Shown here: in pieces, positions 1-64,000 of the stretch
How positions within the stretch are numbered: the first letter of the stretch is position 1
Layout of the letters: every line of letters begins with the position of its first letter
DNA from: Epiperipatus broadwayi
Lineage: Eukaryota > Animalia > Onychophora
Reading direction: 5' to 3'
NCBI GenBank assembly: GCA_028023455.1
Contig: JAQFVV010000008.1
Coordinates: forward strand, 15,624,001-15,688,000
Length of the DNA: 64,000 nucleotides
Notes under the pieces: model-generated
Told to the model about the DNA's origin: nothing
The model's input: the letters and a program-made list of their open reading frames with translations, nothing else
The model's database searches: none
Made by a program: the position numbers and the translations under genes

Positions 1-99
1 AACTATAGCATATATTTATTTTCCACCCTTACTCCATATTATTAATGATAACAAAATCATCTGTTACAATTGTGTAAGATTTTATATTACACTGCCATT

Positions 100-850
100 G
101 TTGGCTGGCTTTTGCCCTACACAATTTTTTTAAATGCTCTTTTAGGTTACACTTATGACATCTTTTATCTAGAAATATGTGTCAAACTTTGCCACAGCAA
201 AAACACTTAATTCTTTTGCTTGTGCTCTTGCTTTCCCCCCATTCTTTCAATGTTTTCCCAACTGCAGTTTTCTCATTATCATTTTTAAAGCAAGCTTCTT
301 GTTGTATTATAAACTTGTGAGCTATACTCTTCTTGATAGCTGATTCGAAGTTTAAATCTGTATCAGACAGCAGATTTTTTCTCAGACTATTATCAAGCAG
401 ACCCCATAATAACTGATCTAACAATATCTCATCAACATAATTTCCATATAAAAAATATTTTGCAAATTGTCTCAATGCCAAACCATATTCTTTTACAGAT
501 TCTCCCTTGCATTGACTTCTATTTTTTAGAGACAACCTGGCTACATGTTTAGATTGATAGGAGCTAAATTGGTCACTTAATTTTTTACTATATCCCTCAT
601 ACACTACCAAATCCTTTATGGGTAAGTCAAAATACTTATTTATTATATCAATTACCCTTATGCCTGATAGACACATCAACTCTGATGTCTTTCTCTTTTT
701 GTCCTCAATCCCATTGAGCAAGAAAAATTTTTCAAGCCGAGTAGTGTAGAGAGGCTATTCTTTAACATCACTAACATCAAATTCAGTTACTACAGACTGT
801 TCTAACATTTTTTTATAATTATTCACCTAAACAACCCTACTTCGACTAAA
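100..850 (-). pseudogene. gag: Decayed gag of a Mag/K02A2.6-type Ty3/gypsy element (element 1), running off the window edge
   Basis: ORF 182-721 (ESVKEYGLALRQFAKYFLYGNYVDEILLDQLLWGL...CFCCGKV) aligns by eye with ORF 47617-48642 (EKIKEYDIGLREMARPCLYGKYLEEALLEQLLFGI...CFRCRK). A frameshift in the A-run near 722-730 separates it from the upstream PLYTTRLEKF segment; a second knuckle remnant lies at about 110-180. Confidence 0.8.
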
Positions 851-882
851 CCACTATTATATGAAATCCTTGTTTTGGACCA

Positions 883-911
883 GGGTTCGAATACAACTGC
901 TAACTGCACCA
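883..911 (-). promoter_or_regulatory. Primer-binding site of element 1 (tRNA-Ser-like)
   Basis: Minus strand TGGTGCAGTTAGCAGTTGTATTCGAACCC, 4 nt after the LTR end ...TGAATACACAACA; resembles the complement of a tRNA-Ser 3' end (TGGCGCAGTCGGCAGGATTCGAACC). Confidence 0.7.
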
Positions 912-915
912 GATT

Positions 916-1443
916 TGTTGTGTATTCAACTATGAAGCTGATTGCCAACAATTATTACAAACTTATTATCTACAAGGAAACAACATTAATATAGATTAGA
1001 CAATATTTATTTACAAATATATACGCATTATTATAAACATATAGTTAACCGGTTTAACCCAGTATCAGTTCCAGCATTGTTTAATTTACAAACACAATCA
1101 GTTGAGTCCTTGATTTTAAGTTCTAAACACTCAATGATAATATAACCAACTTAACTGCACTTCCACTCTACTAATGATGGATCTAAGTGAATAACTAAAG
1201 TTTATATTCACAATTTCCTTTATGCACAATTCTATTTGGGCCTTATCAGGTGTCCGCAAATAATATGACTGGTGCGGTCTGATAAGTTTTCTAACTGACT
1301 GGGCACAGACTCTGGGAATACCTTCCTTGATGCAGAAAAGTTGGTTTGGTATAATTTTCCCTCAGCTTTGTTCTCTAAGTTAATCCCCGAAACAGCAACC
1401 ATAACAGCATTATGATGAGTAATGAAAAACTGATACAAAGACA
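916..1443 (-). repeat. 5' LTR of element 1
   Basis: Ends TGAATACACAACA, like the element-2 LTR ends (TGAATACATAACA at 43068, TGAATGCACAACA at 45587), and is followed by the PBS. The start (TGTCTTTGTA at 1443) is inferred from similarity to TGTGTTTGTA and is less certain. Confidence 0.55.
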
Positions 1444-1789
1444 CTTGTTCTTTTCACACTAATTATACTTTTTTTCTCCAGCTTAATATCCACTAATATA
1501 ATTATTAACATTCCAGTAGAATATGGAAAAAATCCATTAGATGAATTACAATAAGGTAGCTACAATCCATTAGACTAATGCGTCTTTACAACAATTATCA
1601 TCTAGCATTTAATTTGTGTACATTCACATTCCTTTCACTTGTAATTAGTGCTTTAGATATATATTCCTTTGTTTGTTTCATTAAAAATACCTTAATGTTT
1701 AAATTTAAACAGTAACAGTTTTTTCTGTATTTAAAAAATCTATATCATTATAATTCACAACTCAGTTTATCTTTCAGCAATGTTTTGTG

Positions 1790-2622
1790 CATTTCTTTTA
1801 ACCTGCAACCTCTATCTAAAATAAAGTTTCCGTTATTTTTCAGCAATCTTCTTTACATTGCTTTTAGAACTTAAATATCTTTTAACATCTAAATTTCCTT
1901 TTAACTAATAGCAATTTTTTTTATTGCTTATAAAACTTACTATCTCTATTTATTATTAAATTTCCATTACTATTTTTCTCTGGAGTACAAACTAGCTTTA
2001 TAACCTATATCCATACAGTTACTAAAACCATCTCTTGTCTTAACCCCAATATTCATGTTATTATACTTTATTGAATGTTTTGAAGTTGCTATACTGTTCT
2101 TAAGTTTCCAAGGCCTAGGTCCATATATGGTAAAACATGACTCTTAAAAAAACCTTTTCAAACATGAATGTATTCTCTGTCAATATTATTTTTACCAAAA
2201 CCATTCCAAAGTTTATGTCTAATTCCATCTATTGTTTCTATCTATATTCATAATTTTGATTATATAAAAATTATGTATTGTTGACTGCTCTGTATTTTAC
2301 CATATATTGGTTATTGTTCATTAAATTAATGATAACTATTGTAATATTTCCTGCAGCTTTGAAACAAAAATATGTGCAAAAACTAGATGGTTTTAAAAAG
2401 TTTTCCTATTACTAATTTCAACAGCATGTAAATAACTTTTACTACTGTAATATCATAAGTTTTCTTGTATTTTTATTTCTTTGGTTTTCATTTTAATCAA
2501 CAAAAAAAAAAAAAAAGAATGGCTGTAAAAAGATATGGAAATAATGCTAATCTTCTCATTGTCATTATATAATGTAATCACTATTGTTGCATTCTAATAA
2601 ATATTTTTCATTATATATATAT
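1790..2622 (-). mobile_element. Decayed RTE-clade LINE, 3' part (continues at 16079 beyond the gypsy insertion)
   Basis: Minus-strand blocks match the intact RTE at 24083-26567, e.g. TCAAAGCTGCAGGAAATATTAC vs TCAGAGCTGCAGGAAATGTTGC and ATGTTTGAAAAGGTTTTTTAAGAGTCATGTTTTACC vs GTGTTTGAAAAGAATGGTTTTTAACAAATGTGTTTTACC; no ORF remains. Confidence 0.75.
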
Positions 2623-4503
2623 TGAGCCTGATTGATTTCCAATTCAATGGTTTTATTGCTAAAATTAAAAAGGGAAAACAACTTCATTTTCATTAAATGT
2701 CTAATGCTAAATTTTTTTTATTATTATTTCAAAACACATACGCATTTATATTTTAAAATAGATTATTTAATGTTTATAAAATTGATTTAGAATAGTTTAC
2801 TTTCACTACTTTGTTTATAAAATTGATTTAAAAATACTTTACTTTCACTGCCTGTTTTAATCAAAAAGCTTGCTAATTATATATTCCTGTTGCTTGTATT
2901 TTTAATCATTTTTAAAGTTAATTCTAAAAGTCTAAAAGCGGAGATCTAGTTTTGTATTTGTTATTTTGGATACCCAATAATCCCTGGTTGGAATTCTTAA
3001 ATTAGATTGAGCGGGAAATTAATATTTGCCCTGCAGGAGCTATAGAATTAGAGACTAATGAAAGTTTTTCGCGGGAAATGTAGCAAGGCAAGGATAGCCC
3101 GCCAATTTTTGAGGAGAGAAGAGATGCATTATTGGAGACACACTTGGATTATCGACTGCTAAGAGTCAGATGGTTTTGAATAGCTGTTCAGACATTTAAT
3201 TGCCTGCTAAAAACAAATAATTATTGACAAACTTCGTTGCTGTGCAAGATGTCAAAATCTACCGCTATAGGTTTTGCCATCATTAGAATGTCTTGCTAAT
3301 TTAAACAAAGGATGGACCCACGCCTACCAGCTCTCCTTCAGTCATGCCATGAGCCTCTAAAATAGACACTGCCTCTATCTTGCCGCTGTCAAAGGCCCTG
3401 AAAGATGAACTATTATCAAAAGTGCGCACTTGTCACCAAATCACTAAGACTCTACCTTACCATAAGCTAAACTTTTTCCTATTCTAGCCAGGGTAAATAA
3501 ATTGCATTTAATTAAATCTCCGCTCAATCTAATGATAAATATGTTTTAAAATGGTATTGTTTTTTTTTTAATTATTTATTATCTGTATGTACTCTTTTCT
3601 AGTATTTAAAGTGTGTCTTGGAATCTTAGCTTTAAGATTCCAAGTTTGTTTGCAATTTTCGTTTATCAGGGAGTGCATAAGGTGATTGTATTTTATATGT
3701 TTAATATATAGCTGGTTATTTCGTTAACTATTACAAAACACATTGGCAGTTTTCATAACCTATATTTATTTACCTGCCCTTAGTTGTACAATAAAGAATC
3801 GGTGCACCAAAAAATCTTTAAACATGTTTCGTTTGCGCTGTTTGTGCAAACAACAAAATCTTTTTGCTGGCTATTTGTCAAGTTATTTCTCCGGGTTGTC
3901 TGAAAATAGTCTATTTCTTTCTGGATTATGTAAGATCGTAATCAAATATCTGTTGCTGTCTTGTGGGTGAGATCAACCACATTTACTTTGAATGTAGTAT
4001 TACGCACAGCAGTCCTGCGGCATTTTAACGACAGTAATTAGAATATTACTGCTCAGACGTTCGCGCTGGTACGTTGGTTTCCAGCAGGACAGTAACTGTT
4101 TTATTATCCCTGATTCAGGAAGCTAAAGTTGTTGTTTGTTTTGTAATTTTACAACTGGCCAGCAAGAAGATATTTTCCTAACCATTTCTTCTATTTTAAG
4201 TGAGATAATTTTGTTGCCAAGGTGTTTTATGCCTTCATGTTTGTCGTACTCTTGTGCACTCTCTGGTAAATACGCGTATGTTACTATAAGCCACTTTTGT
4301 ATTCGTGGCTAGATGTCTTCCCTCTATTGCACAACTTTTAATAAAATTAATAAATTGTTTAAACTTAATTTGGCTGACGTTTGTCTTTGTGCTTTGATTT
4401 CTCAACTGTCTAAATAATATTTAAGATATCTTGTTCCTCCCTGAGTGTAGTTCGGTGCCTTTTGATTCGCATATCCTGTCCACCCTAAAATAAATGTCTA
4501 GTT

Positions 4504-7500
4504 GTGATGTGATGTGATGTATTATGGCTTCTCCTTAAACGAAGTCAAGAAAATCTCAGCAATTAAGCCCAGATAAACCTGTTAGCCACTTTCTTTTACA
4601 TTCCCCACTCTAAATTTACCCATAATCTGCTCTATCCCATTTCCACAACATAATTTTTGTCAACTCTATAGCCTTTATATCTAAATCCCCCTTATCTTTT
4701 CCCAAACCTAGCATAAAAACCAATAATTCACTTTCTGTATAATCACTCTTTTCATATTTATTTTTCCACAACTTCATTATATGTACCCTTTCTGTTTTCA
4801 AACATTTACATTCAATTAACAAATGCCTAATATTTTCAATTCCTTCCTTACATAATTTACAAAATAAATCACCCATATTTTTCCATTTACATGTATATTC
4901 TTTTGTAGCTAAAGATCCCGTTCGAGCCTTAAACAATAAACTACTTTCCTTACTATTATCATATATTAACTCACACCTAATATTCTGTTTATTTCTATAT
5001 ATATTTAAACTCTTTTTACTCTCCATACTATTTCTCCATCTCTCTAACTCCCTAGTCTTTATTAATAAATTTATTCTTTTATCCCATTCCTTACTACTAT
5101 AACACTCAATAATCCTCTTAACACAATCATCCCATCTTTTGTACAAATATACTGATATAAATTCTTTATCCAAATCTTTTGCATACCGCATTACCTTTCT
5201 CACCCATCTTGTTACCTGCCCTTTACTCATAACCCAATTAAATACTATTTTAGCTATTCTTTTATTATCCATAAACTGCAATCTACCAAACATTTTCATT
5301 TTACTTTTTGCATCTCTCATATGAAAACTTGACCATCCCATTTCTCCTTGAATTGCCTCCCTTGCTGTCCATACTTCTGCATCCAATGCATGTCTTCCTA
5401 CTTCCCTTTGAGTTTTTTCTAAATAATCTAATATCTTTTTACTAACATATAATGCATCATTACCATATGTTAACCCTGCTACTGCAACTCCTTTCCATAT
5501 AATTCTAGCTACATCATATTTATTATATGAAAATACTGTTAATTTCTTTATCAATCCCTTTCTTTTCTTTGCTTCATTTATCAATTTTTTCTCCCATTCA
5601 TCCAAATAATTTTTCTGATTACTTAAAATAATTCCCAAATAACTATATCTATTCACCACACTTAACTTAATATCTCCCAATAAAAATTCTACATCTTCTC
5701 TTTCCTCAGTATTAACCATCATTATATTTGATTTTTCTTCACTAAATTTAATCCCCATCTCTTTACCCACCCTTGCACATGTCCTCAACATAACTTCCAT
5801 ATCTTCTCTTTTTTCTGCACACAAAAATATATCATCTGCAAAAAAAAGACCTGACAAAATATATACTCCCTTACTACCTATTAACGGTATCTCTATCCCT
5901 CTTCCTAATCTTTCTATTGCTCTTTCCATTTCACTCAAATACAACACAAACAAAATAGGTGACATAGGGCATCCTTGCCTTAGTCCCACACCATTTTTAA
6001 CTTTAATTGATTCTATATTCTCTAATTGATATATATAATAATTATTTTCATATAATTTCTTAATAATATCTATTAAAGCTTCATCCATTCCCAAATTTGC
6101 TAAACTTATCCATAATCTATTTCTATTTACTCTATCATATGCCTTCTCTATATCTATAAAACTCATATATAACTGTTTATCTGCATTCCTACTCATATCC
6201 ATAAGTTGTGTAACTACAAATAAACTATCTCCTATACGCCTATCTAATCTAAAACCTCCTTGCATTTCACCCACTACATTATTCCCTTCCATCCATTTTA
6301 CAACTTTACTAGCCACCATATACGAGAAAACTTTATATAAAACTGATGTTACCGCTATCGGTCTATAATTATTCAACTTTCTATGATCCTTACCCTTTCC
6401 TTTAAATAATAACCTTACTCTTGTATTACTCCAACTACTTGGGAAAACTCTATTATGTGCCATTTTATTAAAACAGGATAATAACTTTACTTTTGCCCTA
6501 TATCCTAAATTCATTACCATCTCTGCTGCCCATCCATCTAAACCTCTTGCCTTCCCACTTTTCAATTTCTTCTCTACCTCATTTAGTTCATTTTCTGAAA
6601 AACTAATATTCCCATTACTATATTCTTTCATATTTTCTAATATTCTATCATTCACATTTAACATCTTTTCTATATTCATTACATAACTATTTAAGATTCT
6701 CTCTAAATCTTCTCTAGAACTACACTCAGTTCCCTCATCATCTAGTAATACTAACTCTCTCTCCCCTACATTTCTCCTTTTAATATAATTCCAAAATTTT
6801 TTACTTCCATCTCTTCCACTTTTATTAATATCCTCCAACAATTTACTATTCAATTTCATTCTCTCTCTATAAATATCTATTTTAGCCAACTTCTTCTTTT
6901 CTAAGTACTTTTCCCATTTAGCATTAATATCTTTTTCACTTTTCTTATTCTTAATAGCACACTTATATTCTCTACATGCTTCTTTCCTTTCTTTTACACT
7001 TTTACTAATTTTAATTTTTTTATTACTTTTATTCTTTTCAATATTCTCACCTAAAACCCTATTTACAACTTTTTCTACTTCCTTACACCAATCCTTATAC
7101 TCATCCCCAACCCACTCTTCCATTATTTCTTCAACTTGTATTTTATACTCTTCCAACTTATTCTTATCATTTACTCTCCATCCACATCTTTCACTATTAT
7201 TTCTACTTTTATTTCTATTCTCCATCACATTACTAACCATTTCAATTACAATGAAATTATGATCACTAGTGCATACTTTTTCTTCATTATCAAAAACCTT
7301 AATTTTCCGTATTTTATTTATTCCCTCTTTCTCTACCAATACATAATCTATTGTGTGAAATATATTATTTCTGGACCATGTGTATTGTCCCTCATAAATA
7401 TTTAATAAATTTCCAATACTCAAATTCACTTTCTGACAAAAATTCTTCAAAAGCTGTCCATTTTTATTATCTACATCATCAATTTCTTCAATATGTCCAT

Positions 7501-7632
7501 TCATATCCCCTATAACCATTATTCTCTTCCCCTTTTCTTTAAAACTTTGTATATCCTTAACTAAACATTCGTATATGTTACTATTCCACTCCAATATAAT
7601 TTGACTATCTCCAGTAGCTATATAAACTATAG
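4504..7632 (-). mobile_element. 5'-truncated non-LTR retrotransposon nested in the gypsy 5' LTR
   Basis: Absent from the 3' LTR; (CATCA)n-type 3' tail (plus strand GTGATGTGATGTGATGT at 4504-4520); ~110-nt 3' UTR; no clear TSD. Confidence 0.95.
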
Positions 7633-7633
7633 C
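4616..7633 (-). CDS. LINE ORF2: partial APE endonuclease, reverse transcriptase and C-terminal zinc knuckle (frame open up to the 5' truncation point)
   Basis: Endonuclease motifs GDMNGH, TIDY, SDH; RT motifs NYRPIAV, FIDIEKAYD, GLRQGCPMSPILF, LFFADD; CKLCKEGIENIRHLLIEC knuckle. The frame stays open 13 codons upstream of the tracked start (AIVYIATGDSQII). Clade not assignable by eye. Confidence 0.93.
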   Translation of the reverse strand, partial: AIVYIATGDSQIILEWNSNIYECLVKDIQSFKEKGKRIMVIGDMNGHIEEIDDVDNKNGQLLKNFCQKVNLSIGNLLNIYEGQYTWSRNNIFHTIDYVLVEKEGINKIRKIKVFDNEEKVCTSDHNFIVIEMVSNVMENRNKSRNNSERCGWRVNDKNKLEEYKIQVEEIMEEWVGDEYKDWCKEVEKVVNRVLGENIEKNKSNKKIKISKSVKERKEACREYKCAIKNKKSEKDINAKWEKYLEKKKLAKIDIYRERMKLNSKLLEDINKSGRDGSKKFWNYIKRRNVGERELVLLDDEGTECSSREDLERILNSYVMNIEKMLNVNDRILENMKEYSNGNISFSENELNEVEKKLKSGKARGLDGWAAEMVMNLGYRAKVKLLSCFNKMAHNRVFPSSWSNTRVRLLFKGKGKDHRKLNNYRPIAVTSVLYKVFSYMVASKVVKWMEGNNVVGEMQGGFRLDRRIGDSLFVVTQLMDMSRNADKQLYMSFIDIEKAYDRVNRNRLWISLANLGMDEALIDIIKKLYENNYYIYQLENIESIKVKNGVGLRQGCPMSPILFVLYLSEMERAIERLGRGIEIPLIGSKGVYILSGLFFADDIFLCAEKREDMEVMLRTCARVGKEMGIKFSEEKSNIMMVNTEEREDVEFLLGDIKLSVVNRYSYLGIILSNQKNYLDEWEKKLINEAKKRKGLIKKLTVFSYNKYDVARIIWKGVAVAGLTYGNDALYVSKKILDYLEKTQREVGRHALDAEVWTAREAIQGEMGWSSFHMRDAKSKMKMFGRLQFMDNKRIAKIVFNWVMSKGQVTRWVRKVMRYAKDLDKEFISVYLYKRWDDCVKRIIECYSSKEWDKRINLLIKTRELERWRNSMESKKSLNIYRNKQNIRCELIYDNSKESSLLFKARTGSLATKEYTCKWKNMGDLFCKLCKEGIENIRHLLIECKCLKTERVHIMKLWKNKYEKSDYTESELLVFMLGLGKDKGDLDIKAIELTKIMLWKWDRADYG

Positions 7634-7715
7634 CTATTTTCGGACTAGTGGCGCCCCCAGGGTCAGTATATGCGAATCTCAAAGATCTTTCTCCCGTTAC
7701 ATATATAGTAATTTT

Positions 7716-7735
7716 TGGCGCATCATCGTGGAGCT
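7716..7735 (+). promoter_or_regulatory. Primer-binding site, degenerate tRNA-Lys(CUU)-like
   Basis: TGGCGCATCATCGTGGAGCT vs the tRNA-Lys(CUU) complement TGGCGCCCAACGTGGGGCT; lies 14 nt after the LTR CA. Confidence 0.6.
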
Positions 7736-8314
7736 TCCGAGTTTTCAAACCCATGTGAGATTTTGTTTAGACGGTTGAGAAAGATTTCATGTAAGTGGCA
7801 AGATCTAGTCAGTAGAGGTTCGATTTTTGTTAATTATTGCATGTATTGTTGGAGCAGTTTGGTAGAACGGGGTTTTGTCTTTTTCATATGACATAAATAA
7901 ATAAACAATAAATAGCATATTTTCTAAAAAAAGTCTGTCGGAGTTAATTTTTTTTGAAGAGTTAAATATATATAGTTTGTCTTTTTCATATGACAACTAA
8001 TTAATAAATAGAAAGTAGCGTTGTATTCATTTTTAGATTAATTAAAAAAAAAAGAAAAATATTTCATTCGTCTTTTCATATGAAATAATTAATAAACAGT
8101 AAACTGTGTTTGCTTTCGTAGCTAAAGTTTTATTTTAAAATAGCAAAATGAATATTGGGAAGTCTCTTGTGACAAATAAATAGTTAAATAGCGTTTTTCT
8201 TTTAGATTGATTGGCAAAGTTAGTGTTAAATAAATAGTAAGAGGCATTGTTTTCTAAGACTGACAGTAAAAGCAAAAATATATATAAATAAATGAGCTGT
8301 CAAAGAGTGCCGAG

Positions 8315-9352
8315 ATGGGAGGGCAAATTTATAAGGAAGTTGAAAATAGGCAAAGTAAACTTAAAAGTACAAGATTGATCCAGATAAAAGTTTTCAGGGC
8401 AGATAATTGGGAAAGTCCAGCTGTGCATCTTGAAAGCCTTCAACAAGTGTTTCAGTTTCACGAATGGAATGAACAAGAAAAGATTGCAGTGGCTTATAAT
8501 CATTTGAATGGTGTGGCTGTAGATTGGTGGCATACTTTAAGTGTAAAGCCACAGACATTTAGGGAGTATGGATATGCCATCATGCACAGTTTTTGGAGTG
8601 AAGAGAAACAATATTGCATCTTTAGAAGAGTTTTGCAGCAAGCATATTCCAAAGAGGATGGAGGAACTTATATGCAGTTTTTCTGTAGTCAAGCCGCCTT
8701 GCTTAAGTCGTTGACGACATTGTCTTTGCCAGAAAGCCAGATAATCTCAATAATAAGAAACAATATGCCAGTGGCGATACAACAAGCCATGTTGATTAAT
8801 TATAAAATGTGTATAGAAGAAATAATAACATTATTGACAGAGATTGATTATAGTAGGGATAGAATAGAGAAGGAAAACATACTCAATGGAGATGGGGGAA
8901 CAGTATCCAATGTGGTGGTGGATAAAGATGAACCGACATTAGTTGGAGCCAACCAGACTTGTCCCATCATAACTATAAAAATTGGATCCGTCACAGCACA
9001 GGCTTTAATTGATTCAGGGAGTCAGATGTCCCTGATTTCCAGTCACTTTTATTCACAGTTAAAACAACAAACTCACCTATATACATTGCCTCTAAAGAGA
9101 CTGCAAGTTACATTGGCTAATGGTAAAAAGGCAAATGTAGAGACAAAGCAGGTTTGGATCCAGCTTCATCTGGGAAACATGGAAGTGGATCAAGTCTTTT
9201 TGATAATGCCTGGGTTGATACAGGATGTCATAGTGGGAACAGATTTTCTTCATCAGCATAAATGTGTGCTTGATTATGGTCAATGCATATTTCAGTGTAG
9301 AGAAAGCATAATGCCCCTGGAGGGATTAAAAAAGTATCAGTCCTTACTTTAA
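8315..9352 (+). CDS. gag-pro: Gag capsid domain fused in frame to a retropepsin protease
   Basis: HLNGVAVDWW...FWSEEKQ capsid-like segment, then ALIDSGSQMSLIS (catalytic DSG) and DVIVGTDFL; no CCHC knuckle seen. Confidence 0.85.
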   Translation: MGGQIYKEVENRQSKLKSTRLIQIKVFRADNWESPAVHLESLQQVFQFHEWNEQEKIAVAYNHLNGVAVDWWHTLSVKPQTFREYGYAIMHSFWSEEKQYCIFRRVLQQAYSKEDGGTYMQFFCSQAALLKSLTTLSLPESQIISIIRNNMPVAIQQAMLINYKMCIEEIITLLTEIDYSRDRIEKENILNGDGGTVSNVVVDKDEPTLVGANQTCPIITIKIGSVTAQALIDSGSQMSLISSHFYSQLKQQTHLYTLPLKRLQVTLANGKKANVETKQVWIQLHLGNMEVDQVFLIMPGLIQDVIVGTDFLHQHKCVLDYGQCIFQCRESIMPLEGLKKYQSLL

Positions 9353-11255
9353 TGGGCTATAACTTTTACCATGTCTTATTCGACGTTGGTGAACTTAACT
9401 AAATGATATAGATTTCAAGAAGTGGACCAAAGAGCCTAACCGACGACTGGATGGAATTTCTATGGCTGTTTAGTCGCCATAACACCTGTAGGTAATAGTT
9501 AATTATTACCCACCAAAGCGAATTCTTAGGCAAGTATCGTTTACTTGACGCAAATTTTAAATATTGCGTAATGAGAATTTAAGACTAATGAATAAAATTT
9601 TCGGTAGCCCTGGTATCTTGAATAAAATCTAAATATCAAAAAAAAAATGTCTATGGGAGAATATATTTATGAGCGTCACTTTATCAATGACCTCAAGCGC
9701 CAAACCCACTATTAGAATGAGAATTATATTTCCTGATTAATGAAGTGCCCGACTCAAGCTAACTCACTCCCAGGGTGGGGAGAAAAACCTATCAGATGAA
9801 TGGCGTTAACAATAAATATATATATATAGGTTGTACTTAACTGAAAATATACTATTATATATCCACTTACCTCGGACATATTTGAATTATTGGAATTTAT
9901 TTAGCGAATGAAGTGATAAAAAAATATGTAAACCATAATTATTAAATAATTCTCACGCAAAGATAAATTTGTATTAAAATTTATTATTACTTTCTCATTG
10001 CTATCTATGGAAATAAACTCTTATCCTTCCCCTCTAAAACATATAGTCAGTTCCCCAAATTATGAATGAAACGATATAACAGTAAATTTAAAATAAACAC
10101 ATTAATTTTTATATATAAGAAAAAAATGTTTACTATACAATTGTGCGCAATAATATTATGTTATAAAATGATTTAAGAAAGTTATTGTTTTTGAGGGTAG
10201 CCATAAACAATGTTGAGAGACATAAAACAGAGTTCACTTTACCTGACGAAAACCCCGGGGTCTGGGATCCGAATGTAACGAGGCATATCAAATGGATTTC
10301 TGCTATCCGGTAGTATTTGGAGTAGTTTTATGAAAGCGCGAAGATATAATTTTTTTCCTGACGAGTCCGATGTTTAAATTGCCATGAGTAATGTTGGAGT
10401 CGTAGTTGAAGTCTTGTTTAATGTAACTTTCAAATTAACTGAATTTATATTTTTCTATGTACGAGTCCTTTCTATTTCTTTTCTGTTCCACTATCTCTAA
10501 TATTCACTAGGTTCCAAGGTTCTTTGGTGGCAGGCGGCTTCTGGTCAGTTCGCATCGGCTATGGGTGAGTAAACCCTTTACGTAAGGTTTTTACCCCGTC
10601 ATGTTATATATATCTTCTATAGCTTTTTAAGTCTATCTCTCTCAATGGTCAAGATCTAACTGAAATCACTCTTTTTTATTTCCCAAATTCCCCTCAATAA
10701 TTCATTTCTTTTTCTAATTAATTTTCATTTCTCATACAAAGGAAATTTTCTTATCGGATCTTCAATCTAAGTCTTTTTCTTTGAATAGTTTTGCCTTTCC
10801 AAATTACTTTTCTTTCTTTAAATTTTCATTTCCATTGTTTTGGTCAAACACTCTCCGGCTTTTTCTTGGAATTTTATTTTCGTAGTAATTAGCAATTGTG
10901 ATTTCAACATAAAACTGCTTGAAGGCACAAACAACATTCCCCTTTCGCTACCCTCATTAATTTTAAATATAATTAAACTTAAATCAATAAACAATATATA
11001 ACATATTTGCACATAACTGTAATTTTGTTAATTTGTACTATTTTAAAAGTAAAACATTCTAAATAAATAATGTTTACTAATTAATCCCTTCCCCATTTAT
11101 TTAAAAAAAAAAATACTAACGAAAAAGAGTTTAAAATTTATTTCACACACATATATATATGAATAACTATATATATTTTAACTCTTTGTCGCCCGCTTGA
11201 ATATATGCTGGTATTTGAGGGTAATGCGTACGTGCTTTTCACCTTCTTGTAACAG

Positions 11256-14017
11256 GGTTTGAACCCCGCTACTGTTATATTACAAATACACTGTATGCAG
11301 TCAGTCTTAGACACCACTGAAGTAAAGAATAAGGTGGAACAGTCCATACTAAAGGGGACAGAGCAACATCTTTTAACACAGGTGTTGACACAGTACCACA
11401 CGGTTTTTTCTAATAGACCTTGGGCTATTGAAGGGTATGTTCATCGGATCAAAGTAAAGGAGGAAAACGATTTTCAAAGTCGATCTTACCCCATTCCATT
11501 TCAATATAAAGCCGAGGTGGATAATCAGATACAACAGATCGAATGGGGTGTTATTGGTAAACAAGCATCATCTTATATTAACCCTTTGGTGGTAGTAAAG
11601 AAGAAAGATGGGGCGGCTAGAATACGTTTGGATGCTCGCCGTTTAAATGCTATCACTATTCCTGAAAGAGACATTCCTCCTACAATAACCGAAATTCTGG
11701 CTAGATTTCAAGGGAAAACTGTCTTTAGTACGTTTGACTTGACTTTGAGTTATTGGCAGATACATCTTCATCCCTCTGACTGCCAATATACGGGGTTTCG
11801 GTATGAAGGGTATCCGTATGTCTTTAAACGGATGCCGTTCGAGTTGATCAACAATGGATCCGGGTTGTTAAGATGTTTGGATCAGATAGTCAGAGAAGGT
11901 TAAAAATATTATAGTAATGTACATGGATGATGTGGTTATTGCATCCAGAAATATTGAAGAGCACTTGAAACGTGGAGATATTTTTGACCGAGTGCAGTCA
12001 AAAAAATATCACGATCAACTTGCAGAAAAGTTACTTAGCCATGGATGAAGTGGCATTTTTGGGCTTTGTAATTGGGAAGGATGGTATTAAACCCCATCCA
12101 GATAAATTAGCTGCAATTGAGCATTTCCCTACACCTGCTAACATACGCCAGGTGAAGTCATTTTTAGGTCTCTGCAACTTTTACCACCGGTTTTATGAAA
12201 ATTTTGCTGTAGAATCATCATCCTTAGTCTAGTTATTAAGAAAGGACCAGAAGTGGTTTTGGGGTTCACAACAGGAGCAGGAGTTTCGGCTCATCAAGAA
12301 GAATTTTCTGAAACAAGTAGTTCTGGCGTACCCTGATTTTTCCCAAACACTTTATATTCAAACTGATAGTAGCCGACATGGATTGGGAGTAGTATTATTC
12401 CAAATTGATGAGCAGAAGCATCACAAGGTATTATATTTTTGTAGCCATACCCTAAAAGGGGCTGAAAATAATTATACAACTACTGAAAAGGAGGCTCTCG
12501 CCATTGTATGGGCCTTCAGAAAGTTCAAACAATTCTTGCTGGGCTCAAACATCATTGTTATTACTGACCATAAATGTTTGGAATTTCTGAATAATAGTTA
12601 CCTGACAAATGATCGGCTCATTCGGTGGAGCTTGATCTTGCAGAAATTTCAATATAGAGTGGTCTATTGCCCTGGCAAGGATAACATTGTGGCAGATGTC
12701 TTGAGTTGGCACCCCGTAGATCTTTCACCGCATCACCTAAACTCGGATAACAAGTATCGCTGCTATTACATTGGTTCTCGATGATTCCGTGGAACAGGAT
12801 TTACGGGAACTACCAGAAATACAGGCAAGCGATCTGGATTATGCTCCAATGGTAGCCTACAAGAAAGGAGTCATTAATCCCTCACTAATGGACCTATCCA
12901 AGTTAGAACAACAAGGAGCTTATCGTATTGAGGACGGTATCCTTCAATACCAGGTTACTGCAAAAGAAGATTCCTGGCGAACCCTCATACCTAAAAAGAT
13001 TAGGAATCATTTAATTGAATATGTGCATTGTCTGTATGGACATTTTGGACCGCATAAGGTTGAGTATGTGCTCCGAGAATTATTTTATTGGCCAGGGATG
13101 TACTCAAATATTTTATAAGTTCTCAGAAGTTGCTACACATGTTCACAAATGAAACCCGTAAATAAACATTTTACGGGAGTCTTGCAACCCATTCTAGCTC
13201 AGAATCCTAATGAGTTACTAGCTATTGACTTTTAAGGTCCATTACCAGCGTATCAGCGATATCAGTTCTTAGTTGTCATGTATGATGTCTTTTCAAAATA
13301 TGTGACAGCTTATCCATTAAGAAAGGCTGATGCTTTAAGCACTATCAAAGTATACAAGAGCAGCAAATTCCTAGAATTGGCAAGCCTCAATGTATATTCT
13401 CGGATCATGGAACACCATTTAAATCACGCCAGTGGAAGCATTGGCCCCAGCAACAGGATATAAAACATTTATTAACATCCATACGCAACCCTCAATCTAA
13501 CCCCGGCGAGTGGGTTATGAGGGAGCTTAACCGGTTATTCCGGTTGTATGTCAACCAGAACCAAAGAGAATGGGTGAAACAGACTGAGAATGTTGTCAAT
13601 TATATTAATTGGACGTTAAATGAGTCCACAGGGTTTACTCCCATTAGGCTGCATTTCGGAAAAAATTATCCTATACTTATCAAAGCTCCATTACCCATCG
13701 ATCGTGATAACCGAGAGAGGGACAGAGAAAAGGCTAGGATAAAATTAAAGCACATGGCTGAATTGCGCATAAGGCGTGCAAACCGGAATCCTTGCCAATT
13801 CGATACTGGTGATAGGGTTTTTGTCAGAAAACCTCATGTGAGCAATCCAACAAGGCATCAATACAAAAATTTTTTTCCGATATATGATGGACCTTTTACT
13901 ATAAAAAAAAAATATGGTCAGAATGCCTTTCTTCTGGAAGATGAGTCTGGAATTCAGGGGTCCTATAATGCCCATAGTCTTAGACCTGCTGAACAAAGAA
14001 TCAATAATGATAGGTAA
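11256..14017 (+). pseudogene. pol: Fragmented pol: RT, RNase H, integrase (frameshifts and stops)
   Basis: NPLVVVKKKDG, LDARRLN, FSTFDL, RMPF, YMDD (~11919), QVKSFLGLCNFY, ENNYTTTEKEALAIVW, TDHKCL, VHCLYGHFG, PIYDGPF, spread over at least six ORF pieces. Confidence 0.92.
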
Positions 14018-14071
14018 GTAGCAAAAATTATCATAGATGTAATAAAGCGATTGATTGCAGTTAACACGTTT

Positions 14072-14096
14072 AAAAAAAAGAGAGGAAAAAAGGAAG
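14072..14096 (+). promoter_or_regulatory. Polypurine tract of the gypsy element
   Basis: AAAAAAAAGAGAGGAAAAAAGGAAG after the integrase stop, about 37 nt before the 3' LTR TG. Confidence 0.6.
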
Positions 14097-14133
14097 TTAC
14101 AGGAAGTTTTTTTTGATCAGGTATTGAGGCAGT

Positions 14134-16078
14134 TGAGCCGGATTGATTTCCGATTCAATGGTTTTATTGCTAAAATTAAAAAGGGAAAACAACTTCACTT
14201 TCATTAAATGTCTAATGCTAAATTTTTTTTTATTATTATTTCAAAACACATACGCATTTATATTTTTGCATTTATATTTTAAAATAGATTATTTAATGTT
14301 TATAAAATTGATTTAGAATAGTTTACTTTCACTACTTTGTTTATAAAATTGATTTAAAAATACTTTACTTTCACCGCCTGTTTTAATCAAAAAGCTTGCT
14401 AATTATATATTCCTGTTGCTTGTATTTTTAATCATTTTTAAAGTTAATTCTAAAAGTCTAAAAGCGGAGATTTAGTTTTGTATTTGTTATTTTGGATACA
14501 ATAATCCCTGGTTGGAATTCTTAAATTAGATTGAGCTGGAAATTAATATTTGCCCTGCAGGAGCTATAGAATTAGAGACTAATGAAAGTTTTTCGCGGGA
14601 AATGTAGCAAGGCAAGGATAGCCCGCCAATTTTTGAGGAGAGAAGAGATGCATTATTGGAGACACACTTGGATTATCGACTGCTAAGAGTCAGATGGTTT
14701 TGAGTAGCTGTTCGGATGTTTAATTGCCTGCTAAAAACTTAAATAATTATTGACAAACTTTGTAGCTGTGCAAGATGTCAAAATCTACCGCTATGGGTTT
14801 TGCCATCATTAGAATGTCTTGCTAATTTAAACAAAGGACGGACCCACGCCTACCAGCTCTCCTTCAGTCATGCCATGAGCCTCTAAAATAAACACTGCCT
14901 CTACCTTGCCGCTGTCAAAGGACCTGAAAGATGAACTATTATCAAAAGTGCGCACTCGTCACCAAATCACTAGGACTCTACCTTACCGTAAGCTAAACTT
15001 TTTCCTATTCTAGCCAGGGTAAATAAATTGCATTTAATTAAATCTCCGCTCAATCTAATGATAAATATGTTTTAAAATGGTATTGTTTTTTTTTTAATTA
15101 TTTATTATCTGTATGTACTCTTTTCTAGTATTTAAAGTGTGTCTTGGAATCTTAGTTTTAAGATTCCAAGTTTGTTTGCAATTTTCATTTATCAGGGAGT
15201 GCATAAGGTGATTGTATTTTATATGTTTAATATATACCTGATTATTTCGTTAACTATTACAAAACACATTGGCAGTTTTCATAATCTGTATTTATTTACC
15301 TGCCCTTAGTTGTACAATAAAGAATCTTTAAACATGTTTCGTTTGCGCTGTTTGTGCAAACAACAAAATCTTTTTGCTGACTATTTGTCAAGTTATTTCT
15401 TCGGGTTGTCTGAAAATAGTCTATTTCTTTCTGGATTATGTAAGATCGTAATCAAATATCTATTGCTGTCTTGTGGGTGAGATCAACCATGTTTACTTTG
15501 AATGTAGTATTACGCGCAGCAGTCCTGTGGCGTTTTAATGACAGTAATTAGAATATTACTGCTCGGACGTTCGTGCTGGTATGTTGGTTTCCGGCAGGAC
15601 AGTAACTGTTTTATTATCCCTGATTCAGGAAGCTAAAGTTGTTGTTTGTTTTGTAATTTTACAACTGGCCAGCAAGAAGATATTTTCCTAACCATTTCTA
15701 TTTTAAGTGAGATAATTTTGCTGCCAAGGTGTTTTATGCCTTCATGTTTGTCGTACTCTTGGGCACTCTCTAGTAAATAGGCGTATGTTACTATAAGCCA
15801 CTTTTGTATTCGTGGCTAGATGTCTTCCCTCTATTGCACAACTTTTAATAAAATTAATAAATTGTTTAAACTTAATTTGGCTGATGTTTGTCTTTGTGCT
15901 TTGATTTCTCAACTGTCTAAATAATATTTAAGATATCTTGTTCCTCCCTGAGTGTAGTTTGGTGCCTTTTGATTCGCATATCCTGTCCACCCTAAAATAA
16001 ATGTCTAGTTCTTATTTTCGGACTAGTGGCGCCCCCGGAGTTTGTATATGCGAATCTCAAAATCTTTCTCCCATTACA
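14134..16078 (+). repeat. 3' LTR (1945 bp)
   Basis: Direct repeat of the 5' LTR, roughly 3-4% diverged by eye; has a 14-bp tandem duplication near 14254-14281 and a 16-bp deletion near 15325 relative to the 5' copy; ends CCCATTACA. Confidence 0.95.
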
Positions 16079-18800
16079 ATATATATTATGATAATTCAAA
16101 GCTTTAATCATTGTGGAAATGGTTATAAAATCAAATAACCTTTTCGTAATTTACAAAAAAAAAAAGATAACATTTATTGGACTTTTCCATAACTTCTCTC
16201 AATATTTGGATGTGATTCGTCATGGTAAAACTACTTTTAAATCCAAAATCTTCTCTTTATATATTTAATCAAAAATTTACAATTGAAGAATTATGGCATA
16301 AAAAATGGTATTCATAAAAAGCCATTAACAAATTTCTTTTCCAAATGTGGCAATAAAACTATCTTGATTTGATCTTCCTACAAACAACTAGTCTCATTAA
16401 CAGATTCTGGACAACTAATGATCATTGTGATTTTCTGCTTTGTAAATGGAATTTAACTGCCATTGAACTATGTAGATGAACACAAATCTGTCAAACACAT
16501 GGTTAATGGTAGATTTGAAAGATTTAATAAACTACTAGGGAATTTATCTCACGGATGGAATCTCTACATATTTTTTTTATGATATTTTGTTAATAATTAA
16601 GCTGTTTATAAAAAAAATATCCATACTTAAAAAAAATCTAGCATGATCTAATTAATTTGAGTCTAAAGTTCTCTGAAAAAGAGTTGTAATCACTCTGATA
16701 AAAATCTTATATAAAACTGATGTCAATAATTTCTAATACATTCTTAAAGATCACTATTGCATTCTTCAAGTCTTCTCTAACATCTTTATTATTTAAATAT
16801 TTAATATATAGTTTTTCCAACTATTTTTCTATTTATTTGCCTGTTTTTTTTTTAAGGATATCAATAATACTGTAATTCCATCATTTTCTGGAGCTTTTCT
16901 CTTCCATGGTAATTGCATATCTTATCTCTTTAAAATATAGTATTTGGTAATACTGAGAGGAGCTATTTACTTTTTTATTTCTGCATAATTCTTTGTAAAA
17001 ACCTTATACACATTTTATATTATCCTTTTTTTTAAAATAACAATTTATTTTTTGTTTCTGCTGAATCAATTTTTTTTTCCAATATTAATAAGTTGTTTAT
17101 AGCTTTGAAATTTTTATAATCTTCTATAGCTTTCCTAGCGAATTCATAGTTATGTTTTCTTATATTATTAATTCATTTTACACAATTCCTGTATTCAATT
17201 ATTTTAAAGGGGTCTTTTTTAATTACTTTTAATGTATACAGAACACAATGTGACCTAAGGCAACTTTACACATATTATTTTGGTAATAATAGAAGAAGAA
17301 AAAATTTAACTTAACAATGAGTTTATTCTTAAAAAAAAAAAGAGTTTATTACTTAAAATATACAGTATTATGGTAGTAGTTTACTAGTATTTTCAATTAG
17401 CAGCTTCATGGTTGAGTACCATAAATGAAATCAATGTTAATTATGCATACACAATTCTTTATAATAGTGAACTATAATGCTGTATTTTCATATTATAGTC
17501 TTTTATTTCACTTGTTAACTTTTCACCACAAAGCTTTCAGCAGCATATTCTACTGTTCACAGACTGCTGGTTTTGCAAACAACTAATTGTTCATATTACA
17601 CTTGGCACTGAACATTCTGCTAACATTTTAGATAGACCATATTGTTTTGAGATATAATTTGCAGTTTTATTATTATGTTCTTGCAAATTAGTATATCCAG
17701 GTTAATTTAGTAATTTGCATAATTTCACTTATTATGCATTTTTAGAATGACTATTAATGTCTTTTATATTGACTTGTTATGTGCACACCCACAACTATTC
17801 ATTATTATTATTACACAATTTAATCAATATACAGTAATTTTCATAATCATTTCTATTTATACATTGCCTTATCTTGGCTAAAGATTTATTAGTAAATTGC
17901 TGCTTTTTAGATCAGCTGTCTGTGTAGTTGATCTTAGTAGAATATCAGTTATCTCCTTGTTAATCTGTTAAGTCTGAACTATTTTAAAAGTCAATATTAT
18001 AAAATGTTTTGCAATTTTCAATTCATTGGAATATTTCTGAATGTTTGAAATATTAGTACTATCTTTCTTAATTTTTATTATTAGTTTTGGATTAACATAT
18101 ATCTTTCAACTCACTAATTTGCTCATTTATCATGTTGAATCTATTAAGAACATCTCAATTTTGAAACATTTTCTTTATAATCCAATTTTGATCTGCTTTT
18201 AAGAATAATATTTTTTGTTGCTGCTGTTGCAAATTCTACAAATCTGTATCCTCTCTCATTTCTATTTTATAACTAAAGTTGCTCAATTGTATTATATCTA
18301 AATTGTTTTCCCATTTTTGTATCAAAATTTCTCTCATGATAATTTTAAAATGTTTGGTTTGATCAAAAGCATTTTGTACATTTATATAAAAATTCTCTAC
18401 TTGTTCATCATAAGAATTTGTAGTATTGAATTATCTGCATTTAGCATCCTCAATTAATTTGAATAATTAATCTTGCTACTTTTATAATGAATCTCTTTAC
18501 TTATGCTTCCACTATTTGTACCTTTGGGTAGTAAAGTATATGTTCACTTCTTAAAATTGGTGCCCCTCTTTATTATCTAACTTCATGAAGTTCAATAGTA
18601 TCCCTAATAAAGTTTTTCCAATGCATGAAAACTTCACTTGAAAATAATATGCAGTTATAGATAGCTAAATGTTATATCTGAATGGCAATCTGTATCTGCA
18701 ATATAATTTTTATCACCAATTGCTACCTCTGCCGATAACTTTACAGTCTCCTTGAAATATGGGCCAAAATTTAGTTTTCTCATAAATATTTTTAAAAAAA
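16079..18800 (-). mobile_element. Decayed RTE-clade LINE, 5' part (with unrelated insertions near 16270-16640 and 17240-17830)
   Basis: Minus strand encodes DEQVENFYINVQNAFDQ (~18410) vs DEVVDFYMDVQKAFDQ in the intact copy; AATGAGAGAGGATACAGATTTGTAGAATTTGC and GAAAAGCTCCAGAAAATGATGGAATT match the 24-kb copy. Confidence 0.75.
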
Positions 18801-21800
18801 TCATTCACACATTCATTGTTTTCAATGAAACTCAACTTACACTTCAATTAAAAACTATCAAGCAATTGAGAAAAAACTCTAGTGATTCTTTGTCTTAAAC
18901 TAAAGTAAAAAAAAGCGGTAACATGAAGATTGATGCATATTAGTGAGCAGTCCAAGCAGATTCACTTACTGTATAAATAATCACATAGAAATGCAAGTGC
19001 AACAACTAGAAAGCATGGAGTGTATATTAGAAATTTGTCCTACTTGGTTCTTTTTAAGTTTTGAAGAAAAATCAAATTGTATCCTTTCAATCAATAGGCT
19101 TTTTGAATTCTATAATGATTATTTCTGGAATTCCACAGTTGTTAAACAGAAACATTTCATCTATGCTACATAAAGAACACAGCAATGATTCTTACCACTC
19201 AATACTTTCACTTGTCAATGTCAAGTGCTTCTTATTTGACAAATAAGGAAATCTCTTTAACTAATGTACTAGTTTAAATTTCACATGGCATTAATAAGAA
19301 GGTCCTTAGACTTATTTTTTTTATCAAAAAATCCAAATATATCAATTCCAGGAACTAGTGTTTAAACTTCTTACTGAGGTGCATTCATTATCGCAAAGCA
19401 TTTGATTAGATGTGTCTAGTGTACTAACAGATGGTAACAATATGTAGGCATCCAAGAATTTAATTTTATTGGAAAATAAAGGTATAATGTTAATAATTAC
19501 TCCTACTGATTCCAGGATTCTGTAGAGAGAATATTGGGAATGCTTCAATGTTTCCAGAATATTGTGATAAAGAATATAAGGAAAGTTTTAATCTCTTATG
19601 AAGCAGTTCCGGAATGAAAACAGAATATTAATCAATCATTGAAAATGAACAGCAAATTTTTGAATACATCGTATCATTGTATTTTCCTGATCAAAATGGT
19701 AACAGATTTTCTGTTTTAAAATCAATCAAGTATAAAACAAATTCACTTTTTCAATAAAGAATTAATATATTTTATAATGGCAGTGTTGTGATTTTGAGGA
19801 AAATGAAATTGTTGATCAGAAATATTTTAATGTGAATGGAAAATTTTATTAGGAAGATAGCTATTTTTTATATGAATATTAGATGTTTATTAAGATTTCT
19901 AAGAAATTTGAAGATTAGTCAATAATGAGGGAGATCATAAATATGGAGAAAACTGTTTCACCAGATAAAATTCTTCATACTGAAGTGGATAATCTGAAGC
20001 TCAGATTACGCTTCATAAGTATTAACATTCATTGTACCATCTAACAGGGTTCAAAATCTATCTCTCCATGCTCGTACATGTACTCAGTACTTACCCAGAA
20101 TTTTTTTTCTTTTCATTTCAATATTAGTCACATTTTAATAGAAATAAATTAACGATTTGGGAAAGTGAATTAAGAGTCGTGGACAAGCAATGAGGGATAG
20201 ATTTAATCAAAATATACACACACTTTTAATGTACTAATAATGTATATATGAATTAATTGGGAAATATGTACTTAAAATTTTATTTATTTCATTAATCATG
20301 TAGGCACGAGATAAAATGATCAGGTTGGAAATTTCTAGAAACATTACTATAAAATTTAAAATAAAAAAAAGGGAGTGGGGAATTAATTATTGTAAGTCAA
20401 ATAAATCAAAAGTGCTATTAATAAAGGTTACTTTTCCATTAACATAAAATTAATCTATCTAAGAGATCTTTACAAATACTAAAATAGAATGTAAAACAAT
20501 CGTTCAAGAATTTTTCAGACCGATCGCTTTATCTTAAATTTCTTATAAAACAAAGGTGGGCTTCCTGTGGAAAAATGCCTATTGTACCAAAATTATACAT
20601 CGCTTCAGGTCACAAGTTCTTACTGCATTCCAAATTTCCAAGGAATCATATAAATAGTGCGAAAATTTGATTGATAATGAGTCGTCTTCTTTGTCTTTTC
20701 GAGAGAGTTTAACTGATTTCACGCCGCTCGTTACCTTAGATATGACCAAGGAGTAAAACCATTGTGCCTTTCCTTTTAGCCATTTTTGAACCACTCTCTA
20801 TTGAAATGCATCTTGAACTTAAATGAAACCTTGAACTATTTAACTGTGCTCTGAACCTGATCTGGAAAAGTATGCTACCTGCCGTTAATTAATCAAACCA
20901 TGTCAAAAATAATGAAATGTTACACCAGAATGGAATCAAGAAAGTATTACGAAGATAATAGTGCCGCCTCACCCTTATCTTCTCTATATCTTATATATAT
21001 TAACTATAACTAAATTTAATGTAAACTAAATGTCTATCCTTATAAAAGTAACTTACCTATGTAATAATATTTAATCTACTCTCTACATGATTCTTTATAA
21101 AACTAAGCATATAATTCTCCATTAGCCTCGCAAAATTCTTATTTTAAAATAGTGCGGCATTGATTTTCTATATAATTATAATATATATTTATTTTTTGTT
21201 TCATTCATGTAATATGACATTAATTATTTCTGCAAATGTGTTTAAATTTATTTAAGTCTTCTGACATTTTTTTTTTTTTAAAAAAGGAGCGCCCTTTAAG
21301 TTTTACATTTGCCGAGTTAGAAAGATTTAAAATGTTATTTTTCTTGGTATGCTATTATTGCAGTTTGACAAAGGGGGAAAACATTTACCACATTAATAAA
21401 TAAAAAAAGATTGAAGATTTGGGGAAATTACAAAGTAAAGATTATATGTATATTTCATGTCATTTTATGTTTAAAAATCGCCTAAATTAATATTCATATA
21501 TCGTATAATAATCCTCTAAATATTCTCAGCCATGTAAATAAGTAAATTAATGCTATTAAAAATTTTGTTTATCACTTTGTGTCAAATCCAAAATAAAGTT
21601 AAAGTTAGATGATGTGGGGGAAAATTGGGCTCTATATTTTATATTTTTTAAGAAAACTACGAGTGAGAAAACCAATCTTATATTTCAAAGTACCTGTCAT
21701 AATGTTCATTATCTTTATATAAGTCAGCTTAAATAATTTGATCATACCGTCAAGAAAAGGAATAACTAATACCTTGGGTTAACTTTAAGCATCAGAAATA

Positions 21801-22486
21801 TCTTATATATTTACATTGTCCAAGGGTTGCTAATGTCGGTCTATTTCATAATTGTGTGCTATTCATCCAAAGTCTGCATCAGGAAAGACACGAGCCAATT
21901 ATTCGTTGCTTCCCGTCTGTGATAAGGGAATAGATCCTGGACCATGGGCTTGATTAATAATGGAAATTTTTGCACCATCAGTGCTATCCCATTCAGGCTG
22001 AATATTTCTTCATTCCAGTGACCAATCTCCATAAATTTGGAGCTTGGCAAGTTGGTCTCATATGATGCGAAATAAAAATCACATTCCCATTTGATAACTT
22101 CATAAACACACCATCATGTCTCATAAATATATATCTTTAATATAAAAATAGCCCACACATTAGCACCACCATTACTCTATTCCATTCTTTCTTTATTAAA
22201 CCCTGTCTATACAATTCCATAGTTTGACGTTGTGATCACTTGAGGCTGAAGTATACGAAATTAAATGTTATTACTTAATTCTATATTTGAATTAATAAAT
22301 TAATGTGCTAGTATCCGATTCTGGATAATTAAAATGCTCAGTATGCCCCTCCTTTATGTTCTATTTGAAATATAAAATCTTTATTGGTGTATAATGTCCT
22401 AACACAATAAACTAATTGCATATACAAAATGTTGGTAATTTATCCCCAGATTAATTGATTGTTCATGAAAATTTATATATATTTGG

Positions 22487-23428
22487 TGTAACATTAGGCT
22501 GATAATAATTAGCATATTGTTCAATTAAATTGCTGTAATCCCTTTTTACTCCATTAATGCATAATAAAGAATTATTGGCATATCACTGAAACCGCACTAT
22601 TAATAAATGTATTAAATAAAAATTGTTTTAATATACGTATAAGACCGTCCTATAAATAAATGTATTTAAAGAATAAAATATACTTGTTTTAATATACGTA
22701 TAAGACTATATGAGATACGTAAATGTATTTGGTTGTAATGCGAGGTTAATATTCATATTTATTCACACATAATATATATCTATTAACGCATTATCTTTAT
22801 GGGTATTATTAAACCATATTTAAAATCTTATTCGCGAGTCATTGCCTATACTATTGATTATGCTTTCCCACACACATATCTATTCATATTAGGTTTATAT
22901 GTACTCATAAGACGTAAATAATTTATCAATAACAATTATATAGATATGGCCAGTTGCCTAATTAGTCTTTTTGTTTTACCACCGAGCTGCCGGCTAGAAA
23001 TAATTGAATATGACTTGTATCATAAGTATTGCTGATCATAAGTAAAGAGACCTAGGTTTGAACCTGTAGGACAGAGTTAGAGAGTGGCCCTGACTTATGC
23101 ATCTTGTACATGATCTGACTCGAGGTACTCAGGCTGGAACTCCAAGTCTGGTTGTATGAATTATGCAAAATGACCAGTACAATAGAGTATTTGTTTATAT
23201 TAAATTGAAAAAATCATTCATTGCTAGAACTATTGAAGGACAGTATTCAGTTAGATAAGTTTTTTTTTTTTAAAATAGAAAATAATAGAATGAGGTCATA
23301 TAAAATGTTTTGTGTAGTTTTTTTTAGAATTCCTGGTAGATCACATTGAAGTGGATCACGAGGTTGATGTAACAAATTAAAAGAATGGGACTTGAAAAAT
23401 AATTTTAAGAAATTGAATTGTGATAACA
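22487..23428. repeat. Possible solo LTR with an internal ~57-bp tandem repeat (about 22606-22730)
   Basis: TGTAAC...ATAACA termini; TTGTTTTAATATACGTATAAGAC repeated at 22623 and 22684; no TSD found. Confidence 0.3.
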
Positions 23429-24082
23429 AAATCCATGTATTTACTACATTTTGATTTACTGGAAACTAATAATTGGATATCCCTGTAGGATTTAGTGCAA
23501 TGATAGATTGGTTGATTCTAGAGGTTCAAAGTCTATAGATTTCAGTTAATTCTGTCATTTCTAGTGCTTGACTTTTAATTTATAAACACTGGATTTTTTA
23601 TATAAGTGTGAATAGGTAAACAATTGGAATGATTTCTAGTGATTAAATGAACTTGGCAATGAGTATCACTGATGGAATTAGTTTAATAGCATTCAGTACA
23701 TTTCTTTATTTATTAATATGATCAATTAGAAGTAATTTATATTTCAGATACATCATACACACCAATTTACTTTGAGCATTAATTCAATAAATTACTAAAA
23801 TCATTCAATCATATGCAGTACAAGTTTTAGCTATGTTTGGGAAATTACAGTATATTTCATACCTAAGTCAACAGTATCAGAAAAAAATCCTGATCTTCTA
23901 ATATTTCATGTGAGACTTGATAAAAATATGGCAAATCCAAAATTTTGTTTCAATTACTATTTAAAACCACATAGTAAACTTTTTTTTCTAGTTCTTATAA
24001 TAATAATATATCTACAATGTGCTGTATTTATTTGTTTTAGAATTTCCAATAAAAGGAATTACTTAAGCATAACCAAAAAGTG

Positions 24083-26567
24083 ATGAAGTGGTAGATTTTT
24101 ATATGGATGTACAAAAGGCTTTTGATCAGAGTAAACAACATTTTAAAATTGTTATGGGAGACTTTAATGCTAGAATTGGTAGACAAATGAAAGATGAAAT
24201 TGCTGTAGGTAATTTTGGTTATGGTAATAGAAATGAGAGAGGACATAGATTTGTGGAGTTTGCAGAAAAAGAAAAACTTTATATTATGAATTCATTTTTT
24301 GAGAAAAATGTTAAAAGGAAATGGACATGGAAGCATCCAAATGAAGGTACAGCAGAATTGGATTATATTTTGACTAACAGGAAATACATATTTCAAGATT
24401 GTAATGTTCTTAATAAATTTAACACAGGAAGTGATCATCGATTAGTAAGGTGTAAATTACATGTTAATGTAAAACTAGAGAGACAAAAATTATTAAGAAA
24501 AACAATATTTACAGTTGATATTCCTAATCTTCAGAAACATTCTAATGAATTTAAATTAGAACTTACAAATAGGTTTCAAGTGTTAGGAGATTTTGAACAT
24601 GATTCAGATTTGAATGAAATTAATATGAAAATAACTGATACACTTTTAAAAACTGCAACAAAGATAGCTGGTAGAAAAAAGCAGCAATTGACTAATAAAA
24701 TTTCTACTGAGACTAGAGAATTTATGAAGAAAAGAAGGAATATGAAGATATACAAAAATGATGTATTAAAAAGAATTGAATATCTCGAATTTTGTAAAAT
24801 GGTACGGAAAAGAGTTGAAAATGATATAAGAAAGTATAACTGTGAAATAGCAAGGAAAGCTGTAGAAGAAAATAAAAGTCTCAAGAATGTTAAACAACAT
24901 TTTGGTATTGGTAGGAAATTTATATCTGCAATAAGAAAAAAAGATGGAATTATTACTAAAAAGAGAGATGACATCATGAAGTTGGTAGAAGATTTTTATC
25001 AAGAATTATATAGTAATAAAGAACAAGTACCTCCTATATCTATTACATCTTCTGAATTGCCCAGAATTTTAAATGAAGAAGTGAGACATGCAATTAAATG
25101 TATGAAGAAAGGAAAGGCTCCAGGAAATGATGGAATTATAATTGATATATTAAAAGAAGTAGGTGAAGAAATAGAAACAATTTTAGCAAAGTTATATACC
25201 AAATGTCTAAATGATAATGATGTACCGGAAGATTGGAAGAATGCAGTAATAATATTAATATTTTAAAAAGGTAATAAAGAAGATATTAGAAATTACAGAC
25301 CTATCAGCCTTTTATCAGTTTTATATAAAATTTTTACCAAGATAATTACAACTCGTCTACAGAGAACTTTGGATTTCCACCAACCAAGAGAACAAGCTGG
25401 ATTTAAAAGTGGTTTTAGTACAATAGATCATATCCAGGTATTGAGAGAAGTCATAGAAAGGACAAATGAATATGAGTTGTCATTATGTTTTGGATTTGTA
25501 GATTATGAAAAGGCATTCGATTCTATACACATTTCTTCAGTGATTAAAGCATTGGATCATCAAGGTATAGATCCAGGATATTGTCATATTTTAAAGAATA
25601 TTTATAAAAATGCAATAGCAACAATTAGATTACATAATGATACTGGAAAAATCAACATTGAGAAAGGTGTAAGACAAGGTGACTCCATATCTCCAAAACT
25701 TTTTACAGCAGTGCTGCAAGAAGTATTTTGTGGATTAAAATGGGAAACTAAAGGAATGAAAGTAAATGGAGAGTATTTAAGTCATTTAGATTTTGCAGAT
25801 GATGTAGTTGTTTTTGCAAATAATGCTTCAGAGCTGCAGGAAATGTTGCAGGAGTTAGCAGATGAAAGTAGAAAAGTAGGACTAAAGATAAATGTTAAAA
25901 AGACTAAAGTAATGTTTAATCGATTTGCTCAAAATATGAAAATAAAGATTGATTATGAAGAATTAGAAAAAGTTAACAGTTACAAATACCTTGGTCAGAT
26001 TATTAATACAGATGGAAACATAATGGAGGAAATTAATCATAGAATTAAACTTGGTTGGAGTGCTTTTGGTAGAAATAACTTGATACTAAAAGGAAATATG
26101 CCTATGTGTTTGAAAAGAATGGTTTTTAACAAATGTGTTTTACCAGTTCTTACTTATGGATCTGAGACTTGGACACTTAATAGAAGAGCAATACAGAGAC
26201 TTCAGACCACTCAAAGGAGTATGGAGAGATGTATGTTGGGAGTAACAAGAAGAGATCGAAAACGCAATGTATGGGTAAGACAACAAACAGGTGTTACTGA
26301 CCTTATTGAAAAAATTAAAAGATTGAAATGGAGTTGGGCTGGACATATTGCTAGAAGAAATGATAATAGATGGACAATTGAAATTTTAAACTGGAGTCCA
26401 AGAGATTGTAAAAGACCCAGAAAGAGACCACATGTGAGATGGATGGATGAAATAAGAAAATGTGCAGGGGTGTTGTGGAAAAGAGAAGCTAAAGATCGGA
26501 GAAGATGGATTAAACTTGGAGAGACCTTCATCCTGCAGTGGAATGATAATGGTTGATGATGATGATG
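24083..26567 (+). mobile_element. Young 5'-truncated RTE-clade LINE with a 12-bp TSD
   Basis: TSD AACCAAAAAGTG at 24071-24082 and 26568-26579; (TGA)n tail at 26554-26567; very short 3' end as in RTEs. Confidence 0.95.
24088..26556 (+). pseudogene. RTE ORF (endonuclease + RT) broken by a single in-frame TAA at 25264-25266
   Basis: ORFs 24088-25266 and 25369-26556 share a frame; the read-through is [19 protein letters not shown] (expected IFKKG). Motifs GDFNA, LDYIL, GSDHR, KGVRQGDSISPKLF, FADD, LTYGSETW, WAGHIARR. Confidence 0.93.
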
Positions 26568-26889
26568 AACCAAAAAGTGTATTGTAGGACTAATAAAAAA
26601 AATTTGAATGGTTTATTATTTAACTTGACTGCAAGCTATGGACACTGAGATTCAGTCTGCCAATAAAAATGAATGAAATATGCCAATTAATTATATATTG
26701 TGATTTTCTAATTTTTAATCTAATGATTATAATGGAATTTATTATTTAAAAAAAGCAATAAAATATGACAAAGTAATAGGTGACTCCTCTATCTTATATT
26801 CTAATCATAAATAACATATTAAATATTTTATAAGACAAGGATTGTAGATGTTCCAATTTTAGAATTTTTATTATGCTAATATATTAAAG

Positions 26890-27400
26890 GTATAAGTTCA
26901 ATAATGGAACTAGTTTTACATTGGTCAGATTTGAGTTTATAAAAGGATATAGAAAATTTGCGTGACTCCTTACCATCCACAATTTAATGGATTCGGAAAG
27001 ATGATCCAATCATGAAAATTGGGAAATACTAGGGTATAAGGGGCAATATTTACCACTTATACTAACAGTAAAAAGCAAAAAACCATTAGTTGAGTTATAT
27101 TTAAGATAGAAATTATTTCATTTATACTATAGTGGTGATGATGGGGGAAAAGTAACAAATAAAACATTTAAATATTTCATTGGAGAAAAAGATTTGGATG
27201 AAAAACAACTTGAATAAAGGCTGGATCCAAATCAAAGAGAAACAAATCTTGTCTAGACAGATTCTGGTAGTCCTGAAAAAGACCACAAAAGAATAATGGA
27301 AGCAAAAGGACATTAATCATCTTGGAAAGAATGAAAACAGAGGTTTTATAGTTCCCAAAATTATTGAGAAGAAAAAATACTAAATCAAAAATTTCCTAGC
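26890..27400 (+). pseudogene. Isolated decayed Ty3/gypsy integrase-core fragment
   Basis: An NNGTSFT segment (~26898) resembles SDNGTQFT, and VTPYHPQFNG (~26962) resembles TPYHPQSNG. Confidence 0.55.
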
Positions 27401-30018
27401 TTAAAAAAAGGGGAACAAAAATAACAGTTTTTCAAAAAATAAATCAAAAGTCGGAAACAAATTAAAATATCTAAAGAAATGACCAAAGTTAAAAATTGCC
27501 ATTGAACTAAATACCAACTGCAATCAAAGAAGAATAAACAAATACTTATATTCAATATTTTATCCTTACTTCAGAGTCAATCTAAGTTTCTGAAGTGAAG
27601 AGTGTTATATATGTGCTAAAACTACATTTCAAAAAATTCATATATGAAATATAAGATTATTGAAATATGTAAATATAATAAAAAATAAATATGTTTATTA
27701 TAAAACTATTCATTAGTCAGAGGTTAAATAAAATAAAAAATTAATTAAAGTTTAATTTAAAAAATGAACATTAACTAGAAACAAAATAACTTGATCAGGA
27801 TATAGAGAATAATGAAGTTAAAATATATTTAGAAATATATGATCCAATAGTATAATTTGAAAATCAAATTATTAAATCACTATCCAATAAAATGCTAGAA
27901 ATTAAGACATGTAACATCTATTCTAGTGCAACATCTGGAAAAAAAAACTACTTAATTGTAAGGAAAAAGAAATCCTCAACAAAAATTAATTAAGTGCATG
28001 AAATCATCTCATGTTAAGAAACTATCAGACTAATTCCCAGGTAATCCATCTCTATAGGTCTCAAAGTAAATTTATTGATTTCATTATAATTTTTGTAAGT
28101 TTTAGGGCAATTTCTGTAAATATATTTGTGTATGTTCTAATTACTGAATTATTTTGAATTGCTTTCAATCATGTTATATGTATGACTGCAATATTCTCAC
28201 AGAAGAAAATGGTAATATTGGTCTTATTTTATTATTGCCATCTTTATTTAAAGTTTATGAACTTCAAATCAAATACACCAAAAAACAATATTCATTGTTT
28301 ATCTAATAATAACCATTATTTCACTTGAAATGGTGACATATTTTCTTAATAATTAGATCAATCTATTTTGGAAAGCATTTTATATACACGTTGAAAAGAT
28401 TATCAGAATGTTACTATTTTGATTCAAATGTTACATCTATGATAGCTATTATAAGAAATGTCTACTCTGTACCAATGTGATATATTTTGAAGAGTACTAG
28501 TATTTTGAATTAAGATTCACCCCAAGAAACCATGCAGAATGTAATCAAATAGCCTTATGGTTAAACATACTGGAAACTAAATGCAAATTTTATGTGACAT
28601 TATTAATATTGAATGATATGGATTGACAATAAATTTAATATATGTAATTAAGTTCTTAAAATTTATATGTGTACCTACTGAATATTTAACTTTTGAAATA
28701 ATAAATAATTACTGGTTTATCAGCTGGATAGTGATATGGACTTTATATGTCAAATAATAAATAACAAAAAAAATCTCAAAATAAATGAAAAATTTATTTT
28801 AAAGAATTACAAATTTATACAAATCAAATTATTGTAGAATATATATAAAAAAAGATTCACAAATACCAAGGAAAATAATTTACAATTTACAGTATTTTAT
28901 TTAATCAGCCATATTTGAAAACATAAATTTTCATTAATTTAATACATATAATCAAAAATTGTATTATTAACAGCAAATAATAATTATTTAAAGTTTGCAA
29001 ACTGTAACATTATTATGTTATACTTGTTGTTTTCTTTAGAAAATATTGAAACCCTTTTATATTAAGATATGATTGTGAATATGACAAAAAAAAAAGTATT
29101 GATTTTGATCAGTGAAAGTTACAATAATCTTGAATCTATTTATAACAGCCATTTTGAATTTGTGACATACTTTTTAACTCTTCATATTTTGTTAGCATAA
29201 CAATAAATTCAGCAGTTTATATTTAATTATAACAAAAGTTTAATTTCATTTCGAAGAACCTCCACGAACATATTTCATTATTCACCATTTTATGTCTTAA
29301 TCTTACGTAATTAAAATTGCTTATTTAAAGAAAAACTACAAAATCATTTTTTTCATAATGTAAATGAGCCAAAAATTACAGAAAAAATAGACTCTTCCAA
29401 AATAAAAAACAATCAAATAAAATTGTTTTGTAGACCTCATTAAAAGTAAATTATATTAGCAGAAAATCCTGAATTACATATAAATGTACATTTAATTGAT
29501 CAATACTGTTAAATATCATTAATGTAATTGTTATTTTTTTTTTTAATTCCATTTTTTTATGTTTGTTTGATTTCTTTATTGAAAATAATTCAGTAAAAAC
29601 AAAACTACTTTTAGTATATACAAATATATATATACTATATAGGCATTCATCAAGATTTCATTCTCTATGTGGGAATAACTCCTAAATTTGTCTACAAATA
29701 CTTGATATCAGTTTTATGATTTATAATTATTCATACTGATTATGAATGATTTCTTCAGTTTATTTCTTTTTTAACATTCTAAGTTTATGAGCATAAAGTG
29801 ATAGAAAAGATACAAAGTAAATTTTGTAAATAAATTGCATTTAATAAACCATTCGTAACCAGTGCAGATAAACATAATATATAAGATTATCATGTATTTG
29901 AGACAAATTTGTGTTTACACCCACATATATCGAGTCATAATTGTTTTTCTGAAAAAAAAAAATACAATTTTTTGGAATACTCCAAATTTTAATAAACATT
30001 AATTAATATATAACACAT

Positions 30019-30251
30019 TTTTATTTGATGAGTAATGCACTAAAAAACAAAAAAATAATTGGACTACAATTTTGTTATATGTAATTTGAAATAAAAGTGT
30101 GGGGCTTCAATAAATTAATTAATTCAATCACTGAATTAATTAATTTATGGTTGCCCCGTATTTTTATTTCAATTTAAATGTAACCAAAATCATGGCTGAA
30201 GAAAAAGTAATCTTTTGATTGTTAGTGCATTACTCATCACATTAAATAAAA
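30019..30251. repeat. Fold-back inverted repeat, ~105-bp arms, 5-nt loop
   Basis: GATGAGTAATGCACTAA / TTAGTGCATTACTCATC and AATAAATTAATTAATTCA-ATCAC-TGAATTAATTAATTTAT. Confidence 0.85.
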
Positions 30252-31699
30252 GCATTTTTTATAAATATTTATATATTTTAGTATTTGAATATTTTGCAAC
30301 TTTTTGTATTCAAATTTTAAAACTGACAATAAAAACAATACTGTCATATTTCCAATATTTGAAATGAAATTTGTAAGCATTAAATATTATTTAAGATTTT
30401 TGTATTTCTGAAGGCATCATTAAAAAAAAACAAGTTTTAATTAAATAACCAAGAGAAATTAAGATTTCATCCTTCATTTCTTTTTTTTTCTATTACAATT
30501 AACTATGGACATTTTTTAGTGAATTCATCATAAAATTCAATAAAAAGCATATTTTTTAAAAATATACTATCATATGACTGAAAACTTATTGAATCAATTT
30601 CAGTACAATTTGAAACGCAGTTCACCAACATAATTAAGTTGAACAACACCAAAATATTGCACTATCATAATCAATATTTATCATATGTACAAAATTTGAA
30701 GAAAATCAATTTAATAGAAGTGTATTGAAAATCAGTTCCATGATTAGACCCAAATAAAGAAACAACAAACAGAATTTCTAAGTTAAATAAAAACCATGTA
30801 AAAATAAGTAAGTAAAATGTTTTTCAACAAATATACTCATGCAAAGCCAAATTTTCAATGAATATAATTTTTATTTAATGAAAATTCATGAATATTAATG
30901 AAACTGAAAATATTTAAATTATAGTGCTTTTTATCTTTTACTTCCTTTTCTTTTTTTATTGATATATACATATGTGCATACAAATTCATATTTAATTAAA
31001 GTATTTCCTATTGTCTATTTTTTTAAGATGTTTCAAAAATTAGCATTACCATTTATAATAGTATATAATTTATCCAAATAATTTTATCAAAAAAAATTTC
31101 ATTTTTAATATTCAGTAATAAATATTGATGTATTTATTTTCATTTTCAATATATATGTTTTTGTATATTTAAATCTATCTATTCTTAAATGATTGCAATG
31201 TTTTTGAACATATTCAAAATCAAATGCTATATTATTGTATTATTATTATTATTTATTATACATCGTATATAATGATTTTATCTTCTCTAATATTCAATAC
31301 TTCTCTTTATCTGGATGTATAATATGTGATTATGATAGCTTTAATTTTTATACAGAAAAAAATTTTCTGTTGCAAACTTAACTATTTCTAATTTTATTGT
31401 ATATATATATGGAAATTCACACACACATACATCTGTATAAAAAAATTATAACTCTACAATGAATTTGAAATTCATTGCCAACTTCAAAAATATGTCAATA
31501 TTTAAATAAAGCAATATTAGGAGATAATAAGAGACAATATAATCTTGAATTTTACTATATGTTACAAGCAACAATATAATGAAAAGAAAAAATGTTATTA
31601 TATTTTTGAGTCAGGTTTCAAAAATTACCTTCTTACAAGTATGTATTATAATTTTTCTTCATTTCTTTATCCTTTATGTATTGACTGTATATATTCATA

Positions 31700-32010
31700 T
31701 AATAGCATTTAATACACTTCTTTATTCAGTTCTTACAATGCATTAAATTTTATTTATTCCTTGATATTTCCTTACAGTTTCAACTGATCAGCAGTCTTCA
31801 TCAGAACTATAATATTCAAACATATATGATCATATAATTAATACTTTTTAATTATATATATTAAAAATGTATTAATTATGTAATCATATATGTTTGAATA
31901 TTATAGTTCTGATTAAGACTGTTGGTCAATGGAAAGTGAGGAAATATCAAGAAAGAAATAAAAATTAACACATTATAAAAATTGGATAAAGAATAAATGA
32001 TATAAATATA
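31700..32010. repeat. Fold-back inverted repeat (~150-bp arms) carrying a hammerhead-like motif in each arm (Penelope-like remnant)
   Basis: CAGAACTATAATATTCAAACATATATGAT / ATCATATATGTTTGAATATTATAGTTCTG; minus strand 31773-31804 reads CTGATGA-A-GACTG-CTGAT-CAGTT-GAAAC-T-GTA. Confidence 0.8.
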
Positions 32011-32689
32011 TTTGAAATGCCCCATGGCTATATTATTCCAACCATGTTCCCCCTTTAAATAAAAGAAAGCTCAAATTTTAGCACTACACTAAAATAATTT
32101 TCTTTTCAATGTGTAGTGCTAAACTTCAAGCTTTGTTCAATTACAATATATTTTTTAGATTTGATCTTTAAAATGCCAAAGCTTAGATAGAAAATGAAGC
32201 GATAAAATTAAATTTCAAAAAAATGTTATCTAAAGACCATAACCTAATTTTTATGTGAAGATACTCTAAGAGCATTCACCTAATTTTAGAAAATTAGTTT
32301 AAAAGAATCAATTAAACATTGTTAATATAGTATAGACTAATTTTAAATTTTCCAACAACATTTAATTAAAAACAAAATTGTTGGTTTCTATTACAAATCT
32401 ATTTTAAAACCAAGTAAAGACAAACATGGTGTTTTACAAATTTCCAATGTTATGAATATGGTTTTGCTAATATAAATTTATTTTTAGACATGTTCACACA
32501 TCATTAGAACAATGTCCAAAAAAGTTGTGATCACACATTGTGTACCCATATCCTTTCAAGCCAAATAAATAAAAAATGTAATACTAGTAAAAACTTTCAT
32601 AACATAATCATAAAATTATAGGCATTTGTGACTAAACTAATCAACCATAAATATTGAAGGTGCTAAATGTAATAAACGCATGAACACAA

Positions 32690-33520
32690 TTCATGTTTAT
32701 ATGTTGAAATACATATACATATAAAGCTAGAAAAGAGTTATAAACATTTGAGTGTTATATATATGTCTATGTTAAAATACGTACACATTTGAAGTTGGAA
32801 AAAATAAGTATAATAAATTAAGTATAAAATAATTAAAAACAAAACATATCAAAATCAATAGAAAATCACCCGCAGGATTATATTTAGGACACAAACTGCA
32901 TACCAAGTTATCAAATGTAATACCCAATGAGGGTTACAGAAAACAAAAAAACTACTATGTATATGTTTACTCCAGATGAATGGGTATGAGCCAAAAAATA
33001 GCTTAAACAAATTTTGGATGAAAGTAATAGTAAAACGACATCTGTTGAAGCAGGTTGTGATTGTACAAAAAGAAACTATTACATAGCATATAAATCAATT
33101 GTGAAAAGACAAGAATGTAGATTTAATACCAGTAATATTTAAAGAAACTGACACTGATCTAAAAGGTCAAACTGAGAAACCTAAACAAGAACTTGAGATG
33201 ACCCAGATCAATGAGGAAAAGATACTACCACAAAAAAAGCTAATATAGATATTAATTCACCTGATCAAGTTAAAAAAAAACAACTGAGTTACCTTCATGA
33301 ATTTATTCTGACTTCAGAGAAAATCTAAATCTCTGAAGTTAGGAAAAGTGTGTTATGTTTGTACGTGTATGTTAAAATTCATACACCTATAAAGCTAGAA
33401 AAATAGTTATAAACATTTGAGTGCTATATATGTTCATTTATGTTCAAATACATGTACATTTAAAGTTAGAAAAAATAAATATAAATTTAATATAAAATAA
33501 AATTAAAACGTATCAAATCA
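32690..33520 (+). repeat. Pair of ~170-bp direct repeats (about 32690-32860 and 33360-33520) around a ~500-bp spacer
   Basis: TATAAAGCTAGAAAA(GA/ATA)GTTATAAACATTTGAGTG(T/C)TATATAT present in both copies. Confidence 0.7.
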
Positions 33521-36158
33521 GTATATAAAAAAAATAAGTTTTAAAAGAGATTAATTATAACCAGAGGAAATAACTTTAATTAAATTCTTTAAAATCTTAA
33601 AAGAGATGTTAATGAAATTCCATCAAAACCAACCTAAAACTGATTAATTAATAACAATTAAAATGTAGATTTTACTTATGCCAAATGCATCTACAGATAA
33701 AAAAATATATTAAACTATGTCAGAAAATCTGAATAGATTAATTGATTCGAGAAGAAATTCTAAAAATTAATTAAAAGTGAGCATGTAGTCCAGAGAAGAA
33801 AACAAGAAATGCTTGTAGAAGCTACATGTGCACACATGGATTTGTAACACCACAGTGATGGATGTCATATGTAGCCTTAGGTAGCTTCTAACATGGAGAT
33901 ATTTGCCTCCAGATATAACAAAACTAGTCTAGGTATTTCATCGGGTCATATCAACCTTCATTATGATTTTTGTAGGTTTTTAGGTTAGTATGTAGCAAAG
34001 TTGTATATAATCTGATATGATTTTGTAATATTAATATTTTTATAATTGTTTGTATTATCTATACATTAAATCATAATTCAGTTATACCAGGTAAAAATTT
34101 ATATAAGCATATGTCTGTTCAGAAGGGGGCTCCGTGACAGAGCACAATTATTATCAATGAATGCATTATCTCAAATATACCTTAAGAGAACTATTTTTCT
34201 GAATACCCTCAATGCAAAAATATTAATTTTATAAAAAAAGTTCCTCAAAGTAAAATTTTCCAACATTTCATGATTCTTTCTCATAATAAAGCTCAATTTA
34301 AAAACTTTTAGATTTTATCAAGGCTCTTAAACTTAATATCATTTGAAAGTGCTAAATTAAAATATCCATTATCTGTGAAAACTATTGTACAAGCATTATA
34401 ATTTTCTCAACAGCTTACTCTCTAATTGTAATAGTTATTAAAATGTACTTACAATGAATCATTTATAAACAGAGATTTTAAACATTTCTACTACAATTAT
34501 CCACTGACTTTGGATATTTTTAATCAAAAACAACTCATTCCATTTTTGCATCTATTCTTCATGCAACAATTTTTACAACCATTTTAATGTTAGTTAAATT
34601 TACAACATTAAAGTGATATCTGCACAGTTTGAATATTACTTTCAACATAATTTTTTCAAATCAATATCATGTTTTATTATATCCCAGAACTTCCAAACAA
34701 TCTCCTAAACTTTCTTATCTCTATTAAGAGTAATTTTCAGGTATTAGTATACAAATACTTTTTTTTTCAATCACAAAACAATCATGTTGACAAGTACTTG
34801 AAATTAAAAAAAAAAAAAAAGCCAAACATATTAATCTTATCAAAATCAAATTTCAACTGATTTTGTAGCAGTAAGAGAAATAATTTTCTTTTTGTTAACT
34901 TAATCACAACCTAAGCACTTGACCAGAAATAACTCTTATTAAAAAATCTAGAGAATACAAAATATATACACGTTAAATTCATAAAACATATTTCCTACTT
35001 TGCCAATTCAAAAATTCTTTGATAAATTATCTTTTAAATATTTACTTTCAAACATCTCAAATATAAAAAGACAATATGGTCATTAAGAAATAAATTATTC
35101 TATTGTTACTAGTTTTTTAAATAAAGTCCTCAAATATTGAATTTTTTCTACTTCTTCAAATATACAGCAAAATTGTATTTAAAGCACTGTCAGAAAATTT
35201 AAACTCTGACTAAAGGTACTTTGCTGTACCATAATAAAATTAATACTATTTTTAAAAACTTTGACTATTAAATAATAAAGTTTTGCTTTTCTTTTTAATA
35301 TAATAATTATAACCATTGTCTAAAAAAATGATCAGAAAAAAACTGATAAAGAATATCTATTAATTCACTCTCACTTGATATATTATCTCCTAAACTTTTT
35401 ACTCTCTTATATTAACTCAATTGTTAAAGTTTAATCAATAGTAAGTTTGACATTGCAGTGTAAATCAATTTTTCTTTATTATTGCAACTCTCGATAAACA
35501 TTTTAAAAGGAAAAAACCTTTGATAACAAAAAAAAATATGAGTAATTATAATAATAAATTCTTCCTTACCTATCTAAAGAAATGCTTCTAATATCTTATA
35601 TTAAAACTTGGACAAATCTAAAGCTGTTATGTCTTTCATTTTGCATTATTCATTACCAAAACAAATAATGAGAAGAATGAATGCAAGTCAATAATGCTAT
35701 AAAAAAAATAGCTAATACAAGAAAATAATTAGCAAATGGGCAGAACAACAATGTGCATCAATCTAATGTTTAATTAAAATATTTTAGGCCTGCATCACAT
35801 TATTTATAACATCACTGGAAGTAGCTGACTTGAAAAAATTCTGAAATGGATTTTTCACAAAAAAAAACCCTTATACAATATCTAGAAGTCGTGCAAAAAT
35901 CAATTCTTTAAATTTTTGAGCAAAGCATCATGCCTTTTTCTGCATATTTTCAATATCTGCAGTGGAAACAGAATGAAAGCCAATGGCCCAACACCAGTTT
36001 GGAATTTATTTTTAGACAATAATTATTCATACTTCAGTTTTCTAGTATCATTTTCATAATAGTAGCAAAGTTTTCCTCCATACAGTTGTGTCTTAGTAAT
36101 CAATAGATGCAAGAAGGTTTGTGCATAAAAATTCCATCTAGTTTCTACTCATCCAATA

Positions 36159-36200
36159 TCCCCAGACTAGTTTCTAGCTTGTGGCTTTCATCAGTGAGGA
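36159..36200 (-). ncRNA. Minimal type-I hammerhead ribozyme motif (family A) within a ~140-bp Penelope-like fragment (36065-36205)
   Basis: UCCUCA-CUGAUGA-A-AGC-CACAA-GCU-A-GAAA-C-UA-G-UC/UGGGGA: 6-bp stem I, both core boxes, palindromic stem III ACUAGU, GUC cleavage triplet. Confidence 0.75.
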
Positions 36201-39200
36201 GTTTGTGTTGGGTATAATGAACATCAAAACATATTAACAATTACTAAAAATTTTCACATTGCTTGCAACGATTTTCTCTAATTATACAACTTTCTATGAT
36301 AAAATTTGACATAATTACCTCTTTCTCATTTGGTTTGAGAATTAGCATGTTGACCATCATCTAATTACTGAATTAACATGAGACCAACAAATTGCCGAAT
36401 AATGCTGAATTGTAATGGCATTTTCTTTACATATTTGACTCAGCACAGTAATATAAGAACATCTCATTTCTCTCATTGGGAGCTTGATGATTTTGACTGC
36501 ATCCATTAAATATGGAGAAAAATTGACTGTTCCAGTTTAACACATAAAGATGGTAATTGAGTAAAGGTTAAAATTTTGTTCATAAAGATCAAAACAAATA
36601 AAATCCCTTGTGAGGTCATTATTATACAAATATTTTAAAATTTAAAAATAAAAGATAAAATCATTGCTAAGTTTACATCCTTCCTTATTCAAACTTAATA
36701 ATTTTACAACTATTAATTTTAAATATTTAACACTATTACCACATGTAATATTATCTTTTAAACTGTATTTATATATAATTTTTTTGAAAATTAAGGATTT
36801 GTAATATGTTGATGCACAATTAAGGGAATTGTTTCAATTTTTAATTTAAATTAATCATAAAAATTATTCAAACAATTTTTAAAATGTACATCATATCATT
36901 AGACAATTTATTAAAATCTACTTTATAATTCTCAATAAGCTTTGTCAGTAGTGATAATTACCCATTTTGATTTACATAAAAATCTGCATGCAGATATATC
37001 ATTTTACATAAATCATATGAAATCCAGTATTCCACTAATATCTGTCAGCTAATAATAAAAAATCATTTATATTGAGTTATAAAACCTAAGAATTATAACC
37101 ACACCATAATAATATATAGCACCAATAAAATTTCTCACTACAAGTTTTAAACTAGTCCATAGTTTGAAAGTTATCTGTATTATTTCAATTGCCCATAGAA
37201 TCTATCTGTCAATTTAAAATTTATAATTAGTACTAGTTATATATTGATGTTTTTCTGAGGCTTGTGATGATCACATTTTTAGTTATATGTTAAATTATTT
37301 TCAACATATAGTTGAAATAATTTTAGAAAAATTCAAAATGAATTATACTTTACTTTTTTCTCAAATGTTGAACATTAAATTTAAGATAATGTTCTAACCA
37401 ACTTTAAGTTAAAGATAATTTGTCTTTCTTGTAAAAGTTTTTTTGGGGTTTAAATTATTGTAAAGGAATAACTCATTTAGATTAAATAAGTTATTATTTA
37501 AAAGAATCATAAGAAAATAATAATATTATATGAAATTAGATATACGATTTATCAATATGTAAAATTTTGGGTTTATTGCATTATTGTCTAAATTTTTTAT
37601 TTGTAAGTTAACTTTATTAAATAAATGTTTTTAAAAAATAAATATTTATTTATATCTTTATTCTTCTAACTATCCATTCTGAGAATTAACATTGTAACTA
37701 ATTTCATCAGAGAATTGTGCTTTAAGAAATTTGTAGGTTATCTCAGTGAAAAGATATAGTGGTAGAAAATGAATTAATCATGTTTGTTTTCTGTTCTTCA
37801 CAATCCTTAAGTTCATTGTGATCCCAAAAACTAGTATGAATGATAATGGTGTCTGAAATATATGAGTGAATGTCAGTGTGGATATCTAAATGATTCTCTG
37901 TAGAATTATTTGGATGATACTAAGGTTATAAAATTACCTTTAAAGTCCACATACTTTATTTTATATATTTGATAAATAGTTTATTTTTTGCCAGTAAACT
38001 CATAGTACTTAATGGACAAAAGCATTGATATAATTGTACCAGTATTTTTTATGTTTATTATGTTATTACAATTTGAGCAATTAAGTATTTGCATGTAGAT
38101 AAAATATTATTGCTTTTATAATATGCTGTAAATTGAACACAGCCTAGATGATTAGCGTTATATTATACAGTGTACCTCTTTTAAATACCATTACAAAGGA
38201 TGATTGTTAACTCTTGATAATTATAGCTGGTAATGTTGCATTTATAACTTATATATTGTTTATTATTTACTTTCAATGAGGATTTTTGCTCATCCTCTTA
38301 ATTGTGATGTTTTGAGACTGATAATTTCCATCACCTCGATATATCTTTTATTTCATATTGTTACAAATTGCATAACGAATGTTGACATGAAGAATATATC
38401 ATCCCTTCTAAATTCCATATCCGCACTGTTACAAATGGCAAGTCAAGGTGTGAGTGAAATATCACTTTCTCCGTCTTATGTTCATATTGTTAAAATATTT
38501 GGCAAAATAAAAATATATACAAAAAAGATAGTTTTTTTAAAAATATGCCATGAATATGATATAGTAAAAATATAATGAAAGCATGCTAGGCAGTAATAAA
38601 GCTAAATATTATTTTTAAAAAACTACTTTTCTGTGCATATTTTCATTTTACCAGATATTACGTTTGCTCAGAAAAGAAAATTAGTAACAATTGAATATTT
38701 TAAAATTGTAACATAGATATCTACATGCTGTACTAACATAACATATATGCAACATTAAAGTATAACCAATTTATGTAATAAATTTTTACAAAGCTATATC
38801 TTATATTATAAATAAGAATTATTAAGTATCCTCTATTAGCTTATTATTTAATTGGATATGACATCATATAATATGCTAAATTGAAGTAGTTATAATTCAC
38901 AATATAAAATTTAGTCATTATATAATATATATTTTAGTTAAATAATTATATTGATTGAAGGAGTTAAATGCTCTTACTTACATTGTTAAAGTATATAACA
39001 TATTATAAGGGAAATGCTATTATCCATAGATTTCCATATCAATGCAAAGATATGGAGCTATATGTCAGGAATGCAAAGAATCTTATTTATATTTCACTAA
39101 AAATTAAAATGAGCCTTTTATTGGGTTTGAAAATGATTTTAGGAAAATGTAACAAATTTTAACATCAATGTTCATTAATAAAAAGAAGAAAAAATAAATT

Positions 39201-40541
39201 TAAAATTAATTGAAGTATTTTATATTTTGTTATTAAAAAAAAATACAGTTAATGATTGTAAATATATATATATACAGTTACTTGTATTCTTAGTGTATTT
39301 CCTCTTCATGTAATATGATTCCTATAAAAAAAAAAATGGAGAAATTTATCAAAAAAAGAATTCAATTTTTTTTTAATGATATTATAACAGTATTCATCTC
39401 ATCTAAGGACTTTGCCACTGATATATAAATAGTTTGATGAAGTATAAATTTGTAATAGAATGAATAATGAATTGTATTATTTTTTCCTAATCATAAAAAT
39501 AAGAAGTCTAACAAATGATATGTTTTAATTAGTACAGGTAGAATATTATTAATATGTCCTGTTCAAAAACTATTATTAACTGGACAAAATCAAAAGTGTT
39601 TTGACTTTTTACAACTGTTAAATTTTATTATTACTTTTTTTTTTTAAATGAGAGTTTCCTTAGCAATATACCTTGAAATATGTACATAATACAGTAAACT
39701 TTTTACAACTACCAAATTTTATTATTATATATTTTTTTGAAATGGCAGTTTCCTTAATAACACACATAATGAAAAAAATGTACATTCTGCAAAATTAATG
39801 TGTAATTGTCATGAGTGCATGTTTATATCTTATTTTTGAACAAGTTTTATTTTTTTAAAAAAGTTTTACTGCAGTATGTAGCAAAATGAGAATCTTTTTA
39901 AAAAACAGAGAACGAATTGGGGAAAAATTACACTAAATCAGTTGATACGAAATTTATAATAATTTTAAAAGAAAAATGTCTATGAAAAAATGAAAAGACA
40001 ACTATATATGATATATTTTAAGTTTTTATTTATTGTTGTAAATATATAAAAATAAATAAGCAAAATCTATGTATATTCAATATATATTAAAACTAATTGT
40101 TTATAATAGTAGTTTAAGTTTTTAGAAGTATGTGGATCTCTTTGTTTAAAATGAGGGCAAGTTAAAATAATTACTGCTGAATTATTATTAATCTAGTAAA
40201 ATATGAGAAGATTCAACAATCATGTATCTGTAAGTCGAAAATAAATTTAACTGGAGAAGTAAGATTATTAATGATAATAAGTTTTACAAATCAATTTTAA
40301 GATTGATAAATTTGTAATAAAAAAAATCTTTTTGTATGTGTTTTCATTCCAAATATATATATAAAACATAAATACATATTCATTTTATATTTTCATTTCT
40401 ATATTAATATTTATTGTCTTTGATTAGAAAATAATTTTAACATTATTTACAATAATCTTAAAAGAAAATTATACAGTTTTTCTTTAAAAACTATCAAAAT
40501 TTGTGTTTTTAATAAAAATTTCAGATGTTTTTATGTTGTCA

Positions 40542-40795
40542 TCAATTATAAGTTATCAAGTATTCTGGATAAGCAGCAGAATCATGAAATACAACAAATA
40601 TTGATGGATTAGTAATTTTATCTACTAAACTGTCATATGGATTAGGAACAGTTTTCATACTAGAGTTTCCTGCAGTTATTTGACCAGTCAGAACTTTACA
40701 CTGATACATATTTCGTTTACCATAATCATTTCTTGCATAAGAATGAGAATAACTGGCATCTCGAGCAAAATAAGAACCAATTCCATACGCAGTTC
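40542..40795 (-). CDS. PARP mono-ADP-ribosyltransferase, terminal coding exon
   Basis: Acceptor TTTTTAG|GA, phase 1; encodes (G)TAYGIGSYFARDASYSHSY...MYQCKVLTG...YDSLVD...NPSIFVVFHDSAAYPEYLITYN-stop (TGA 40542-40544). Confidence 0.95.
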
Positions 40796-41895
40796 CTAAA
40801 AATCAAACATTAATGAAAATAAAAGCAAGAATTTATAATAATCAATTAATAACAATAATTTATAAATAGCATATACTAATATAATTTTCCTTCATAAATT
40901 TACTACATACATCTATCCATATGCCCCTACATCAATCAATAAAGATAATAAAAATTAAAAAAAAAAATCATAAGCGTATGTGAAAATGTAATGTTCATTC
41001 ATTTTGACATACATTCTTATATCTGCATTGTAAGAAGTCTTAAATAGTCCACTGCACAGCAATGATATCCAAAATAAGTAAAATATTATTTGAATTTTCA
41101 GTAAGATTATTAATAATCCTGGTATAATTTCTTCTTTGGATTTACATACTTACTTCATGAACCTAGATAATGCTCAATTCTTAATTCTCTTTTCAATAAA
41201 CAATTTAGCATGTTAGAATGGCAAAAGACTATCATTTCAGGAATTCATTTTGCAGATTCTTCCAGTAAGGGACTTCTTTCATGTATGCAACAACATAGCA
41301 TGAGGCTGATAATTAGCTCTTTACAGGAGGCTCAAGTCAATCATCTAGAAGCCATATCTTTTTCAATAAGGGATTCCAGAGTGAATACATAAGAAAGTAT
41401 TTTTCCAAGACTAATTTATTGCCTTATCATCATGAGGATCACTGTACAGTATTAGAATCAGTCAGTAATCTTATGCTTTCTGTTGTAGGATTCTGCTTTA
41501 GTTCTAGCTTCATTTCAATCACTTAGTTTGATCTCAATACTCAGTAAAGCCTAATAACTATTACCCAGCTTTTCAACAATTGTTTTCTAACTTGAAGATT
41601 ATTTTCCTTATTTTTTTAATCAAAAAACATGCTTTCCATATTTCATACTTTAGTTTTTCATCTGCTTGGAATGTTGTTGATAAATCTATTAATGTTTTTT
41701 ATTAACTAAATTAATTACATCATTTAAATATGTAAATTGTTTACAAAAATTTTTTTTTATTCATGCCTAACCATATGTTAAATAAAAAAATATATTATAA
41801 ACTTCTATAATTTTAACATACTTTTTAATGCTTTTGCAAAATAACTTTTCAATCTATATATTTAAAAATATATAATTACCAAACAAATTTTATTT

Positions 41896-42214
41896 TAAAA
41901 CAGACAAAACTCTCCATACAGTAGTGCCACTCAATGCCAACCAGAGTAATCAATGGATGCCAGAAGGCTTATGCTTAAAATCCCCATCTAGTGCCTACTC
42001 ATCCAATATTCCCAGACTAGTTTCTGGCTTGTGGCCTTCATCAGTACTAGTCTGGGAATATTGGATGAGTAGGCACTAGATGGGGATTTTATGCATAAAC
42101 CTTCAGGCGTCCATTGATTACTCTGGTGGGCACTACTGTATGGAAAGTTTTGCCTGTTTTAATAACAGTTATGTGCTATTATAAGAAATAGTGATCATGT
42201 GATGTTTAGTGGTT
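41896..42214. mobile_element. Family-A fold-back element: ~120-bp arms (41896-42021 / 42046-42161), loop = hammerhead core, plus a 3' segment shared with the 56331 insertion
   Basis: CCCCATCTAGTGCCTACTCATCCAATATTCCCAGACTAGT mirrored by ACTAGTCTGGGAATATTGGATGAGTAGGCACTAGATGGGG; the loop read on the minus strand is ACTGATGAAGGCCACAAGCCAGAA. Confidence 0.85.
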
Positions 42215-42374
42215 TAAATTTTATTTTATATAATAAACTTCTTATTACACCCAAATAATACATCATCCACTCTGTAATCAAATTGTTATGTTTTGGTCCA
42301 GCAGTATTTGGCATTACTCAAAAAAAAACAAAAAGTAGATATCTAATTCCTTGTTTTTGTCTCTTTTAAAATCT

Positions 42375-45300
42375 TGTGTTTGTAAAAATACCTACATTGA
42401 AATTCAATAAGTCTCTTGGACTCCAGAAAAAGCAAAGAAAATATATTAGAGAAATATATTTTTAAATCGCTAACTAATAAGGGTTTAATTAATGATTACA
42501 TTTGCATAGAATGTAACAATGGAAAATATTTATATAATTTGTGATAAGAAAATTGCACCTGGTAAATGCCAAGTAATATTTGCTAATTACAAATATTTCT
42601 TGATACAATAGAAATTGAACCTACTAATTAAAAATGCAAAGATGAAAACAAGACTGTTAACAATCAAGGATGAATCCTGGATTGCCGGAGGTCAAACTGG
42701 GGATATAAATAGTTTGTGCAGCAAAGTGCATTGTTCTCATAATGAATTGTTGAAGGGAGATTTTAATGGACAAAGCTTAAGTGATGGTGCAGTGCTCTAA
42801 TACGAAGCCAACGTGATCATGAGCAGTAGCTGAACAGAGTCAAAGTATTTTGAAAACTGAGACTGGAGGAAACTGTCCAGAAAACAACCACAGTGTTAAG
42901 GGCATCATAGGATGTGAATCTTAAGTGAACTATATATATATATACTATGTTGTGCGTATCAATAACTTTTCACTATTAACTACATTTTACCATTTATTGT
43001 TTTATTTATCATATTATTTATTGATTCATTTGTTGGTATTCTAAGTGCTTGTATTTGAATACATAACAAGTGAATAGTGAATAAGTTTTAAAAAGTTAAC
43101 CACAGGGATAGAGAAAATGTCGCTAGGTCAGTCAGTAATAACGGAATTCAACTTGAGTAATGTAAGTCATTGGCTGTGGTATGCCATGCAGTTGGAATTT
43201 TTTTTTTTTTATTAAATGGAATTAAAGATAACAAGAGAAAGATAGCCACTTTAATGTGTATGTTGGGATTAAAAGTCATTGACATTATAAATAAGTATTT
43301 TGACATAGCCATAGCAGAAAGAACGAATAGCGTATGAAGAAATAATCAACAAGCTGAACGAACATTTTAAACCCAGACTATCAAGACACAGTGCCTGATT
43401 ATCATTAAGAAACAGGAGGCAATGGAAAGGTGAATTGATAGAACAGTATGGAATCACATTAAGAGAACTGGCTAAAGATTGTGGATATGGCGATTATGTA
43501 GACGAAATTCTGTTAGACTAATTAATCTGGGGCATGTCGGAGGACAGACTCTGACAAAACCTTCTTGCCAATGCAGAATTAAATTTCAAAGAAGTCATTA
43601 AAAAGGGAGTGGCCCACGAACTCATCATGTAACAGGTGGTGCTGTTTAGTAACGAAAATTACAGTAAAACAAAAACAGTTTATAAGACTGAGTGTGAAAC
43701 AAATTAAAAATAGTTTCTTTGCACACAAAGGTTAAAAAAAAAATTAAGAGTTTTTGCTGTGGAAAACCAGGACACATCAAAAAAGACTATACATTTAAAG
43801 ACGAATGATGCAAAATCTGTAAGCAGAAACATCACCTAGCACGAATGTGTAGAAAATCACAGAAAGTGAATCAAGCAAGACAATCTAACAGAGGCACAAA
43901 TGATAGCATTTACAACACTAACTATGCATCAACCAAGGGGCAGAGAAAATTTACATTGCAGCTACAACCTGATAACAAAAAAAAAGACATGGAAATTCAC
44001 AGTGGGTCAGGAATATCAATAATCTCGGAGAAACTGTGGAAATATATTAGAGGATGTTGAAATGCATAAAACATCAATCAGGGTGGTAAATGTAAGCAGC
44101 AACATAGTAAAATTAGTAGGCTCCGACATAGTACTGATAAAATACTACAATAAAACGATGAGTTTACCAATATACATAGTAAAAAAAAATATCAGTCAGT
44201 TAATAGGACACAACTAGTTCAAGCACATAGGTATAAGCATTAGTGTTAGGAATAGGACCAATTTGCAAGGATGACACTTCAAACACAAGATCAGAAAACC
44301 GCGACAAATAAATATGAATAAATTGCAAACTGAAAATAAGGATTTAAAAGAAAGAGTGAATAGTTTTCAGTTCCAGTTACAATGACAATGAAGTGACCGG
44401 TAACATGGAAGATAATGAAATGAGTGCATCATTGCAGGGTCGGAATCAATGGTGAAGTTACTAGAAAAGAAGTTAGAGGACTTAGAATCCAAAAATGGTG
44501 AATTATGTAATGAATTGGAGCAGAAATTGCTAGAAAATCAGGATTTACAGCAGAATAATAATCAGCTGCTTAAAGAAGCAGAATAGTAGAATGAAAAAGT
44601 AAAAGAATTATCAGAACAGGTAGCGTTTTGGCAGCAGTATGAAATGGAACTACAAGAAAAGATGTCTGAAAGTGAAAATTAAATGGATACTTTTAAAGAC
44701 CTTTTAGAAGAAGAGCAAACTTTAGACAGTGAATTGCCAGACACACAAACTGAAGAACAAGGAAAAACCCAGAGTTTCTCCAATTGGGAGAAAAAAGCAC
44801 CCAAGCTGGTAAAGGAAAATAAGAGTCTAAATAATTTTCAAGGTTACATTTATTAATCTGAACAAGGGTTTTTTTCTGGAGTGGGGGAGGTATTGTGTTT
44901 GTAAAAATATGTACATTGAAATTCAATAAGCTTTTGGACTTAATGAAAATATATTAGAGAAATATATTTTTAGATCACTAACTGATGAGAGTTTAATTAA
45001 TAGATTAAATTTGCATAGACTAACAATGGAAAATATTTATGTAATTTGTGATAAGAAAATTGTGTTTGGTAAATGCCAGAAAATATTTACTAATTACAAA
45101 TATCTCTTGATACAATAGATGTTAAACCTACTAATTAAAAACGCAAAGATGAAAACAAAACTGATAACAATCATGTATGAATCCTGGATTGCTGGAGGCC
45201 AAGTTGGGGTATAAATAGTTTGTGCAGCAAAGTGCGTTGTTTTCATTCCAATGGATTTACCAAGTGAACTGTTGGTGGGAGATTTTAATGGACAGTAGCT

Positions 45301-45587
45301 GAAAGAGGCTTAAGGGAAAGTGCAGCATTCTAGTGCTAAGCCAACATGATCATGAATAGCAGCTGACCGAACCAAAGTATTTTAGAAACTGAGGTCAGAG
45401 AAAACTGCCAAGAAAATAGTTAGAAAGTTAAGTACATCGTGGGAAGTGAACTATATATATATATTGTGTTGTGTGTATCAATAACTTTTTCCTATTAATT
45501 ACATTTTACCACTTACTGTTTTATTTGTCATATTATTTATTGATTCATTTGTTAGTATTCTGAGTACTTGCATTTGAATGCACAACA
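42375..45587 (+). mobile_element. Old internally deleted Mag-type LTR element (element 2): LTR 42375-43068, decayed gag, protease stub, coiled-coil remnant, PPT, LTR 44894-45587
   Basis: Direct repeats TGTGTTTGTAAAAAT...ACA, 694 bp each, about 15-20% diverged by eye. Gag starts at ATG 43117 (MSLGQSVITEFNLSNVSHW), with two CCHC remnants near 43755-43850. MEIHSGSGISIIS at 43989 (catalytic D to H). PPT GGAGTGGGGGAGG at 44878-44890. No RT, RNase H or integrase core; no TSD recognised. Confidence 0.85.
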
Positions 45588-47437
45588 TTAAAAAAACCAA
45601 CATTTTACAATAATGAATAATTTTAGTAGCCAACACATGCCCATTTCAGGTCATAGTTTTAATAAAAATAATGATTTAATATACAGGTTATTGAAACAGT
45701 TCATATTGTATACTACCTCTTAAACATAAATGGGACCCATACTATAGATTGTTTCTTTAAATTTTAACTCTTTTTAAAAACATACAATATTAATATTGAT
45801 AATTTTTTTTATTTTACTAACCTTGCTGATTTGCCAACCTTATGCTATTTTACTTTTTTTTTTTATACATGGACATTGTGATCTTATTTTTAATTGTGCC
45901 ACAAACTAAACTAATCAACTTCATAAGACAAAATACACCCATTTAAAATTATAACAATACTATCCAAAAATAAGTCAAAAATTAACATCTAATAGTTTCA
46001 CTATTAAAACTTCTTAGATGAAATCAGAAGTTTCTGTATGCGGAAACTATGTGTCTATAAACCTTGTTAATCAAATTAAACATTCTTTCTCTCTAAAATC
46101 CTTGACAATTCTGTAAACTCATCTTACTACTTCCATTTTATTATTAATAAATTATTCTATCAAAAATGATATAGTCCCTTTTCTTCTCCTACTTCATTAA
46201 TAATAATCATTATCTCCAATACTATTGACATAATTTTTCCTGTTTTTTTTTTTTTTTGTTTTAAGATCTTATATTAAAAAAATAAAGGTTCTGTATTATC
46301 ACTCCGATATCCACATCTCAATCCAAATTTTTGAAAATCAGAATGCTAAAGCATCTATAGAAATCTCATTGTACTATAATCAAATTCCAATAAGATGGCT
46401 TGTATTTTGATACTACCTGCCCTTTGACAAGTCATCATTATGTTCTATGAGACTTCAGCAAGTACTCTTGATTAAACACTTACTATATAAGATATCAGGA
46501 GGAAATATTGGTTAGACACTTACTATAAATCATTTCACTGTATGCCAACTGTGGGCCTCTTGCATAGTCTCAGTTAAGGATTCAATAACTCAGAAAATAA
46601 TACATAATTCAAAAGATTGAGACCAATGATATTTTCTAATCCTTACCCTTCTAATAAAAAAGACAACTAAAAAAGAAGAATAAAGACACCAAATGGAAGC
46701 CACTGTCAAAGCATGTCTATAAGCTGATTAGCCACAAGATGATAAGTGCCTAGCAGAGACTATTTTTGCTTTAAGGTGAAATTTCAATAAAAGATCTGCA
46801 GTATTCAAGGTCAAGGTATAAACATATATAATGTATAATGAGTATGTAAATAATAATAATTGTATAAATATAACGAATATGTAAAAGTAATAATAAATGT
46901 ATAAATGTAGAATAAAAGTAATAACTGTAATGTATAATAAATATGTAAAATAACTGTATAGTAATTAAGAATAACGATTGTGTAAAATTACAATGTTATT
47001 AAATCGTAGAAAGTTGTATAATAATAGAAAGCCCAGCTGACCTTATAGGGTCAGAAAACTATGTAAAATACAATATATGGTGAGAAACGTAAAAATACTG
47101 TGTGTATGTGAAAACGTAAGTGAAAACACCATATATGGTTAGGAATGTAAAAGACTCCAGAAGTCTTGAGGGGTATATAAACCCCCATAAACTAAACTAA
47201 TTGTTCTGATGTTCTGAGTATGTTCTGAGTTTTAATTATGAGTCAGAGACTCCTGCCTCTGTAAGTCGAAAGCAGGACTAGGGTATTTTATGCAGGTCAA
47301 CCACGACCTTTTATTATTTTATTACGCCTTATAATAGGCGATGTATATAGTTAAAATTATCCGTATTAAACTATAATCTTGCCATCTCAATTCTGCCTTT
47401 GTCCATTTATTTACCTGCGAGCATAAGACACTGCAAT

Positions 47438-47662
47438 TGGTGCAGTAATGACAGGAATAAAACCTGACAGCATATCGGCGCAGTAACGACAGGAATAGAA
47501 TCACTGCAATTGGTGCAGTCGGCACAGGAATCGAATCAAAGAAAGTGGCAGTTAATACAGGAACGGAACTGCCTTAAAAATTGGCTCGGTCATCAAAGGA
47601 TCGAATCTGCAAATAATTGCCTAAACAGCAAGCTGAGACAAAGCGTAAGTGGATTCGAATCA
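47438..47662 (+). repeat. Tandem array of PBS-like units, ~35-bp period
   Basis: Units start at 47438, 47476, 47511, 47546 and 47582 (weaker at 47618 and 47650), each TGG/CGG...CAGGAAT(C)GAATC-like. Confidence 0.75.
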
Positions 47663-47670
47663 ATAGAGAA

Positions 47671-48642
47671 ATGGCGAGCATATCGCAAGTTTCTATTTGC
47701 GAATTTAATGTACAAAATCCGAGTGACTGGCCACTATATGTTCAGAGGATAAAAAACTACTTTATACTAAATAGTATTACAGAGAATACTGTAAAAGTAG
47801 CCTCATTACTTTGCTTTGCAGGCCTGAGGGTAATCGAAATCGCGAACAATCTATGTGGAAATTTGCCGGAGACACAGAAATATGATGAGCTCGTAACACA
47901 GCTAAATGAATATTTTAATCCCCAGCCATCCAAGTTTATTGCTCGATTGCACTTTAAAAGCAGAAGGCAAAGAAAGAATGAGAAAATAAAAGAATATGAC
48001 ATTGGTTTAAGAGAGATGGCAAGGCCATGCCTTTATGGTAAATATTTAGAAGAAGCCCTTCTAGAACAATTATTATTCGGAATAATTGATGACCAGTTTA
48101 GACAGATCTTACTGGCAATAAAAGATGTAACCTACGAAGAAGCTATCAGACGTGCAACAGCTTATGAATTGCAGCTTGACCAAGCGAGAGAGTTCAGAAG
48201 TTTCACGAAAACAGAACCACTTCAAACCACAATATTTAAAATGTTTGGAGTTAGACCCCAAACCGATAAACAAATTAAATGTTTTCGATGTAGAAAAATC
48301 GATCACAAAGCCCGTGATTGCAGTTTACCAGAAACTGAAAGTTATCGGAAAATAACCAAGTATCCCAAAAGATGGCACCACCATACAAAACCGAACAGAG
48401 AATTTACGTGCGAAGCGATGGAAAATAGCTACATAAAAAGTGCTACTATAGACGAATCTGATCAAATTATGATAAAAAAAAAAAAAATTGACATAGAATC
48501 GCAAGTCAAAAATAATTACCCCAGCTTGTTCAAAAAAGAACCAGGAAAACAAAAAACCTCGCCTGTAGAAATAAAGTTAAGAGACAGAGAAAAACCTTTT
48601 GTAACAAAACCGCGGATCGAAACCACCATCAACAAACCGTAA
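47671..48642 (+). CDS. gag: Intact Gag (capsid + one CCHC) fused in frame to an RT N-terminal stub
   Basis: MASISQVSICEFNVQNPSDWPLYVQRIKNYF...CFRCRKIDHKARDC, then YPSLFKKEPGK...VEIKLRDREKPFVTKPR (pre-RT segment); the ATG at 47671 is preferred to the TTG at 47617. Confidence 0.88.
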   Translation: MASISQVSICEFNVQNPSDWPLYVQRIKNYFILNSITENTVKVASLLCFAGLRVIEIANNLCGNLPETQKYDELVTQLNEYFNPQPSKFIARLHFKSRRQRKNEKIKEYDIGLREMARPCLYGKYLEEALLEQLLFGIIDDQFRQILLAIKDVTYEEAIRRATAYELQLDQAREFRSFTKTEPLQTTIFKMFGVRPQTDKQIKCFRCRKIDHKARDCSLPETESYRKITKYPKRWHHHTKPNREFTCEAMENSYIKSATIDESDQIMIKKKKIDIESQVKNNYPSLFKKEPGKQKTSPVEIKLRDREKPFVTKPRIETTINKP

Positions 48643-50745
48643 ATTGGCGAAGTACAACAAAGACCGCCAGCAACCGGCAAGAACTAGAAATCTCAAGGAC
48701 TATGTTAGGTGAAAAACCATACTTCTGGAGAGGGGGAGGAGTGCAGTATTCAAGGTCAAGGTATAAACATATATAATGTATAATGAATATGTAAATAATA
48801 ATAATTGTATAAATATAACGAATATGTAAAAGTAATAATAATTGTATAAATGTAGAATAAAAGTAATAACTGTAATATATAATAAATATGTAAAATAACT
48901 GTATAGTAATTAAGAATAACGATTGTGTAAAATTACAATGTTATTAAATCATAGAAAGTTGTATAATAATAGAAAGCCCAGCTGACCTTATAGGGTCAGA
49001 AAACTATGTAAAATACCATATATGGTGAGAAACGTAAAAATACTGTGTGTATGTGAAAACACCATATATGGTTAGGAATGTAAAAGACTCCAGAAGTCTT
49101 GAGGGGTATATAAACCCCCATAAACTAAACTAATTGTTCTTATGTTCTGAATACGTTCTGAGGTTTAATTATGAGTCAGAGACTCCTGCCTCTGTAAGTC
49201 GAAAGCAGGACTAGGGTATTTTATGCAGGTCACCACGACCTTTTATTATTTTATTACACCTTATAATAGGCGATGTATATAGTTAAAATTATCCGTATTA
49301 AACTATAATCTTGCCATCTCAATTCTGCCTTTGTCCATTTATTTACTTGCGGGTCATAAGACACAATAAGATCATATCTTTTAACTCATCTATAATATTT
49401 AAATATGTATAAGTTAGATAAAATTTATTGTATTAATATGATAAACTGTAAAATTAATCAAAAATTACAAAATGAAAGTGCCTTATGGCACTCAAACTAA
49501 AGTTATTTTTTTTCCAATTTAAATATAATCTTTATGTTCATTTACTTTTAAATATTTTATTAAATTTTGATAACTACAGAACTTTACATTCTGGATTTTA
49601 AAAAAATTATTTATCTATAATGCATATAAAAAAATTTAAATACTATTTCAATGCAAAATGTATTTATAATTAGACATATAAAGCATATTAGTATTAGGTA
49701 TATTTCAGTGGAAAACAGGGTCAAATCAGGAATTATATAAAAATAATTCAATTCATGAGGGACTTTTGAATTGATATTGTGCACATTAATGTGACAAGCA
49801 ACCAAATTAAAAGACTTTTTTTAATAGCTGAGATGTTTCTTTTTTCTTTTTTTAAAAAATACACTTCAAAGTCTTTCTAAATTATAGTTAGAAATCCCCA
49901 AGAATATTTATGAAGATTATTTTGATGATTAAAAAAATAAAAAAAGTTGTTTTAGTTAGTTTCTAGATTTAAATATTAGTTCTTGAATGTGTATAAAGAT
50001 TATAGAAATAACTTTGTCTCAAATATGAATAAATAATGTTCATACTAATAATATCAAATAGGATGTGTTTGAGTAAATATGAGGTTCCAATAAATTGCTG
50101 AAGATGCTTTTACAACCAGAAAACCATTTAATAAGTGGGTATCTTGATATTATAAACATAATTCTTAAAAAAAGCATTCTAACTAAAATTACAACACTAT
50201 TTCTTTGTGTTTGAATAATGCCCAAAGTTTAATGCTGATATTATTTTATTTTTCCATCGCAGAATTTTTGAATAAAAGATGAATATTACCAAAAGCTCTT
50301 CAAGTACTTAAATAAAATGAAGTGAGTGAGCAAATGCAATTTGGAATAAGTTATTTCTAGCAAATAAAGTTAATTTCCTTATAAATAAGCAAAGTTTATG
50401 CAATAAATTATTAGTCATTAAATCTTAATAGAAACAATGGTTATCTTCTTTAAAGCTCCGTCAAAAATCTTTAAATAAACATATTATAATATACAATGAA
50501 TGAATATAAAAAAAAAATTTTAATTAAAGATATATGTTGCAGATCTAGTAGAAAAGAAGCTGGATAATTAAGAATGAATGTGATTATTTAGCTATTATAA
50601 AGACCATGCCAAATCTGTTTAATTAAAGCATTTGTTAAGTTATCAGCATTGTTATATTATCACCAATACATTATTACATTTGAATCAATTTATAAAGAAA
50701 AATAGAGAATATCAATAAAACAAACAATAACTGTATAAAACTCAC

Positions 50746-50920
50746 CATTTTGTCCAGCTAAACTCCGATTAAATCCTGTTGAATTGATGTTTTGAATGCA
50801 GGATTCACTTGTACCATGATACAAAACTGATTCATTATTGCTACCAGAATTCTTTTTATCTAATCGTTCTTTTTGAGCACAATACTGCTCATATAAAGAT
50901 TTATTTTGAATTCTAGATAT
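50746..50920 (-). CDS. PARP mono-ADP-ribosyltransferase, penultimate coding exon
   Basis: TTTTATAG|ATA...AATG|GTGAG; 175 nt, phase 0 to phase 1; ISRIQNKSLYEQY...NESVLYHGTSESCIQNINSTGFNRSLAGQN contains the catalytic HGT. Confidence 0.95.
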
Positions 50921-52195
50921 CTATAAAATGAGAATTCTATATATTAAAATATTAATAAAATATTCACTAATAAGTTTAAATATTGAAAATTCAAATATAA
51001 TTACAATAGAGTGAATAATTTGGATAACTTTTGAGGAACTCAACATATTCATTCTAAAAGAGTGTGATTGACCACAACTGGATAGAAGTAAAATATATTT
51101 TCAAAAAATAATCAATGTTTTGATATATTTCCTCAATTAGTATTTTCAAATTAATTTGTTGCCCGAGTACTTTAAGCACTGGTTCTAAACATATTCGCTT
51201 TATGCCAAAACATATATCATTAGATAGAATATTATTAAATGATTTTGAAATAATTTAGTAATATATATATCTTTTCATTAGCAAACCTGCTCTTTGAATT
51301 ATTGCAAATAATATCTATACCTGTTTTTTGAAAAGAAGTTTTTATAATGAAACAAATCATATTTTCTGCATTAATGAATAAAGTTACATATAAAAAAAAA
51401 CATGGGGGGGGGAATTCAATTTCAAAACATGACTTACATCACAGAATAATTTTTATATTTTCTATAGAGTATTTACAGACAACAAAAGTGATCACATGAT
51501 ATAGTAATTCGAACACATGCCTTGTCCATGACCTATGGTCTGAATCTAGACAAAACTTAAATTTTTTTCAGATGACTGAGGGTTTCTAAAAAAGCTTAGC
51601 TAATCAATGGTTGGTAAATCAATACTTTAGTTATTTCACAGTTAGAAAAACCATTAAATGTCTTCATCCAGCAATTGACTAGCCTAAAAAAGTTTTGAAT
51701 GTGCTATTTTTCAATATAAAATCTGGAGTAACCTTTGCCCTACAGTGAGATATTTAAGGTTATTTATAACTTATATGCAAATATAAAACAATTCTAACAT
51801 TTTTTTTTCCTAATTGCAAAAAAAAAAATAAAGGCTGAAAGCTAATTTTAAGATAATTATTGTCATATAGAATAGAAAACATCTTTAATTCTGATATTTT
51901 TTTCAATATTTTAATAATCTTTGATAATTCTAAACAAATTATAAAGTTTCACTTTGGGAAGACAGCAAAAAAATTAGCATTCATACAATCTATAAACATG
52001 TTTGTAATTATCTTTTTTTATTGTCTCATATCAAACAAAATAAGCACATTATCAATCAACTCAAATATAACATATTATCAATATTTAATTTCAACGCTTC
52101 CTTCTTATCTGTGAAAATACCAATTGTAAGTGGCTTATTGGATTTTAACTAATTCAGCAAAGAATTTATTAAGTTAGTGCTTAATAATTTAATAT

Positions 52196-52874
52196 TGTAG
52201 TGTTTTGTAAAAATGGCAGACATTTTGTGCACTCCAGAAAAAACTAGAATTTATTCGAGAGGTTGTTTTAGATCGTGCGCTGATAACTGTGGAATTTAAT
52301 TAAGGCATTGACGTAATGGTGATCGACTATTCCAAGAGATATTTGCTGATTGCAAATATTTCTGGATAAGAGACAATACCTTATTGGATGGTGTATTAAT
52401 TGTTGCAGTTATCAGGAAGCGATAAGAAGACTGGGTAATAACTACGCAGGGCAGTAATTAGAGGACAACTCCAGTAGAGCAGTCATGCAGTATTTGAGTA
52501 GGCAGTGATTTGAGTACAACTACAGTAAAGATATCTCGCGTCAGTGCTTGCAGTCAATGACCAGTGCCCAGTGGAAATGTAGTCCACGGGTGTAGCTGAA
52601 AGAGCCCACAGAGATGGGGAGACCGCAGCGGAGATATTGAGAGCAACCGTTGTAGAGCATTAGTTTCAGACCATTTGTTGGAGAGCATCTGTTTGCAGAC
52701 CATTCGTTGGAGAGCATCCGTGGCAGAGCATTCGTTGCAGACCATTCGTTTGGAGAGCATTCGTTGCAGACTATTCGTTGGAGAGCATCCGCAGCAGAGC
52801 ATTCATTGCAAGAGAACATCGTGGGAATTGAACATAGTTATTTGCTGATCGCAGTCATACTTGCGGATATAACA
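52196..52874 (+). repeat. LTR of a truncated Mag-like element with an internal minisatellite (52639-52825), followed by PBS copies at 52876-52927
   Basis: TGTAGTGTTTTGTAAAAAT start (uncertain), ...GATATAACA end, then TGGCACAGTCAGAC and TGGCACAGTCGACAGGATCAATC; GAGCATTCGTTGCA/GACCATTCGTTGGA ~14-bp subunits. Confidence 0.65.
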
Positions 52875-52964
52875 TTGGCACAGTCAGACTGGCGTATAAA
52901 AAATTGGCACAGTCGACAGGATCAATCACACAGTTCTTCTTTCCAAAATAATTCATAAATATCC

Positions 52965-53474
52965 AATATAGAAATAAAACAAACTCCTTTTTAAAACTTG
53001 CTTTTTATATGACTATAATCATGAAAAAGAAATCCAACGTTTCGACTATTTTATATAGACTTTTTCAAGGCACACTAAAATAAAATAAAATAATAAATAT
53101 CACATATTCCCAAAAAAAATATTAAATTAAAAATTACAAAATTTATTCATAACCAAAAATTTACCTTATCTCACTCCCCTTTCCTATTACAAACAATCAC
53201 AACTTAAAAAAAAAAGGAAATTGTTTGTGCTTAAGTTATGATTGTTTGTAATAGGAAAGGGGAATGAGATAAGGTACATTTTTGGTTATGAATATATTTT
53301 GTAATTTTTAACTTAATATTTTTTTTGGAATATGTGATATTTATTATTTTATTTTAGTGTGCCTTGAAAAAGACTGTATAAAATAGTCGGAACATTGGAT
53401 TTCTTTTTTATGATTATAGTTATATAAAAAGCAAGTTTTTTAAAAAAGGAGTTTGTTTGTTTTATTTCTATATT
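52965..53474. repeat. Large fold-back inverted repeat, ~243-bp arms, 23-nt loop, with a variant hammerhead-like motif (Penelope-like)
   Basis: Arms 52965-53207 and 53231-53474; arm consensus CCTTGAAAAA-GACTAT-ATAAA-ATAGTC-GAAACGTTGG at 53033-53072 (-) and 53362-53399 (+). Confidence 0.9.
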
Positions 53475-54604
53475 AGTGTTTAATCTGTTATAAGACATTA
53501 AGAAGCTGCTAAGAAAATGATATCTTATGGTACTGTACTTAATATTAAATTTATTTGAAGTATCAAAAAAGACACACAAAAAAGAGAACTATTACATTCT
53601 AGTCTAGAGAGGATAAATATATGGCACTAAGAAAAAAGAACAAATAGTCATCAAATTAAAATATTTTTAAAAATATTAAAAGTCTTCATGCCATATTTAC
53701 TGAATTTAATTATCAGTAATATTTACTATACATATAAATCCTGATGAGCAAATATTTAAAAAGTTTGTGATTCCTTTATATGCTCTTACTGTAGAAAATA
53801 ATTTGCTGTTAATTGAAAGGAGATGATTCCTCTTTGAGGCCTTAAAGGAACTAAACACAACAAATTTCTAATTTCCACTCCATACATGGTCATGGTAGCT
53901 GTTGATAGTATATAATTATTCTTACAGCAAATAAACATAATTAGGCTGCTTACCAACATATATCGGCCAGCATGGTGAGTTTATTGGTTTTTCATTTGTG
54001 AGTTTAAGATGATCTCTCTTTTCAATTGCTTGATAATTCATGTTTAATTGAATACAGGATGAATATGTGAATGATCATTTTTTATGTAGATATTTAGATA
54101 CTTACAATCACGACAGACAAAACTAAATTATGCCTTTATTCCCAGGAGGCTGTAAAGACACAAGGCAATGCAATGATTGGTATCAAAGAAAAAGGATGCT
54201 AATACTGCAGAATATATACAAGTGAAGGAAAAATGCACAAATTATAAGAACTGTCTAATATTAAATGGGGCATGGTTGGACTGTATAATTAGAAAAACGG
54301 TTGAGAGATGATTTAAAAGTGGGCTTGTATTTTACTATAAAAGCACAAATATTGAAAGCTTAAGTGGAGTAGGATGAATTGTATATAAAAAAGTGGAAAA
54401 ATAACATTGTGGATATTGATGGTGTATCATACAATATAGCAAAATTAATTATCTGATAAATATAAATTGTCAAATGCATGCAATTCACATTTATATCCCA
54501 ACTTTTCATAGTGATGAAGATTTTTATACAGATGTACAAAATGCTGTTGAACAGCATAATTTTTCCTTCACACTTCTTTGACACCTACTACAAGCTTTAA
54601 TAAC

Positions 54605-55015
54605 TAATAAATGCCAGATGATAGTGCTTAATAAATCCCCATCAAATACTACCCTATTCGATATCCGCAGAGTAATTTCAAGCTTATGGCTTTCATCATG
54701 GGATCTTGGAACAGTGCATTTGGATATTTAGGATCTAACACACCTTTCTTTTAGAAGCTATCACTAGTCTTTCTTTTTAATTATCAAGTTATCTGCCCAA
54801 ATTGAAAAAATATAAATGTTGATAGTTGAAAAGGGAACTAAATGATGGCTTCTATAAGGAAGGTGCATTAGATCCTAAAGACCCAAGTGCACCATTCTAA
54901 GATTCAATGTTCCTTATTAATGTATTCCTTATTAATGTAAGCCATAAAGTTGAAACAAGTTTAGGAGTATTGAATAGGGATATATTAAGCACTATTATCT
55001 GGCATAGTTACTAAA
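54605..55015. repeat. Older fold-back copy related to family A, ~165-bp degenerate arms
   Basis: ATGCCAGATGATAGTGCTTAAT / ATTAAGCACTATTATCTGGCAT; minus strand 54663-54704 reads ATCCCA-TGATGA-AAGC-CATAA-GCTT-GAAA-TTACTC-TGCGGAT. Confidence 0.75.
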
Positions 55016-55019
55016 ACTC

Positions 55020-57550
55020 ACAATAGATGGCATAAAGATATGAAGTAAAAAGTATGCTGCTGAAACAACAATGAGTAAACTAAAAACATAAGGTCATGTA
55101 ATAAATTGTCTTTGATCATATCAGGTGCCATTTTAAAATTGCTATGGGAGTCTTTCATGGTAGAATTGCTAAATGATTAAAAAATGAAAGTGCTGTGGGT
55201 AAACTGGATTATGGCGAGAAAAATGAAAGAAGACACAGACTAGTGTAATTCACAGAAAAAAACAACAACTGTGTATTTTTTCTTTGAGAAAAATGTTAAA
55301 TGGAAATGGATGTTAAAGCATCCAAATGAAGATATAGCAGAAATGGATTTTATATTAATTAAACAAAATATGTATTTCAAAATTGTTATGTTTTTAATAG
55401 ATTCAATACAAGAAGTAGTCATTGATTAGTGAATGGTATATTATTTATTAATGCAAAACTAGAGCTAAAAAAAGATTAAGAAAGTCAAAATTAACAGTTG
55501 ATATTCCTAATCTTCACAATCATTTCAATGAGTCTATTTAAAATTTGCAAATCATTTTAAAAATATTAACAGATTTTAAGATGGTTCAGATTTTAATTAA
55601 TCAATAAGAAGAGATATAAGAAGAGATAAATGATATACTATTAAGACTGTAAAAAAAGGTATCTGGTACAAAAATGCAGCAATTGACCAATAAATTTTCT
55701 ACTGAGACAAAACAATATATGAAGAAAAAAAGGAATATGAATTTATATAAAAATAATCTATTAAGAAGAATTTAATATCTAGAGTATTGTAAAATCGTAT
55801 GAAAAAAAAAATTATATAAAAAAATAATTGTGAATTAGTAAAAAGTTATTTCAACAATAAAAAAAAAAAAAATTGAGACTAAAAGAAGAGATCATATCAT
55901 GACATATGTGAAAGATCTCTATAAAGAATTATATAATAATAAAGAACAAGAAAACAGAGTATATCTATAGTTATCATATCATCTGAATAGTCCAGAATTT
56001 TAAATAAAGCAAGATATGCAATTAAATTTAAATGTAGAACTTGTTCCAAAGTTAATATGATTGCCTATGTAACAGAATGCAATCTTTTGTTGTAAATCTA
56101 TGTAACATTTGTTTAATAAAATTCTTTGAAACATAAATTTATAAAGAAGAGAAAAGCTCCACTAAATGCTAAAATTATAATAGATATCTTAAAAACAGAT
56201 AAAGAAATAGGGATATTGATGGCAAAACTATATAGCAAATGCATCAACTGATTGGCAGAATGCAATGATAATATTGATATTTAAGAAAGGTGATAAAGAA
56301 GATATTAGAAATTACAGATCTACCAGTCTTTAAAACAGGCAAAACTCTCCATACAGTAGTGCCACTCAGTGCCAGCCAGAGTAATCAATGGATGCCAGCA
56401 TAAGAAATGGTGATCATGTGATGTTTAGTGGTTATCTACCTGTCTTCTATCAATCCTATACAAAATCTACCAAGATAATTACAAATGGTTTACAATGAAC
56501 TTTGGATTTTAACCAACTAAAAAAATAAACTGGATTTAAAAGTGGTTTTAACACAGTGGATCACATTCAAATATTGAAACAAGTTATAAAAAGCACCAAT
56601 AAATTTAAGTTGTCATTATTATTTGGATTTGTAGATTATGAAAATACATTTGATTGTATGAGTATTTCTATGATGATTAAAGTACTGGATCATCAAGATA
56701 AAGACTCAGAATATTATCATTTTCTGATGAACAGTAGTGATTAGATTTCATAGTGATACTAAGAACATTATGCAGCAGCATAATTCCATATCTCCAAATC
56801 TTTTTACATCAGTTTTACAAAAAGGATTTTGTGAATTAAAATGGGAGGCTAATGATAATAAAAGTAAATGGAGATTATTTAAGTTATTTAGATTTTGTAT
56901 ATAATGCAGCTGTTCTTCTTGAAATGTTGTAAGATTTATCAGACCAAAACAAAAAAGTAGGACTAAAGATAAATAGTAAGAAGACTTAAGAAATGTTTCA
57001 TGATTTATCTCAGTGGATAGCAATGATTAAGAATCATGAATTAGAAGAATACCAATACCTTGTTCAGATTATTGATATAGATGGAAACATAATGGATGAA
57101 ATTAATCATAAAATTAATATTGGATAGAATGCTTTTGGTAAAAATATGTCTATGCATTTAAAAAGAAAGATTTTTAATAGATGTGTTTTAGTTCTTATTA
57201 TGGTCTGAGACTTGAATACTTAACAGAAAAATAATACAAATACTTTAAACCATTCAATGAAGTATGGAAAAATGTATGTTAGTAGAAGAAAGAAGAGATT
57301 GAAAATGAAATATATGATGAGAGAAAGAACACATATTACTGAAAAAATTAAGAGGCTAAAATGCAGCTAGATCAGATATATTGATAGAAGAAATAATAAT
57401 AGATGGAATTTTAAGTCTTAAACTGGATCCCAATAGATTATAAAAGATTTAGAAGAAGCTTTATGTTAAATAAAGGGATGAAATAAGGAAAATTTGCTGC
57501 TATAACCTTCATCTTGCCATGGATTGATAATACTTGAAAATAATAATGAC
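55020..57550 (+). mobile_element. Decayed RTE-clade LINE, same family as 24083-26567
   Basis: Colinear nucleotide similarity throughout, e.g. GGATTTAAAAGTGGTTTTA, GATATTAGAAATTACAGA, ATAGATGGAAACATAATGGA and the 3' ACCTTCATCTTGC; residual ORF 56556-56744 (DHIQILKQVI...FGFVDYE). Confidence 0.85.
56331..56433 (-). mobile_element. 103-bp family-A derivative inserted in the decayed RTE with a 13-bp TSD
   Basis: ATCTACCAGTCTT (56318-56330) and ATCTACCTGTCTT (56434-56446) flank TAAAACAGGC...GGATGCCAG + CATAAGAAATGG...GTGGTT, which match 41896-41962 and 42180-42214. Confidence 0.8.
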
Positions 57551-58713
57551 ATTGATTTGCTTTATAACTAGTTTACCATATTTATAACCTCTGATTTTAT
57601 GTTCTTACCATATAAAAATATTATCATGTCTATTACAGGGTGCGAAAGACTTAATTTAATTGCAATACATCTGGCTGGTTAGCAATTACATAAAGTTGAT
57701 TATCATTGTATGCATTAACTTCTTTAATTATTCTAATGAAATAGTATTTCCTACTTATAACTAGTACTAAATTGTACAAGCCAAATGATATTTAAACATC
57801 AATGTGTCAGTCGCAATTCCATTTAATTGACAAAATTGAGATTTACTTTTTTATCTCAAAATAGAAACCCGACTTTTCCATAATAATTCATAAATTTTTA
57901 AATATGATTGAAATAAAAAAAATATGCTGCTATAACCTTCATCTTGATATGGATTAATAATGCTTGAAAATAATAATGACATTGATTTGCTTTATAACTA
58001 GTTTACTATATTTATAATATCTGATTTTATGTTCTTACCATATTAAAATATTATCATGTTTATTATAGGTTAAGTAAGACTTTAATTTAATGCCAATACA
58101 TCTGGCTGGTTAGTAATTACATAAAGTTGATTATCATTGTGTGCATTAACTTTTTTAATTATTTTAATGAAATAGAATTTCCTACTTGTAATTTGTACTA
58201 AATTGTACATGATACTTACATAAAGCTAAAACTTTAGTACATACGCCTTGAGTGCTTAATTTTAGCAAGAGAGACCTCTACAAATCATAACACGAGATTC
58301 GACTTTATAAAGATAATAGGGACCCCCTCTTAGCTCTAACCTATTTTTCTTAATTATATAGGCAAATCTAAAGCATTTTGATTTGGGAGCATGAAGCTAA
58401 TAAATTCTTCACTGATTAAGTCCACTATTTCTATTAAACATTAACATTCGCAAAATCTTTCGATTTACAACAAGTCAATATTCAGATATTAAATTTAGAA
58501 ATATTTTGAATCAATTTAAAGTTATAAATATTAATTCTTATTAAGCGCAATGTCAACATTAATATTTATAAATTGTACATGCTAAATGATGTTTAAACAT
58601 CAATGTGTCAATCACAACTCCATTTAATTGACAAAATTGAGATTTACTTTTTTACCTCAAAATAGGAATCTGACATTTCCATAATAATTCATAAATTTTG
58701 AAATATGGTTGAA
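57490..58713 (+). repeat. Tandem duplication of a ~425-bp unit (57490-57912; 57917-58713), second copy interrupted
   Basis: GCTGCTATAACCTTCATCTTG...TTCCATAATAATTCATAAATTTT occurs twice; the unit starts in the RTE 3' end. Confidence 0.85.
58212..58568. mobile_element. 357-bp insertion with a 13-bp TSD
   Basis: TAAATTGTACATG at 58199-58211 and 58569-58581; the insert is absent from the first tandem copy. Confidence 0.75.
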
Positions 58714-59795
58714 AATTTATTCACCATTATTATAGATAGAAGATATTCATCAACAATTCACTTCTGTTTATAGTTATTGAATTACAATGTTGGAAGAAAA
58801 AAACTACAAATGCCTTCTTAATGGAAAGTGTGTTGTTCTTTTTTTAAATATATGGTATTTTTAATATACGAGCCTTCATTGAAAATTCTGTAAGAAATAA
58901 TGCTACACGTTAAGTCTTGGAATGTTTTCAGTGCTTAATTAACTTTTTTGAAATAGTGCAAAATGTTTGACTTTGCAACAATGTTATTCCACCCATCAAT
59001 TTCAGTAAAATTATTTTACCACTATCACTAAACTATAACCTTAATTTAATTTAAGGATATTGCTTTAGCCATTGTTCTTAATAAGAAATGCTTCACTATG
59101 CATTTACTGTTTTATATAAATACCATAATTTAACACTGATTTTACTTAATCAGAAGTCATTTTTAAATAGACTGTAAAACAGTAAATTTAACATTTTCTT
59201 TACATGAAAACATGATTTCTATAATAAGGTTTAGTTCAACGCTTTATATTGAAATTAATTATGCATTAAATTCAGACATTATTCTTTTAAATATGCTTGA
59301 CATATATAATATCATTAAAAATTGTTCAACTCCTAAACATAATATAAATTCAATAAATTATATGTATAAATATATTAAAAAATGAATATTCCATTAATAA
59401 TATACATATTCTGTAAATAAACATTATATATAATGATCAGATATACATTGTAACATAATAATCATATGTATATATATATATATGTATTCAAAAACTTAAC
59501 TCAGGAAAATCCAAATAAAGAAATGCATTTTTTTTAAATTAGAAGTTGTAATAGAAACATTGATAATTCATTATCATAATAGCCATTTTACTTAAATTTT
59601 GGACTCAGTAATATATTGTACATATGTAATAAAAAATGTGTTCAAACATATAGATATGATTACTATTTCATAGAATATATTTTAAATGTAGTAAATAAAC
59701 ATTTTGAAATCTTAAAAATTAAAATAAATAAATTCAAAATTCATTCTGTTCATATAAATACTATTATTATTAAAAATAAAAAAAAGTATAATTAC

Positions 59796-59929
59796 AGAAA
59801 TTATTGATGCTTTATACTGTAAACTGTTTAAAAAATGCTGAAAAACAGTCTGATATTCTTCAGAATTGGTATCCAGGACAACTACTTTTTCATTGGAAGA
59901 CATATTATCCCATTCTATAGGCAGTTTAT
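59796..59929 (-). CDS. PARP mono-ADP-ribosyltransferase, coding exon at the start of the catalytic domain
   Basis: TTTGTTAAAG|AT...TCT|GTAATT; 134 nt, phase 1 to phase 0; (D)KLPIEWDNMSSNEKVVVLDTNSEEYQTVFQHFLNSLQYKASIIS joins in frame to the 50920 exon. Confidence 0.92.
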
Positions 59930-60538
59930 CTTTAACAAAATATATATATATATTTATTGAAATATGTAAGTCTCACTGATATATTATATTTTTAAAGTAG
60001 TAATTCTGCAACTAAATTACATATGCACTGTAATTAAGACATAAATTAGCAATATGATAGAAAAAAATTATAAAACTATACATATATTGTCCATTGGTAA
60101 AGTGTGTGTGTTTAATTTCTTCTAAGAAAATGAAGTGTCTTTCATTTTCAAAGTCTCCCAATTAATTCAAATATAGTAAAAAAAAAAAGGTGAGGGTGGG
60201 GACAGTTAAATAAATAAAGTTATTCTGCAACTTTGGAGAAATATATTAATATATCATAGGTTAAAATAATATTAAATAATATTTTTATAATAAATTCAAG
60301 AAAGAGAATAAAGATGTACTGGAAATGAAAGAATTACTAATTTGGATCAAAAGTAAATAAGCAAAAATATATAAATTATTTGCAAGTATATAAAACTTTA
60401 CTTAATACAATTAAATATCTAATAATTTGAAATACAAAATTTTTTTAAATAAATTTCAAAGTAAAATAAAACAAACTAATTGAAAAAATAAGAACTTAAC
60501 TTTAGAGACAAAAAAGAATAGTAATTTAACATATTTAT

Positions 60539-60958
60539 TGCAGTATATTGGCTCTTCAATTACTGCACACAAAAGTTAATTAGCGAACTAGTTGGTTTAA
60601 TTCTCAATACAGATCGATGCTTACTAATTTACAGTTTATACAAAGTTCTGATTCCCGCCGAGCTATGTTAGAAAAATACACTATGTACATACGATAACAA
60701 ATACTCGCACGATAATTCTGAACGTATAGTTTCTACGTCTAACTTCTCTTCTTTCTCCACAAGGGTAATACACAATTCTCACGAATTCACTTAAAACGCT
60801 CTGTACTCACTCTGTTGATCTTTTCAAAAATGGCACCCTTTTTATCTGTTTGCTTTCTTTTGTTTTCTGGAGTAACTATTATAAATTAAGGTGGGATTTA
60901 ATTAAATTGGGTTCTGCTAATTAAATTCCTTCGTTATCTGTTTAATTAGTTTGTTACA
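60539..60958 (-). repeat. Probable solo LTR
   Basis: Minus strand TGTAACAAAC...ATACTGCA with TATAAA followed by ATTAAA; CpG-richer than the flanks; no TSD fits these ends. Confidence 0.4.
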
Positions 60959-63900
60959 ATTGATTGCATTTCAAGCTAACATCTATGATTAAAATATTAG
61001 TAGCAAAATTTAAAGATTTAACAATAAAATAATATTTTAGAATAAGATACTTTCGTATGTACGTTTAATTTAAAATGCATATATTACATTTATAATAAAC
61101 AATAATGAATGAAAAGTTTGCCTTTGTGTTAGAGAAGTGGCATCAATTGAATAGATGGGTATTTAAATAAGGTTCTCTAGAAATATATGATTACCATTTT
61201 AGATTTTTTTCTGATCAATGCTACAACAATCTATGCTAATTAGATTAAAGAATCAACTGCACAGTAAAAACATCAGTAAAAAAATAAAGAAATACAAGCA
61301 ATAACCAAGAATCAATTAGGTATGGGAAACATATTAAAAAGAATCTAGAAGTTGGCTTAACATTATAAAATTTCTAATGTTAATATGATCTCAATATCTG
61401 AAGATACTTTCCCAAATGGCTGGCCATTCATCAACTTTCTGAATATGTAAGTGGTCACTTATTAACCTGATGATATAATGCAAAGCTGAATTTATATTGA
61501 TAAAGATCTTGAACTAAATGACATTCCAGAATAAACAATAGCTAAATCCTTATATATAGCACTACATCATGGAGAAAAATTTAATAGAATAAATTCCATA
61601 AGAGCAATAATATTTTGTAAAAACCCAATTTATACAGTCAAATATAAAAATCCATGAGAATAAAAAAATAGTAAATCTAGGTATAAACATAGACATACAC
61701 ACACATATGTACATCCTTTATTAAAACTAAGAGGACTATTTATAGAATTCAATTATTTAAAAGCTAAATAGCAGTATCAAGTTTAACTATAATTTTCCTT
61801 CTTTGTGAATGTGATAACCTTTTATTTTTTCTCCTCTATGGAAGCATTCTTTCCTCCTCCAAAAACCCTTCATTGTTTTATACACATACCCCTATTATAC
61901 AATAAGCCATATGTGACAGAACAATAATTTTTGATGCAAAAAAAAATTGCAATGTATCAAGTCAGTATATCAGAAAGCAAATTAGAAATTTATTAAGAAT
62001 ACCTAATTTCTTATTTTAAAGATGATGATATCTTAGGGTGATGTGTAATGATTATCTTTATATGTGTGTATGATTTTATAATATTTTATGTATTATTAAG
62101 CTGTTATGTTCTAAAATAGAGATAAAGAATAAATTATGCATACCTCCAAAATTGAACTAAAAAAGCCACAAAAAAAAAAAAAACTCTTCCAAAATCAGAG
62201 TATGATAGAATTGAAGATTATAGACTAATCAAATTGTCAGTCCTTAGTTCTATTTGTTATCAACCCAAAAATTTTCTCTTTAAGTCACAAAGCTTGCTTA
62301 GGAATAAATTATACAGGACATGCATATTTTGATTATTATAAATCTACGAGCATTAGGGTTTATATCTGATTTATATTAACATTTGTTGGAAACCATAATC
62401 AAATTGTCTATATTAATAAAATACATTAAATAGAATTTGTTCATATATATGTAAAATTTGTTGTGTGCTAAAGATTATTTATTTGCAATGCATATTGTTT
62501 TCTTAAATGAATCATGACTAATTATCAATAGTCATAATCCTTGAATGACTGGGCTGATGCAATGAATTACTGGTGAAAACTGAGAAAAATCTGAGTAGGA
62601 GTAACAGTGCATAGGATCTATTGTTGTATAACTGAGTCTATTGAGAGAAATAGTAATAATCAGAAAAGTAAACTGAATGATTGTTCCATACCCTCAGATG
62701 ATTTAATTATATAAATAAAGTATTCTGATAATGATAAAGAAATTTTTTAGGATAGTTATGATCAGTTAAGCTTGGTTAAAAAAATTTAATACAAGAAATA
62801 CAAATGAAATTTTATAGAAAGATATAAACAGAAAAACTAATAGTGATAAAACTACAAATACAGAATTAGTATATTTTGTGGGAGAAAAGTTTATTGAGGT
62901 TATAAACAGTTAAGTTAACTAGTAGTGCCAGAAGAGCTTATATTATATAATGAGACAGTGACTAAACTAACTCATTTGTTCTATCAAAAGATATAGCTGG
63001 ATTCTTTTTCTGCAAAACGTCAGAAAAGCATGTATAATTTATTATGATATAGTACACAGAGTCATAAATAAATGCTTGGAAATTTCTATTCAGTCAGCAA
63101 CTGTGAAAATACATAGAGATAGATTATATCAGCAATTTCTGAAAGAGAATGATGACTTGTCACACAAAGTGGCAATTAATTTTAAAAATAGTTTAAATAT
63201 GTACCGGTGTTAGCCAGTTGAGAAAATTTCAAAGTGGAAATTCACAAAAAAATCCTCATGCAGTCATACATAAAATGTTGAAATAAATCTTATCTACTGC
63301 AACAGAAGAAGAAATAATAACTGGAAGTTAAAATGTCTTTGTTGCTGCCATGTTCATGGGGAGACAATTTCAGCTGTGTAAGTGAAAATGATTAATACAT
63401 CATAATTTGAATATATATATCAGCAAGTTTATTTCTGTTTGCTAAGGTGTTAACTTAACAATATAACAAGTACAATAAAATTATATTACTGATAATAATT
63501 TATCTTGTTTACTTTTGGAAATTGCTATGGAATATATTTAGTGTATGAAAATATCTTATTTCACATACTGCCAATAGTTACATAGTTCATTAATCTACAA
63601 ATGGTTTGGTTACTCACCTAATTAAAGCCCATGCAAACTTCTTTCCATTTGAACTTTAATAATAAGTAAATGACTAAAACTAACTTTATTGAGCATTATC
63701 TTTGCTCCCTTTTGAGAATGCATTGTTTTACTTTTGGCAGTCATAACAGTGACCAATTGCTGCATGCTAAGAATCTCGTCTTTTTATTAACTAAACTAAT
63801 TTATATAATTTACTTTATAAGTTTTTTTATATAATACATTTTTTTCTAGAGTAATCATTTTGGAGAGGGGGGAGAATAAAAGTGCTGTCAGTACAATATA

Positions 63901-64000
63901 CATGATTTAATTAAAACTTTATTTACATACAAATTTTAAATATTTGTAACGTCAGTACATCTGCCCCTCACTCTAGAAAATAATCTCTATATCTGGCAGG

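Follow-up and report, generated by a model that had tools for sequence, protein, structure and literature searches.

A leader array with a putative extended tRNA-Ser primer-binding site as its unit in a cut-down Ty3/gypsy-type retrotransposon of Epiperipatus broadwayi

Tandem arrays in the leader are common in LTR retrotransposons, and their origin is usually obscure. The locus described here raises the question of whether the origin of such an array can be read from its repeated unit, and of whether the units still have a role or are relics. The locus lies in a stretch of 64,000 nucleotides of the onychophoran Epiperipatus broadwayi (contig JAQFVV010000008.1, positions 15,624,001 to 15,688,000 of the forward strand), which is referred to below as the window and to which all coordinates refer. 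Within it, a short array stands between a 5' LTR and a gag reading frame, and a first-pass annotation, made from the letters of the DNA alone, had interpreted this array as a series of diverged primer-binding sites accreted behind a young LTR.

The host element and its leader array

The element (46797-49367, ~2.6 kb, internally deleted) is, judged from its sequence features, a cut-down Ty3/gypsy LTR retrotransposon (Table 1). Its gag ORF is intact, i.e., without stops or frameshifts, and has a Pfam zf-CCHC match and a weak Retrotrans_gag match. In alignment with a full-length relative, the ORF covers gag and a short stretch before RT, and the comparison indicates that pol has been almost wholly lost via at least two large deletions. 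The domain order typical of Ty3/gypsy elements (RT, RNase H, integrase zinc domain, and integrase core) is found in distant relatives at 26-36% gag identity. The two LTRs, which were also seen as repeat families D1, D8, and D14 in the window, share 95.9% identity in a blastn alignment of 636 columns (12 mismatches, 3 gaps); they are moderately diverged, and the earlier description of the LTR as young does not hold. A TATA-like box is present in the 5' LTR near 47171-47187. The element is flanked by a candidate 6-bp target-site duplication, which fits only given a small deletion in the tip of the 3' LTR relative to the tip of the 5' LTR; alternative duplications of 4-5 bp would require several substitutions. 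A 4-bp duplication is known from the animal Helenus families, which are apparently mobilised by Gypsy elements (PMC10886601).

Table 1. Features of the element and of its leader array, with the likeness of each unit to the complement of the tRNA-Ser 3' end
Feature	Position	Strand	Matches to tRNA-Ser complement	Shuffles	Contiguous pairs from 3' end	Remark
Left candidate target-site duplication AAGATC	46791..46796	.				hexamer repeats after 3' LTR
5' LTR	46797..47437	+				starts TGCAGT; ends ACTGCA, then AT
Unit 1 and spacer	47438..47475	+	21/28	0/2000	9	adjoins LTR, the canonical primer-binding-site position
Unit 2	47476..47510	+	20/28	0/2000	0	head CGG, not TGG
Unit 3	47511..47545	+	22/28	0/2000	14	best-preserved tRNA-Ser complement; own LTR-tip copy directly upstream
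Unit 4	47546..47581	+	19/28	240/2000, not significant alone	4	most decayed; head with 2-nt loss
Unit 5	47582..47616	+	22/28	1/2000	4	best retention of TGGC head and T-loop/T-stem part
Truncated sixth unit	47650..47661	+				TGG fused to T-loop complement; 9 nt upstream of gag ATG
gag ORF	47671..48642	+				323 codons; CCHC zinc knuckle; runs into short pol remnant
Polypurine tract	48727..48741	+				15-nt purine run directly 5' of 3' LTR
3' LTR	48742..49367	+				tip slightly shorter than 5' LTR tip
Right candidate target-site duplication AAGATC	49368..49373	.				read directly from sequence

The head-to-tail array between the LTR and the gag ATG was confirmed: all five units are present where the first-pass annotation had placed them and with the spacing that it had given (38/35/35/36), and they are accompanied by a significant truncated remnant. 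Pairwise global alignment of the five units yielded identities of 62-81%, units 1 and 2 being the closest pair (81%), and each of the nine unit pairs tested scored better than 3000 random segments of the window and 3000 shuffles (p<=0.001). The same controls support the relatedness of unit 4 to the other units (p<=0.001). Tandem Repeats Finder alone reports just 3.1 copies with a period of 35 (47429-47538), which suggests that units 4 and 5 are real, more decayed members of the array. For the remnant, the best score of the surrounding region (47641-47670) against units 1-5 was reached by 7 of 2000 shuffles, and the sole exact occurrence of GGATTCGAA in the 64-kb window lies inside it. A seventh unit at 47617-47649 was considered and rejected, its likeness to the units being not significant.

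It had also been claimed that the tip of the LTR recurs before unit 3, and this proved correct. The tail of unit 2 (47502-47510) is identical to the final 9 nt of the LTR and forms part of an 18-nt exact repeat (47429-47446 and 47502-47519), which comprises the 9-nt LTR tip and the first 9 nt of a unit; the junction within this patch forms a 6-bp hairpin. Under free drift at 75% identity, an exact 18-nt patch at units 1 and 3 has a chance of ~0.005, and the patch suggests either short-patch homogenisation or constraint on the junction between LTR tip and site. A higher-order repeat of two units was rejected, the 73-nt blocks being 59% identical outside the 18-nt patch. The best-conserved blocks of the units are the head (TGG, GCAGT) and A-AGGA, both of which fall within the 18-nt site, and the motif ACAGGAA is near-invariant across units 1-4 and more conserved than neutral decay would predict. 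In addition, the last ~25 nt of the LTR are weakly like the unit tails (a score as high arises in 39-52 of 2000 shuffles, p ~0.02).

Likeness to the tRNA-Ser 3' end and the search for relatives

Reference tRNAs were retrieved with a pattern based on the tRNA-sense sequence of unit 3, with a gap of 0-2 nt where the unit lengths differ and one purine wobble. This pattern was scanned against a metagenome collection, and tRNAs were called by ARAGORN in the matching loci. Among the 124 pattern matches, 39 are located exactly at the 3' end of tRNA genes, namely 34 eukaryote-type tRNA-Ser genes (AGA, TGA, CGA) and five bacterial tRNA-Arg(TCG) genes, and several more are tRNA-Ser genes cut off by contig ends. 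The shortest gap version accounts for 39 called tRNA genes in 55 matches, as against 0 in 69 for the longer versions, the matches of which are scattered over mostly GC-rich contigs. The reference tRNA-Ser 3' end (L007:1980-2004 with the post-transcriptional CCA) comes from metagenome contigs chosen with the unit-3 pattern and is not a host tRNA; the region aligned with the units is the complement of its 3' 28 nt.

The part of this complement covered by the units comprises the CCA, the acceptor strand, and the whole T arm of tRNA-Ser. The proposed resemblance to the complement of a tRNA 3' end, up to and including the T arm, is borne out, with 19-22 of 28 positions matching and a Ser-like character. 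When set against shuffled controls with the metagenome tRNA-Ser as reference, the resemblance is significant for units 1, 2, 3, and 5, whereas unit 4 does not stand out from its shuffles. The match of unit 3 is partly circular because the tRNA-Ser genes were picked with the unit-3 pattern. This does not apply to the match beyond nucleotide 18, since the last five bases are absent from the search pattern; this part of the complement, which corresponds to the T loop and the 5' strand of the T stem, agrees with the units well above chance (0 of 5000), and unit 5 reaches a local alignment score of 8 of a possible 10 there. On the T-arm part, a bacterial tRNA-Trp from the by-catch scores nearly as high as tRNA-Ser, and the assignment to Ser rests mainly on the acceptor strand retained in unit 3.

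In terms of pairing, the contiguous stretches of unit 1 and unit 3 each include one G-U pair, and the predicted dG18 values are -30.8 kcal/mol for unit 3 and -21.8 kcal/mol for unit 1, compared with -38.4 kcal/mol for a perfect site. For every unit, at most one of 500 shuffles does as well as the RNA duplex predicted with the tRNA end. By its complementarity to the metagenome tRNA-Ser, unit 1 is the candidate primer-binding site beside the 5' LTR; it lies where a primer-binding site is expected but makes a weak predicted site, and the best predicted site is unit 3.

Four of the five units start with TGG, the complement of the CCA end, and none of the retrieved eukaryote-type tRNA-Ser genes encodes CCA, which together argue that the units derive from a primer site. 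ARAGORN and Rfam detected no tRNA gene in the 64-kb window and no Rfam family in the array, and the leader did not resemble the 5' 57 nt of tRNA-Ser. An origin from a tRNA gene, a SINE, or a tRNA pseudogene was rejected on account of the missing 5' tRNA part and the presence of the CCA complement.

No further copy of the family was found in the 64-kb window or, by exact-protein look-up, in protein-linked assemblies, and a pattern combining LTR tip and site retrieved no copy from the viral or metagenome collections. A word-index protein search with gag produced no match, and the viral collection contained no gag relative; an exhaustive protein search returned relatives at <=38% identity only. 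An array is absent from all five distant gag relatives (L122, L123, L189, L190, and L001), four of which carry a single site beginning TGGCGACG, with a decayed version in L001; the site in these relatives is one for a tRNA other than tRNA-Ser. In a sixth distant locus (L191), the upstream region contains no recognisable site. When the tRNA-Ser site complement was compared with the viral collection, 64 of the 65 hits were due to chance, in GC-rich phage contigs, and a second tRNA-Ser variant gave no hit in that collection.

The viral collection did contain a complete Ty3/gypsy element, IMGVR_UViG_3300034181_000070 (hereafter L172), in which the 18-nt site is perfectly complementary to the tRNA-Ser 3' end used above. 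Directly behind this site come 6.4 copies of a 16-nt unit, each of which closes with the final 6-9 nt of the site. Like the element studied here, L172 is thus tRNA-Ser-primed and has a tandem array right after the site that re-uses part of it; unlike the units of the window's array, however, those of L172 lack the TGG head and the T-loop part. The gag of L172 is just 24% identical to that of the window, which indicates that the two arrays arose independently.

Origin of the array and alternative explanations

The pattern of changes shared by the units bears directly on their origin. When the units were aligned jointly with the tRNA, all five retained 10 of its 28 positions and at least three retained 9 more, and together the units preserve 27 of the 28 positions, different units keeping different parts. 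At 4 of the 28 positions, at least three units have the same non-tRNA base, and 2-3 columns are filled in at least four units yet missing from the tRNA. A surplus of 2 nt, which is common to all units, sits between the acceptor and T-stem parts; it misfits the standard 7-bp acceptor and 5-bp T stem and is absent from the real tRNAs in the scan. The shared surplus and the shared non-tRNA states point to descent from one ancestral module rather than to separate captures. Moreover, the units differ by 19-38%, compared with 4% between the LTRs, which indicates that the array is older than the present insertion, as the first-pass annotation had argued.

We therefore consider it probable, at about 0.6, that the array represents an old duplication of one primer-binding site, which is now a relic with at most two units able to bind the primer. 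The ancestral module would have consisted of ~9 nt resembling the LTR tip, an extended tRNA-Ser primer-binding site (~28 nt), and a short spacer, the site presumably reaching beyond the customary 18 nt to take in the T loop and T stem. One such extended site may have been duplicated head to tail several times, likely through misaligned template switching in reverse transcription or through DNA replication slippage, so that the array would be a 35-38-bp minisatellite in the transcribed leader. The duplication would have taken place before the present copy inserted, the units would then have decayed independently, and later short-patch homogenisation, or constraint on the junction, may account for the 18-nt patch of units 1 and 3. 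Only unit 1, by its position, and unit 3, by its complementarity, look able to bind a primer, and the remaining units are most likely relics that just lengthen the leader. Indeed, the overall fold of the leader is no better than that of shuffles (z = -1.1), and fold prediction for the array revealed no hairpin common to the units, which fits relics rather than a conserved RNA structure; such a structure was rejected on the same two grounds. Unit 4 forms a 7-bp hairpin of its own (z-score -3.0). With one family copy in hand, we infer inheritance, copy-number variation, and neutrality from a single copy.

The first-pass annotation had favoured a different origin, namely iterative accretion by mis-registered second-strand transfer. 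In such a process, each unit would have been written from the primer tRNA, either by mis-registered plus-strand transfer or by read-through, and the array would constitute an ordered record of priming. Some observations are in line with this: the units do not stop at nucleotide 18, in agreement with read-through of the primer, the 18-nt patch at unit 3 corresponds to the expected 3' end of plus-strand strong-stop DNA, and in L172 the terminal bases of the 18-nt site close every 16-nt unit. However, serial capture from the tRNA would not lead one to expect a 2-nt surplus and four other non-tRNA positions shared among the units, nor a surplus that never occurs in real tRNAs (0 of the 69 longer pattern matches). 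It is also at odds with units 1 and 2, which are the most alike and share changes away from the tRNA, and with the tRNA likeness (21, 20, 22, 19, and 22 of 28 in units 1-5), which shows no proximal-distal decay gradient, so that neither the proposed accretion nor a polarised record of priming is upheld; we regard serial capture as very improbable. The exact LTR tip before unit 3, which is the best tRNA-Ser complement, also permits the view that the border between LTR and leader can slide. Unit 3 would then act as an alternative primer site, producing LTRs that are 73 bp longer and have the same terminal bases, and the array would both cause and record shifts of the border. Modules of tip and site might in this way permit more than one start of reverse transcription with proper ends, with the border moving by whole units over evolutionary time and the array, together with the unit-like tail of the LTR, as its trace, and L172 would imply that this is recurrent; we rate this proposal, too, as quite unlikely. 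The weak unit likeness of the last ~25 nt of the LTR looks as if an older unit had been absorbed, but this likeness is weak, both LTRs of the present copy stop before unit 1, and the judgement is made from one family copy.

The other two explanations concern a role rather than an origin. The units might have been selected as a platform that binds tRNA-Ser or its 3' fragments and that serves primer recruitment, packaging, or, as a cluster of decoys or targets, the interplay with silencing fragments. The predicted pairing of every unit with the tRNA-Ser 3' end is far above that of shuffles, the head and the CAGGA block, which are conserved best, lie inside the 18-nt site, and 3'-tRNA fragments are known to silence LTR elements via the primer-binding site (PMC7472051, PMC12853362). 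Nonetheless, the heavy decay of the units, four of which have only 0-9 contiguous 3'-end pairs, the defective state of the present copy, and the single site in the five more distant gag relatives argue against such a platform, which we consider unlikely. The variant put forward in the first-pass annotation, a platform for priming by multiple tRNAs, is unlikely because all units trace to one tRNA type. It might also be supposed that the units are binding sites for host DNA- or RNA-binding proteins, i.e., an enhancer or insulator array in the leader by analogy with the Su(Hw) sites of Drosophila gypsy, in which case the likeness to tRNA would reflect origin only. The near-invariance of ACAGGAA in units 1-4 would suit this supposition, and regulatory arrays of leader repeats are known in ZAM and Tirant (PMC5408687); however, this motif belongs to the tRNA complement itself, and a protein-binding array appears highly doubtful.

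Relation to known systems and significance

With regard to its position, the array resembles those of ZAM and Tirant, which also have head-to-tail leader repeats between the primer-binding site and gag and are of Ty3/gypsy type. The ZAM leader contains 2.3 copies of a 307-bp repeat, and that of Tirant 2-6 copies of a 102-bp repeat (PMC5408687), the repeat number of Tirant differing between copies. However, the repeats of ZAM and Tirant (102-307 bp) do not stem from the primer-binding site and are regarded as captured host sequence, whereas here the 35-38-bp unit corresponds to the primer-binding site. More generally, repeats in retrotransposon UTRs can seed satellites (PMC9659126).

The inclusion of the T-arm complement in the unit invites comparison with leaders that contact the primer tRNA outside the 18-nt site. 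Such contacts are made by the boxes of Ty1 and by the bipartite site of Ty3. In HIV-1, the primer activation signal is a part of the leader that pairs with the T arm of the primer tRNA (PMC1865047). All three systems resemble the present one in that the leader is complementary to the T arm of the primer besides its 3' end; their extra contacts, however, are single-copy and stand apart from the site, whereas in the present array the T-arm complement directly continues the site, and the module as a whole recurs. Modification of tRNA position 58 is thought to halt reverse transcriptase in plus-strand synthesis (PMC1785368), and the extension of the units past this position suggests that either the primer was read through when the ancestral site was copied or selection favoured a longer duplex with the tRNA. 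Furthermore, LTR elements are subject to silencing by 3'-tRNA fragments that act via the primer-binding site (PMC7472051, PMC12853362).

Sequence related to tRNA is also present in the Helenus TRIMs, which are non-autonomous LTR elements and some of which are tRNA-Ser-primed (PMC10886601). In Helenus, however, it is a tRNA-like polymerase III promoter in sense orientation, located in the LTR and not complementary to the element's own primer-binding site (PMC10886601), whereas the units in the window are antisense, include the CCA complement, correspond to the 3' 28 nt only, and lie in the leader. In the literature, coverage of which was incomplete, no description was found of an array with the primer-binding site itself as its unit. 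We conclude that the array is an unusual form of the known tandem repeats of retrotransposon leaders, the unit being a putative extended primer-binding site.

What the locus means beyond description is limited by the fact that it is represented by one defective copy. Nonetheless, this is a leader array whose origin can be read from its unit, and the repeated unit appears to be a primer-binding site whose complementarity to tRNA-Ser takes in the T arm as well. Should the sliding of the LTR border, which we regard as quite unlikely, be true, the independent array of L172, which is seeded by its primer-binding site, would make such sliding a recurrent property of tRNA-Ser-primed Ty3/gypsy elements. 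If copies of the family vary in unit number or in the end of the LTR, the family would constitute a natural record of strand-transfer errors and, in addition, a naturally occurring example of a leader in which 3'-tRNA fragments have several targets.

Primer sites in the LTR element and its relatives

The hexamer that opens the LTR (46797-46802) recurs inside the primer-site head (region 47430-47446). Because of this shared hexamer, the inverted terminal repeat of the LTR and the site head can form a 6-bp hairpin, which is found again where units 2 and 3 of the array meet. Among the five loci with distant gag relatives, four (L122, L123, L189 and L190) carry a single site starting TGGCGACG, and the fifth, L001, carries a decayed form of it. 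Thus, two things set the family in the window apart from these relatives: its primer type and its array.

The 3' end of tRNA-Ser (T-arm and acceptor) is also present in three contigs of 39-40% GC (L072, L076 and L119); ARAGORN makes no tRNA call on the part upstream of this match, and these sequences may represent a tRNA-Ser-derived repeat.

Coordinates of repeats, elements and primer sites
Feature	Location	Remarks
Tandem repeats, ~430 bp	window 57479-58714	89-92% identical; families D10, D11, D13
Direct repeats, ~1.75 kb	window 2742-4510 and 14268-16010	94-99% identical, 11.5 kb apart
LTR pair, second short element	window 42514-43068 and 45021-45587	88-89% identical
Non-LTR retrotransposon ORF, 992 codons	window 4616-7594	minus strand; endonuclease, RT, zf-RVT
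Another non-LTR retrotransposon, two adjoining ORFs	window 24088-26556	endonuclease, then RT
Single site	L122:290-312	starts TGGCGACG
Single site	L123:2846-2860	starts TGGCGACG
Single site	L189:32-43	starts TGGCGACG
Single site	L190 about 2385-2400	starts TGGCGACG
Decayed site	L001 about 3930-3945	TGGCGACG type
tRNA-Ser T-arm and acceptor 3' end	L072:695-713	
tRNA-Ser T-arm and acceptor 3' end	L076:1179-1197	
tRNA-Ser T-arm and acceptor 3' end	L119:11621-11639	
Primer site and array region	L172:581-710	IMGVR_UViG_3300034181_000070

Other repeats in the window

Another short LTR element, with a degenerate gag-like interior, lies at 42508-45590, and neither a TGG-type site nor an array is found downstream of its 5' LTR. 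Between the ~1.75-kb repeats lie plus-strand fragments of protease, RT and integrase-SH3, and a site-like TGGCGCCCCCGGAG occurs 16 nt past the right repeat. The non-LTR retrotransposon with the 992-codon ORF is apparently an insertion just past the left repeat, and a partial copy of the other non-LTR element (72-79% identical) lies 31 kb downstream of it, at 55468-56731.

A leader array in an unrelated element

L172 is a complete Ty3/gypsy element with overlapping contig ends. Its primer-binding site, an exact 18-nt tRNA-Ser complement, leads directly into a tandem array of 16-nt units (6.4 copies), and every unit repeats the final 6-9 nt of that site. Here a leader array has arisen from the primer site, independently of the array in the window.
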